A DNA stretch of 45,013 nt from Methanomassiliicoccaceae archaeon UBA354 (GTDB lineage: Archaea > Thermoplasmatota > Thermoplasmata > Methanomassiliicoccales > Methanomethylophilaceae). A model generated the notes under the pieces. That model ran no database searches. It worked only from the letters and a program-made list of their open reading frames with translations, and was not told the origin of the DNA. Shown here piece after piece: positions 1-45,013 of this stretch (position 1 is the first letter of the stretch; each line of letters begins with the position of its first letter). The position numbers and the translations under genes were made by a program. Location of the stretch: contig DAMX01000033.1 of NCBI GenBank assembly GCA_002497195.1, positions 5,634 to 50,646 on the forward strand, written 5' to 3'.

Positions 1-157
1 CGGAGGAAACAAAGCAACCTCCCCCGGGCCCGGCGCACAATCTGCGATCCGTGCTCTCGCAAGGGCCGGAATAAAGATCGGACGCATCGAGGACGTTACA
101 CCAATACCCCACGACGGTACCAAGAAGAAGGGCGGACGCAGAGGACGCAGGGTCTGA
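1..157 (+). CDS. rps11: 30S ribosomal protein S11 (uS11), 3' end only (5' end is outside the window)
   Basis: Reading from nt 2 gives [51 protein letters not shown], with stop TGA at 155-157. This is the conserved uS11 C-terminus. The S11 -> RpoD gene order is typical of archaea. It is absent from the ORF track because it is open-ended. Confidence 0.85.
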
Positions 158-166
158 GGGACGGAC

Positions 167-1006
167 ATGGAAATTGAAATCATCGAAATGGCTGAGAGGA
201 AGGCCAAGTTCATACTGAAGAATTCCTCGCCTGCCATGGCAAACGCGCTGAGAAGGACCATGCTGTCCGACATACCCAAGATGGCTATAGACAAGGTCGA
301 GTTTCACCTCGGCCCCATCATGTCCGACGACAAAGAGTATGAGAGCGTTACGCCCCTGTTCGACGAGATCGTTGCCCACAGGCTCGGAATGGTCCCGGTC
401 CCCACGGACTTGGAGCTCTTCACACCGCAGGACATGTGCGTCTGCGGAGGAGAGGGATGCCCCAACTGCACCATCATGTACAGTCTGAACAAGATCGGAC
501 CCGGCACGGTGCTTTCGGGCAACCTGATGCCGCTCGGGAACCCGGACCTGAAGGTCAAGGACGAGTTCATCCCGATCGTCGAGCTGACGGACGGACAGGC
601 GGTCCTGATATATGCCACGGCAGTTATGGGAACCGCGAACAAGCACGTGAAATGGCAGGTCGCCAACGGTGTTGGTTACAAATATCTGCCCAAGATCACC
701 GTGAATCCCGCGAAGGCATCCTCCGAAGGTGCACTGAACTGCATGAAGGTCTGTCCCAAGAACGTGTTCGAGGTGACAGACGGCAAACTTGTGGTGGTAC
801 GTCCGAGGGACTGCACCATATGTAAATCGTGCATGGACTCTGTGGACAATGACGGTTCCATAATCGTCGAGGGCGATGACAGGAATTTCCTGTTCACGTT
901 CGAGACGGACGGTTCGCTCACGGCAGAGCAGACCCTCGGCAAGGCGGCAGAGATCCTTTCGAAGAAAGCCTCCGCCATGTCCGAAGAGATCGCACAGCTG
1001 GAATAA
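167..1006 (+). CDS. rpoD: DNA-directed RNA polymerase subunit D (Rpo3) with ferredoxin-like Cys cluster domain
   Basis: 279-aa ORF. The N-terminus FILKNSSPAMANALRRTMLSDIPKMAIDKVEF matches the RpoD/Rpb3 fold. Internal motifs CMKVCPKNVFEV and CTICKSCMD are present. It follows S11. Stop is TAA. Confidence 0.9.
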   Translation: MEIEIIEMAERKAKFILKNSSPAMANALRRTMLSDIPKMAIDKVEFHLGPIMSDDKEYESVTPLFDEIVAHRLGMVPVPTDLELFTPQDMCVCGGEGCPNCTIMYSLNKIGPGTVLSGNLMPLGNPDLKVKDEFIPIVELTDGQAVLIYATAVMGTANKHVKWQVANGVGYKYLPKITVNPAKASSEGALNCMKVCPKNVFEVTDGKLVVVRPRDCTICKSCMDSVDNDGSIIVEGDDRNFLFTFETDGSLTAEQTLGKAAEILSKKASAMSEEIAQLE

Positions 1007-1015
1007 ACATCTCAA

Positions 1016-1045
1016 GGGGCGCAAGCCCCCTTTACTATTTTTCAA
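1016..1045. terminator. Hairpin plus T-tract between convergent rpoD and polD
   Basis: ggggc(1016-1020) gcaa gcccc(1025-1029) forms a 5-bp GC stem with a GNRA loop. It is followed by tttactattttt, with a T5 run at 1038-1042. Archaeal termination uses oligo-T tracts. Confidence 0.4.
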
Positions 1046-1049
1046 CCTA

Positions 1050-4000
1050 TCAGAAGAAATCCGACAGTGTGCATTTTTTAACCTTATCGTTGTTGAACAC
1101 GGAGTTCATGCTCATCTCCAGGATGTCGATCCTCTCGCGGGTATAGTCGTCAAGGCCGTACTCCTCTCCTATCCTTTTCGATACCTCGAGATACTTCATC
1201 ACGCTGCCCTTGTAGACGGTCATCGTGAGGCCGTTCCCGCATTTATAGCACTTCCCAGTGATGGGTATGCGCCTATATTTCTCTCCGCACTTGACGCACC
1301 TGAACTTCTGGGCGGAAAAACTTCTCAGATTTCCGGCCATGTCCGGCAGGAAGTGCTTGTTGATCACCCTCGTGGCCACATCTCTTTCGTCGACGGCCCT
1401 TATCTTCTTGGCCAGCGAGAGCTGTGCGTCCATCTTGTCGGTCATCGATTGGAGCGTGATGTAGGCCGAGAATCTGGGCCCCTCAGATATGTTGTCGGTA
1501 TCGTTGGTGAATCCCACCCCTTCATACTGGGCGGCCGTGCCTATGCGCCCGGCGACCAGGTCCATGATTTTGTCGATGGTCTTCGGGTCCGCCATGTTCA
1601 TCGCTGCGTTGTAAAGCTCGAGGGGATACTCTCTGAGGCAGTCGACGTTGTGCGCCTCTTTGTCGATCTCGTTGGGGTCCAATCTCGTGGTAAGGACAAG
1701 AGGCGCATCCATAAGTCCCCCGCGCCTGTCGGGCAGGAAGCTGAACGAGAAGTTCAGCAAGGCGTCCATGGCGAGGATGATGCAGTCCTCGTCCCCGTCG
1801 CAGTTTCTTCTCTTGGCGGCATGGAAGAACGGGTGTCCGAAACATCCCCTGGCGGTCGAGTATCCGATGATGCGGCATAAGATCCCGCCGGAGGTATGGG
1901 GGGCCAGCCCGAACACGATGTGCCCTATCAGCTGCTCCCTGCCAGTGACGTTGTAGTAGCGGCGCAGCTTGTAGAGCCGTTCCAGTTCATCGTCCACGAA
2001 AGCGGCGATTTTCACCATGAAGTCGCCGCACTCCCTCGGCGGGACGATGTCCTGGACCTTAAGTTCGCATATCTGGTCCGGGTCAGTAAGGGGAACGCCG
2101 TTCCAGTCGTGGGTATATCCAAGCTCGATGGCCTTCTCGACCGTGAGCTCGATCTCTTTGGGTTTGAAGTGGGTGAGCGGGATGTCCGTCATATCGTAAC
2201 GAACGGTCCCGTCTTTGTATACGGTGACATCGTTCTTTGCTCTCAGGATCCCTTTTTCCAGTGCCTCTGGCACTTTCTTCTTGGAGGTGAGCCCCTTCAC
2301 GCATTTCAGCGACTTGGGCCGGTTCTCTCCGATTAGCGAACAGGCGGCCGCAAGCTCCTCGTCCAAATTCACGGGCATGGTATGCGCGCCGCCTATCTGG
2401 TTGAACGACTTGTGCTTGGGATCGTAGATGGCATGCGCCTCGCAATCCCTGCACCAGGACCTCCAGGTGACCTTTCCGCATTTCGTGCACCTTCTCGCGC
2501 CCACTTCCAGCTGTATATCTGTATTGGAAGACCTGGAGCCGCTGGCAGATTTCCTCGAAGACGCAATCGCCGATATCAGCTCCCGGTTTGCGTCCATGTC
2601 CATTCCCACCGGGAACAGGCTGTGCACGCTGGGGGTCATCTCCCTGGCGTCCGCCTTCTCGGGACGCCCCATCCTCATGCCCACTCTGGTGCCACCGCGG
2701 CCTCTGACCTCGAATCCGGCCGCGGAGCTTACGGCCTCGAGCGGAGCGTCTCCGGCGAATTCGCCTCTTTTCACGATCCTGCCCTCGCTTACTGAAAGAC
2801 CCAAGCAGTCGATCATCGGCTCCCCGTACCTGTCTGAAACGGCTATTCGTCCGTTGCGTAGCCTGTGAAGGGCGCCCAGGTTCTCCAGGATCTTCTTTAT
2901 ATCTTTGTCAAGGGGGACCGAGATGTTCCCGGTATCGAAGGAGCCGTTCTCCGCGATGTAATCCCTAAGTCCGTTCAGCGTCTGAACGTCGAAGTCCGAC
3001 CAGAAGAGGTTGTAGCGAGGGTGCAGGGGAACGCCTAGGTCCGAGCACATTTCCTTCGCCCGGGCATACGTGGGCTCCTTCCAGTCTTCGGGCAGCTCCC
3101 CCTTGGACCTGAGTTCCTGCCTGTGCCATTCGATGCAGTATCCAGGGGGGACCAATTTCTGATTGTTCTCGCAGAATTCGCCGAAAGGGACCAGGACTTC
3201 CCCGCTGTCCACTATGGTCACGATACGTTTCCTGATCTCCTGGACCTCTTCTCTGGTGGCGCAGTAGACCAGGTCTCCGTTGTCAAGCAGCACGATCGGA
3301 CCGTCCAGCTGGTCGCACGGAGTGACCACGCATGCCTTCCCCGGCCTCTCTATCTTAAGCTGGGTGCCTATGGCCATGAACTCTTCCATCGCGTACATGC
3401 TGGCCGGGCTGAAGGCAAGGGCGGCGAGCCCCGCCGTCCTAGCCCTGCCGTATCTCAGCCTGAATCCGCCGGCCCTGATGGGATGGCCGAATATCGGCCT
3501 TCCTGCCACGATGTCAAGCAGATAGGTGTCCTTCGGCTGAACGGTCTTGACCATATCCTCTTCGTCCGCAGCCTTTGCGGGGGCGTGGGCCTCCAGGTAC
3601 TTCCCGATAAAGTCCCAGCCGTCGATCTTGAGCGTATCTACGTGCTTCTTCAGTTTCGCGGCCTTTTGGCACAGGCCTTCCGCTATTACGAGGCATGCGC
3701 CTCCGCGCACGTTGTTAGTCTCGATCCGGGGAAGGTCCCGGAATCCGGATATCTCTATATCCTCGGTCCCTTCGCCGTCTATCATGATCGGACAGTTCCT
3801 CACTATGAGGTCTATCTCTTGTGATGTGGGGGAGTACTGAAGGTGCTGGGACTGTTTGTAAAGCGGGATCTCCTCATCGAAACGGGCTATCTCCTGGTCC
3901 GTGGGGATGTACCTCCCCAGGTTAAGCTCCCTCCTCACCACATCGGCTATCAGCACGCTCATCGCCTGAGCGGTTCCGCCGGCCGCCCTTATGGGCCCTG

Positions 4001-4439
4001 CGAACAGAACGTCCACGAACTCGGTCCCGTTTTCATTCCTTTTGATCTTCACGTCGGCGATCCCTTCCAGAGGGGCGACGAGTATCCCTTCGGTCAGAAC
4101 GGCCAATCCCACTCTGATGGCCCTTTCGAGCGATTTCTCGGTGCTTTCCGCCGGACGGTGGGCCATCTCCTTGGCCACCATAAGGGAAACCAGCTCCCTG
4201 TTCTTGTACTCGGAGGTGAGGCGCCTGATGTCCTCGGCGACGCCTTCGACGTCGAATTCGTGGAGAAGTTTCTCCACGCGGGACGCGAGGTCCTCCGCCT
4301 GGGGCACTTCCACATAAGGTTCGGGGTCGACCCCCAGTATCCTGGCCTGATTCGCTACCGCGTAGCAGATGTCCTTCTGCCTCGAAAGTTCGGAGAAGTA
4401 ATCGTACATCTCCTTGCTCGCGGCCGGACCCTCACTCAT
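1050..4439 (-). CDS. polC: DNA polymerase II (PolD) large subunit DP2
   Basis: 1129-aa ORF. N-terminus MYDYFSELSRQKDICYAVANQARILGVDPEPYVEVPQAEDLASRVE, zinc-binding CxxC pairs (CTKCGK..CRDC; CVKCGEKYRR..CYKCG) and a length typical of DP2 without an intein. Stop is TGA. Confidence 0.93.
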   Translation of the reverse strand: MSEGPAASKEMYDYFSELSRQKDICYAVANQARILGVDPEPYVEVPQAEDLASRVEKLLHEFDVEGVAEDIRRLTSEYKNRELVSLMVAKEMAHRPAESTEKSLERAIRVGLAVLTEGILVAPLEGIADVKIKRNENGTEFVDVLFAGPIRAAGGTAQAMSVLIADVVRRELNLGRYIPTDQEIARFDEEIPLYKQSQHLQYSPTSQEIDLIVRNCPIMIDGEGTEDIEISGFRDLPRIETNNVRGGACLVIAEGLCQKAAKLKKHVDTLKIDGWDFIGKYLEAHAPAKAADEEDMVKTVQPKDTYLLDIVAGRPIFGHPIRAGGFRLRYGRARTAGLAALAFSPASMYAMEEFMAIGTQLKIERPGKACVVTPCDQLDGPIVLLDNGDLVYCATREEVQEIRKRIVTIVDSGEVLVPFGEFCENNQKLVPPGYCIEWHRQELRSKGELPEDWKEPTYARAKEMCSDLGVPLHPRYNLFWSDFDVQTLNGLRDYIAENGSFDTGNISVPLDKDIKKILENLGALHRLRNGRIAVSDRYGEPMIDCLGLSVSEGRIVKRGEFAGDAPLEAVSSAAGFEVRGRGGTRVGMRMGRPEKADAREMTPSVHSLFPVGMDMDANRELISAIASSRKSASGSRSSNTDIQLEVGARRCTKCGKVTWRSWCRDCEAHAIYDPKHKSFNQIGGAHTMPVNLDEELAAACSLIGENRPKSLKCVKGLTSKKKVPEALEKGILRAKNDVTVYKDGTVRYDMTDIPLTHFKPKEIELTVEKAIELGYTHDWNGVPLTDPDQICELKVQDIVPPRECGDFMVKIAAFVDDELERLYKLRRYYNVTGREQLIGHIVFGLAPHTSGGILCRIIGYSTARGCFGHPFFHAAKRRNCDGDEDCIILAMDALLNFSFSFLPDRRGGLMDAPLVLTTRLDPNEIDKEAHNVDCLREYPLELYNAAMNMADPKTIDKIMDLVAGRIGTAAQYEGVGFTNDTDNISEGPRFSAYITLQSMTDKMDAQLSLAKKIRAVDERDVATRVINKHFLPDMAGNLRSFSAQKFRCVKCGEKYRRIPITGKCYKCGNGLTMTVYKGSVMKYLEVSKRIGEEYGLDDYTRERIDILEMSMNSVFNNDKVKKCTLSDFF

Positions 4440-5415
4440 CCTCTGCCACCACCAGAGCTCTCAGCTTGTCGATAATGAGGCTTCTGATCGTCTCCATGTT
4501 CTCTCCGGTCTGCGCGGAGAAGAAAAGGTTATCGCCGCCGGTCTTCATAATGTCGGATTTTCCTTCGGCCACGATTATCTCCACGCCGCTGAAGCCCTCC
4601 TGCACGGACTCAAGGAGCGCGGTCTGTTTTTCCATCGAATAACCGCAGGTCTCCGACGGGTCGAGGACGAATATCATGATGTTGGTGAGGTATCTCAGTG
4701 CGAGGACGGCCTGCTTCTCGATGTCGTTGCGCTCTTCGAAGCTTCTGTCGAGAAGGCCAGGAGTATCGATTATCTGATACTTCCTCCAGTCATCTTCGAT
4801 GTGCCCCACGATTATGCCCTTGGTTGTGAAAGGGTATGGCGCTATCTCGGGAGTGGCTGTGCTCATTGCAGTGACGAGACTGCTCTTGCCCACGTTGGGA
4901 AATCCCGCTATAACGACCGTCGGAACGTCCGCATGTATCGCGGGCAGGTGCCTGAATTTGTTCTTGGCCTCCTGGAGGAACAGCAGGTCCGAGGATATCT
5001 GGCGGATGTATGAAGACATCCTGCCGTAGAAGCTGTTCCTCGTAGAGTCGATGTACGAGACGTCCTTGCTGCGCCTTATCTCGCGAAGGCTTTCGTTCTT
5101 GAGCTTATCCGTCCGTCCGGCCGCCCAGTTGAGGGCCCCCAGGGCTTTTTTGTATCGGTCTATGCCGATTATCAGGTCCACAAGCTGAGGGAAGAAATCG
5201 TCCTCCTTGTCCATCCTGGGAAACCGTTCCACGTAACCATTGAGAGTGGTGACCACTATGTCGCCGGAGGCGGTGACCTTGGCCAAAGCGGTCTTTTTCT
5301 TCCCGTCGAGGGCGTTGGTGCCGCGCTTCGAGATCTTAGCGGCTCTGCTGTAGGCCTTGTCCATCAGCTCCTCGGAAGTAAGGACGGTCGGTATTTTGCG
5401 CTCCAGGGAAGCCAT
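4432..5415 (-). CDS. Nog1/NOG-family GTP-binding protein
   Basis: P-loop GFPNVGKSSLV, DTPG motif, and a Nog1-like N-terminus KIPTVLTSEELMDKAYSRA. The start is set at ATG 5415 (MASLERKIPTV...). The ORF also extends to ATG 5460, which would give an ATGA overlap with the upstream gene. The 3' end overlaps the polD start by 8 nt. Confidence 0.85.
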   Translation of the reverse strand: MASLERKIPTVLTSEELMDKAYSRAAKISKRGTNALDGKKKTALAKVTASGDIVVTTLNGYVERFPRMDKEDDFFPQLVDLIIGIDRYKKALGALNWAAGRTDKLKNESLREIRRSKDVSYIDSTRNSFYGRMSSYIRQISSDLLFLQEAKNKFRHLPAIHADVPTVVIAGFPNVGKSSLVTAMSTATPEIAPYPFTTKGIIVGHIEDDWRKYQIIDTPGLLDRSFEERNDIEKQAVLALRYLTNIMIFVLDPSETCGYSMEKQTALLESVQEGFSGVEIIVAEGKSDIMKTGGDNLFFSAQTGENMETIRSLIIDKLRALVVAEDE

Positions 5416-5456
5416 AAAATAGTGATGTGCATCGCGTATAATAAACAACCCCCGCG

Positions 5457-8400
5457 TCATGCCTCCCCTATGACGGCCCTTATAAGCCAGAGGTCGGACT
5501 TCAGTTCAGGGTCTGCATCCATCTTGCGGGGCAGGAGGGCAGAGGGGCAGTCCTCTATCAGGACTCCGGCGTTGACCGACCACCTGCCTGCATCCTTTCC
5601 GAAGGCGGCGCATAGACCGGAGATGTTGCTGGAGATATAGACTCCGAGTTTGACGTCTGGCACAAGGCTGTCTCCGTCGAGGAACTTCGGAGCCTTCATC
5701 CCTGTATACGCCGTAACGGCCAGGTCTATGTTTTCATAGAGCATGGTCCCTGCGTCGATGCCGTAGGGGTTCTCCATGTTGAAAAGCAGGGCCTCGATCT
5801 CTCCCACGAGATATTTGATGGCATCTCCTACGGTCTTCGAATCGATCGACAGGGCTATTCTGATACCCGTGGCAGTCGTTCCCGCTACATCGGAAACTTC
5901 GAAAGAGATGAAGATCGAAGCTTCCACGAGACACCCGGCTATCCTGTCGATGGTAGCGTCTATGGCGTCCTGAACGGCCCTCTGGATGAACAGGCTCAGA
6001 TCCTCGGTGCCCTTCAGGACGCCGTCCATGTCCTCGAGCGTCCTCACAGCGGATTCCTTGAAGATATCCAGCATATGTCCTTTGATCATGTCGCCTTTGA
6101 CCAGTCCTCCGCAGTTTCCCGCGAGAGGGGTGCCCTTTGCGAACGTCCAGTCCACGGCCCCGTCAGCGACCCTCTGCCAGGTGTAGCTGCTGTTATGGGT
6201 GTCTTTTTCTACAGGTGTCCTGTCTATTTCCATGCCCTCACGGTTTTTCAGAACAACGCAGTCTCCCGACAGAGATTCGTTTTTATCGTTCAGCAGCCTG
6301 ACGTGTTTCTCCAGCACCACGAGCAGTCTCTCATGGGGCACCATCTCGTAGTCTCCCAGCACCATCACCTTGGTCTTCTCGTTCGACCCCGCGCATATCA
6401 TGAATCCGGATATGTCGGCAGTGCGGTTCGACGAGTTGTAAAGTTCCACCCACTCCTCTCCGGAATCTTCTCCGGCGGGATTCGATTCGAATTCGTTCAC
6501 GACAACGCCGGCTTCGAAAGGAATGTTGTATTTAAGCTCCAGCCCGGCATCAAGGCTCCCCTTCAGCCCGAGGGCGGGCAAGGGGATGTTAGAAAGGGCC
6601 GTACCTATCCCCTCTATGTCTGAAAGGCGGACTCCCGCTTCCCTGTACTGCACCAGATCGGGCATGACTACGTCGAAGGAAGTTCCGCGGACCTTCCCGC
6701 TTACGGTCACCAGATGGTCGGAGGACTTCATCAACGGATCCAGATCGAGATCCAGGTCCCAGTCCTCCCCTGAAACCTCGGCGCCTCCCGTTATGAAATA
6801 TTCTCCTCCTCCGGCCGAGTCCTTTTCCTTAACGGTCATACCGCAATCGATTTCGAGCCCGCCGATCTCCCCAGACAGCCTGACGGTCAGAAGGTTCCTC
6901 ACGCTCTTGACGAAAGAGACCACGTCGGTGGAGAACGTCAGAGTGAGGCCCATGAACGACATTCCTACGGTCTGTTTCTTCATCGTGGCGCTGAATATGA
7001 ACTCGGTCATATTCGCAAAACCTCCGATAGACCTGTTCAAAAGACCTTCCAGATGCTGGTCTATGAATTCTCGGAGCTCCGTTATCGGACCCATTACCGA
7101 CTCGTAAAGCCTCTCTATGACCCTGGCGACATACTTCGAAACCTCCAGCAGCGCCGAGTTGATAACGGCGATGACCTCCCTCACCATGGAGAATATCTCG
7201 ACCAGAGGTCCCAAAAGGGGCTCCAGCGCCTTGGTCAGAAGCGTCCAGCCGTCGCTGAAAAGAGTGTTGCTAGCCCTATAAGAGGAGATGCCCGAAAGCC
7301 CCCATCCGCTGAAAACCGCTATCTTCAAGTCGATGTCGACGGGCACTTCCCCGGAGAACGAAGAGTCTTTGACGCCCATCAACGAAGATACGGGACCAGA
7401 TCCTTCCGCGGTATAACGTATCGTATCATGAACGCTCGCCCTGAAAACCGTGCAGTACGATGCACCCCTGTTCTCGTTGAACCCCACATAATGTACGCAT
7501 TCGGAAAGGTTCTCGTTAGGGCCGTACATCCTTATGTCGGGAGACTGGACATAATCGGCTGAGATCGTCTCTCTTGACCTCCCGTCCTCGCCTTCAAGAA
7601 CAAAACAATCCTCTGCTGGCACATTTATAACTCCGCAGTATGGGTTCATGTACATGTTCCGGCACATCTCATCGCAGAGGTTGATCATCCTTTCGGGGAT
7701 GTCGTTGACGGCCGCAAGCATGGGCATGGCCTTTTCGCATATCATTGTCAGGAACTTTTTCATCAGCCCGCATTGACCGTCGGGGACCGTCATCAAAGCG
7801 TCGAACTTCTTCAGCATCTCCCGTGCCGCCGCCTCGTAATCGGTCACCGTCTTCCCTTCCACGGATGCAGACCAAAGCGAGTCCATAAGGTATGCCTTCT
7901 CCTCGTCTGTCAATAGATCTGTGTCAAGTGACCTCCCTACGCTTTCGAAATCTATGGCGTCCGCGATCCTATTTTTCAGAACGTCCACGCCGAATGCGCT
8001 TTCAAAGTTGTTCGTAAGCTGGCCGCAGATCGCAGCATAGAACGGATCGTATATCGTCTGACTCCTTATCGAGCTGTTCACGACCCTTTCAACATCCGAG
8101 TCAAGTTTGGAAAGGGAGCCGTTGACGGCCCTCCTTATGCCCTCAGAGAACGGCTCCTGGTCCCCTCTGTCCACCGATACGGCGATCTGTCCCACGGAGC
8201 GGTCCGCACCGATGTTGATGGCGGCAGTGTTCAGGACGCCTCTTATCCACTCTCTGACCTCGTTGTTCTGGAGCCTGTATTCGCTCTTGAAATTGCTGAG
8301 TCCCCCCCACTTCAGGATGTCCACGTCCGGGTATTTCACAAGTGCATTGTAACCTCCGACGCTGAACGTCCTCTGTTCTCCGTCGATCTCCTTGGTAACC

Positions 8401-9512
8401 GTGAACTCGGGAATATAACAGTCTGCCGCCCTTCCGTTCCAGAGATATCTGTATTCGTTCTCGGTGTGTCCTTTGGACTCCATTATCTCCCGTATGTAAG
8501 GCGAAGCGGACATCGTGTCCTTGCCGGTGAAGAAATTAACTACGGAGTCCCAGGCGTTCCTGATACGGTCAGATGCCCCGTCCAAAAAATCCACCACCAG
8601 GTTTCCGCAGAAATAATCTGCCCACTGAAGAACTATATCGTCAAGCACCGAAATCAGCGCCTGGGCGTAGATGGCCCCCAGGTCGATCCTTATCATTCCG
8701 TCCTCCGCAGCCAGGCAATCGGCCAGGTCCAGATTCCCGGTCAGGCGGTTCTTTTCATCAAGTGGGGTCCTGAAGTTGATCGTTCCAATCGCGGAAACAC
8801 AGCTTATGTACGATGCTTCCACATCTTCGGAGGTGATTATCCGGTCGGTCCCCATACTTCCAAAAGTCGCGGCCGAACCATATCCGGAGATCACCCTTTG
8901 CTGTGCCAGTGCCGTCAATTGATATGTCATCATCTGCGAAAGCACGGAACCCTCTCCTCCTAGGCAGATCTCGAAAAGGGAGCCCTGTTCGGCCACCAGA
9001 GGCAACGCGCAGCTCCCGTCAGAAGATATTGGGACGGTCCTTTCCGCGGACCCGGAATCGCTTTCGAACCTTGCGGTGAAATGGCCGGTCGCCTTCAGAT
9101 AGGTGGGCTTATAGCCGTCGCCTTCCAAGTTCATGTTCTCGGAGGTCATCCTAACTGAGAAATCCAATACGGCGACACTGACGCATCCGTCTTTGGAAGG
9201 GAACTGCGAATTCATCCATTTTTCTGCTGAAACCACGAATTTATCGGCCCTTGAAGACAATGTGCCAGCACTTGCATCGTTCCCTATCGAGGCGATAATC
9301 TCGCCCATTCCTCTGTTGACGAATATTTCGGTATCGCGTACCGATATTCCTATCGAATTTATCTCCTCGTCGACGTCCTCTGCGTTATCTCCGGCCTTTT
9401 CGGCCTGTGCGGCCGCAACGGTATATGCCAGGCTTATCGCCAGGATGGTAACCGCGATGATTGCGAACGGCATGTTCCCCCGTCTGTCCCCCGCGTATGC
9501 GCCCCCTCTCAT
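5457..9512 (-). CDS. Very large membrane-anchored protein of unknown function with a lamin-tail-like (LTD) domain
   Basis: Continuous ORF of up to 1364 aa: TTG start at 9551, ATG at 9512 (chosen here, giving 1351 aa) or ATG at 9473. The N-terminus has a positively charged region then a hydrophobic helix (RRGNMPFAIIAVTILAISLAYTVAAA). The LTD-like segment VVNEFESNPAGEDSGEEWVELYNSS...GDCVVLKNREGMEIDR...SYTWQR is encoded at about 6114-6506. The rest has no motif I recognise. Confidence 0.8.
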   Translation of the reverse strand: MRGGAYAGDRRGNMPFAIIAVTILAISLAYTVAAAQAEKAGDNAEDVDEEINSIGISVRDTEIFVNRGMGEIIASIGNDASAGTLSSRADKFVVSAEKWMNSQFPSKDGCVSVAVLDFSVRMTSENMNLEGDGYKPTYLKATGHFTARFESDSGSAERTVPISSDGSCALPLVAEQGSLFEICLGGEGSVLSQMMTYQLTALAQQRVISGYGSAATFGSMGTDRIITSEDVEASYISCVSAIGTINFRTPLDEKNRLTGNLDLADCLAAEDGMIRIDLGAIYAQALISVLDDIVLQWADYFCGNLVVDFLDGASDRIRNAWDSVVNFFTGKDTMSASPYIREIMESKGHTENEYRYLWNGRAADCYIPEFTVTKEIDGEQRTFSVGGYNALVKYPDVDILKWGGLSNFKSEYRLQNNEVREWIRGVLNTAAINIGADRSVGQIAVSVDRGDQEPFSEGIRRAVNGSLSKLDSDVERVVNSSIRSQTIYDPFYAAICGQLTNNFESAFGVDVLKNRIADAIDFESVGRSLDTDLLTDEEKAYLMDSLWSASVEGKTVTDYEAAAREMLKKFDALMTVPDGQCGLMKKFLTMICEKAMPMLAAVNDIPERMINLCDEMCRNMYMNPYCGVINVPAEDCFVLEGEDGRSRETISADYVQSPDIRMYGPNENLSECVHYVGFNENRGASYCTVFRASVHDTIRYTAEGSGPVSSLMGVKDSSFSGEVPVDIDLKIAVFSGWGLSGISSYRASNTLFSDGWTLLTKALEPLLGPLVEIFSMVREVIAVINSALLEVSKYVARVIERLYESVMGPITELREFIDQHLEGLLNRSIGGFANMTEFIFSATMKKQTVGMSFMGLTLTFSTDVVSFVKSVRNLLTVRLSGEIGGLEIDCGMTVKEKDSAGGGEYFITGGAEVSGEDWDLDLDLDPLMKSSDHLVTVSGKVRGTSFDVVMPDLVQYREAGVRLSDIEGIGTALSNIPLPALGLKGSLDAGLELKYNIPFEAGVVVNEFESNPAGEDSGEEWVELYNSSNRTADISGFMICAGSNEKTKVMVLGDYEMVPHERLLVVLEKHVRLLNDKNESLSGDCVVLKNREGMEIDRTPVEKDTHNSSYTWQRVADGAVDWTFAKGTPLAGNCGGLVKGDMIKGHMLDIFKESAVRTLEDMDGVLKGTEDLSLFIQRAVQDAIDATIDRIAGCLVEASIFISFEVSDVAGTTATGIRIALSIDSKTVGDAIKYLVGEIEALLFNMENPYGIDAGTMLYENIDLAVTAYTGMKAPKFLDGDSLVPDVKLGVYISSNISGLCAAFGKDAGRWSVNAGVLIEDCPSALLPRKMDADPELKSDLWLIRAVIGEA

Positions 9513-9653
9513 GACAGTGCGATCCGCCGCAGGCAGACTTAATGGCCACAACAGCAGTTAGCATACGCAGAGCATCCGAAACGGAATGAAACCGACACGG
9601 AGTATTATTAATAGAAAGAATATTACGTGTGCATTAATTCGAAGAGGATAACC

Positions 9654-11276
9654 ATGTCTTCAACAACACAACCTAGCGCACTCAAGAAGGGACTTCCCAA
9701 GAAGACGGAATCGGTCTGTCCAGAATGTGGAAAGATTATTGAAGCGAACGTCTATGAGAAGGACGGCAAAGTGTTCATGGACAAAGATTGCCCCGAACAC
9801 GGACAGTTCTCCGATATATATTGGTCCAATGCCCAGGCGTACCTCCGGGCCGAGCACTTTGCATACGACGGGGTCGGCCTCAGGAATCCACATGACAAAT
9901 CGCTCGCGGCAGGGGAGAACGTAAACTTCCTTGTGGACGGAAAGAAATACAACCTTCTGTCCTGTACGGCCCTGGCCCTTATCGATCTGACGAACAGATG
10001 TAACATGAACTGCCCGATATGCTTCGCCAACGCTAACCAGGCCGGATATGTTTACGAACCCTCTTACGATGAGGTGGTGGCGATGATGGAGGCACTCCGC
10101 GCGGAGGAGCCCATCAAGTGTACCGCTGTCCAGTTCTCCGGAGGAGAGCCCACCGTCCACCCGAGGCTGGCGGACATAATCAGAAAGTCCAAGGAGCTGA
10201 AATTCGCACAGGTCCAGGTGGCCACCAACGGCATCGTATTCGCAAAGGACTATGAGAAACTGAAGGCATGCAAAGAGGCGGGCCTGAACACGATATATCT
10301 CTCCTTCGACGGTGTAAGCGACGACGTCTACCTTCAGGCCAGGGACAGGAAGATGTTCGACATAAAGCTGAAGGTGATCGAGAACTGCAGAAGGCTCAAG
10401 GCGGAAATCGGCCACTCGCCGTCCATCGTCCTCGTGCCCACGCTGGTCAGAGGGGTCAACGACCACCAGGTAGGAGCCATAACCAAATTCGCCTTCGATC
10501 ACGCCGATGTGATCCGCGGAATCAACTTCCAGCCTGTGGCCTTCACGGGCAGGATAACCAGGGAAGAGGTTTCCAAGGGCAGGATAACCCTCACGGACCT
10601 GGTAGACAGGTTCGGCGAGCAGACCGGATACACGGTGCCGGAGGACTGGTACCCTGTCCCTGTCGTGGCTCCGATATCCAACTTCGCCTCGGAGTTCCTG
10701 TCTCAGAACAAGGTAACGTTCACCGCCCACCCCCACTGCGGCCTGGCGACATACCTGTTCCAGTCCGAGGACGGAAAGGTAACGCCGCTCCCCAGGTTCG
10801 TCGACATAAAGATGTTCTCCGACGGCCTGAGCAGCATAGCCATGAAGATGGAGGATTCCAAATTCAGGAAGATCAGGGCGATCGGCGTGCTGAGGCTTCT
10901 GAACAAATGCGTAGACAGCAGCAAGATGCCTCCCGGCATGACCAAGAAGAAGTTCATCGATGCCATAACGAGCATAATGGGTAGCAAATCCAAGAAGACC
11001 CTCGCCAATTTCTCGTGGAAGATGATGTACGTCGGAGCCATGCATTTCCAGGATTCGTTCAACTACGACGTCTCGAGGGTCGAGCGCTGCGCAATTCACT
11101 ACATAACACCGGACCTGAAGGTAATACCCTTCTGCGCATACAACGGCGGGCCGGAATATCGTGCAGAGGTCGAAGCCCGCTTCTCGATCCCGCTCGCGGA
11201 GTGGAAACAGCGGAACAAGGAAGAGGCGAAGGCGCTGGAAGAAGCATTGGTGGTCCCCGAGGACCAGAGAGCTTGA
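9654..11276 (+). CDS. tes: Radical SAM protein, candidate tetraether lipid synthase (Tes/GDGT-MAS family)
   Basis: Radical-SAM motif CNMNCPICFA. N-terminal zinc-ribbon CPECGK..x..CPEHG. About 540 aa from ATG 9654, which is preceded by gaggat; the ORF track starts at an upstream GTG at 9627. It is followed directly by ferredoxin and geranylgeranyl reductase, the arrangement I recall for Methanosarcina acetivorans MA1486-MA1485-MA1484. Confidence 0.65.
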   Translation: MSSTTQPSALKKGLPKKTESVCPECGKIIEANVYEKDGKVFMDKDCPEHGQFSDIYWSNAQAYLRAEHFAYDGVGLRNPHDKSLAAGENVNFLVDGKKYNLLSCTALALIDLTNRCNMNCPICFANANQAGYVYEPSYDEVVAMMEALRAEEPIKCTAVQFSGGEPTVHPRLADIIRKSKELKFAQVQVATNGIVFAKDYEKLKACKEAGLNTIYLSFDGVSDDVYLQARDRKMFDIKLKVIENCRRLKAEIGHSPSIVLVPTLVRGVNDHQVGAITKFAFDHADVIRGINFQPVAFTGRITREEVSKGRITLTDLVDRFGEQTGYTVPEDWYPVPVVAPISNFASEFLSQNKVTFTAHPHCGLATYLFQSEDGKVTPLPRFVDIKMFSDGLSSIAMKMEDSKFRKIRAIGVLRLLNKCVDSSKMPPGMTKKKFIDAITSIMGSKSKKTLANFSWKMMYVGAMHFQDSFNYDVSRVERCAIHYITPDLKVIPFCAYNGGPEYRAEVEARFSIPLAEWKQRNKEEAKALEEALVVPEDQRA

Positions 11277-11287
11277 GGTAAGATAAC

Positions 11288-11458
11288 ATGACGATATTGG
11301 TTGATTTTTACAAATGCCTCCACTGCGGTGGATGCGTCGGGTCCTGCCCGAAGAACGCGATATACCTGAATGACTTCGTTCTCGAATTCAACGACAAATG
11401 CAACTCCTGCGGAAGGTGCGTCAAGATATGTCCGGTCGCGGCGCTCAGGATGGAATGA
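11288..11458 (+). CDS. Small 2x[4Fe-4S] ferredoxin (56 aa), below the ORF-track size cutoff
   Basis: Hand translation gives MTILVDFYKCLHCGGCVGSCPKNAIYLNDFVLEFNDKCNSCGRCVKICPVAALRME*. It has two CxxCxxCxxxCP motifs. It starts 12 nt after the Tes stop and ends 4 nt before the GGR ATG. Confidence 0.78.
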   Translation: MTILVDFYKCLHCGGCVGSCPKNAIYLNDFVLEFNDKCNSCGRCVKICPVAALRME

Positions 11459-11462
11459 TACT

Positions 11463-12656
11463 ATGAAGACCTATAACTGCGACATAGTGATTGTCGGCGC
11501 GGGACCCGGAGGCAGCATGGCCGCCAAATTCTGCGCCCAGGCGGGATTGGACACCATCATCATCGAAAAGAAGGCCGAGATAGGCGCGCCCCTCAGATGC
11601 GCCGAAGGCGTATCTAAGAAATGGCTAGAGGAGGTCGGCATCGCCCCCGACCCCGCATGGATATGCGCCGACATGGCTGGAGCCGTAATAAGATCGCCCA
11701 GCGGATACACCTTCCAGCTTGACGAGAGCAAGGCCGGGTCCGAGGTCGGATACGTACTGGAGAGGCACCTGTTCGACAAGGCCCTGGCGAGGGACGCCGC
11801 GGACGCGGGCGCCAAAATAATGATGCGCACCTCTTGCACAGACGTCATAAGGAAGGACGGCAAGCTCGTCGGAATCAAGGCCAAGAGCATGGGGGAACCC
11901 ATCGAGATATACGCCGACTGCGTGGTCGCCGCCGACGGATACGAGTCACAGGTGGCCAGGTGGGCAGGCATCGAGACGGTGCCCAAGATGAACGACATCG
12001 ACACGTGCATCCAGTACAGGATGTCCAACATCGATATCGACCAGCAGTACTGCGAGTTCGTCATCGGGAACGACATAGCGCCCGGAGGATACCTCTGGCT
12101 GTTCCCCAAGGGGAACCGCTCCGCCAACGTAGGGATCGGCGTGATGGCCAAACGCTGCAAGAACCCCGGCGACCCCAAATATTACCTGGACAAATTCATT
12201 GCAGGCGATGAGCGCCTCAAGAACGGGCAGATCCTCGAAGTGGTCGGAGGCATGGTCTCCACCTGCCCCGGACTCGACTCGGCAACGGACGACAACCTAA
12301 TAATAGTCGGAGATGCGGCGAGGATAATCGACCCGATCACCGGCGGAGGCATATGCCACGCATGCAGGACGGGGATGTACGCAGGCAAGGTGCTCGCCGA
12401 CTGCGCCAATAAGAAAGACTTCTCCAAAGCGGCCCTCAAGCCATATGAGAAGATGTGGCGCGACAGGATGGAGGATAAGATCTACAGGAACTGGATAGCC
12501 AAGGAGAGGCTCAACGAGCTTGACGACGATACCATAGACGATCTCATCAAGATCATAAGCACCTCCGATATCGGAGAGGTCAATGTGTACAACCTCCTGA
12601 AGGTCATCAAGGAGAAGTATCCCAAGGTCGTCGAAGGTTTCGAAGATCTGATCTGA
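11463..12656 (+). CDS. Digeranylgeranylglycerophospholipid (geranylgeranyl) reductase, FAD-dependent
   Basis: MKTYNCDIVIVGAGPGGS carries the Rossmann FAD motif. Other matches are PGGYLWLFPKG, VGDAARIIDPITGGGI and a GGR-family length of 397 aa. The start is moved to ATG 11463, inside the longer 11370 ORF. Confidence 0.9.
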   Translation: MKTYNCDIVIVGAGPGGSMAAKFCAQAGLDTIIIEKKAEIGAPLRCAEGVSKKWLEEVGIAPDPAWICADMAGAVIRSPSGYTFQLDESKAGSEVGYVLERHLFDKALARDAADAGAKIMMRTSCTDVIRKDGKLVGIKAKSMGEPIEIYADCVVAADGYESQVARWAGIETVPKMNDIDTCIQYRMSNIDIDQQYCEFVIGNDIAPGGYLWLFPKGNRSANVGIGVMAKRCKNPGDPKYYLDKFIAGDERLKNGQILEVVGGMVSTCPGLDSATDDNLIIVGDAARIIDPITGGGICHACRTGMYAGKVLADCANKKDFSKAALKPYEKMWRDRMEDKIYRNWIAKERLNELDDDTIDDLIKIISTSDIGEVNVYNLLKVIKEKYPKVVEGFEDLI

Positions 12657-12666
12657 AAACAACTTA

Positions 12667-12700
12667 CCGGCCTCACGGCCGGAAAGATTATTTTTATATT
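12667..12700. terminator. Bidirectional terminator-like hairpin flanked by T-runs, between convergent GGR and mvk
   Basis: ccggcc(12667-72) tcac ggccgg(12677-82) forms a perfect 6-bp stem. A T5 run lies at 12691-12695 on the + strand. aaaacaac (12657-64) gives a T-run on the - strand. Confidence 0.45.
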
Positions 12701-13632
12701 TTGTCTCCCGCCGTCACCCCGGGCACGCCGGTCTTCACGATCATGGGGTTTCCTCCGTGGAGGCGGATCGTCTCGCATACCTTTTCGGGCCTGTCGGTAA
12801 GGGCGATCATGCTCCCTCCCCCTCCTGCGCCCGTCAGCTTGGAGCCGTAGGAGTATTCGGCCGCCGCATCGACCAGACGGTTGAGCTCTGGGCTCGACAC
12901 CCCAAGGATGGACAGCAGTTTGTGGTCTGCCGTCATTAGCCTCCCCAGTTTCACACGGTCGTTCCTCCGGAGCGCATCGGCACCCTCCAGGGTCACCGAG
13001 CCTATCTCTTCTACGATATCTTTGGCGAAACTGTTGCGGTCCTTGTATCTGCGGACCTTTTCCACCAGGGGGCCCGTAAGGGCCTTGATCCCCGTATATC
13101 CGACAACGAACGTCATCTCGGGAGCATGGACGTCGCAGACGTTCCACCTGTTCCCGTTGCGTTCTATCGTCCACAGGGGTTCGCCTTCGCATGGTATGTT
13201 CACTCCGATGCCCCCTCCGTGGACGGAGGCGGAAGTGTCCATAGGGCTTCCGATGCCCTGGGCTCCGAACTCGGCCTCGTAGGCTTCGTTGATTATATCC
13301 TTTTCATCGGCGGGCCTTCCCAGCATTGTGCGCACCGCGCACGACAGGGCGGCCGAAAGGGCGGCGGAGGAACCTAGACCTGACCCGGAAGGCAGGTCGC
13401 TCTCGGTCACGATGCTGATACTGTCTACGCCGTTCGCTTTCAGTACGTGGCGCATGTGGGGATGGAGCGAAAGGTCCTCCGGCATCCCGTTGAGAAGAAG
13501 CCTGTCGCTGTCGCTCACGGTGCAACGGAAGCGTCTGTCGATCGCCAGTGCGACCGCGGGTTTGCCGTAGACCACGGCGTGCTCTCCCAGGACCACGAAT
13601 TTCCCAGGTGCCGATGCGGACGCCGATCTCAT
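12694..13632 (-). CDS. mvk: Mevalonate kinase
   Basis: APGKFVVLGEHAVVYGKPAVALAID, GHMP kinase motif PSGSGLGSSAA, and C-terminal KLTGAGGGGSMIAL. The start is set at ATG 13632, which makes an ATGA overlap with the upstream gene's stop. Stop is TAA. Confidence 0.9.
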   Translation of the reverse strand: MRSASASAPGKFVVLGEHAVVYGKPAVALAIDRRFRCTVSDSDRLLLNGMPEDLSLHPHMRHVLKANGVDSISIVTESDLPSGSGLGSSAALSAALSCAVRTMLGRPADEKDIINEAYEAEFGAQGIGSPMDTSASVHGGGIGVNIPCEGEPLWTIERNGNRWNVCDVHAPEMTFVVGYTGIKALTGPLVEKVRRYKDRNSFAKDIVEEIGSVTLEGADALRRNDRVKLGRLMTADHKLLSILGVSSPELNRLVDAAAEYSYGSKLTGAGGGGSMIALTDRPEKVCETIRLHGGNPMIVKTGVPGVTAGDKI

Positions 13633-14147
13633 TCCAGCAGCCCGTATTTCTTCATGCTTTCGGTGATCGCATCGTTGGGGTTCCTCTGTCCCAGCAAAGG
13701 CTGGGGGATCGACCACCACTGCTCCTCGAACTCCCTAAGTGCGCTCTCGTACCGCTCGTCGTCTTCGAATTGCTTCGAATCGATGCTCAGGAGAGCTTTG
13801 CTCTGTTCTTTGAAGAGGTCGACGCCGTACTTCTTGTTCGTAATGGCCACGCCGATGTAGCTGTCGAATGCGTAGGTCATCTCTTCGGACAGCTCGTCCG
13901 GAGTGCACTCCATGACCATGTCCAGAACCGAGTTTATGGCCATTTTGAATATCAGCTCGCGCTTCGCCTCTTCGGGCATCTTCTCGGTATCGACGGATTC
14001 CATCATGTCATCGAATATCAGGTCGCGAAGCGCCGAAACTCTGTTGGGGTTTTTGCCGAAGAGCTGTTTTGCCAGAATTTCTTCTTCGGATTCTTGCTCA
14101 TCGTTGCCGAACAGTCCCGCATTCGGGTCGTAATTGTCGTTGTTCAT
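13629..14147 (-). CDS. Acidic hypothetical protein (172 aa)
   Basis: The ORF has ATGA overlaps at both ends: with the aminotransferase stop at 14144-14147 and the mvk start at 13629-13632. It is rich in Asp/Glu and has no recognisable motif. Confidence 0.6.
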   Translation of the reverse strand: MNNDNYDPNAGLFGNDEQESEEEILAKQLFGKNPNRVSALRDLIFDDMMESVDTEKMPEEAKRELIFKMAINSVLDMVMECTPDELSEEMTYAFDSYIGVAITNKKYGVDLFKEQSKALLSIDSKQFEDDERYESALREFEEQWWSIPQPLLGQRNPNDAITESMKKYGLLE

Positions 14148-15271
14148 CTTCTAAGCTCCTTGACGGTTTTCTCCAGTATGTCCATTCCTGCTGATAGTTT
14201 CTTCTCGTCCGCGGCATAAGAGAATCTGAGATGTCCCTCGCCGTATCTTCCGAACGCCGATCCCGGGGTGCATATGAGCCCTTTGGCGGCCAGTGTGTTG
14301 GCGAGCTCCTGGGAGCTTATCTTCATGTCGAAAGACGGAAAGGCATAGAACGCCCCCCTGGGCGGGACCATGCTCATGCCGTCTATATCATTGATCCTTT
14401 CGGTTACGAGGTCGCGCCTGGACCTGAAGGTCTTTCTTGCTCCTTCCAGGTAAGCGTCGATCCCCGGAAGCGCGGCAAGCACGCCGTACTGAGAAGGCAT
14501 CGCGGGGCTTGCACATACATGGTACTGCATCTTGACAAGGTCTGCGATATGCTCTTTTTCGGCGCAGATGAACCCGAGTCTCCAGCCGGTCACGGCCATC
14601 ATCTTCGAGAATCCGTTGACGACCATGGCTCGGTCCAGCCTGTTCATGAACGAGAGGTGCTTCCCCTCGTAGACGAAGGAATCGTAGACCTCGTCCGCCA
14701 GGATGAATATGCCGCTGTCGTCGGCGACGTCAAGCAGCGCATTGTAAGATTCCTGCGATAGCACTCCACCCGTCGGGTTCGAGGGATTGTTGACCACGAT
14801 CATCTTTGTGCGGTCGGTGATCCTGCTCTGGATATCATCGATGTCGGGCTGGAATTCTCCCTCGGTGAGCTTGTATTCCGAATACGTCCCTCCGGCGAGA
14901 ACGGAATGCGGCCCGTATATAACGAATCCGGGGCTGGGCACAAGCACCTCGTCTCCGGGATCTATGAAAGACTGCGATATCTCCAGCAGTGCAGTGGACC
15001 CGCTGGGAGTTATCATGATGTTCTCCTCGTCCATCTCTCCGTACATCCGGTATCTTTCTGCGACCGCCCTCCTGAGGTCCGGGATGCCGGCGGTCGGACC
15101 GTATTTGTTCTTTCCCTCCGATGCCGCCCTGTTCATGCCCTCGACCGCCTCCCCGGGGGGCTGAATGTCCGGCTCTCCGAGTCCGAGGTTGATCGAGTCC
15201 GGCCCTGCCAGATCGAACATCTTTCTGATCCCTGACATGGGGATCGAAGACAGTCTTTTCGATGGATCCAT
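14144..15271 (-). CDS. Class I/II pyridoxal-phosphate aminotransferase (aspartate aminotransferase-like)
   Basis: 375 aa. Matches are SGIRKMFDLA, NLGLGEPD, VVNNPSNPTGGV and the SFSKMMAVTGWRLGF lysine motif. Confidence 0.85.
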   Translation of the reverse strand: MDPSKRLSSIPMSGIRKMFDLAGPDSINLGLGEPDIQPPGEAVEGMNRAASEGKNKYGPTAGIPDLRRAVAERYRMYGEMDEENIMITPSGSTALLEISQSFIDPGDEVLVPSPGFVIYGPHSVLAGGTYSEYKLTEGEFQPDIDDIQSRITDRTKMIVVNNPSNPTGGVLSQESYNALLDVADDSGIFILADEVYDSFVYEGKHLSFMNRLDRAMVVNGFSKMMAVTGWRLGFICAEKEHIADLVKMQYHVCASPAMPSQYGVLAALPGIDAYLEGARKTFRSRRDLVTERINDIDGMSMVPPRGAFYAFPSFDMKISSQELANTLAAKGLICTPGSAFGRYGEGHLRFSYAADEKKLSAGMDILEKTVKELRR

Positions 15272-15349
15272 ACGCCGTAATCGTGTGCGCTTCCTATATT
15301 ATTTTAGCCACTAGCACCAGTTTTATATTGTCATGCCGTTGGGGAACCG

Positions 15350-15619
15350 ATGGATAAGCGTTTAAGGTTTTTATGGCCCATATTCAACACCGTAGGGATC
15401 TTCGCAACGGTCCTGGGAATGTTCGGGATCATCGGTATGATCGAGCTTGCAGGTTCGATGTTCCTTTTCTTATCGGGCATGCTGCTCATCGCGATATCCG
15501 CGGCGATCGTTCTCTACGACGCCCATAAGATGGGCATTTTGAAAGAGCAAGTATGCTGCAACACCGAAAAATGCGATCCCGAGGATAAAAGGAATGACGG
15601 GGACGGAAAGGATGAGTAA
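15350..15619 (+). CDS. Small membrane protein (89 aa, 2 predicted TM helices, Cys-containing acidic tail)
   Basis: Hydrophobic stretches IFNTVGIFATVLGMFGIIGMI and FLFLSGMLLIAISAAIVL, plus a CCNTEKC tail. It overlaps the next gene's start. Support is ORF and hydrophobicity only. Confidence 0.45.
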   Translation: MDKRLRFLWPIFNTVGIFATVLGMFGIIGMIELAGSMFLFLSGMLLIAISAAIVLYDAHKMGILKEQVCCNTEKCDPEDKRNDGDGKDE

Positions 15620-16757
15620 GGCCCTGAACGCGGAAATGCTCTACTTCATGTTCGAGTCCGCGAACATGCACAGGTGGAACGACCACCTGAGGCCGCTGGA
15701 CCTCACAGAACAGGACAAGCAGTCGCACAAGGCTGCCATTGCATGGGTGATAGCCAAATTCGAGGAGGATGAAGGCAGGGATATAGATTGGCGCGCGCTC
15801 ATCGAGCACAACCTATTCGAGCTTATAAGCCGCCTGGTCCTTACGGACCTGAAGCCACAGTTTTACCACCGCATAGTCGACGAGAAGTTCGACCAGGTCA
15901 ACGAGTACGTGATCAAGGAATTCGACAGGAACGTACCCGATACCGATCCGGAGTTCCGGAAACGCCTTTCCTATTACCTGAAATCGAAAAGGGACTCCCC
16001 GGAGGACCGGATAATAGATGCGGCCCATTATCTTGCAACCAAATGGGAGTTCGACCTCATATATGAAATGAACAAAGGGATGTTCGATGCGGATAACACG
16101 AAAAAAGCCATCGACGGACAGATAGCCAGACATGAAAACCTTGCCGGTGTGAGAATGATAATGGCCGGCGGAGGGATAAAGGGCTTCGTGGACCTCATAG
16201 GACAGCTTAGGTTCCAACAGAGATGGGCAAGGACCCCGAGGATACCTAAAACCACTGTGCTGGGTCATTCTCTCATGGTGGCAAACTCTATCTTCCTGCA
16301 CGACCTGGATGCCGGGGCCGCCGATAAGCAGATCTACAACGATTATTACGCCGGCCTGTTCCACGACCTACCGGAAGTGCTGACCAAAGACGTGATATCG
16401 CCCGTGAAAAACAATGTGAGCGGTCTCGCCCAGATGCTGGAGGGATACGAGAGGGAGCAGATCGAGTCAAAACTGATGCCCCTCATCCCCGAGTCCTGGC
16501 GCGGGGAGATGGAATTCCTTACTTACGAACCCTTCTCCGATTCGGACGATACTGGTTACGGTATGCGCGCAGGGCGCGACATCAAATCCTGCGACCTTCT
16601 GGCAGCGTACATCGAAGCTCACGTGTCCGCAAGCTACGGGATCAGCTCCCAGTCCCTCACCGAAGGCAAGGAGGAGCTGCTGACCCGCCTGGTGAACACG
16701 GGCGACGGGATAGGGGCCAGAGAACTGGTGGTCAGGCTAGGACGCATCAAAATTTAA
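15594..16757 (+). CDS. HD-domain metal-dependent phosphohydrolase
   Basis: LGHSLMVANSIFLHDLD and GLFHDLPEVLTKDV give the H...HD...D signature. An alternative start is ATG 15612 (MSKALNAEML). Stop is TAA, which overlaps the convergent serS stop in the sequence TTAA. Confidence 0.7.
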   Translation: MTGTERMSKALNAEMLYFMFESANMHRWNDHLRPLDLTEQDKQSHKAAIAWVIAKFEEDEGRDIDWRALIEHNLFELISRLVLTDLKPQFYHRIVDEKFDQVNEYVIKEFDRNVPDTDPEFRKRLSYYLKSKRDSPEDRIIDAAHYLATKWEFDLIYEMNKGMFDADNTKKAIDGQIARHENLAGVRMIMAGGGIKGFVDLIGQLRFQQRWARTPRIPKTTVLGHSLMVANSIFLHDLDAGAADKQIYNDYYAGLFHDLPEVLTKDVISPVKNNVSGLAQMLEGYEREQIESKLMPLIPESWRGEMEFLTYEPFSDSDDTGYGMRAGRDIKSCDLLAAYIEAHVSASYGISSQSLTEGKEELLTRLVNTGDGIGARELVVRLGRIKI

Positions 16758-18022
16758 TTCCCGATGGTCTCCCTGCCGCCCATATAGGGCCTCAGGACTT
16801 CCGGTATCGTGACGGTGCCGTCCCCGTTCTGGTAGTTCTCCAATATGGCCACCATGGTCCTGGGCAGAGCCAGGCCGGAGCCGTTCAGCGTGTGTACGAA
16901 CTCGCTCTTCAGGTGAGGTTCGGGGCGGTACTTGATCCTGGTCCTGCGGGCCTGGAAGTCGGTGAAGTTGGAACAGGAGGACGCCTCGAGCCAGGCTTCC
17001 TTGGCAGGTGCGAATATCTCCAGGTCGTAGCACTTGCTGCACGAGAAGCTCATGTCCCCCGTGCATAGCAGCAGGACCCGGTACGGCAGCCCAAGGCCCC
17101 TGATGAGCTCCTCTGCGTTCCCTCTCAGCTCCTCGAGCACGTCGTATGAGGTCTCCGGCAGGACGAACCTCACCATCTCCACCTTATTGAACTCGTGGAC
17201 CCTGATTATCCCTCTTGTGTCAGCATGCTTTCCGACCTCTCTGCGGAAAGACGGCAGATATGCAGTGAACAATATCGGCAGTTCATCTTTTGCCAGTATC
17301 TCGTCCTGGAGCATGTTGGTGAGAGGCACTTCCGCGGTCGGGTTCAGGTAGAGGTCGTCCTTCTCCATATAATACATGTCGTCTTTCAGGTTGGGGTACT
17401 GGCCTGTGCCGGTGACGGCCGCCCTGTTGACGACGACAGGAGGGAAAACCTCCTTGTACCCCTGTTTCCCGTGCACGTCCAGGAAGTAGTTGATCAGTGC
17501 CCTCTCGAGCCTTGCGCCGTCGCCCTTGAGGCAGTAGAATCCGCTTCCGGCTACCTTCGTCCCCCTCTCGAAATCGATGATGTCCAGGTCCTCTCCGATC
17601 TCCCAGTGCTCTTTCGGCTTGAAATCGAATTTCCTCTTCTCCCCCCACTCGTAGACGACCACGTTTTCCGAGCTGTCCTTTCCGAGCGGGACGCTGCTGT
17701 GAGGTATGTTGGGGATGTTCAGCACGCACTCGTTCCTGACCTCTTCGAGTTCGGACATCCTTGCATCGTTGGACTTGATCCTGTCGCCGATCCCCCTCAT
17801 CTCGGAGATCTTGGCATCTTTGTCCGCGCCCTTCTGCATTTTTGCAATCTCCGCGGAAACTTCGTTGCGGACCTTCCTGAGCTCGTTGTTCTCATTTGTG
17901 AGGGCCCTCCATTCGGAATCGGCCTCCAGGAACCTGTCCAGGACCACGACGTCCTTGTTCCTGCTCAAGAGCATGGCCCTTATCATATCGGGTTCAGACC
18001 TAATGATGTTGACATCAAGCAT
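16754..18022 (-). CDS. serS: Seryl-tRNA synthetase (common bacterial-like type)
   Basis: 422 aa. The N-terminal coiled-coil arm MLDVNIIRSEPDMIRAML and class II motifs FRREVG..RGIIRVHEFNKVE and GSGLALPRTMVAILENYQ are present. Confidence 0.95.
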   Translation of the reverse strand: MLDVNIIRSEPDMIRAMLLSRNKDVVVLDRFLEADSEWRALTNENNELRKVRNEVSAEIAKMQKGADKDAKISEMRGIGDRIKSNDARMSELEEVRNECVLNIPNIPHSSVPLGKDSSENVVVYEWGEKRKFDFKPKEHWEIGEDLDIIDFERGTKVAGSGFYCLKGDGARLERALINYFLDVHGKQGYKEVFPPVVVNRAAVTGTGQYPNLKDDMYYMEKDDLYLNPTAEVPLTNMLQDEILAKDELPILFTAYLPSFRREVGKHADTRGIIRVHEFNKVEMVRFVLPETSYDVLEELRGNAEELIRGLGLPYRVLLLCTGDMSFSCSKCYDLEIFAPAKEAWLEASSCSNFTDFQARRTRIKYRPEPHLKSEFVHTLNGSGLALPRTMVAILENYQNGDGTVTIPEVLRPYMGGRETIGN

Positions 18023-18031
18023 CCTATCATC

Positions 18032-18325
18032 TCAGAATTTTTTCTGGCACAACGAATTCCATGTACGCTTGTCTGTGAGAACTATAACTCCTCCGCGGAC
18101 ATCTATGGCTACGGATTCCGTCGCCTCGGCTATCTCTGCCGCTATGTCGGAGGTATCGCTCTCGGAGTTGGGGAGCACCTTTACCTTGATCAGCCTGTTC
18201 TTCTTCAGCTGTTTCACGATCTCTTCCATGAGACCTTCGTCCGTACCTTCCTTTCCGACGTGAACTGTCGGATCAAGCTCGTTGGCGCGTCTCATCAGCT
18301 CTTTTCTGGCTTCTTTCTCGGTCAT
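18032..18325 (-). CDS. YhbY/CRS1 (CRM-domain) RNA-binding protein
   Basis: LMRRANELDPTVHVGKEGTDEGLMEEIVKQLKKNRLIKVKVL matches the CRM/YhbY GxxG-containing core. Its 5' end overlaps the rpr2 3' end by 53 nt in a different frame. Confidence 0.75.
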   Translation of the reverse strand: MTEKEARKELMRRANELDPTVHVGKEGTDEGLMEEIVKQLKKNRLIKVKVLPNSESDTSDIAAEIAEATESVAIDVRGGVIVLTDKRTWNSLCQKKF

Positions 18326-18641
18326 CTCTCTGTTCCCTCGTATACGGAAGACGTTTGACGGCGCCGCATTCGGCGCACGTGATGCTGACCCGGCCGCAGT
18401 TCAGCCTTACGGTGCAGTTGACTCCCGGCAGCAGAGGTATGAGGCAGTCCTCGCAGTACCTGAAATCCTTGGGGATCCCGGTCCGGGTCTTCATGCCTAT
18501 GCGCCTCGAGAGTTCGACATAACGCCTCGCCCTGTCCGCCCTCCCCTCCTTCACGGCCTCAGCGGCCATGGACGTCAGCACTTTTATTCGGTGCGAGCCC
18601 AGGTCCGATGCCTGCCTGGAGGAGACGCGTCTCTTTGACAT
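18273..18641 (-). CDS. rnp4: RNase P protein component 4 (Rpr2/RPP21)
   Basis: Helical N-terminus EAVKEGRADRARRYVELSRRIGMKTR followed by the zinc ribbon YCEDCLIPL...ITCAECGAVKRLPY. Confidence 0.8.
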   Translation of the reverse strand: MSKRRVSSRQASDLGSHRIKVLTSMAAEAVKEGRADRARRYVELSRRIGMKTRTGIPKDFRYCEDCLIPLLPGVNCTVRLNCGRVSITCAECGAVKRLPYTREQRDDRERSQKRADETRQRA

Positions 18642-18687
18642 CGTTTGGTCACAATGCGCGGGTAATATAAATATTAGGGAGAAAAAT

Positions 18688-19692
18688 TTAGAAAGGCACG
18701 AGCGACAGAAGATAGTCGCGTATTTCTTTCTCTTCTTCGCTCAGACCACCCTTTGATTGTTCCACGTAGGTTTCCCAGAGGAACATGAAATAGTCATGGA
18801 ACGCCGCAACGGCCTCGTTCCAGTTGGGCTTCGAAGCGGAAATTCCCACCAGGTCGTTGGTCAGGGTCCATTTGCGGGTATTTCTGTCGAAAGAAACGTC
18901 AGCGGCCATCGGATTTAGAAGTGCCAGGTCTGAATCGGGAGTTATGATGCGTTTGAAGACTATTCCCGGGAAATCGCCCACTCCGCAAACGTCCCTGACC
19001 TCTACGATGTTCTCTTCATCGTCAAGAACCGCCATTCCGGACACCAGACACGGTCCCGCACGGGAATACGAGTCTGCGGTCCTTTCGGGAAAATCCTTTC
19101 CGGTGGTTATCTTCGACGTACGGTCTCCGGAATCGAGATAGTATGCGTTGCGGCCCTTCATGTCGCTCTTCCTGCAGACGGCCCCGGCAAGAGCACAGGT
19201 GAAAGTCCTCGTTTCGGCGCCGGCGCTTTCGCCGAAGCGTTCCGGACGGGCGTTGAAGAGCTCCCTCATCCTTCTTCCGCGCCCATAGCTGAGCCTGCAG
19301 CCCTCCAGGTCGACGCAGAGCTTCATAAGGTCTTTGGCGACGGCCGCCCTGTATCGGGGGTCGGTGTAATTCTCCGAAAGCCAGCGGTTGATTATGTCGC
19401 TTCCCGCCACGTCGAGGGTCTCTTCGAGCTTCACCAGGGCGACGTTGAGCAGGGAGTTCTCGTCGGGCCTGCGCTCCCTGGGTTCGATGCCCAGATCGAA
19501 CTTGGACCCGAATCCCTCGGGAGCCTTGCCCTGCAATCCCATCTCTGCGGTCACGATGAACATCCCAATGTGAGAAAGCATGCTCTGGATATCCTTTATG
19601 ACGAGGTCCGCCTGTTCTGCGGTAACTTCGTTCCCTACATCGGGGACCACTTTGAAAGTCAGAGTATCCATACCGGCGAAAGCGCAATGCAT
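18688..19692 (-). CDS. Hypothetical protein (327-334 aa), no recognisable domain
   Basis: Long ORF with a TAA stop. Possible starts are ATG 19692 or ATG 19671 (MDTLTFKV...). It is transcribed divergently from rpl10e. I cannot assign a family motif. Confidence 0.6.
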   Translation of the reverse strand: MHCAFAGMDTLTFKVVPDVGNEVTAEQADLVIKDIQSMLSHIGMFIVTAEMGLQGKAPEGFGSKFDLGIEPRERRPDENSLLNVALVKLEETLDVAGSDIINRWLSENYTDPRYRAAVAKDLMKLCVDLEGCRLSYGRGRRMRELFNARPERFGESAGAETRTFTCALAGAVCRKSDMKGRNAYYLDSGDRTSKITTGKDFPERTADSYSRAGPCLVSGMAVLDDEENIVEVRDVCGVGDFPGIVFKRIITPDSDLALLNPMAADVSFDRNTRKWTLTNDLVGISASKPNWNEAVAAFHDYFMFLWETYVEQSKGGLSEEEKEIRDYLLSLVPF

Positions 19693-19880
19693 TCCTTGTT
19701 TTTAACATATTCCCGAATGTATCGGGGACATCGTCCGGAGGCAAATTATTTAGCATACCTGTCCATGGAGTCGTACCGGGAGTCACATTACCAGGTCTGC
19801 CTTTTTATTATAGAAAAAGACAGTAGCCCTTAAATACAAAATCAGGAATGTGTGCCCGTCGCAATCACTAGGTGGTGCAA

Positions 19881-20396
19881 ATGGTAAGAAAGCCCGCATC
19901 GATGTACAGAGAAATTAAAGGACAGGCGTATACTCGCCGCGAATACATGGGAGGAGTGCCCGCAAGCAGGCTCAGCCAGTTTGAGATGGGAGACCTCAAG
20001 GCAGACTTCCCGATCAAGATCACGCTCAGAGTGGAGAACAGGGTCCAGATAAGGCACACCGCGCTGGAGTCCGGACGTATAGCCGCCAACAGAGTGCTGG
20101 GCAAGCTCGGAGTCAGCAACTACCACTTCACGGTCAGGACGTACCCTCACATGGTACTCAGAGAGAACAAGATGGCTACGGGAGCAGGTGCAGACCGTGT
20201 TTCCAGCGGAATGCGCAACGGTTTCGGAAAGAACGTCGGAACGGCCGCCAGGCTCGAGCGCGGACAGGCCGTGTACACGATCCGTTGCACCCCTGCCGTA
20301 TTCAACTCCGCCAAAGACGCTCTTTGGAGAGCATCCATGAAAATGCCCTCTCCCTGCTACATTGATGTGGAAGAGGGTAAGGAATACGCCAAGTGA
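19881..20396 (+). CDS. rpl10e: 50S ribosomal protein L10e (uL16)
   Basis: MVRKPASMYREIKGQAYTRREYMGGVPASRLSQFEMGD. ATG 19881 is preceded by aggtggtg (SD-like). The stop TGA 20394-96 overlaps the dph2 ATG by 1 nt. Confidence 0.9.
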   Translation: MVRKPASMYREIKGQAYTRREYMGGVPASRLSQFEMGDLKADFPIKITLRVENRVQIRHTALESGRIAANRVLGKLGVSNYHFTVRTYPHMVLRENKMATGAGADRVSSGMRNGFGKNVGTAARLERGQAVYTIRCTPAVFNSAKDALWRASMKMPSPCYIDVEEGKEYAK

Positions 20397-21379
20397 TGTT
20401 CGACCTGGAGCTCGAACGGACCGCTCGGTGGATAAGGTCTAACGGCTATTCCAGAGTGGCTGTTCAGCTCCCGGAGGGACTCAAGCTCAGAGCATCGGAG
20501 ATCTCCGACGCCCTGGGCTCTGCAGGCGCCGAGGTGATAATCGTCGGGCGCCCTTGCTATGGCGCCTGCGACTATTATTCAGATTTCAGGAGGGTCGCGG
20601 ATGCGCTGGTCCATTACGGCCATTCCGCCATGCCGTCGCTGGGCAGCGACCCCGACGTCCTTTTCATCGAGGCCCGCGCCGATTGTTCCATCGCCGGGCC
20701 ACTCGGGGAATGTGTAGGAATGCTTCCCCGGAACGTAGGAGTGCTTGCGTCCGTCCAGTACATCGACCTGATCCCCGAGGCCGTGGGGATCATAGAATCG
20801 TCGGGAAGGAAAGCCTTCGTCTCCGCCGGGGATAAGCGCATAATGTATCCGGGCCAGGTCCTCGGCTGCGACTGCAGCGCCGCGGAAGCGGTCTCGGATT
20901 CCGTGGACGCATTCCTTTTTCTGGGAGAGGGTGATTTCCACCCGCTGGCGGCCGCTTTCGGCACGGAAAAGGAGCTTTTCGTTCTCAATCCCGTAACCGG
21001 CGATATGAGGAGCGTCGAGAGCATCAAGGACCGCATTCTAAGGAGGCGTTTCGGATCGATAGCCATCGCCTCCGAGGCAGAAAGATTCATGATAATCATA
21101 TGCAGCAAGGCGGGGCAGAATCGTTCTTAGGAAGCGGAGATGATCGCGGAGAAGATCAGAGGCGCGGGAAAAAAGGCGTACACAATACTTCTGGACGAGA
21201 TAAACCCCGATACACTGGCACATTACCGTGTCGATGCCTTTGTGAACACGGCATGCCCCCGTATCGCCATGGACGAGTCAGCGAGATTCAGCAAGCCGGT
21301 CCTGACGATCCCTGAGGCCGAGATAGCCCTGGGACTTCGCGACTGGGAAGATTATGAGTTCGATGCCATACGCCGCTGA
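20396..21379 (+). CDS. dph2: 2-(3-amino-3-carboxypropyl)histidine synthase Dph2 (diphthamide biosynthesis, radical-SAM-type [4Fe-4S] enzyme), interrupted by one in-frame TAG at 21128-21130
   Basis: The two track ORFs 20393..21130 and 21140..21379 are in the same frame and separated only by TAG. The joined product, about 327 aa, has the normal Dph2 length. The three cluster-Cys contexts are present: GRPCYGACDY, GQVLGCDCS and, downstream of the TAG, VNTACPRIAMDE (Cys codon 21254-56). The sequence across the TAG reads SKAGQNRS-TAG-EAEMIAEKIRGAGKKAYTILLDEI. Confidence 0.8.
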
Positions 21380-21436
21380 ACTTTTCGGCTCCGGTGGCTG
21401 ACTCACCTTAAAATAATCCCGAAGTAATGGTCACCC

Positions 21437-22180
21437 ATGGTAACGTCGGAAGAGTTCCTTTCCGGACCGTTGCCCGATGCCCGGGTCGGCATCGGCCGTG
21501 GGTCGGACATGGGGAATGTGGAGAGGAGCGCCGAAGCCTTCGAACGCGGATGCGTAACTATATACGGAAACCCCGCCGAACTCGTCGAAGACCTGATGTC
21601 CGGGAAGATAGATGCCGCCGTGCGCGGCGACATGTCGTCCTCCGTCCTGTTGCCGATGCTCAAGCAGGTGCTGGGCATAAAAGCGCTCGAAAGGGTGGTC
21701 CTAATGGGGCCTCCCGGCGGGAAGCTATTCCTGCTTTCCCCCGTGGGGATCGACGAGGGGTGGACCGTCCAGCAGAGGTTCGGACTGGCCGTGAGCTCCG
21801 TGGGGCTTGCGCGCAAGATAGGCCTCGGGACCAGGATCGCCGTCATGTCGGGAGGAAGGTGCGAGGACTACGGAAGATGCAGGGCTGTGAACAGCAGCAT
21901 CGACGATGCCCGTTCGCTTGTGAAGATGCTTACCGAAAAGGGTTACGACGCATATCATTCCCAGATACTGATAGAGAATGCGGTGAGGGACGCCGATATA
22001 GTTATCGCGCCCGAGGGCATATCCGGCAATCTGCTGTTCAGGGCGATGCACCTGGTCGGCAACACCATGGCGCTCGGGGCGCCGATAGTCAACATCGAAA
22101 AAGTGTTCGTGGACACGTCCAGGGCGAAAACGGACTATCGCGACTCGATAGCTCTGGCCCTTAGGCTTACGGAGAGATGA
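21437..22180 (+). CDS. mtxX: MtxX-like protein (methanogenesis marker 4 family candidate; phosphate acyltransferase-like fold)
   Basis: Motifs recalled from MtxX proteins: KIDAAVRGDMSSS, FLLSPVGIDEG, AVMSGGRCEDYGRC, PEGISGNLLFRAM and VFVDTSRAK. The stop overlaps the queD start (ATGA at 22177-80). Confidence 0.65.
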   Translation: MVTSEEFLSGPLPDARVGIGRGSDMGNVERSAEAFERGCVTIYGNPAELVEDLMSGKIDAAVRGDMSSSVLLPMLKQVLGIKALERVVLMGPPGGKLFLLSPVGIDEGWTVQQRFGLAVSSVGLARKIGLGTRIAVMSGGRCEDYGRCRAVNSSIDDARSLVKMLTEKGYDAYHSQILIENAVRDADIVIAPEGISGNLLFRAMHLVGNTMALGAPIVNIEKVFVDTSRAKTDYRDSIALALRLTER

Positions 22181-22659
22181 AAATGCAATTGGAGATCGAC
22201 GGAGAGTATTTGGGCTTAAGGTTCTCGGCCTGCCATTTTATTCCGAGGCATGACAAGTGCTCCAGGCTTCATGGCCACTCATATGTGGTCCGTCTGAAGC
22301 TGGAAGGGGAGATCGGAGAGAACGGGATGCTAATGGACTTCGTGGTCCTGAAGAAGGAGCTCCGCCAGATGATAGCGCTCTTGGACCACACGACGTTGCT
22401 TCCTTCGGATTCAGAGGACGTGCTTATCGAGCTGACCGATACCTCGGTAGAGGCCGTCGCATGCGGTAAGAGGTACGTGTTCCCCGCGGAGGACGTGGTG
22501 ATATTGGACATTCCCAATACCACGGGGGAGGAGATGTCCAAGCTTATGGTCCATAAGATGATCAACGATGTGGCCTTCCCGGAGAACGTGAGGTCCGTCT
22601 CAATAGGCCTGGACGAGGAGCGCGGACAGACTGCATGGTACACGGTGGAGCTCAGATGA
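22177..22659 (+). CDS. queD: 6-carboxy-5,6,7,8-tetrahydropterin synthase QueD (PTPS family)
   Basis: FSACHFIPRHDKCSRLHGHSYVV has the Cys and His-x-His zinc/catalytic motif. Length is 160 aa. It makes an ATGA overlap with queC. Confidence 0.85.
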   Translation: MKMQLEIDGEYLGLRFSACHFIPRHDKCSRLHGHSYVVRLKLEGEIGENGMLMDFVVLKKELRQMIALLDHTTLLPSDSEDVLIELTDTSVEAVACGKRYVFPAEDVVILDIPNTTGEEMSKLMVHKMINDVAFPENVRSVSIGLDEERGQTAWYTVELR

Positions 22660-23324
22660 CGAGGGCCGTCGTCCTTCTCTCCGGAGGACTAGATTCTACA
22701 ACGACGCTGGCACAGGCAATAAGCGACGGATGCGAGGTGTTCGCGGTCAGCTTCCGCTACGGTCAGAGGCACAGCAGGGAGCTGGTCTCTGCCACGGAGG
22801 TCTGCAGGCAATACGGCGTGATGCACACGATAATCGACATAAACCTCTCGTCTTTCAGATCTGCTCTTACAAAGGAGGACATCGATGTCCCCATGGACCG
22901 CGAAGGGAGCCTGGACAAGGAGATCCCCATAACTTACGTCCCTGCAAGGAACATAATTTTCCTCAGCATTGCCGCCGGACTCTGCGAGTCGGTGGATGCG
23001 GACAGGATCTACATCGGCGCTAACGTCGTCGATTATTCAGGTTACCCCGACTGCCGCCCGGAGTTCTTCAGATCCTTCGAGGGCATGTTGGAAAAGGGGA
23101 CGAAAGCAGGTGTCGAGGGAAGTCCTATCAAGATCATGGCGCCGATACTGCACATGTCGAAGGCGGACATCGTCCGTCTGGGCAAGGAGCTCGGCGCTCC
23201 TCTTCACCTCACATGGTCATGCTACGGGGGAGGAGAGAAGGCCTGCGGCCACTGCGATTCCTGCAGGCTGAGGCTCAAAGGCTTCGAAGAGGCCGGATTC
23301 AAGGACGAGATCGATTACGAGTGA
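22656..23324 (+). CDS. queC: 7-cyano-7-deazaguanine (preQ0) synthase QueC
   Basis: AVVLLSGGLDSTTTLAQA (PP-loop SGGxDS), TYVPARNIIFLSIAA, and the C-terminal zinc motif CYGGGEKACGHCDSCRLR. Confidence 0.9.
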   Translation: MTRAVVLLSGGLDSTTTLAQAISDGCEVFAVSFRYGQRHSRELVSATEVCRQYGVMHTIIDINLSSFRSALTKEDIDVPMDREGSLDKEIPITYVPARNIIFLSIAAGLCESVDADRIYIGANVVDYSGYPDCRPEFFRSFEGMLEKGTKAGVEGSPIKIMAPILHMSKADIVRLGKELGAPLHLTWSCYGGGEKACGHCDSCRLRLKGFEEAGFKDEIDYE

Positions 23325-23328
23325 TACA

Positions 23329-23952
23329 ATGAAGATATGCGAAACATTTGTATCGATCCAGGGCGAGGGCCTGATGATGGGTGCCCCCACGCTATTCATC
23401 CGCACCTCGGGATGCAACCTGGATTGCTCTTGGTGCGACACCAAATACGCCTTCGGCGACGGCAGAGAAACGGACGTCGCCCAGCTGGTGGAGATGGCCG
23501 CCGGGATATCGCATGTGTGCGTAACGGGAGGGGAGCCCATGTTGCAGGAAGAGCTGCCCGAGCTGCTGGAAGCCCTCATATCCGAAGGCAAGCACGTTGT
23601 ACTGGAGACCAACGGGTCGATGGACGTGAGCAGACTGCCGAAGGATAGGAATCTGATGATAAGCATGGACATCAAATGCCCCTCGTCCGGGATGTCGGAA
23701 AGAATGCTCGCCTCCAATATCGCCGTCCTCGGAGAAAAGGACCAGCTCAAATTTATCATCGGCGACGATTCCGACTTCGAATTCGCAACCGACGTCCTGA
23801 GGACGTACATGCCCGGGACCAACGTGATCTTCTCGCCGGTGGGCGGGATGGACCTAAGGCCTCTCGCCGAGGAAGTCCTCAGGAGAAAGCTCGAGGTCCG
23901 GGTCCTGCCGCAGCTTCACAAGATCATATGGGGGGACAGACGCTCAGTCTGA
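23329..23952 (+). CDS. queE: 7-carboxy-7-deazaguanine synthase QueE (radical SAM)
   Basis: MKICETFVSIQGEGLMMGAPTLFIRTSGCNLDCSWCDTKY carries the QueE-type CxxxCxxC variant. Length is 207 aa. Confidence 0.85.
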   Translation: MKICETFVSIQGEGLMMGAPTLFIRTSGCNLDCSWCDTKYAFGDGRETDVAQLVEMAAGISHVCVTGGEPMLQEELPELLEALISEGKHVVLETNGSMDVSRLPKDRNLMISMDIKCPSSGMSERMLASNIAVLGEKDQLKFIIGDDSDFEFATDVLRTYMPGTNVIFSPVGGMDLRPLAEEVLRRKLEVRVLPQLHKIIWGDRRSV

Positions 23953-24300
23953 TCCCTTCAGGGATTCGAACTTCTTCCTGCGCTCGTAACGTCTCCTGAA
24001 GTCGGTTACGCTCTCCTCCACCGTTCCTTCCTCGTCGGTGGACACGGTTATGCCGGCGGCAGTGAGCTTGTCGTAGCCGTGGTGGCCTATGCCGCCCACG
24101 ATCACGGCGTCCACCCCGATGCCGACTATGGCATCGGCCACAAGCATCCCGGCCCCTGAGGCCGCATCCTTGTGCTCGTTCTCAACTACGGTGAAGTCCA
24201 TCGTCTCCATGTCCACGATGAGGAAGAAGGGCGCACGGCCGAAGTCATCGGCCACATACGAATCCAGCGTATCTCCCTCTGCAAGCACTCCTATCTTCAT
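23944..24300 (-). CDS. NifX/NifB-C-terminal-like (dinitrogenase FeMo-cofactor-binding fold) protein
   Basis: 118 aa. DDFGRAPFFLIVDMET...VENEH....GAGMLVADAIVGIGVDAVIVGGIGHHGYDKLTAAGI matches this family pattern. It makes an ATGA overlap with the upstream mrp gene. Confidence 0.7.
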   Translation of the reverse strand: MKIGVLAEGDTLDSYVADDFGRAPFFLIVDMETMDFTVVENEHKDAASGAGMLVADAIVGIGVDAVIVGGIGHHGYDKLTAAGITVSTDEEGTVEESVTDFRRRYERRKKFESLKGSD

Positions 24301-25124
24301 TTCGCCTCGACCGTCGCTATTATTTTTTTGATGATCGATCCGAAAGCCTGGGCGGACGCGGAATCGGGCTCGCTCAGGACAGCGGGCATGCCATCGTCCC
24401 CTGACAAGACCACGGAAGGCTCGATCGGGACCTTTCCCAGAAACTGGACGCCGAACTCTTTTGCGACGGTCTCTCCTCCGCCGCTCTTGAAGATGTCCGT
24501 CTCCTCGCCGCAGTGGGGGCAGATGAAACCGCTCATGTTCTCCACAAGCCCGATCACAGGTATCTTAGCTTCGGCAGAGAATGTTATCGTCTTGCGGCTG
24601 TCCATCAGAGAAACGTCCTGAGGCGTGGTGACGATCACGGCGCCGTCCGGCTTGGGGATGAGCTGCATTATGGAAAGCGCCTCGTCGCCGGTACCCGGAG
24701 GCATATCGATGACCAGGTAGTCCAGGTCCCCCCATTCGACGTCTTCGATGAACTGCCTTATGGCCGTCATCTTCACGGGCCCCCTCCACAGTACCGGCGT
24801 GTCCTTGGTCGGAAGCAGGAACGCCATCGACATCACTTTGAGGGAGGGGGGGACGATGACCGGTACAAGCTTGTTGTTCTGAACATCCAGCTTCTCGTCC
24901 TCTATGCCGAACATCTTAGGTATATTGGGGCCGGTGATGTCCACATCCATGATCCCAGTCTCGTATCCCATGTTGGACAGGGCGCAGGCGAGGTTTGAGG
25001 AAACGGTGCTCTTTCCGACGCCTCCCTTTCCGCTAAGGACTATTATGACATGTTTGATCTTTCCGAGGCTCTCTTTGAGTCTGGTATCTTCTTCTATTTT
25101 ATCAGCGCTGATTACTCCTGCCAT
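24297..25124 (-). CDS. apbC: Mrp/NBP35/ApbC-family Fe-S cluster carrier ATPase
   Basis: Deviant Walker A VLSGKGGVGKSTVSSNLA, DMPPGTGD, and the CPHCGEE CxxC motif. Confidence 0.9.
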   Translation of the reverse strand: MAGVISADKIEEDTRLKESLGKIKHVIIVLSGKGGVGKSTVSSNLACALSNMGYETGIMDVDITGPNIPKMFGIEDEKLDVQNNKLVPVIVPPSLKVMSMAFLLPTKDTPVLWRGPVKMTAIRQFIEDVEWGDLDYLVIDMPPGTGDEALSIMQLIPKPDGAVIVTTPQDVSLMDSRKTITFSAEAKIPVIGLVENMSGFICPHCGEETDIFKSGGGETVAKEFGVQFLGKVPIEPSVVLSGDDGMPAVLSEPDSASAQAFGSIIKKIIATVEAK

Positions 25125-25200
25125 TTCTATCGCCCCGTCAGTGTCTCAGTGTTTTAAGAACTATTGCCAAGCTCGAAGCCGGCGCAACGGATTTATCCAT

Positions 25201-25623
25201 ATGAGGGCATGGAGGGCTATGCCTTTAGGTGATCCGCACGGAGGAGACTTCGAATATACAGATGAGGGGCTTCCCAAGAACATAACGGCCGTCAGGATCC
25301 CGACCCGCGACCTCGACGACAGCATCGGCTTCTACTCCGACCTGCTGGGCATGGAGGTCTTGACCAGGAAGGACACCCATGCCGTTCTCAGGCGCGAGGA
25401 TGCGGTGATACTTCTGATCGTATCGTCCTCCACCGGGATCGACACGGGCTTCTATATCGGGGTGGACGACCCATATGCCCTCCACAGACGCCTGATCGAC
25501 GAGGGCGTGGTGTTCATGATGGACCCGGAGATGGGCCCTATCGGAGTGTACACCTCGTTCCGCGACACGGACGGAAACGTGATCAGAGCCGTCGACAAGC
25601 ACGCCGTGGGCTCGTTCTTCTGA
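25201..25623 (+). CDS. VOC-family (glyoxalase/bleomycin-resistance fold) protein
   Basis: ITAVRIPTRDLDDSIGFYSDLLGMEV ... FYIGVDDPYALHRRLIDEGVVFMMDPEMGPIGVYTSFRDTDGNVI. The start is set at ATG 25201 (alternative 25219). The upstream part of the 24904 ORF lies antisense to mrp. Confidence 0.7.
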   Translation: MRAWRAMPLGDPHGGDFEYTDEGLPKNITAVRIPTRDLDDSIGFYSDLLGMEVLTRKDTHAVLRREDAVILLIVSSSTGIDTGFYIGVDDPYALHRRLIDEGVVFMMDPEMGPIGVYTSFRDTDGNVIRAVDKHAVGSFF

Positions 25624-26841
25624 TCAGTTCCCGAGGTCGGCCATGCTCGTGGCCTCTTTGATCTTGGCTTCAAGCTGAGGCGGGAGCCCGGATATCCCTC
25701 CGGAGAGGAAACCTCTGACGATCATGCTCACCGCTTCGTCCTCGGAAAGGCCTCTGGACATCAGATACTCTATTTGGTCTCTGGCGATCTTTCCCACGGC
25801 GGCCTCGTGCGTCATCTCCAGGTCTGAGATGTTAGCTTCCAGTTCGGGTATCGCGAGGGTCGTGCCGCCGTCCTTGAGGATGATGCTCTTGCATTCCAGG
25901 TGGGCTTTTACTCCGGGCGCGTTACCAACGAGCCTTCCGCGGGCGACCATCCTGCCGCCGACGGTGATGCTCCTGCTGATTATCTCGGCCGATGTATCCT
26001 TGCTGTTAAGAGATACGATGGAGCCGCTGTCGATGTCGGACCCCTCGTGCGCGATACACATGGAGTTGAACTTGGCGGTGGCGCCGGGCCCGTTGAGGTT
26101 CGCCACGGGGTTGCTCTGTAGCGTACCCACTTTGTCGAGTATCACGTAATTGTTGGTGAAATGTGAATTCTTGCCGACGGTGATGCCGGTCCTGGGCCTA
26201 ACCGACGTCTTGTCTCCCCAGTTATGGATCATCGAATACGAAAGAGCGGCGTTCTCTCCGATGAACATCTCTGAAACGCCTACATGAACGGACTCGTTGG
26301 CGTGGGGGCTGGTCGCGCACCCGGTTATCACGTCCGCCGACGCATCGTCTTCGACGATGATCATGTTGTGTACGTTCTGGATCACCTTGTCGGCGTTCAG
26401 GAGCATGCAGGACTGTATCGGCGTCTTGATGTGGTATCCGGACTTGACCCTTATGAAGTACCCGTCCGACTGCTCAAGATATGTGTGGGCCGTGAACTTG
26501 TCCTTGTCGGGCGCCACCGCGGTCCAAATGCGCTCTCTGACCCAGTCGTATTTCTTCAGGGCCTGCTGCGTGGTGATTATCTCCACTCCCTCCGGATTGC
26601 AGGAGGAGCAGTGGCTCAGGGAATTGTCGATGAACATTATGGTCCCGGAACGGGCGTCCTCGTCAGTGGTAACGCCGACGCTCTGCATAGTGCCTTTAAA
26701 CTCGTTCCCGGAACTTTCGAGGTCCTCGATCACGGGGCCGTCGCGGGCGCCTACCGCATATTTCGTGAGGTCCACATCTTCGCCGTAGGCGGCCTTCTTT
26801 CCGAGGGCCTTCTTTACTCTATCGTCACTATCTGCTGACAT
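25624..26841 (-). CDS. sufB: Fe-S cluster assembly scaffold protein SufB/SufD family
   Basis: GYHIKTPIQSCMLLN, beta-helix repeats such as DVITGCATSPHANESVHVG, and the C-terminal MTHEAAVGKIARDQIEYLMSRGLSEDEAVSMIVRGF. The start is set at ATG 26841 (alternative 26850). Confidence 0.85.
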   Translation of the reverse strand: MSADSDDRVKKALGKKAAYGEDVDLTKYAVGARDGPVIEDLESSGNEFKGTMQSVGVTTDEDARSGTIMFIDNSLSHCSSCNPEGVEIITTQQALKKYDWVRERIWTAVAPDKDKFTAHTYLEQSDGYFIRVKSGYHIKTPIQSCMLLNADKVIQNVHNMIIVEDDASADVITGCATSPHANESVHVGVSEMFIGENAALSYSMIHNWGDKTSVRPRTGITVGKNSHFTNNYVILDKVGTLQSNPVANLNGPGATAKFNSMCIAHEGSDIDSGSIVSLNSKDTSAEIISRSITVGGRMVARGRLVGNAPGVKAHLECKSIILKDGGTTLAIPELEANISDLEMTHEAAVGKIARDQIEYLMSRGLSEDEAVSMIVRGFLSGGISGLPPQLEAKIKEATSMADLGN

Positions 26842-27569
26842 GAATCGCATTCTCCGTATCCGTTCTTCCTGATGGTGTTGAGCAGGTCGGTGGGCCTCCC
26901 AGTGCATTTGATCTTCCCCTCGCCCATGACATAGGCCTTGTCCGCACCGATGTAATCCAAGATCTGGCCGGTGTGCGTGATGACAAGCGCGGAGACGTGT
27001 TTGGGCCCCCCGCTGCGGCATTTGGTCTGGTCGTAAAGAAGGTCGTGGACTTTGTTGCCGATAAGGTCGATGCTCTGAAGGTCTACGCCCGACTCGGGTT
27101 CGTCAAGCATCAGGAAGTCGGGCCTCTGTGCGGTCAGCTGGAGAAGTTCGGACCTTTTGATCTCTCCTCCGGAAAAACCAACGTTTATGTCCCTGTCCAG
27201 GAAACCGCTCATTCTGAAATCGCTCGCCTCGGACAGAACTTCCTCGGCGCATTCCTCGTCGGCGGTCGTCCTAATAAGGTCACCGAGTTTCACGCCGGTG
27301 ACGTTTGGCGGCCTCTGCATCATCATGCCTATGCCCATCTTTGCACGTTCATCGACGGGAAGATGCGTGATATCGACGCCTTTGAAGATTATCTGCCCCT
27401 CAGTGATGGTACTGGTGCTGTATCCCATGATGGCTGACAGCAGGGTCGATTTACCCGATCCGTTGGGTCCGAAAAGGATACAGGTCTCCCCCTCCTTTAC
27501 GGAAAGGTCCACTCCTCTGAGTATCTCCCTCTCCCCGGCCACGGCGTGAAGGTTCTTTATTTCGAGCAT
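26814..27569 (-). CDS. sufC: Fe-S cluster assembly ATPase SufC
   Basis: MLEIKNLHAVAGEREILRGVDLSVKEGETCILFGPNGSGKSTL (Walker A), FSGGEIKRSELLQL (ABC signature) and FLMLDEPESGVD (Walker B). The start is set at ATG 27569. Confidence 0.92.
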   Translation of the reverse strand: MLEIKNLHAVAGEREILRGVDLSVKEGETCILFGPNGSGKSTLLSAIMGYSTSTITEGQIIFKGVDITHLPVDERAKMGIGMMMQRPPNVTGVKLGDLIRTTADEECAEEVLSEASDFRMSGFLDRDINVGFSGGEIKRSELLQLTAQRPDFLMLDEPESGVDLQSIDLIGNKVHDLLYDQTKCRSGGPKHVSALVITHTGQILDYIGADKAYVMGEGKIKCTGRPTDLLNTIRKNGYGECDSCQQIVTIE

Positions 27570-27681
27570 ATTCGCACCTTGAGCACGAAGGTCATCGATT
27601 GCTAAATACTTGTCTGTATTACGTTTTTGGACGCAGGGGTCAGGCAAAGAGATTATACTGGCGCGGGATACTTCCGATATT

Positions 27682-28263
27682 ATGAAGCTCATTGCGATCA
27701 ACGGCAGCCCTCGCCTTATAGGGAACACGTCCAACATCATCATGGACATGCTCGACATCTTCTCCAGGGAGGGCATCGAGACGGAGCACATCCAGCTGTA
27801 CGCTTACAATTTCATCCCGTGCAATGACTGCAGGTCATGCGAGATGAGGGGCGATGGGAGATGCATCAACGAAGAAGACGGCTTCAACGAACTGCTGGAC
27901 AAGCTGAGGGAGGCCGACGGGATCGTTTTCGCCAGCCCGTCGTACTATGGCGGCGTGACGGGACAGATGAAGATATTCATGGAAAGGGCGGGGCTTTCGC
28001 TCGAAACGGGCGACATGGGCCTGAGGCGCAAGGTCGGAGGCGCCATCGCGGTGGCCGCACACGACGGAGCGTCCGCCGCATATTCCCAGATGGTCAACTT
28101 CATGCTGCGTAACCAGATGGTGGTCTGCGGGTCCACCCCGCACACCACGTTCAGGGCCTTGAACCCGCCACAGTTCTCCGCGGACAAGGATGCAGTCAAA
28201 GCCGTCTCGATATTAGCGGGAGAAATGGTCTGGGCGATGGAGCGTCTCGGTCAGAAGAAGTAA
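27682..28263 (+). CDS. isf: Iron-sulfur flavoprotein (Isf-like, NADPH-dependent FMN reductase/flavodoxin fold)
   Basis: MKLIAINGSPRLIGNTS, the compact Cys motif CNDCRSCEMRGDGRC (CX2CX2CX7C) characteristic of Isf proteins, and FASPSYYGGVTGQMK. The start is set at ATG 27682. Confidence 0.8.
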   Translation: MKLIAINGSPRLIGNTSNIIMDMLDIFSREGIETEHIQLYAYNFIPCNDCRSCEMRGDGRCINEEDGFNELLDKLREADGIVFASPSYYGGVTGQMKIFMERAGLSLETGDMGLRRKVGGAIAVAAHDGASAAYSQMVNFMLRNQMVVCGSTPHTTFRALNPPQFSADKDAVKAVSILAGEMVWAMERLGQKK

Positions 28264-28973
28264 AGTCCGCATCCTTCTTCGACGCAGATCTTGGCTACGG
28301 CCTCCATCCTGTCGACCGGGCCGGAGTACCTGCGGACCATCATCTTTCCCTCTTCGGGCAGCGCCTTCCTTAGGGTCTCGACCTCTTTCAGCAGCTCGGC
28401 GGCCTCTTCGGGGGCGTATATCCTGTGGGAGGCCGCACCCTCGGGCACCGAAGCCGTGATCGCGCATCCATGCTTGGCGGCAATGCCCGGCAGAAGGCTG
28501 TCGTCAGGTCCGAAAGAACCTATGCATCCTCTCCCCTTGTCCCATGAGACCGGACACCTGGCACATGTATCTCTCATCTCATCGAAAGAGATCAGCTCCC
28601 ATTCCGTGGTCCGATTCTCGGGCAGGGAATTCTTCAAAGCTTCTTTCCGGGAATCCTCGCCGAGCCCCTCGAAGTCCACCCATCCGGAGAAGCGTCTCTC
28701 CGAGAGGGGTTCCAGGGCGGCCAGGTCTCCGCCGTCGGTAAGGAGGTCGATATGTACGATGTCCGTGTCCTTGCTGAGCTTGTTCCTCTTGAGGAACGCT
28801 GTCCAGTCGCCAACTGCATCTACGGCGCACTGCTTCGAGACTGTTCGATATATTTCCGCGGCCTCCCCGAACTCCTCGGGGTTCCCCACGAGCACCCTTA
28901 CCGTCTTCAGCTTCATTTCCCTGCAGAGGGCGCTTTGGCACTCCGTCTCCCTGATCGCAATATTGATTCCCAT
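28251..28973 (-). CDS. Hypothetical cytoplasmic Cys-motif protein (240 aa)
   Basis: ORF with Cys pairs ECQSALC, CARCPVSWDKGRGC and CVEEGC, and no TM segment. It starts 12 nt downstream of the preceding membrane-protein gene. Its 3' end overlaps convergent isf by 13 nt. Confidence 0.6.
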   Translation of the reverse strand: MGINIAIRETECQSALCREMKLKTVRVLVGNPEEFGEAAEIYRTVSKQCAVDAVGDWTAFLKRNKLSKDTDIVHIDLLTDGGDLAALEPLSERRFSGWVDFEGLGEDSRKEALKNSLPENRTTEWELISFDEMRDTCARCPVSWDKGRGCIGSFGPDDSLLPGIAAKHGCAITASVPEGAASHRIYAPEEAAELLKEVETLRKALPEEGKMMVRRYSGPVDRMEAVAKICVEEGCGLYFF

Positions 28974-28985
28974 CTCGGATCCACC

Positions 28986-29519
28986 TTATTCGCTGAGCTT
29001 TTCAAGATACTTTTCGCGGTTGCTCTTGTAGACCGCATAAGAAAGTACCATTCTCAGCAACATGATTATCACCAATATTAGCATTATCCCCAAAAAGTTT
29101 AGGGTGAGATCTATACTTTCAAGACCGAATTCGCTATCCGAGAACAACTCGGAAGTGTCGAGCGATACGGGAAAGGCGCCTCCCGGGAACACCAGGAAGA
29201 GCCAAACGATCGAGTATGACAAAGCTATGACCGTGAAAAGGACCTTCGCCTTGTTGCCCTTGACGTAGAAAGACGTCAGGAATGCCAGCACGATCACGGG
29301 AATGCCGTAGATCATGAACCTCCAGACCGTCTCCGTCACGGTGTTGAATATCCCCTCCATCTCGTCGCCCGCGCCCATCGATGCAACCAGGCCTTGCAGG
29401 AACCAGATTATCGCCAGCGGAACCACGACGATGGAAAGGAAGCTCAGCACGCCGGCCAGTATCCCCTTCCCCCAGGAGCCGTGCCTCATGTCCTGCTTGA
29501 GCGTCGTATCTTCGGTCAT
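28986..29519 (-). CDS. Hypothetical integral membrane protein (about 4 TM helices)
   Basis: Hydrophobic segments ILAGVLSFLSIVVVPLAIIWFL, FMIYGIPVIVLAFLTSFY, VLFTVIALSYSIVWLFLVF and LNFLGIMLILVIIMLL. ATG 29519 lies 2 nt after the upstream stop (alternative GTG 29525). Confidence 0.6.
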   Translation of the reverse strand: MTEDTTLKQDMRHGSWGKGILAGVLSFLSIVVVPLAIIWFLQGLVASMGAGDEMEGIFNTVTETVWRFMIYGIPVIVLAFLTSFYVKGNKAKVLFTVIALSYSIVWLFLVFPGGAFPVSLDTSELFSDSEFGLESIDLTLNFLGIMLILVIIMLLRMVLSYAVYKSNREKYLEKLSE

Positions 29520-29521
29520 GG

Positions 29522-30577
29522 TCACACACCTCCCGCTTCCATCACCTGCTTGATAAGGTCGAGCATCTGCGCATACTCCTCCTGCGTAAGCTCGATCACC
29601 TCGGTGTCGGGCGATACGCCGATCTCGATGGTGTAATCTCCCTCGTCATATTGGTCCTGGAGCTCGTCTACGATGTTCACCGTTCCGTCGCCCATCTCTA
29701 CGGAGAATCCGCCGGGCCCGTTCACTATGGTGACATTTATGGCGCCAATGGTCGCCGTGACGTTAAGGTCTGACGGGAGCTGCTCTATCGGCTCGGTCGA
29801 AGTGATTGATATCTGAGTGGCGGCGATGTCCACGTCGGGGGCATCGGTGGTGGACTCGAACACGGCGGTCGCATATACGCTGGCCCCCGCAAGCCCGTAA
29901 AGGTAATTTCCGGAAATGTCAAATCCCATGTAGATGCTCATGGTGTCGCCCGATCCGGTGAGCATTATGAGCGCGCTGTTAAGGCTGTTGATGCTTATGT
30001 CGACGGGCAGGGAACAGGTCTCTCCGGTCTTTATCGTGGTGGGTTCGCTCTCTGCCACCCTGTAGCTCACAGTACCGGTGTCGTTGAGCTGGTCTACTCC
30101 GATCGCTATGTCCATCAGGTCGTACCTGAGGCGGTTGGTTATCGAGATCTCGGTGTACATGTTAGTGGTGATCTCGTTGCTTTCCTTCATTATCATCATC
30201 TGGGTCAGAACCGTGCCGTCGTTGTCTTTGAGGGTCACAGTGGTAACGCCGGGATGCAAAACGGCGTAGGCCTTGACAGCTGTCACAGCCGCGGTCACGC
30301 TGGCATCGTCATCCGGATAGATCGTGGTACCTGGTATCTTCACGCCGGCTTCCGTGTACGCGTCGGCGGGACCCTCGTGATTATCCACGGCATCAGAGAA
30401 ATTGTACTCCAATATCCCGTTGGATTCCGATACTTCGTATGTGCTTTCCGCTTCGAGCTTGATATCCAAAGGCATCTCGCCCGTGTTCTGCGGTATGAAT
30501 CCGAGTGCTACAAAAAGTATGAGTCCGGCGATTGCCAGGGCATAGACGGCGTGCATAATGACGCTGAAGGCCTTCAC
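29522..30577 (-). CDS. Hypothetical N-terminally anchored/exported Thr-rich protein (351 aa)
   Basis: N-terminal hydrophobic helix HAVYALAIAGLILFVALGFI, followed by a Thr/Ser/Asp-rich sequence predicted to be mostly beta. Start is GTG 30577 (alternative ATG 30556). A TATA-like tttaaa lies about 27 nt upstream of the GTG on the - strand. Confidence 0.6.
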   Translation of the reverse strand: MKAFSVIMHAVYALAIAGLILFVALGFIPQNTGEMPLDIKLEAESTYEVSESNGILEYNFSDAVDNHEGPADAYTEAGVKIPGTTIYPDDDASVTAAVTAVKAYAVLHPGVTTVTLKDNDGTVLTQMMIMKESNEITTNMYTEISITNRLRYDLMDIAIGVDQLNDTGTVSYRVAESEPTTIKTGETCSLPVDISINSLNSALIMLTGSGDTMSIYMGFDISGNYLYGLAGASVYATAVFESTTDAPDVDIAATQISITSTEPIEQLPSDLNVTATIGAINVTIVNGPGGFSVEMGDGTVNIVDELQDQYDEGDYTIEIGVSPDTEVIELTQEEYAQMLDLIKQVMEAGGV

Positions 30578-30661
30578 GCTCGTATATCGTGTTGATGCTT
30601 TAAATCATACGGCCTTTGCGATAGGAAAATATGATAACTTGACCGCCGATTAGGGCGTCAG

Positions 30662-31153
30662 ATGTCTGATATAAGGATAAAGAAGAGGAAGAGGATGAGA
30701 GAGAAGGATGCGAAAAATCTTTCGTCCGTTCTCGAAGAGGCGGCGGGCGCACCGGTATTCGGCGAAAGCGATCCGGTCGACACCGCCGAGAGCACAGATT
30801 ACGGCCTGATATTCGTGGGAGGGGACATAATCGGTCTCGTATTCGAAGAGAAGCCGTTCCTGACCATACGGGGGATACTCAGATACAAGCCCGCGAAGCG
30901 CTATGTCACGGTGGACATGGGCGCGGTCCCGTTCATTTCCAACGGCGCAGACGTCATGGGGCCCGGCATCACCGATGCCGACCCGGAGATCGGGGAAGGG
31001 GACATGGTCTGGATACGCGACGTTAAAAACGGCGCCCCCCTCGGAGTGGGCGTCGCCCTCCGCCCGGCGTCGGAACTGTCGGCGAAGATGCCCGGAAAGG
31101 CCGTCAGGACCATACATTATATCGGCGACAAGCTATGGAAGTCCGGCGAGTGA
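30662..31153 (+). CDS. PUA-domain RNA-binding protein (MCT-1/Tma20-like)
   Basis: VTVDMGAVPFISNGADVMGPGITDADPEIGEGDMVWIRDVKNGAPLGVGVAL is a typical PUA core. Length is 163 aa. Confidence 0.75.
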   Translation: MSDIRIKKRKRMREKDAKNLSSVLEEAAGAPVFGESDPVDTAESTDYGLIFVGGDIIGLVFEEKPFLTIRGILRYKPAKRYVTVDMGAVPFISNGADVMGPGITDADPEIGEGDMVWIRDVKNGAPLGVGVALRPASELSAKMPGKAVRTIHYIGDKLWKSGE

Positions 31154-31506
31154 TCGAATTGTTCGGGAACAAGCGCAGAAACACCGAGAGGAAGAAAGTG
31201 TTCGTGGATCTGGAAGGCTACGGCGAACCCGGATATGAACAGGGGACCTGCGTCAAGGCGGTGGAGCTCAGGCATTTCACGGACCTGAAGGCCGTGACGG
31301 ACATGGTGTTCCAGGACAACATACTGATAATCGAGATGTCTCTGTTCTCCGACGGCGAGGAACGCCGCAGAGACGCTGTCGAAGCCATAAGGGCTATGGC
31401 GGACGACAGGGGAGGGCTCTCATCGGAGATTTCCGACCGGGTGATGGTCCTGACGCCGCCCGGCATAGGCATCGACAAATGCCGCATCACCCGAAGGGGG
31501 ATGTGA
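31135..31506 (+). CDS. sepF: Cell division protein SepF (DUF552)
   Basis: VELRHFTDLKAVTDMVFQDNILIIEMSLFS......AVEAIRAMADDRGGLSSEISDRVMVLTPPGIGI matches the SepF core. The true start may be GTG 31150, overlapping the PUA stop. Confidence 0.7.
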   Translation: MEVRRVIELFGNKRRNTERKKVFVDLEGYGEPGYEQGTCVKAVELRHFTDLKAVTDMVFQDNILIIEMSLFSDGEERRRDAVEAIRAMADDRGGLSSEISDRVMVLTPPGIGIDKCRITRRGM

Positions 31507-31508
31507 TA

Positions 31509-32813
31509 ATGGATTTTAAGACCGTCCAAGACCCTCTTCACGGAAGCATTGTGCTGGACGGCGTATTCCTGGGCCTGGCCGACAGGCATGAGATGCAGAG
31601 GCTGCGATCGATAAAACAGCTGGGCATGGGCAGCCTGGTTTTTCCGGGCGCGAACCACACAAGATTCGAGCATTCTTTGGGAGTGTACCACCTATCGGGC
31701 CGTATGGCGTCCTCTCTGGAACTTTCGAAAGAAGAGTCCGATGCTGTGAGGGCGGCAGGAATGCTCCATGACATATGCCACATGCCCTATTCGCACACTC
31801 TGAGCGAGATAGGGGAGATGCGCTTCGGTCTTGACCACATGCAAGCGGCCAGGATGCTGATCGAAGGAAGGCTCAGAACATACAGCGAAAAAGACGAGGA
31901 ACTGTTCGGCGCGGAAGTGCCCATAGCGGAGATGCTGGGGGCAGCCGGGATATCCCCGCGGAAGGTCTGCGACCTGATAGCGTACCCGGAATCTCCCGCC
32001 ATGTGTCTAGAAGCCTTCTCCCAGGAGAACGGCCAGTCCTATTTTACTTCGGGAGATTATCTGCATCAGATAATCCACGGCCCGGTCGACTCGGACCAGA
32101 TGGACTATCTGGTCAGGGATGCCCATTACACCGGGGTCACCCACGGCGCCGTGGATACCGATCGCATAATCTCCATGATGCGCGTCTTCAACGACCGCAT
32201 CGTCCTGAACAGGGGAGGAGTCACTGCCGCAGAGGGGCTTATGGTCTCCAGGTCACTGATGTATACCTCCGTCTATTACCACGAGACGGTGCGCATCGCG
32301 GGTGCGATGCTCAACAAGGCCGTCGAAGCTTCGGACCTGGACCTCCGGGACATGTATCTGATGACGGACTCCGACCTGATATCGTCTCTTGAGGTCCACG
32401 GGGGCAGCGCAAGGAGCATCGTAAGGAATCTTATGAACCGCAGGCTTTACAAAAAGGCAATGGTAGGATACGTGGCAGACCTCTCCCCGGACCAATCCCG
32501 CGATCTGGCACAATATGCGTCTTATGAAGACCGCAAGATGCTGGAACAGGAGATAGCGGACTTGGCAGGAACGGACATCTCGGATGTGGCCGTGGACATA
32601 CCTTCCGAGTCGGCCCTCCTTTCGAAGATCAGTATCGGGAAGACGGACGTTTCGATACTGGATGGTAACAGGGTGCGCAGCATAACAAAGCTGTCGACGA
32701 TCGCAAAGGCCCTGCAGTCACGCGATACCTTCAGATGGGCGGTCCTCGTGTCCTCTCCCAAGGACAAGCGCGATGCGGTCGGGCATGCGGCAAAAAAGAT
32801 ACTGGGGATGTGA
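31509..32813 (+). CDS. HD-superfamily phosphohydrolase (SAMHD1/dNTPase-like, COG1078-type)
   Basis: VQDPLHGSIVLDG....EMQRLRSIKQLGMGSLVFPGANHTRFEHSLGVYHL, then HDICHMPYSH, then DSDQMDYLVRDAHYTGV. The start is set at ATG 31509. Confidence 0.8.
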   Translation: MDFKTVQDPLHGSIVLDGVFLGLADRHEMQRLRSIKQLGMGSLVFPGANHTRFEHSLGVYHLSGRMASSLELSKEESDAVRAAGMLHDICHMPYSHTLSEIGEMRFGLDHMQAARMLIEGRLRTYSEKDEELFGAEVPIAEMLGAAGISPRKVCDLIAYPESPAMCLEAFSQENGQSYFTSGDYLHQIIHGPVDSDQMDYLVRDAHYTGVTHGAVDTDRIISMMRVFNDRIVLNRGGVTAAEGLMVSRSLMYTSVYYHETVRIAGAMLNKAVEASDLDLRDMYLMTDSDLISSLEVHGGSARSIVRNLMNRRLYKKAMVGYVADLSPDQSRDLAQYASYEDRKMLEQEIADLAGTDISDVAVDIPSESALLSKISIGKTDVSILDGNRVRSITKLSTIAKALQSRDTFRWAVLVSSPKDKRDAVGHAAKKILGM

Positions 32814-33060
32814 CGTCATATTCACAATCTGCAGTAATGGGCACCGGGTACCGATAAGAAAAGAGCAGTTCTTGCTTTACTGGAATGCTCCTTCGTCCGT
32901 GAGGTCGGCCTGTATCGGAAGATACGGGCCTCCGGCACAAAATCCGGGCCGCAAAAATAGCATGCAAACGTCCCGCGTTCTAACGGAACCTGAGGGGTCG
33001 GATCATCACCGGCATAATATGTGAAAAATCAAATCAAAATCACCCGGGGACCTAACCGAC

Positions 33061-33678
33061 ATGGATATTATCGGAACTTTGATCCTGGCACTGTTGACCG
33101 TAGTGGCGACCAGCCTTGATGAGGTAGTATTGTTGGCCATGTTCTACGGCACGGCGCCCGCGGGAAAAGCCGGTAGCGAGAGGAGGCGTGCGATCGGGAC
33201 GGGCTACATTGCAGGAAGCATCCTGGCGGTGATGATATCCGCAACGGTGGCGTTGGGACTGGTGCATATTCCCAACGACCGGATGCTGTCATGGATAGGC
33301 CTGATACCCCTGGCAATGGGGATATATGCGCTTGTCCGCCCGAAGGGCGCGAAAGAGGAGCTCGAAGTCGCCGGCACGGTCGCCGCCCACACCAAAGGAT
33401 TCGGACCGGCCACGCAGTTCGCCGTTCTTGCGCTGATTCTAAGCTTCGATGATTTCGGGGTTTATATACCGCTCCTTACAGGCATGGAACTGGGCGAGGC
33501 TATGATAATGATCATCGTTGCGATAGTATGCATTTTCGGCATCGCTCTGGCGGGAAAGCATATCAGCAACGTCCCTTCCGTGAAGAGCATACTGGACAGG
33601 GCCGAGCGCTGGCTCGTCCCGGTGCTTTTCATTGCGATCGGAGCATACACGGTCATCGAAGGGCAGATTGGCCCGTGA
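33061..33678 (+). CDS. CadD-family (cadmium resistance transporter-like) membrane protein
   Basis: 205 aa and polytopic. N-terminus TLILALLTVVATSLDEVVLLAMFYG and the later LSFDDFGVYIPLL resemble the CadD/PF03596 pattern, as recalled from memory. Confidence 0.55.
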   Translation: MDIIGTLILALLTVVATSLDEVVLLAMFYGTAPAGKAGSERRRAIGTGYIAGSILAVMISATVALGLVHIPNDRMLSWIGLIPLAMGIYALVRPKGAKEELEVAGTVAAHTKGFGPATQFAVLALILSFDDFGVYIPLLTGMELGEAMIMIIVAIVCIFGIALAGKHISNVPSVKSILDRAERWLVPVLFIAIGAYTVIEGQIGP

Positions 33679-33687
33679 TCGGGAAGT

Positions 33688-35139
33688 TCATCCTTTTACT
33701 ACGCCGATGGGCGACAGCTTGGCCACCTTGGAGGAGATCCCCGCTCCGCACACGACCTGTATTACCATGTCTATATCCTTGTAGGCTTCCGGAGCCTCTT
33801 CGGTGAGGCCCTCGTCGGACCCGCTGAGAAGCACGATGTCCATGTCGGCCAGGTCCCTCTTTATGTTCGCGGCCGTGTTGCCATGGGATGCGGACTTCCT
33901 CGACATCTTCCTTCCGGCGCCGTGGCATGTCGAACCGAAAGTCTGCTCCATTGCGCCCTTCTGTCCGAGAAGTACGTACGTACCGGAGCTCATATCTCCG
34001 GGTATTATCACGGGCTGGCCCACGTCCCTGTACTTCTGGGTGATCTCTTTCCGTCCTGCCGCGAAAGCTCTGGTGGCGCCCTTCCTGTGGACGACCACTT
34101 CCCTGTTGCTCCCCTCCACGGCATGGGTCTCTTTTTTCGCGATGTTGTGGGCCACGTCGTAGACGAGCCCCATCCCCATATCCTCCGCAGACCGGTCCAT
34201 CACCTTTTCGAAAGACTCTCTGACCCAATGCATTATCATCTGCCGGTTGGCCCAGGCGTAGTTGGCGCCGCAGCACATGGCCTTGTAGTAATCGTCGCCT
34301 GCCTTCGATTTCAGAGGGGCGCACGCAAGCTGCCTGTCGGGAAGGCCGATCTTGTTATCCGAGATGTAGCGTTCCATCTCCTGCAGATAATCCGTGGCGA
34401 TCTGGTGACCGCACCCTCTGGACCCGCAATGCACCGTTATCGTGACGGCCCCCTTCTCGAGTCCGAAGGCCTTGGCGGCCTTCTCGTCGAAGATCTCGTC
34501 GACAACGTCCAGTTCGAGGAAGTGGTTGCCGGACCCGAGGGAGCCCAGCTGGGGAAGCCCCCTCTTCCTGGCCCTGTCGCTGACCAGCGAAGGGTCGGCA
34601 TCCTTCATGCATCCTCCCTCTTCCGTTGTCTCCAGGTCGCTCTCCCATCCGTAGCCGTTCTCGACCGCCCATTCCGAACCGCAGAGGAGGACCTCGTCCA
34701 ATTCTCTGCTGCCGAGTCTGGTGAGGCCTTTGGAACCCAGGCCGGAGGGGACGTTCGCGTAGAGCTCCTCCATAAGGCGTTTCCTGTTCCCGCCTATGTC
34801 CTCTACCGTGAGGTCGGTCTTTATAAGACGCACTCCGCAGTTTATGTCGAAACCTATGCCTCCGGGAGATATGCTCCCCTCGTCCGCGTCCACTGCGGCG
34901 ACGCCTCCGATGGGGAAGCCATATCCCCAGTGTATGTCGGGCATTGCCAGGGAATTACCGACTATGCCGGGGAGGCATGCGACGTTGGCGGCCTGTGCCG
35001 GAGCGTTGTCGGAACGTATCTGAGGGATCATTTCGCTGCTGGCATATATCACGGCATCCGTGCGCATGCAGGCGACTTCGCCCTTGGGTATGCGCCACCT
35101 GTAATCGTCGATCTTTTCGAGGGTGCCGTTCCATGCCAT
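33688..35139 (-). CDS. rtcB: RNA-splicing ligase RtcB
   Basis: 483 aa. Matches are MPDIHWGYGFPIGGVAA, GGIGFDINCGVR, GSLGSGNHFLE, HCGSRGCGHQ and HGAGR. No intein-sized insertion is present. Confidence 0.95.
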   Translation of the reverse strand: MAWNGTLEKIDDYRWRIPKGEVACMRTDAVIYASSEMIPQIRSDNAPAQAANVACLPGIVGNSLAMPDIHWGYGFPIGGVAAVDADEGSISPGGIGFDINCGVRLIKTDLTVEDIGGNRKRLMEELYANVPSGLGSKGLTRLGSRELDEVLLCGSEWAVENGYGWESDLETTEEGGCMKDADPSLVSDRARKRGLPQLGSLGSGNHFLELDVVDEIFDEKAAKAFGLEKGAVTITVHCGSRGCGHQIATDYLQEMERYISDNKIGLPDRQLACAPLKSKAGDDYYKAMCCGANYAWANRQMIMHWVRESFEKVMDRSAEDMGMGLVYDVAHNIAKKETHAVEGSNREVVVHRKGATRAFAAGRKEITQKYRDVGQPVIIPGDMSSGTYVLLGQKGAMEQTFGSTCHGAGRKMSRKSASHGNTAANIKRDLADMDIVLLSGSDEGLTEEAPEAYKDIDMVIQVVCGAGISSKVAKLSPIGVVKG

Positions 35140-35160
35140 AGTTTAACTCCTTAAAAAGTA

Positions 35161-35237
35161 GGGGCCGGGACCGAGATTTGAACCCGAGTCGGGGGATCCA
35201 CAGTCCCCCAGGATAACCAAGCTACCCTATCCCGGCC
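35161..35237 (-). tRNA. tRNA-His (anticodon GUG) with genome-encoded G-1
   Basis: The reverse complement is G-GCCGGGA-UA-GGGU-AGCUUGGUUA-UCCU-G-GGGGA-CUGUGGA-UCCCC-CGAC-UCGGG-UUCAAAU-CUCGG-UCCCGGC-C-CC. It has a 7-bp acceptor stem, the T-loop UUCAAAU, and anticodon loop CU-GUG-GA. An extra 5' G pairs with C73. CC is encoded but not the final A. Confidence 0.9.
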
Positions 35238-35265
35238 ATGTACTGAGCGCTTGATAGATTGAATG

Positions 35266-35274
35266 TACATAAAG
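35266..35274 (-). promoter_or_regulatory. TATA-like element upstream of tRNA-His
   Basis: On the - strand, tttatgta lies about 30-36 nt upstream of the tRNA 5' end. Confidence 0.3.
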
Positions 35275-35356
35275 ATTCTTGCTTGGGGACGTCGGTCATT
35301 CACCGATCGCAGCTTCAGGCACCACCCTTATTATAGGAACAAAATCATCTGAGCCC

Positions 35357-36271
35357 ATGGCCAAGAGGGATCTAATTTCAGTAGTGGACATGCAGGACAA
35401 ATGGCCCGAGCTTGTCGATCTGGCGATACAGATGAAGCAGGAGCGCGGAAACCACGGGGACCCGCTGACAGGAAAGACCCTCGCAATGATATTCGAAAAA
35501 CCCAGTACCCGGACGCGAATATCTTTTGATGTGGCTATCACGGAGCTCGGAGGGCACGCGCTTTACATCGACGAATCCAAGATGCAGATGGACCACGGAG
35601 AGACGGTCGAAGATACGGCAAAGGTCATGAGCAGATTCGTCCACGGGATAATGTACCGTGCAAAGGACTACAAGACCATGGACAAGTTCGGCGAGTTCGC
35701 TTCCGTGCCCGTCATAAGCGGGCTGGACAACCTCGAGCACCCGTGCCAGGCCCTTGCGGACATGGTCACGATCAAAGAGAGGAAAGGCGGATTCCGCGGA
35801 AAGAAGCTCGTCTACCTCGGAGACGGAAACAATGTGTGCAACTCCCTGCTCTACGCCTCGGCGATACTCGGACTGGACATGGTAGCATGCTGCCCCGCCG
35901 TCAGGATGCCCAACGCCGAGATAATGTTGAAGGCCTCACGCATAGCGGACGAGAACGGAAGCAAGATTATCGCGTCCCACGACCCGAAAGAGGCGTGCGT
36001 GGACGCCGACATCCTCTACACGGACACATGGATATCCATGGGTGACGAGACGCCTGTGGAGGAGGCGTTCAGGATATTCAAGATGTACCAGATAAACAGA
36101 GAGCTCCTGGATATCGCCAAGCCCGACTGCATCGTGATGCACTGCCTGCCCGCTCACAGGGGACAGGAGATAGCCTCCGAAGTGATAGACGGCGAACACA
36201 GCGTCATATTCGACCAGGCCGAGAACAGGCTGCACGCTCAGAAGGCGGTGCTCTACATGCTGCTCAAATGA
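35357..36271 (+). CDS. argF: Ornithine carbamoyltransferase
   Basis: FEKPSTRTRISF (carbamoyl-phosphate site), TDTWISMGDE and HCLPAHRGQE (OTCase-specific). The start is set at ATG 35357. Confidence 0.9.
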   Translation: MAKRDLISVVDMQDKWPELVDLAIQMKQERGNHGDPLTGKTLAMIFEKPSTRTRISFDVAITELGGHALYIDESKMQMDHGETVEDTAKVMSRFVHGIMYRAKDYKTMDKFGEFASVPVISGLDNLEHPCQALADMVTIKERKGGFRGKKLVYLGDGNNVCNSLLYASAILGLDMVACCPAVRMPNAEIMLKASRIADENGSKIIASHDPKEACVDADILYTDTWISMGDETPVEEAFRIFKMYQINRELLDIAKPDCIVMHCLPAHRGQEIASEVIDGEHSVIFDQAENRLHAQKAVLYMLLK

Positions 36272-37679
36272 CCTGGCAGGAAACAAGGTCCTCGACTATC
36301 TCGAGGAATTCCTCCTTCTTCTCGGGCGGGATTGTGGCACCGGCGGCCACGCTGTGACCGCCTCCGAAACCGCCTACCAGCTCCGCCGCCTTCTTCATGA
36401 CGGCCGAGAGGTTCAGCCCCCTGTCCACCAGCGCACGGTCGGCGCGTGCCGAAACCTTCACTCCGTCCTCCGCATCGGCGAAGGCGATTATCGGGAGCCA
36501 CTTTTTGCACCCGTCCGAGTTGAGCATCATGCCTGCGACGATGCCGACCACGGTCTCCTTGATCTGGCCCCCCGCGTCGAAGTACTGGACGAACCGACTT
36601 TCGCGTATCAGATGGTTATCCTTGACGTAGCTTATGGCGGCGGAGATGTTCCGCCTGTGCTCGGTACGGTTGCGTTCCGCATCTTCCAGCGCGGTGCGGT
36701 CGCCGCAACAGATCCTCATGCCCGTCTCCGCATCTTCATACCTTCCGCATGAGTTCAGGATCGTGGCGAACTCCTTCGCGTCCCTGAGCCCGGAGCCGGG
36801 TTCGAAACGCGGAAGAGTATATACTTCTCCGTACAGATGCTTCGCGTCGGTCGGGTTACCGAGCATTTTCAGGAGTTTTTCGGTAGCCCTCTTTTTCTCG
36901 GGCGGCGTTAGGTCGTTCCATGACCTGGGCCTCCCCCCGAAGTTCAGATCTATCCCCAGTTGGGAGAAGAACTTGACGCACGACTGCCCCGAATTCGATA
37001 ATCCTGGGAGCTCCGGGTCGCTGCTGTACTGCAGGAACTGCACCAGATTCCTGGTCTCCCTCCCGAAAAGCCTCAGATCCTTCTCCGTAACAATATCTCC
37101 GGCCCTCACGGCTTCGTCCACTATTGTGCGGTTAAGGCTGATCATGCCGGATTCCCTGCTGTCCTGGAAATCTCCCACCGCACCGATAAGTGCCAGATAT
37201 GCCATGTCGATGTTTCGGGGGTCCAGTTTTTTAGCCACCATGTACGTCGAACCTGAGCCGCTTATCTCTATCGACCCGTCCATTCCGAAGCAGTGAGGAT
37301 TCACGTGGTACACGGCAGAAAAATCGTCCAGGGTCGCCTGTCTTCGCTTACTCCTCGTGTCCGGTACATGATGATCCGTGATTACGAGGCCGTCCTTTCT
37401 GAACTCGGAAAGATAACCGCTTCCCAGGTCGCATACCCAGACTATGTCCTCGGTGCTGGAGTTTATTTTGTTCACAACTTCTTCGGTGATCTTCTTTTCA
37501 AAGATCACGCTGTGCCCGATTCCCAAACGCCCCAGCGCGAGGGAGGCTATCGAACCGGCGGCGATCCCGTCGGCGTCTATGTGCGATATCACGAGAGCGC
37601 TCTTCGCAGACGCGATGGCCTCGGCCGCCCGCCCGGCCGCATACTCGAAAGAACGAAGGTCACCAGATGTAACCGGCAT
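36264..37679 (-). CDS. recJ: DHH/DHHA1 phosphoesterase, archaeal RecJ/Cdc45-like (GAN-type) nuclease
   Basis: DHH motifs VISHIDADGIAAGS, VCDLGSG and VITDHH, plus the DHHA1 motif GGGHSVAAGATI. Length is 471 aa. Confidence 0.75.
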   Translation of the reverse strand: MPVTSGDLRSFEYAAGRAAEAIASAKSALVISHIDADGIAAGSIASLALGRLGIGHSVIFEKKITEEVVNKINSSTEDIVWVCDLGSGYLSEFRKDGLVITDHHVPDTRSKRRQATLDDFSAVYHVNPHCFGMDGSIEISGSGSTYMVAKKLDPRNIDMAYLALIGAVGDFQDSRESGMISLNRTIVDEAVRAGDIVTEKDLRLFGRETRNLVQFLQYSSDPELPGLSNSGQSCVKFFSQLGIDLNFGGRPRSWNDLTPPEKKRATEKLLKMLGNPTDAKHLYGEVYTLPRFEPGSGLRDAKEFATILNSCGRYEDAETGMRICCGDRTALEDAERNRTEHRRNISAAISYVKDNHLIRESRFVQYFDAGGQIKETVVGIVAGMMLNSDGCKKWLPIIAFADAEDGVKVSARADRALVDRGLNLSAVMKKAAELVGGFGGGHSVAAGATIPPEKKEEFLEIVEDLVSCQVI

Positions 37680-38421
37680 ATTCCCTCACCAATCTGGGAT
37701 ACACGGCATCCGCCACCCTTTTGAGATTGACGGTGTCGGCCCTGTTGTATTCGGTGAGCCTTTCCAGGGAATCGGCGTCACCGCGGCCGCACCAGCGCTT
37801 CCAGAGACGTACCGCTTCGAAACCGTCCACGCCCTGTATGCCCTCGTCCCTGGATATTCCGATCTCGGCCTCCAGGTTCTTCAGCCCTCCCCTGTATCCG
37901 ACCTTCCGGGAGGCGAACCTAAGGTCCAGGTGCGGCAGTGTCAGGTCCAGTGCCGGAAAGCTTTCCCTCAGCACCGGGAGGTCGAAGCAGCTGCCGTTGA
38001 AGGTCACGAGCATCGACGCGCCGTCCAACGCATCGGATATGGCGCCGTCATCGAGGCCCCTGCCGCGGACCAGCGTGACGGTGTCTTTGACGGTATGCAC
38101 CGTCACCACGGTAACGAGCGAATCCCTCTCCAGCCCGTCAGTCTCTATGTCGAGGTATGCGGCCCTGTCCCCGAACTCTCCGAAAAGGCGCCACTGTTCG
38201 GATTTCGGGAGGAGGCCGTTCAGTCCGGCCGCGTCGCCGTCATCCAAGAGCTCGCTCGCTTTCGAAATGGCCAGGTCGCATTCTTTCTTCCTGTAGTCAG
38301 GCACAGCGCATACGCTTCGGGAGGCCAGGAAATCGTCCCAGTCGCGGACCCCCGATTCCCATATGTATCTCTCCTTCTTTGTTCCGACGGAAGGGGCGAT
38401 CCGGAAGGTGTGCCTTATCAT
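37660..38421 (-). CDS. RNase H-fold 3'-5' exonuclease (YprB/PolB-exonuclease-like, DEDD type)
   Basis: Exo motifs YLDIETDGL, LVTFNGSCFDLPVL and EYNRADTVNL. The start is set at ATG 38421 (MIRHTF...); the ORF extends to 38496. The 3' end overlaps the recJ-like start by 20 nt. Confidence 0.7.
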   Translation of the reverse strand: MIRHTFRIAPSVGTKKERYIWESGVRDWDDFLASRSVCAVPDYRKKECDLAISKASELLDDGDAAGLNGLLPKSEQWRLFGEFGDRAAYLDIETDGLERDSLVTVVTVHTVKDTVTLVRGRGLDDGAISDALDGASMLVTFNGSCFDLPVLRESFPALDLTLPHLDLRFASRKVGYRGGLKNLEAEIGISRDEGIQGVDGFEAVRLWKRWCGRGDADSLERLTEYNRADTVNLKRVADAVYPRLVREYAGYIW

Positions 38422-38498
38422 CGCCGGTCTATATCGGAACCACTCAAAAAAACCTTGCATGCGTTCAATTAATACGCCGGGAAGGCATCGAGACATCC

Positions 38499-39221
38499 AT
38501 GCGGACGCTCGAGGTCCTTCCCGACGTTAAGATCACCAGCGACAGGTGCGTGCTCCTGGACAAGGGCCGTACCGCGGTCATAGGGGACCTGCACCTGGGT
38601 TACGAGAAGGCCCTCGAAGAGGAAGGGATCTACCTCCCCCGCATAAACACCGGCACGATAAGGGACTCCCTTAACCGCATAATCGGACGTTACGAGCCCG
38701 AAAGGGTGGTGCTCCTCGGAGATATAAAACATGATTTCAAGCGTTCTGAGCGCGGGGCGTCGTCCGAAGTCCTGGATATACTCGATCTTCTCAGCGAGGC
38801 CGTGGAGACGCTGGTCATAAAAGGCAACCACGACAACTACATACAAAACATACTGGCGAGCAGGAACATGGTCGCCGAAGACGGCATTGAGGTCGCAGGC
38901 TACAGGCTGGAGCACGGACACGTCGATTCCGGGGCACGCCCGGTGATAATCGGTCACGAGCACCCTTCGGTCAGGATCCCGGGTTCGGGGTCGGGAGGGA
39001 CCAAGATACACTGTTTCGTCCTGGCCAGGAAAGAAGGGGTTCTCGTCCTGCCTCCTTTCAGCCCTTTCTCGATGGGCAGCGACCTGCTGTCCGAGGGTTC
39101 GTCCATGGCTCCCGCATTGCGCGGATGTGATATAGGCAATGCGGAGATCTACGGAGTGTCGGATCTCGGGATAATGGAGCTGGGCAAGCTTTCCGGACTG
39201 GAAGATATGGAACTGGGATGA
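38499..39221 (+). CDS. Calcineurin-like metallophosphoesterase
   Basis: VIGDLHLGYE, VLLGDIKHDF, IKGNHDN and IGHEHP are canonical MPE metal-binding motifs. The start is set at ATG 38499. The gene is divergent from the exonuclease gene. Confidence 0.8.
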   Translation: MRTLEVLPDVKITSDRCVLLDKGRTAVIGDLHLGYEKALEEEGIYLPRINTGTIRDSLNRIIGRYEPERVVLLGDIKHDFKRSERGASSEVLDILDLLSEAVETLVIKGNHDNYIQNILASRNMVAEDGIEVAGYRLEHGHVDSGARPVIIGHEHPSVRIPGSGSGGTKIHCFVLARKEGVLVLPPFSPFSMGSDLLSEGSSMAPALRGCDIGNAEIYGVSDLGIMELGKLSGLEDMELG

Positions 39222-39255
39222 GGTTTCGGTCTCCCAAACTCATTTCCCCTGAACG

Positions 39256-39288
39256 TTAAATAATAGTAGGTTATTCTTACCGCAGGAG
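39256..39288 (+). promoter_or_regulatory. TATA-like box and SD upstream of mtaA
   Basis: ttaaataata at 39256-65 lies about 42 nt upstream of the ATG. ggag at 39285-88 lies 9 nt upstream of ATG 39298. Confidence 0.35.
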
Positions 39289-39297
39289 AAATAATCT

Positions 39298-40329
39298 ATG
39301 TCAATGACTCCAAGAGAAAGAGTGCTTGCAGCGATGAAACAGGAAGACCTCGACAGGCCTCCGGTAGCGATCTTCACACAGTCCGCCACGCTCGGACAGA
39401 TGGACAAGGTCGGAGCCGCATGGCCCGAGGCCCACAAGTCCGCTGAGCTTATGGCAAAACTGGGATCTGCGCAGGCCGATGTTTTCGGTTTCGAGTGCTG
39501 CAGGGCCCCCTTCTGCCTGACCGCAGAGGCCGAGAGGCTCGGATGCAACGTCGCCGTCGAGAAGAGGGACGCCGCACCGATGATCAAAAAACACCCCTAC
39601 CACTTCGACCCAATGACCGGCGAATACGACAGCCCCGACGGACTAATGTCCCCTGAGGAGTTCATCGCCGGCGGAAGGCCCGCCGAAGTCATCAAAGCCA
39701 TGGGCATCATGAAGAAGACCCACGGCGAAGACTACTGCATTGTTGCCGGAAACACCGGACCCTTCTCCCTGGCAGGCCACATGGTCAGCACCGAGAACCT
39801 CGTCTTCGGAATGATGATGGACCCCGAGCAGGTATCCAACTGGGTCAACGGGGTCACCCCCGTGTGCAAGGCATACTGCCAGGCGCTCATCGACGGAGGA
39901 GCAGACATCATTCAGATGTCCGAGCCCACCGCGTCCACCGACATGATCGCTCCTGACATGTTCCACGACGCATCCGGAAAGTTCGTCTCCGAGTCCCTCG
40001 CAGCGATAAAGGGCGGATACTCCGTTCTCCACATATGCGGAGACACCCTGCCCATCCTTGAGATGATGGTCAAGACCGGAGTCACCGGACTATCCATCGA
40101 GGAGAAGGTCGACCCCTTCAAAGCCGTCGAGCACGTCGGCGGAAAGACCGTACTCGTCGGAAACGTCGGGTCCGTCAAGCCCCTCTTCCAGGGAACCCCC
40201 GAAGAGGTCATCAAGGGAACCCAGGCTTCCGTCAAGGCGGGATTCAACGTCATCTCTTCCGGATGCGGTATCGCAACCGCGACCCCCGACGAAAACATGG
40301 CGGCCATGGTCAAAGCGGTCAAGGGATGA
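39298..40329 (+). CDS. mtaA: Methylcobamide:coenzyme M methyltransferase (MtaA/MtbA, uroporphyrinogen decarboxylase family)
   Basis: MTPRERVLAAMKQEDLDRPPV, GFECCRAPFCLTAEAERLGC, and HICGDT (zinc-binding His/Cys) ... SSGCGI. Length is 343 aa. Confidence 0.85.
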   Translation: MSMTPRERVLAAMKQEDLDRPPVAIFTQSATLGQMDKVGAAWPEAHKSAELMAKLGSAQADVFGFECCRAPFCLTAEAERLGCNVAVEKRDAAPMIKKHPYHFDPMTGEYDSPDGLMSPEEFIAGGRPAEVIKAMGIMKKTHGEDYCIVAGNTGPFSLAGHMVSTENLVFGMMMDPEQVSNWVNGVTPVCKAYCQALIDGGADIIQMSEPTASTDMIAPDMFHDASGKFVSESLAAIKGGYSVLHICGDTLPILEMMVKTGVTGLSIEEKVDPFKAVEHVGGKTVLVGNVGSVKPLFQGTPEEVIKGTQASVKAGFNVISSGCGIATATPDENMAAMVKAVKG

Positions 40330-40425
40330 GCCCGCCCGTAACCTGACTATCAAAACCACTTACTTTCTTTTCACTTCTTTTTCGCTCACACAACGTTTAT
40401 TACGTCGGGTTCCGCTACCTGAACC

Positions 40426-41136
40426 ATGTCTCATCTTCTTGTCGACAACTCAGTATATGCGTCGAAGATAAAATCCGTCTTGAAACTGAGGTACGAGCCT
40501 GTGGCCTTGAAGCTGGTGCCCGAGGGAGAGGAATTTCCGGGAGGATACAGGAAGCCGGAAGGCCAGATGTCCCATTGCCAGGCGGTCATGCGTGCCAGGA
40601 AAGGGGAGTGCATCACGATGAGGCTCGAGGACCACAGCTGTCACGTGGGCGCTTCGGCCCTCGGCATGTCGGAGACGCCCGAGAAGGTCGCAGACGGAAC
40701 GTTACATTTCAACATAGGGGCCTTCGATTCTCCCGAGGCGGCGGCGAAGATGATAGCAGACAGAAAGGTCCCGGAAGTCCGAATGGCGGGCGAGATCGTC
40801 TGCCCCCTCAAGGACGCAGACTTCGAGCCAGACGCGGTCATTCTGATCGATATGCCGGAGAGGCTGTACTGGATCGTACCGCTGGCCACCGCCGAAGAAG
40901 GAGGAAGGGTCGAATTCAGCACATCGGCGTTCCAGTGCGTATGCGAGGACGTAACGGCCTATCCGTTCGTCACCCGGAAGCCCAACCTGTCCCTGGGCTG
41001 CTTCGGTTGCCGCAAGAAGACCGATATGGCCGCCGACGAGCTGGCAGCCGGAATACCTTACGGGATGGTCCCCGGGTTCGCAGCCCGTCTGGGGAAATAC
41101 GAGACGGGCATGATGGCGAAGGCTAAACGCGATTAA
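40426..41136 (+). CDS. DUF169-family protein (COG2043-like), function unknown
   Basis: LKLRYEPVALKLVPEG......MSHCQAVMRARKGE......HSCHVGASALGM and the later FQCVCEDV...SLGCFGCR match my recollection of the DUF169 pattern. Confidence 0.7.
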   Translation: MSHLLVDNSVYASKIKSVLKLRYEPVALKLVPEGEEFPGGYRKPEGQMSHCQAVMRARKGECITMRLEDHSCHVGASALGMSETPEKVADGTLHFNIGAFDSPEAAAKMIADRKVPEVRMAGEIVCPLKDADFEPDAVILIDMPERLYWIVPLATAEEGGRVEFSTSAFQCVCEDVTAYPFVTRKPNLSLGCFGCRKKTDMAADELAAGIPYGMVPGFAARLGKYETGMMAKAKRD

Positions 41137-41261
41137 AACCCGAAATATCGGGCCGGAACGCCGGCCAAATTATTCCATTTAAATATCAGGTAACACTAAA
41201 ACAGCGCCAGGTACGCGCATTTTGCATTTTTTTGTCGTTTAAACAGTGTTTAAGGGTTGGC

Positions 41262-41334
41262 TTTATATTAGGATAACAGATTACGCGAACTGCAAGGGGA
41301 GCAGGACCCAATCCTGCAAAAATTGAACGGAGGT
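41262..41334 (+). promoter_or_regulatory. Candidate mcr promoter (TATA box), structured 5' leader and SD
   Basis: tttatatta lies at 41262-70. A hairpin gcagga(41301-06)-cccaa-tcctgc(41312-17) follows. ggaggt at 41329-34 lies 5 nt before ATG 41340. A second TATA-like tttaaatat lies at 41178-86. Confidence 0.4.
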
Positions 41335-41339
41335 AAAAA

Positions 41340-42668
41340 ATGCCAAAATACGAGGACGTAATTGACTTGTATGACGACAACGGAAAACGCATCGCCAAAG
41401 ATATTCCGTTGGAAGCCATCAGTCCGTTGCGCAACAAAGCGATCCAGAAGATCGGAGACCTCACCAAGAGGACGTGCGCCGTCAATCTAGCCGGTATCGA
41501 GAAAGCTCTCAAGACCGGTTCGATGATGGGCATGACCATCAAGGGAAAAGAGATCGACATCCCCCTGGTCGCAAACGCTGAGAAGATCGCAGCCGCTGTC
41601 AAGGAAATGATTCAGGTAACCCCCGACGACGACACAATCGTCAAAGTGAAATCCGGAGGAAAGAGCATGATCGTCGTTCTCCCCAACGAGAGAGCGAACG
41701 TCGGTATCGAGTACACCACGGGATTCACTTCTACCGCCGCCGCGGTAACCGAGGCGATCATTGACGAGTTCAAGATCCCCATGTACAAGGCGAACATGGT
41801 GAAAGGGGCAGTATGGGGGAGATACCCTCAGACCGTCAACTTTTTAGGTTCCAACATAAAATCCATCCTCGAAGTTCCTCAGAACAACGAAGGTGCCGGA
41901 TACGCTCTCAGGAACATCATGTCCAACCACGTCGTCGCACTGGTCGGCAGGAACGCAATGCAGGGCACAGCTCTGTCCGCGATCTTCGAGCAGACCGCCG
42001 CATTTGAGATGGGCGACGCTGTGGGACCCTTCGAGAGAGGACACCTCCTCGGACTCGCATATGAGGGACTCAACGCCAACAACATGCTGTACTCCATAGT
42101 TAAGAAGAACGGAAAGACCGGAACCGTCGGAACCGTCATCGAATCCCTCATGGAGAGGGCCATCGACGACAAGGTCATCCGCGTGAAAGAGACCCTTCCG
42201 TCCGGATACAAGGTCTACACGACCGACGACCTCCCCCTCTGGAACGCATATGCGGCAGTCGGACAGGTCGCAGCGGTCATGGTGAACGTCGGAGCGGCAA
42301 GGGCCGCCCAGGGTGTTCCCTCAACGATCCTGTACTACAACGACCTGCTCGAGCACGAGACCGGACTCCCCGGTGTCGACTACGGAAGGTCGATGGGTGT
42401 TTGCGTCGGAATGTCGTTCTTCTCCCACTCCATCTACGGTGGAGGCGGACCCGGACTGTTCCACGGAAACCACGTTGTCACCAGGCACTCCAAGGGTGTT
42501 CTGATCCCCGCCGTTACAGCAGGAAACTGCCTTGACGGTGGAACGCAGACCTTCTCCGCAGAGGCCACGTCCGGAACCTTCAAAGAGGTCTTCGGAGACA
42601 TGGACGAATTCCGCCACCCCATTCAGGTCGTAGCGGCTGAGGCAAAGAAAATAAAGAAGAAGGTCTGA
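41340..42668 (+). CDS. mcrB: Methyl-coenzyme M reductase beta subunit
   Basis: 442 aa. [32 protein letters not shown] and the conserved [28 protein letters not shown]. Confidence 0.95.
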
Positions 42669-42674
42669 GCATAA

Positions 42675-43103
42675 ATGTCGAGCAATCCCCCAGCGGAATA
42701 TGCGGGCGTGCCCCTCCCTGAAGTGAGGATAACCACGAACCGCCTCCTGAGCGCGGAGACGACCGAAAAGGTCATAAACGGGTTCGAGGAGATCGAGCAC
42801 ATCAGACAGATCACCATGTCGGGCGAGAGCCTGCCTAGCAAGATCAACAGCGGACCCAACAAAGGGCTCGATAACAACCACACGCAACGCCGTTTCGTAA
42901 AGATCGGCGGAAAGGATGTGGAGCTGACCAAACTGGTCGGCTATTTCTTCATCGAGCTCGAAGTCGAGGACGACAAAGTGCTTGACGAGACCGTTGGAAA
43001 GATCAAGGCCGTATGCGATGCGCACATCGCGCACGGATTCAACCTTGAGATTGGAAGATACTCGAAATACAGACCTACTCTTAATGATTACAGAGGTGTT
43101 TAA
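42675..43103 (+). CDS. mcrD: Methyl-coenzyme M reductase operon protein D
   Basis: 142 aa, located between mcrB and mcrG. RLLSAETTEKVINGFEEIEHIRQITMSGESLP...GPNKG fits the McrD pattern. Confidence 0.85.
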   Translation: MSSNPPAEYAGVPLPEVRITTNRLLSAETTEKVINGFEEIEHIRQITMSGESLPSKINSGPNKGLDNNHTQRRFVKIGGKDVELTKLVGYFFIELEVEDDKVLDETVGKIKAVCDAHIAHGFNLEIGRYSKYRPTLNDYRGV

Positions 43104-43105
43104 AT

Positions 43106-43879
43106 ATGGCATACAAAAGACAGTTCTACCCCGGAACCACAAGCCCTGCCGTCGCAAGGCGCAGATTGATGGACCCCAAAGTAAAACTGCAGAAACTTCG
43201 CGAGGTCCCCATCGAGGACGTCGTCAAGCTCATGGGACACCGCAACCCCGGAGAGGACTACAAATCCATCCACCCCCCCATCGAGGAGGGCTCCGAGCCG
43301 GACTGCCCCATAAGGAAACTGGTCACCCCCATAGACGGTGCCAAGCACGGAGACAGGATAAGGTATATCCAGTTCTCTGACTCCGTCTACTTCGCGCCCG
43401 TGTCCCCCTACCAGAGGGCATGGATGTACCTTTCCAGGTACAGAGGTATCGACACCGGTACCCTGTCCGGAAGGCAGATCATCGAAGTAAGGGAGAGGGA
43501 CCTTGAGAAAATGGCGAAAGAGTTCATCGAGAACGAGACCTTCGACGCCGCACTGACGGGAATCAGGGGTGCAACCGTTCACGGACACGCCTGCCGTCTC
43601 GACGAGAACGGACTCATGTTCGACGCATGGCAGAGGTACCTGTGGGACCCCAAGAAGAAAGAGGTCAAGTACGTGAAGGACCAGGTCGCGCTGCCCCTCG
43701 ACAAGGAGATCTTCGTCGGAGCCCCCGCATCGATGGAGGACCTCAGGAAGAGGACCACTATCTTCAGGGCCGACGGAGTCGACATGAGGGACGACAAAGA
43801 GGTCTCGAAATACCAGCACAGGATCCACAAGCTCAGGACACTGGGCGGATACCAGCCTTTCAAAGTGAAGGGGGTGTGA
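43106..43879 (+). CDS. mcrG: Methyl-coenzyme M reductase gamma subunit
   Basis: 257 aa. [48 protein letters not shown] and [18 protein letters not shown]. Confidence 0.95.
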
Positions 43880-43883
43880 ATCA

Positions 43884-45013
43884 ATGGCAACAAAAGAGAA
43901 AATGTTCATGGAGGCCGTCAAGAAGAAATTCAAAGAGGAGCCTACCGACACATCGACCAGCTACTACAAGTACGGCGGCTGGAAACAGTCTAAGAGCAAA
44001 GTGGAGTTCCAGGCGGCGGCTGAAAAGATCGCTAAAGACCGCGGATTCCCCATGATGAACGAGGACATAGGAGTCCCCCTCGGACAGAGGTCGTGGATGC
44101 CCTACCAGCTCTCGCACACGGACATCTTCGTCGAGCCCGACGACCTCCACTGCATAAACAACCCTGCGATCCAGCAGGCGTGGGACGACATAAGGAGGAC
44201 GATCCTTGTCGGTCTCGACTCTCCTCACCAGACCATCGAGAGAAGGCTTGGTAAAGAGGTCACGCCCGAGACCATCAACGCATACCTCGAGACGGTCAAC
44301 CACACCATGCCCGGAGGAGCAGTCGTTCAGGAGCACATGGCGGAGGTCAACCCCGCGCTGGTGTACGACTCGTACGTCAAAGTGTTCTCCGGAGACGACG
44401 AACTGGTGGACGAGCTCGACAAGAGATTCGTCATCGACATCAACAAGCTCTTCCCCGCCGAGCAGGCGAAGCAGCTGAAGGCAGCCGTAGGAAAGACCCT
44501 GATGCAGGCGGTCCGCGTACCCTCCATAGTAGGAAGGGTCATGGACGGAGCCACCACATCCAGGCACGCAGCGATGCAGATCTCGATGGCCTTCATCTCC
44601 TCCTACAAGCTGGCGGCAGGAGAGGCGGCGATCGCAGACTTCGCGTACTCCGCAAAGCACCAGTCGATCAACATGGGAACCATGATGCCCGCCAGGCGTG
44701 CAAGGGGACCCAACGAACCCGGAGGAATCCCGTTCGGATTCATGGCTGACATAACCCAGTCCGACCGTGTGTACCCCGACGACCCCGGACGCGCGGCACT
44801 TGAGTCCGTTGCGCTCGGTGCCATCGTCTACGACCAGATCTACCTCGGCGGATACATGTCCGGAGGAGTCGGATTCACCCAGTACGCTACTGCGGCATAC
44901 ACCGACAACATCCTCGAGGACTACGTTTACTACGGTATCGACCAGATCAACAAGAGGTATGGAGGATTCTGCAAGCTGGACCCCAACGACTACGACGAGC
45001 TCATGAACCTCGC
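43884..45013 (+). CDS. mcrA: Methyl-coenzyme M reductase alpha subunit, 5' part (376 codons, continues beyond the window)
   Basis: Hand translation from ATG 43884 stays open to the window end: [16 protein letters not shown]...[18 protein letters not shown]...[26 protein letters not shown]. These are hallmark McrA active-site regions. It is absent from the supplied ORF track because it has no stop in the window. Confidence 0.95.

Follow-up and report, generated by a model that had tools for sequence, protein, structure and literature searches.

In the methylamine methyltransferases MtmB, MtbB and MttB, pyrrolysine (Pyl) has a catalytic role and occupies a position conserved in archaea as well as bacteria, and in Methanosarcina mtmB the codon is followed by a PYLIS-like structure. 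A housekeeping enzyme, the tRNA-His guanylyltransferase Thg1 of Methanosarcina acetivorans, reportedly contains a dispensable Pyl. For 'Ca. M. alvus', 16 non-methyltransferase Pyl proteins were predicted and 1.6% of the stops were TAG (Borrel et al. 2014; PMC4153887). Kivenson et al. (2024; bioRxiv 10.1101/2024.09.30.615893) describe Genetic Code 34, in which all TAG codons are read as Pyl, for M. alvi and other Methanomethylophilaceae, and predict 1903 Pyl proteins. In the M. alvi proteomics presented there, 12 of the 15 TAG-containing proteins that were expressed proved to contain Pyl, which was the only amino acid found at a TAG position; in the literature, mass spectrometric detection of Pyl at TAG positions is reported for M. 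alvi and M. burtonii only. Most new Pyl sites were single-genome singletons attributed to neutral mutation, and aRF1 was retained in every Pyl archaeon examined (Kivenson et al. 2024). Genome-wide decoding of TAG as Pyl, essential-type genes included, has been published for the Methanomethylophilaceae (PMC4153887; bioRxiv 10.1101/2024.09.30.615893). In M. acetivorans, UAG is read ambiguously, which yields truncated and extended forms, and a model expresses the efficiency of read-through as the ratio of Pyl supply to demand (PMC12626013). A link between Pyl and diphthamide was not found in the searchable literature.

Here, we examined a 45,013-nt stretch of DNA, which we refer to as the window, in which dph2, the gene for 2-(3-amino-3-carboxypropyl)histidine synthase (20396..21379, plus strand), contained an in-frame TAG. 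The original prediction had stated that the ORFs at 20393..21130 and 21140..21379 share one frame, are separated solely by a TAG at 21128..21130 on the plus strand (..CAG AAT CGT TCT TAG GAA GCG GAG ATG..), and together encode a protein of Dph2 size. This was borne out, since the gene comprised 327 codons plus a TGA when read from the ATG at 20396, with codon 245 as the only internal stop. The start of the gene was the exception: the ATG at 20396 is a likelier start than the GTG at 20393 that opens the ORF, since the ATG overlaps the TGA of the gene for ribosomal protein uL16 (L10e; 19881..20396, plus strand) in the sequence TGATG. The same arrangement was found in the sister species and suggests that dph2 may be co-transcribed or translationally coupled with the uL16 gene.

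The joined protein matched TIGR03682, the archaeal Dph2 equivalog, with 308 bits (cut-off 202.8 bits) in a single stretch from residue 19 to 325 that spanned codon 245, and it was colinear with the solved structures 6bxm, 6q2d, and 3lzc. The closest full-length orthologs, also of 327 amino acids, were 92%, 85%, and 84% identical in sequence. Judged by its colinearity over the full length and its score above the equivalog cut-off, the gene is an archaeal dph2. The product has the same length, the three-domain architecture and the three invariant cysteines of the Dph2 proteins of P. horikoshii (3LZD), Ca. Methanoperedens (6BXM), and M. smithii (6Q2D), but whereas those proteins have a standard residue at the column of codon 245 (lysine in 6BXM and 6Q2D), the gene studied here has a putative Pyl codon. 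All three cysteines, invariant in alignments of 24 and 38 sequences, were encoded by TGC codons on the plus strand: Cys58 in domain 1 (20567..20569) and Cys158 in domain 2 (20867..20869) ahead of the TAG, and, as had been predicted, Cys287 (21254..21256), the third [4Fe-4S] ligand, in the context ..VNTACPRI.. past it. Their role as cluster ligands is presumably that of Cys59, Cys163, and Cys287 in P. horikoshii Dph2. The AF2 model of the ortholog with 92% identity placed residue 245 second in the helix 244-256, so that the TAG fell within the third domain and away from its boundary, as first proposed, at the first helical turn of a β-α-β unit.

The window also contained the genes mcrB-mcrD-mcrG-mcrA (41340..45013, plus strand, with mcrA running off the end; Pfam MCR_beta, MCR_D, MCR_gamma, and MCR_alpha), a lineage marker which identifies the organism as a methanogen, as well as mtaA and mtxX. 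The best Dph2 matches were to metagenome-assembled genomes (MAGs) of Methanomethylophilaceae, and the window is from a gut- or digester-type methanogen of this family. A scan of genome contigs with Dph2 gave no copy of about 100% identity. The organism belongs to another genus than M. alvi, perhaps the GTDB genus VadinCA11, and its Dph2 was only about 58% to 60% identical to those of MAGs labelled Methanomethylophilus (L028 and L043). The repertoire of TAG-containing genes differed from that of M. alvus as well, in that Dph2 is absent from the 16 Pyl proteins predicted there, while MtxX is TAG-interrupted in M. alvus and intact in the window (PMC4153887).

The TAG was present in all 6 of the same-species loci that were fetched, which differed by 0 to 1 nt over the gene. 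Among public assemblies (JGI, ENA, NCBI, and Logan), 121 indexed blocks contained the exact shortened product of 244 amino acids, which was counted on 49 contigs, and the 79-amino-acid tail was counted on 55. Furthermore, 3 single-residue variants and 1 fragment of the species type likewise ended in ..NRS, and a variant of this species type with a sense codon was not found in the 90% cluster. The TAG is thus fixed across the sampled strains of the species. A sequencing or assembly error at position 21129, which had been considered at first, has nothing to recommend it beyond the prior that single-base errors occur, and we consider it excluded for practical purposes, since dozens of assemblies that were made independently of one another (JGI, ENA, NCBI, and Logan) and with different assemblers (SPAdes NODE_ contigs, MEGAHIT k119_ contigs, and UBA MAGs) share this TAG.

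The alignment of orthologs at the TAG column, which had been put forward as a check, gave a serine encoded by TCG in the sister species and lysine in the two solved structures 6bxm and 6q2d. The sister-species Dph2 proteins, which were 90% to 92% identical in amino acid sequence to the one studied here, had TCG at codon 245; the codon was TCG in the 3 closest species representatives and TCA in the next, and the TAG therefore arose by a single C to A change. Across 48 species the column was hypervariable, with 9 residue types (S, A, E, D, I, V, T, K, and R), and the site is thus tolerant of almost any side chain. In this respect, the site is unlike those in MtmB, MtbB, and MttB, which share the codon and presumably the same tRNA and PylRS: the dph2 site is hypervariable and is also unstructured at the RNA level. 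No recoding hairpin was found 3' of the TAG, as the 120 nt from the TAG folded with -25.9 kcal/mol, compared with a mean of -25.97 kcal/mol for shuffled sequences (z = 0.02), and the codon therefore does not qualify as a case of element-directed recoding of the PYLIS or SECIS type.

It had also been suggested that the gene is split, with re-initiation at the ATG of codon 249 (Met249; 21140..21142, plus strand). Translation would then stop at the TAG and restart with the help of AGGAAG/GGAG, and the resulting chains of 244 and 79 amino acids would form an active enzyme. This ATG is located 9 nt past the TAG behind a purine-rich, Shine-Dalgarno-like string, and the 79-amino-acid ORF that begins there is called on public contigs and matches PF01866, which was recorded for both fragments. 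However, the GGAAGCGGAG string was unchanged in the sister species, in which it does no more than encode S-E-A-E. Met249 itself accompanies Ser245 in one species (P0002/L014), and the column holds K, R, T, or E in other relatives, which indicates that Met249 did not co-evolve with the TAG. The cut would moreover fall in the first turn of the helix inside the β-α-β unit rather than at a domain boundary in the AF2 model, and a Dph2 naturally split at this site was seen in none of the 48 species. A split gene is thus unnecessary to explain the data and very improbable.

The part of dph2 downstream of the TAG is under constraint. The dN/dS ratios were 0.06 to 0.10 past the TAG versus 0.055 to 0.085 ahead of it, although this comparison is unable to date the TAG, since the sequence past a nonsense mutation of very recent origin would still appear constrained. 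The changes assigned to the window lineage after the TAG were 5 synonymous and 1 non-synonymous, and neither a second stop codon nor a frameshift was found in dph2 downstream of the TAG. These results bear on the possibility that dph2 is a recent pseudogene, in which the TAG terminates translation, so that a Dph2 protein without Cys287 and most of domain 3 is made and diphthamide synthesis has been lost or is being lost. The TAG does remove an invariant cluster ligand, and automated gene calling yields two fragments. Some organisms can do without diphthamide, so that a loss of Dph2 need not be lethal, and Narrowe and colleagues are said to have described in 2018 that some archaea lack dph genes. 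Yet the TAG was found in every sampled strain despite divergence of up to 0.6% in the flanking DNA between two of the assemblies, the downstream ratios and the 5:1 excess of synonymous changes indicate purifying selection, and dph2 still overlaps the uL16 gene. Relaxed constraint, further lesions and presence/absence polymorphism, which are hallmarks of pseudogenes, were not observed for this gene. Furthermore, the genome avoids TAG terminators (see below), which is a signature of a UAG-decoding organism. Taken together, we regard a pseudogene as improbable.

The 43 genes of the window ended with TGA (32 genes) or TAA (11 genes) and none with TAG, and another 19 genes in same-species flanks likewise ended only with TGA or TAA. 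Termination at TAG was therefore seen in 0 of the 62 sampled genes, for which the 95% upper bound is about 4.7% in a sample of only about 65 kb of the genome. In the sister species, the count was 0 of 27 genes. The dph2 TAG was the sole in-frame TAG among the 43 window genes and, with homology before and after the codon, falls into 'Category 1' of Kivenson et al. (2024); since none of the 62 genes was TAG-terminated, there was no case of 'Category 4', that is, read-through with long out-of-frame overlaps. A second in-frame TAG, at 13737 in a pair of minus-strand stop-to-stop ORFs (14007..12694), looked at first like another case but was rejected because it is located upstream of the true start of a GHMP-kinase gene (12694..13632), inside the overlapping neighbour gene. 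Likewise, the 5 TAG stops suggested by crude counts of longest ORFs proved spurious: they stemmed from ORFs that were in the wrong frame or extended too far, and they disappeared when gene calls were used.

Within the 45,013-nt window, no pyl genes were found. A candidate pyl locus was identified in JGI sample 3300038316, which also contains a dph2-TAG contig, on a separate contig. It comprises pylT with a CUA anticodon, pylS, pylB, pylC, and pylD beside 2 mtmB genes, both with a TAG at codon 202. This locus had a GC content of 0.566 to 0.567, and the tetranucleotide correlation between it and the window was 0.948 to 0.950, compared with 0.925 to 0.953 for 8.8-kb chunks of the window itself. 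The tie to the dph2 genome consists of one shared sample and matching composition rather than of physical linkage, and on this basis the Pyl machinery is plausibly encoded in this genome. The other candidates, P0229 (L063, r = 0.888) and P0274 (L076, GC 0.543, r = 0.73), fitted worse in composition than P0300 (r = 0.95). No PylRS protein had a longest contig that matched those carrying dph2 (1,038,573, 539,690, 365,609, and 320,587 bp), and when metagenome contigs were scanned for exact copies of the P0229 pylT, only three unrelated ENA contigs came up. The pylT in L093 was not called by ARAGORN or Rfam and was identified by comparing it, position by position, with the tRNA-Pyl that ARAGORN called in L063; the minimum free energy fold by itself did not give a clean cloverleaf.

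Decoding of the TAG as Pyl, which was among the options originally proposed, agrees with the placement in Methanomethylophilaceae, the absence of TAG from the ends of 62 genes and the existence of a candidate pyl locus. We also identified an independent second case, a TAG at codon 105 of dph2 in the Ca. Methanoplasma MAG Cf509_bin46, which speaks for the same reading. We consider it probable that UAG245 of the dph2 mRNA is decoded as Pyl into a full-length, functional Dph2 and that it is a neutral singleton codon under Genetic Code 34; both the presence of pylTSBCD in this genome and the identity of the inserted residue are inferred. The serine codon TCG would have been converted to TAG by one C to A transversion in a Methanomethylophilaceae lineage that was already without TAG terminators, and because the lineage had given these up, the change would have been nearly neutral and could have drifted to fixation. 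Pyl-tRNA(CUA) would then read the codon in a context-free manner, with no local recoding element, as in Genetic Code 34, and the product would be a complete Dph2 with Pyl in the first helix turn of domain 3. As a side effect, complete Dph2, and hence the diphthamide of aEF2, would depend on the expression of the Pyl machinery.

The gene resembles the Code 34 genes of M. alvi in that the host is of the same family, TAG terminators are essentially absent and a recoding element is lacking, and it resembles the published cases in being a conserved non-methyltransferase gene with an internal TAG, a lineage-specific singleton at a non-conserved position. It differs from M. alvi with its proteomics in that the putative Pyl codon of dph2 is known from sequence. 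The similarity extends to Thg1, for which the reported features are likewise a single UAG in a translation-related enzyme outside methylamine metabolism, a Pyl without an evident catalytic role and an explanation by neutral mutation in a UAG-suppressing background. However, Thg1 is a different enzyme from another order, and M. acetivorans still uses TAG stops and decodes UAG ambiguously (PMC12626013).

Since UAG is read ambiguously in M. acetivorans, some truncated Dph2 may arise here too. UAG245 would then be decoded partly as Pyl and partly as a stop by aRF1, giving full-length Dph2 together with an inactive 244-amino-acid fragment, and the amount of active Dph2 would depend on how much Pyl is supplied relative to demand. 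In M. acetivorans, a TAG-containing protein occurs in a long and a short form side by side (PMC12626013), aRF1 is kept in all Pyl archaea examined (Kivenson et al. 2024), and there is no structure after the TAG that would favour read-through (z = 0.02). On the other hand, none of the 62 genes has a TAG terminator, which suggests that the organism has ceased to rely on UAG for termination, and M. acetivorans uses TAG far more often and falls outside Code 34. We regard such partial termination as rather unlikely, and it is a quantitative refinement of Pyl decoding rather than an exclusive alternative.

By analogy with the sensor of read-through efficiency proposed for M. acetivorans, the dph2 TAG might even act as a coupling device that tunes aEF2 diphthamide and translational fidelity to the balance between Pyl supply and demand and thereby to methylamine metabolism, although we give this idea very little credence. 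If it were true, complete Dph2 would require charged tRNA-Pyl to be at hand, and the second dph2 case, in Ca. Methanoplasma, would reflect convergence and not coincidence.

Under the preferred reading, namely decoding of UAG245 as Pyl, the dph2 TAG most likely adds a further example to a change of the archaeal genetic code that has been described before, and Dph2, a modifier of the translation machinery, would join the proteins that apparently need Pyl for full-length synthesis, in a Methanomethylophilaceae species outside Methanomethylophilus. This would support the published idea that TAG codons in core genes lock in the Pyl machinery and make the code change hard to reverse. Standard annotation with code 11 cut dph2 into fragments of 244 and 79 amino acids in 7 of the 7 distinct public assemblies shown, and completeness and pathway calls for these methanogens will therefore be wrong unless the TAG is translated.

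The dph2 gene (20396-21379, + strand) consisted of 327 codons followed by TGA and was broken, as originally predicted, by a lone in-frame TAG at codon 245 (21128-21130, + strand), with an ATG located 9 nt downstream (21140, + strand). The joined reading frames scored 308 bits against the archaeal Dph2 equivalog model TIGR03682 (cut-off 202.8) in a single stretch spanning the TAG (residues 19 to 325), which confirmed their assignment to Dph2, and the joined protein was colinear with the solved structures 6bxm, 6q2d and 3lzc in an alignment. The codons for the [4Fe-4S] cluster ligands Cys58 and Cys158 were located upstream of the TAG, and the codon for the third ligand, Cys287 (TGC, 21254-21256, + strand), was indeed found downstream of it; all three cysteines were unvarying in alignments of 24 and 38 Dph2 orthologs. 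It was also noted that the stop codon of the uL16 (L10e) gene overlapped with the start codon of dph2 as TGATG (20394-20398), and that the same juxtaposition was present in a sister species (L001, 9489-10001 and 10001-10984), which suggests that dph2 is co-transcribed or translationally coupled with this ribosomal protein gene. The next gene downstream encoded the methanogenesis marker Mmp4/MtxX (21437-22180, + strand; TIGR03270, 203.9 bits, cut-off 190) and was uninterrupted.

The public assembly collection listed an exact match to the 244-amino-acid product ending at the TAG in 121 indexed blocks. Since the same TAG was present in assemblies from four sources and differing assemblers, a sequencing error was excluded. 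The 244-amino-acid product was identified on 49 contigs and the 79-amino-acid tail on 55, the longest being 1.04 Mb, and the TAG was present in all six fetched loci from the same species, with 0 to 1 nt difference over dph2. The flanking DNA in other assemblies diverged from the window by 0.06% to 0.6%, and every assembly in the comparison had the TAG despite this slight divergence. Within the 90%-identity cluster, all sequences of the type of the window species (its main form, three variants with one changed residue each, and one fragment) stopped at ..GQNRS, and the 327-amino-acid members belonged to sister species without exception. The alignment with orthologs placed sense codons for serine in column 245, TCG in the three closest species and TCA in the next; a single C to A transversion at 21129 therefore gave rise to the TAG.

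The census of stop codons was based on gene calls from public contigs of the same species and, elsewhere, on ORFs supported by Pfam or NCBIfam. The 43 genes in the window terminated with TGA (32 genes) or TAA (11 genes), none with TAG, and the TAG in dph2 was the sole in-frame TAG among them. Another 19 real genes in the same-species flanks, 10 kb per side, all terminated with TGA or TAA, resulting in a total of 0 TAG terminators in 62 genes (95% upper bound ~4.7%). If TAG stops were as common as in M. luminyensis (11.3%; PMC4153887), this outcome would have a probability of ~0.0006. No TAG stops were observed among 27 genes in the sister species either, and the avoidance of TAG is thus older than the mutation in dph2.

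The dN/dS values between the window and four sister species ranged from 0.055 to 0.085 for codons 1 to 244 and from 0.02 to 0.10 for codons 246 to 327, a test that gives no date for the TAG, and the sister-versus-sister control values were similar. Downstream of the TAG, the window lineage had accumulated 5 synonymous changes and 1 nonsynonymous change, the latter at the variable final residue, and no frameshift or second stop codon, the further disruptions that had been proposed as a sign of a pseudogene. Judged by these substitutions, the downstream part of dph2 resembles an expressed coding region. A pseudogene is therefore very unlikely, given the persisting constraint, the fixation of the TAG in the species and the avoidance of TAG as a terminator.

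Even less credible is the other option raised in the original prediction, a split gene with re-initiation at the ATG at 21140. The Shine-Dalgarno-like GGAAGCGGAG occurs unaltered in the sister species, where it codes for S-E-A-E, Met249 was also found in a species with Ser245, and the cut falls within a β-α-β unit. Across 48 species representatives, column 245 contained S, A, E, D, I, V, T, K or R, and the codon aligned to Lys in two solved Dph2 structures. The AlphaFold model of a 92% identical ortholog (mean pLDDT 89.7) showed a strand at 230-235, the GQNR loop and a helix at 244-256, with residue 245 predicted to be in the first turn of the helix and probably exposed; a bulky lysine-derived residue should be tolerated here. 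The 120 nt after the TAG showed no unusual RNA structure (z = 0.02), and no PYLIS-like or SECIS-like element was found 3' of the TAG. Another in-frame TAG, independent of the one in the window, was identified at codon 105 of dph2 in Ca. Methanoplasma sp. isolate Cf509_bin46 (L055, 3001-3984; JAIRPP010000008.1), in a variable segment (..DISSAV-TAG-RAAPSLP..) of a gene otherwise intact to the TGA at codon 327.

No genes for the pyrrolysine (Pyl) machinery were found inside the window. The PylRS sequence of M. alvus, confirmed by a database match at 100% identity, was used as the query in a search followed by inspection of the cluster members. The locus of the PylRS protein P0300 had the gene order mttB-mttC-mtmB-mtmB-pylT-pylS-pylB-pylC-pylD, with the canonical TAG at codon 202 in both mtmB copies, and its 71-nt pylT contained CTA at anticodon positions 29-31 and carried compensatory substitutions when compared with a tRNA-Pyl called by ARAGORN. 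JGI sample 3300038316 contained both this locus and a contig with the dph2 TAG. With a GC content of 0.566-0.567 and a tetranucleotide correlation to the window of 0.948-0.950, the locus fell inside the spread seen among 8.8-kb segments of the window itself (correlation 0.925-0.953), and two other candidate pyl loci fitted the window less well (0.89 and 0.73). It is reasonable, on this indirect evidence, to assign the P0300 locus to the species of the window.

A search of public contigs found none that carried pyl genes together with dph2. All contigs with the PylRS protein P0229 (L063 to L072) were broken ~420 to 530 bp upstream of pylS, within the 3'-terminal part of an mtmB-like gene that precedes pylT. 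This suggests a repeated mtmB copy at which short-read assemblies of the pyl locus break up, and would account for the difficulty of linking pyl genes to long contigs. The pylB gene of the candidate locus L093 (5099-5950, pylB-pylC junction; GCA_002506995.1, DAYT01000001.1) ended in TAG (5888-5890), read-through of which would extend the protein by 19 residues to the next TGA, with an out-of-frame overlap of ~58 nt with the start of pylC. A C-terminal TAG in PylB has been noted for M. acetivorans (PMC12626013), and the pylB TAG may thus provide feedback on Pyl supply.

The top Dph2 matches were uninterrupted 327-amino-acid proteins in Methanomethylophilaceae MAGs with 92%, 85% and 84% identity, and the nearest species representatives were isolate CA_2019_TPIn_115, UBA72 and UBA370, labelled as Methanomethylophilaceae or Methanomassiliicoccaceae archaeon. 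The window also contained the methanogenesis genes mcrB, mcrD, mcrG, mcrA, mtxX and a gene for an MtaA-type methylcobamide:CoM methyltransferase, along with housekeeping genes including those for PolD DP2, RtcB, SerRS, uL16 and queCDE. The Dph2 matches and the methanogenesis genes identify the host as a methyl-reducing methanogen within Methanomassiliicoccales, the order that uses Pyl. No species representative matched at ~100% identity. The Dph2 identity to MAGs labelled Methanomethylophilus was only ~58% to 60%, indicating a different genus.

In 'Ca. M. alvus', 1.6% of stops are TAG and 16 non-methyltransferase Pyl proteins were predicted, Dph2 not being on the list, and TAGs in major genes were argued to render Pyl expression essential (Borrel et al. 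2014, PMC4153887). MtxX is TAG-interrupted in 'Ca. M. alvus' (PMC4153887) but intact in the window, so that TAG positions differ between genera in a species-specific scatter. Proteomics established that TAG is translated as Pyl in M. alvi and M. burtonii, a code named Genetic Code 34; Pyl was detected in 12 of 15 expressed Pyl proteins of M. alvi, and no other amino acid was detected at TAG positions (Kivenson et al. 2024, bioRxiv 10.1101/2024.09.30.615893). The 1903 Pyl proteins predicted in that study, including aminoacyl-tRNA synthetases and DNA polymerases, were nearly all single-genome singletons and probably neutral, and one archaeal family was stated to be exclusively recoded. The dph2 case agreed with this picture in every tested respect. 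The original prediction of a Pyl codon is very probably right. Most probably, UAG245 would be decoded by Pyl-tRNA independently of context, yielding full-length Dph2 with Pyl245; the site would be a neutral singleton that reached fixation through drift in a genome where UAG has ceased to act as a terminator. A quantitative variant, with some of the Dph2 ending at UAG, is possible though doubtful; such ambiguous decoding is documented in M. acetivorans (PMC12626013). With context-free Pyl decoding, dph2 very probably adds one more Pyl protein, and one more genus, to a phenomenon already described for Methanomethylophilaceae; no link between Pyl and diphthamide was found in the searchable literature. 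The gene provides a clean and broadly sampled case in which a core gene related to translation has a TAG locked into it, and represents an annotation trap because the public assemblies viewed annotate it as a pair of fragments.

Elsewhere in the window, three syntenic conserved genes, also present in the sister species, encoded proteins of 327, 240 and 351 amino acids (18688-19671, 28251-28973 and 29522-30577, all - strand) with no match in Pfam searches, nor in an NCBIfam search of the 327-amino-acid protein. A complete, solitary archaeal 23S rRNA gene was located in the 10 kb that precede the window on its contig (L091, 1808-4724), with no 16S or 5S rRNA gene in that fetched stretch; a 58-amino-acid ORF called within this gene on public contigs was spurious. 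A 1364-amino-acid ORF (5457-9551, - strand), with a called length of 1338 or 1351 amino acids depending on the strain, had no match in an NCBIfam search and a weak match to the Lamin-tail domain (34.6 bits), and may encode a surface or adhesin-like protein.
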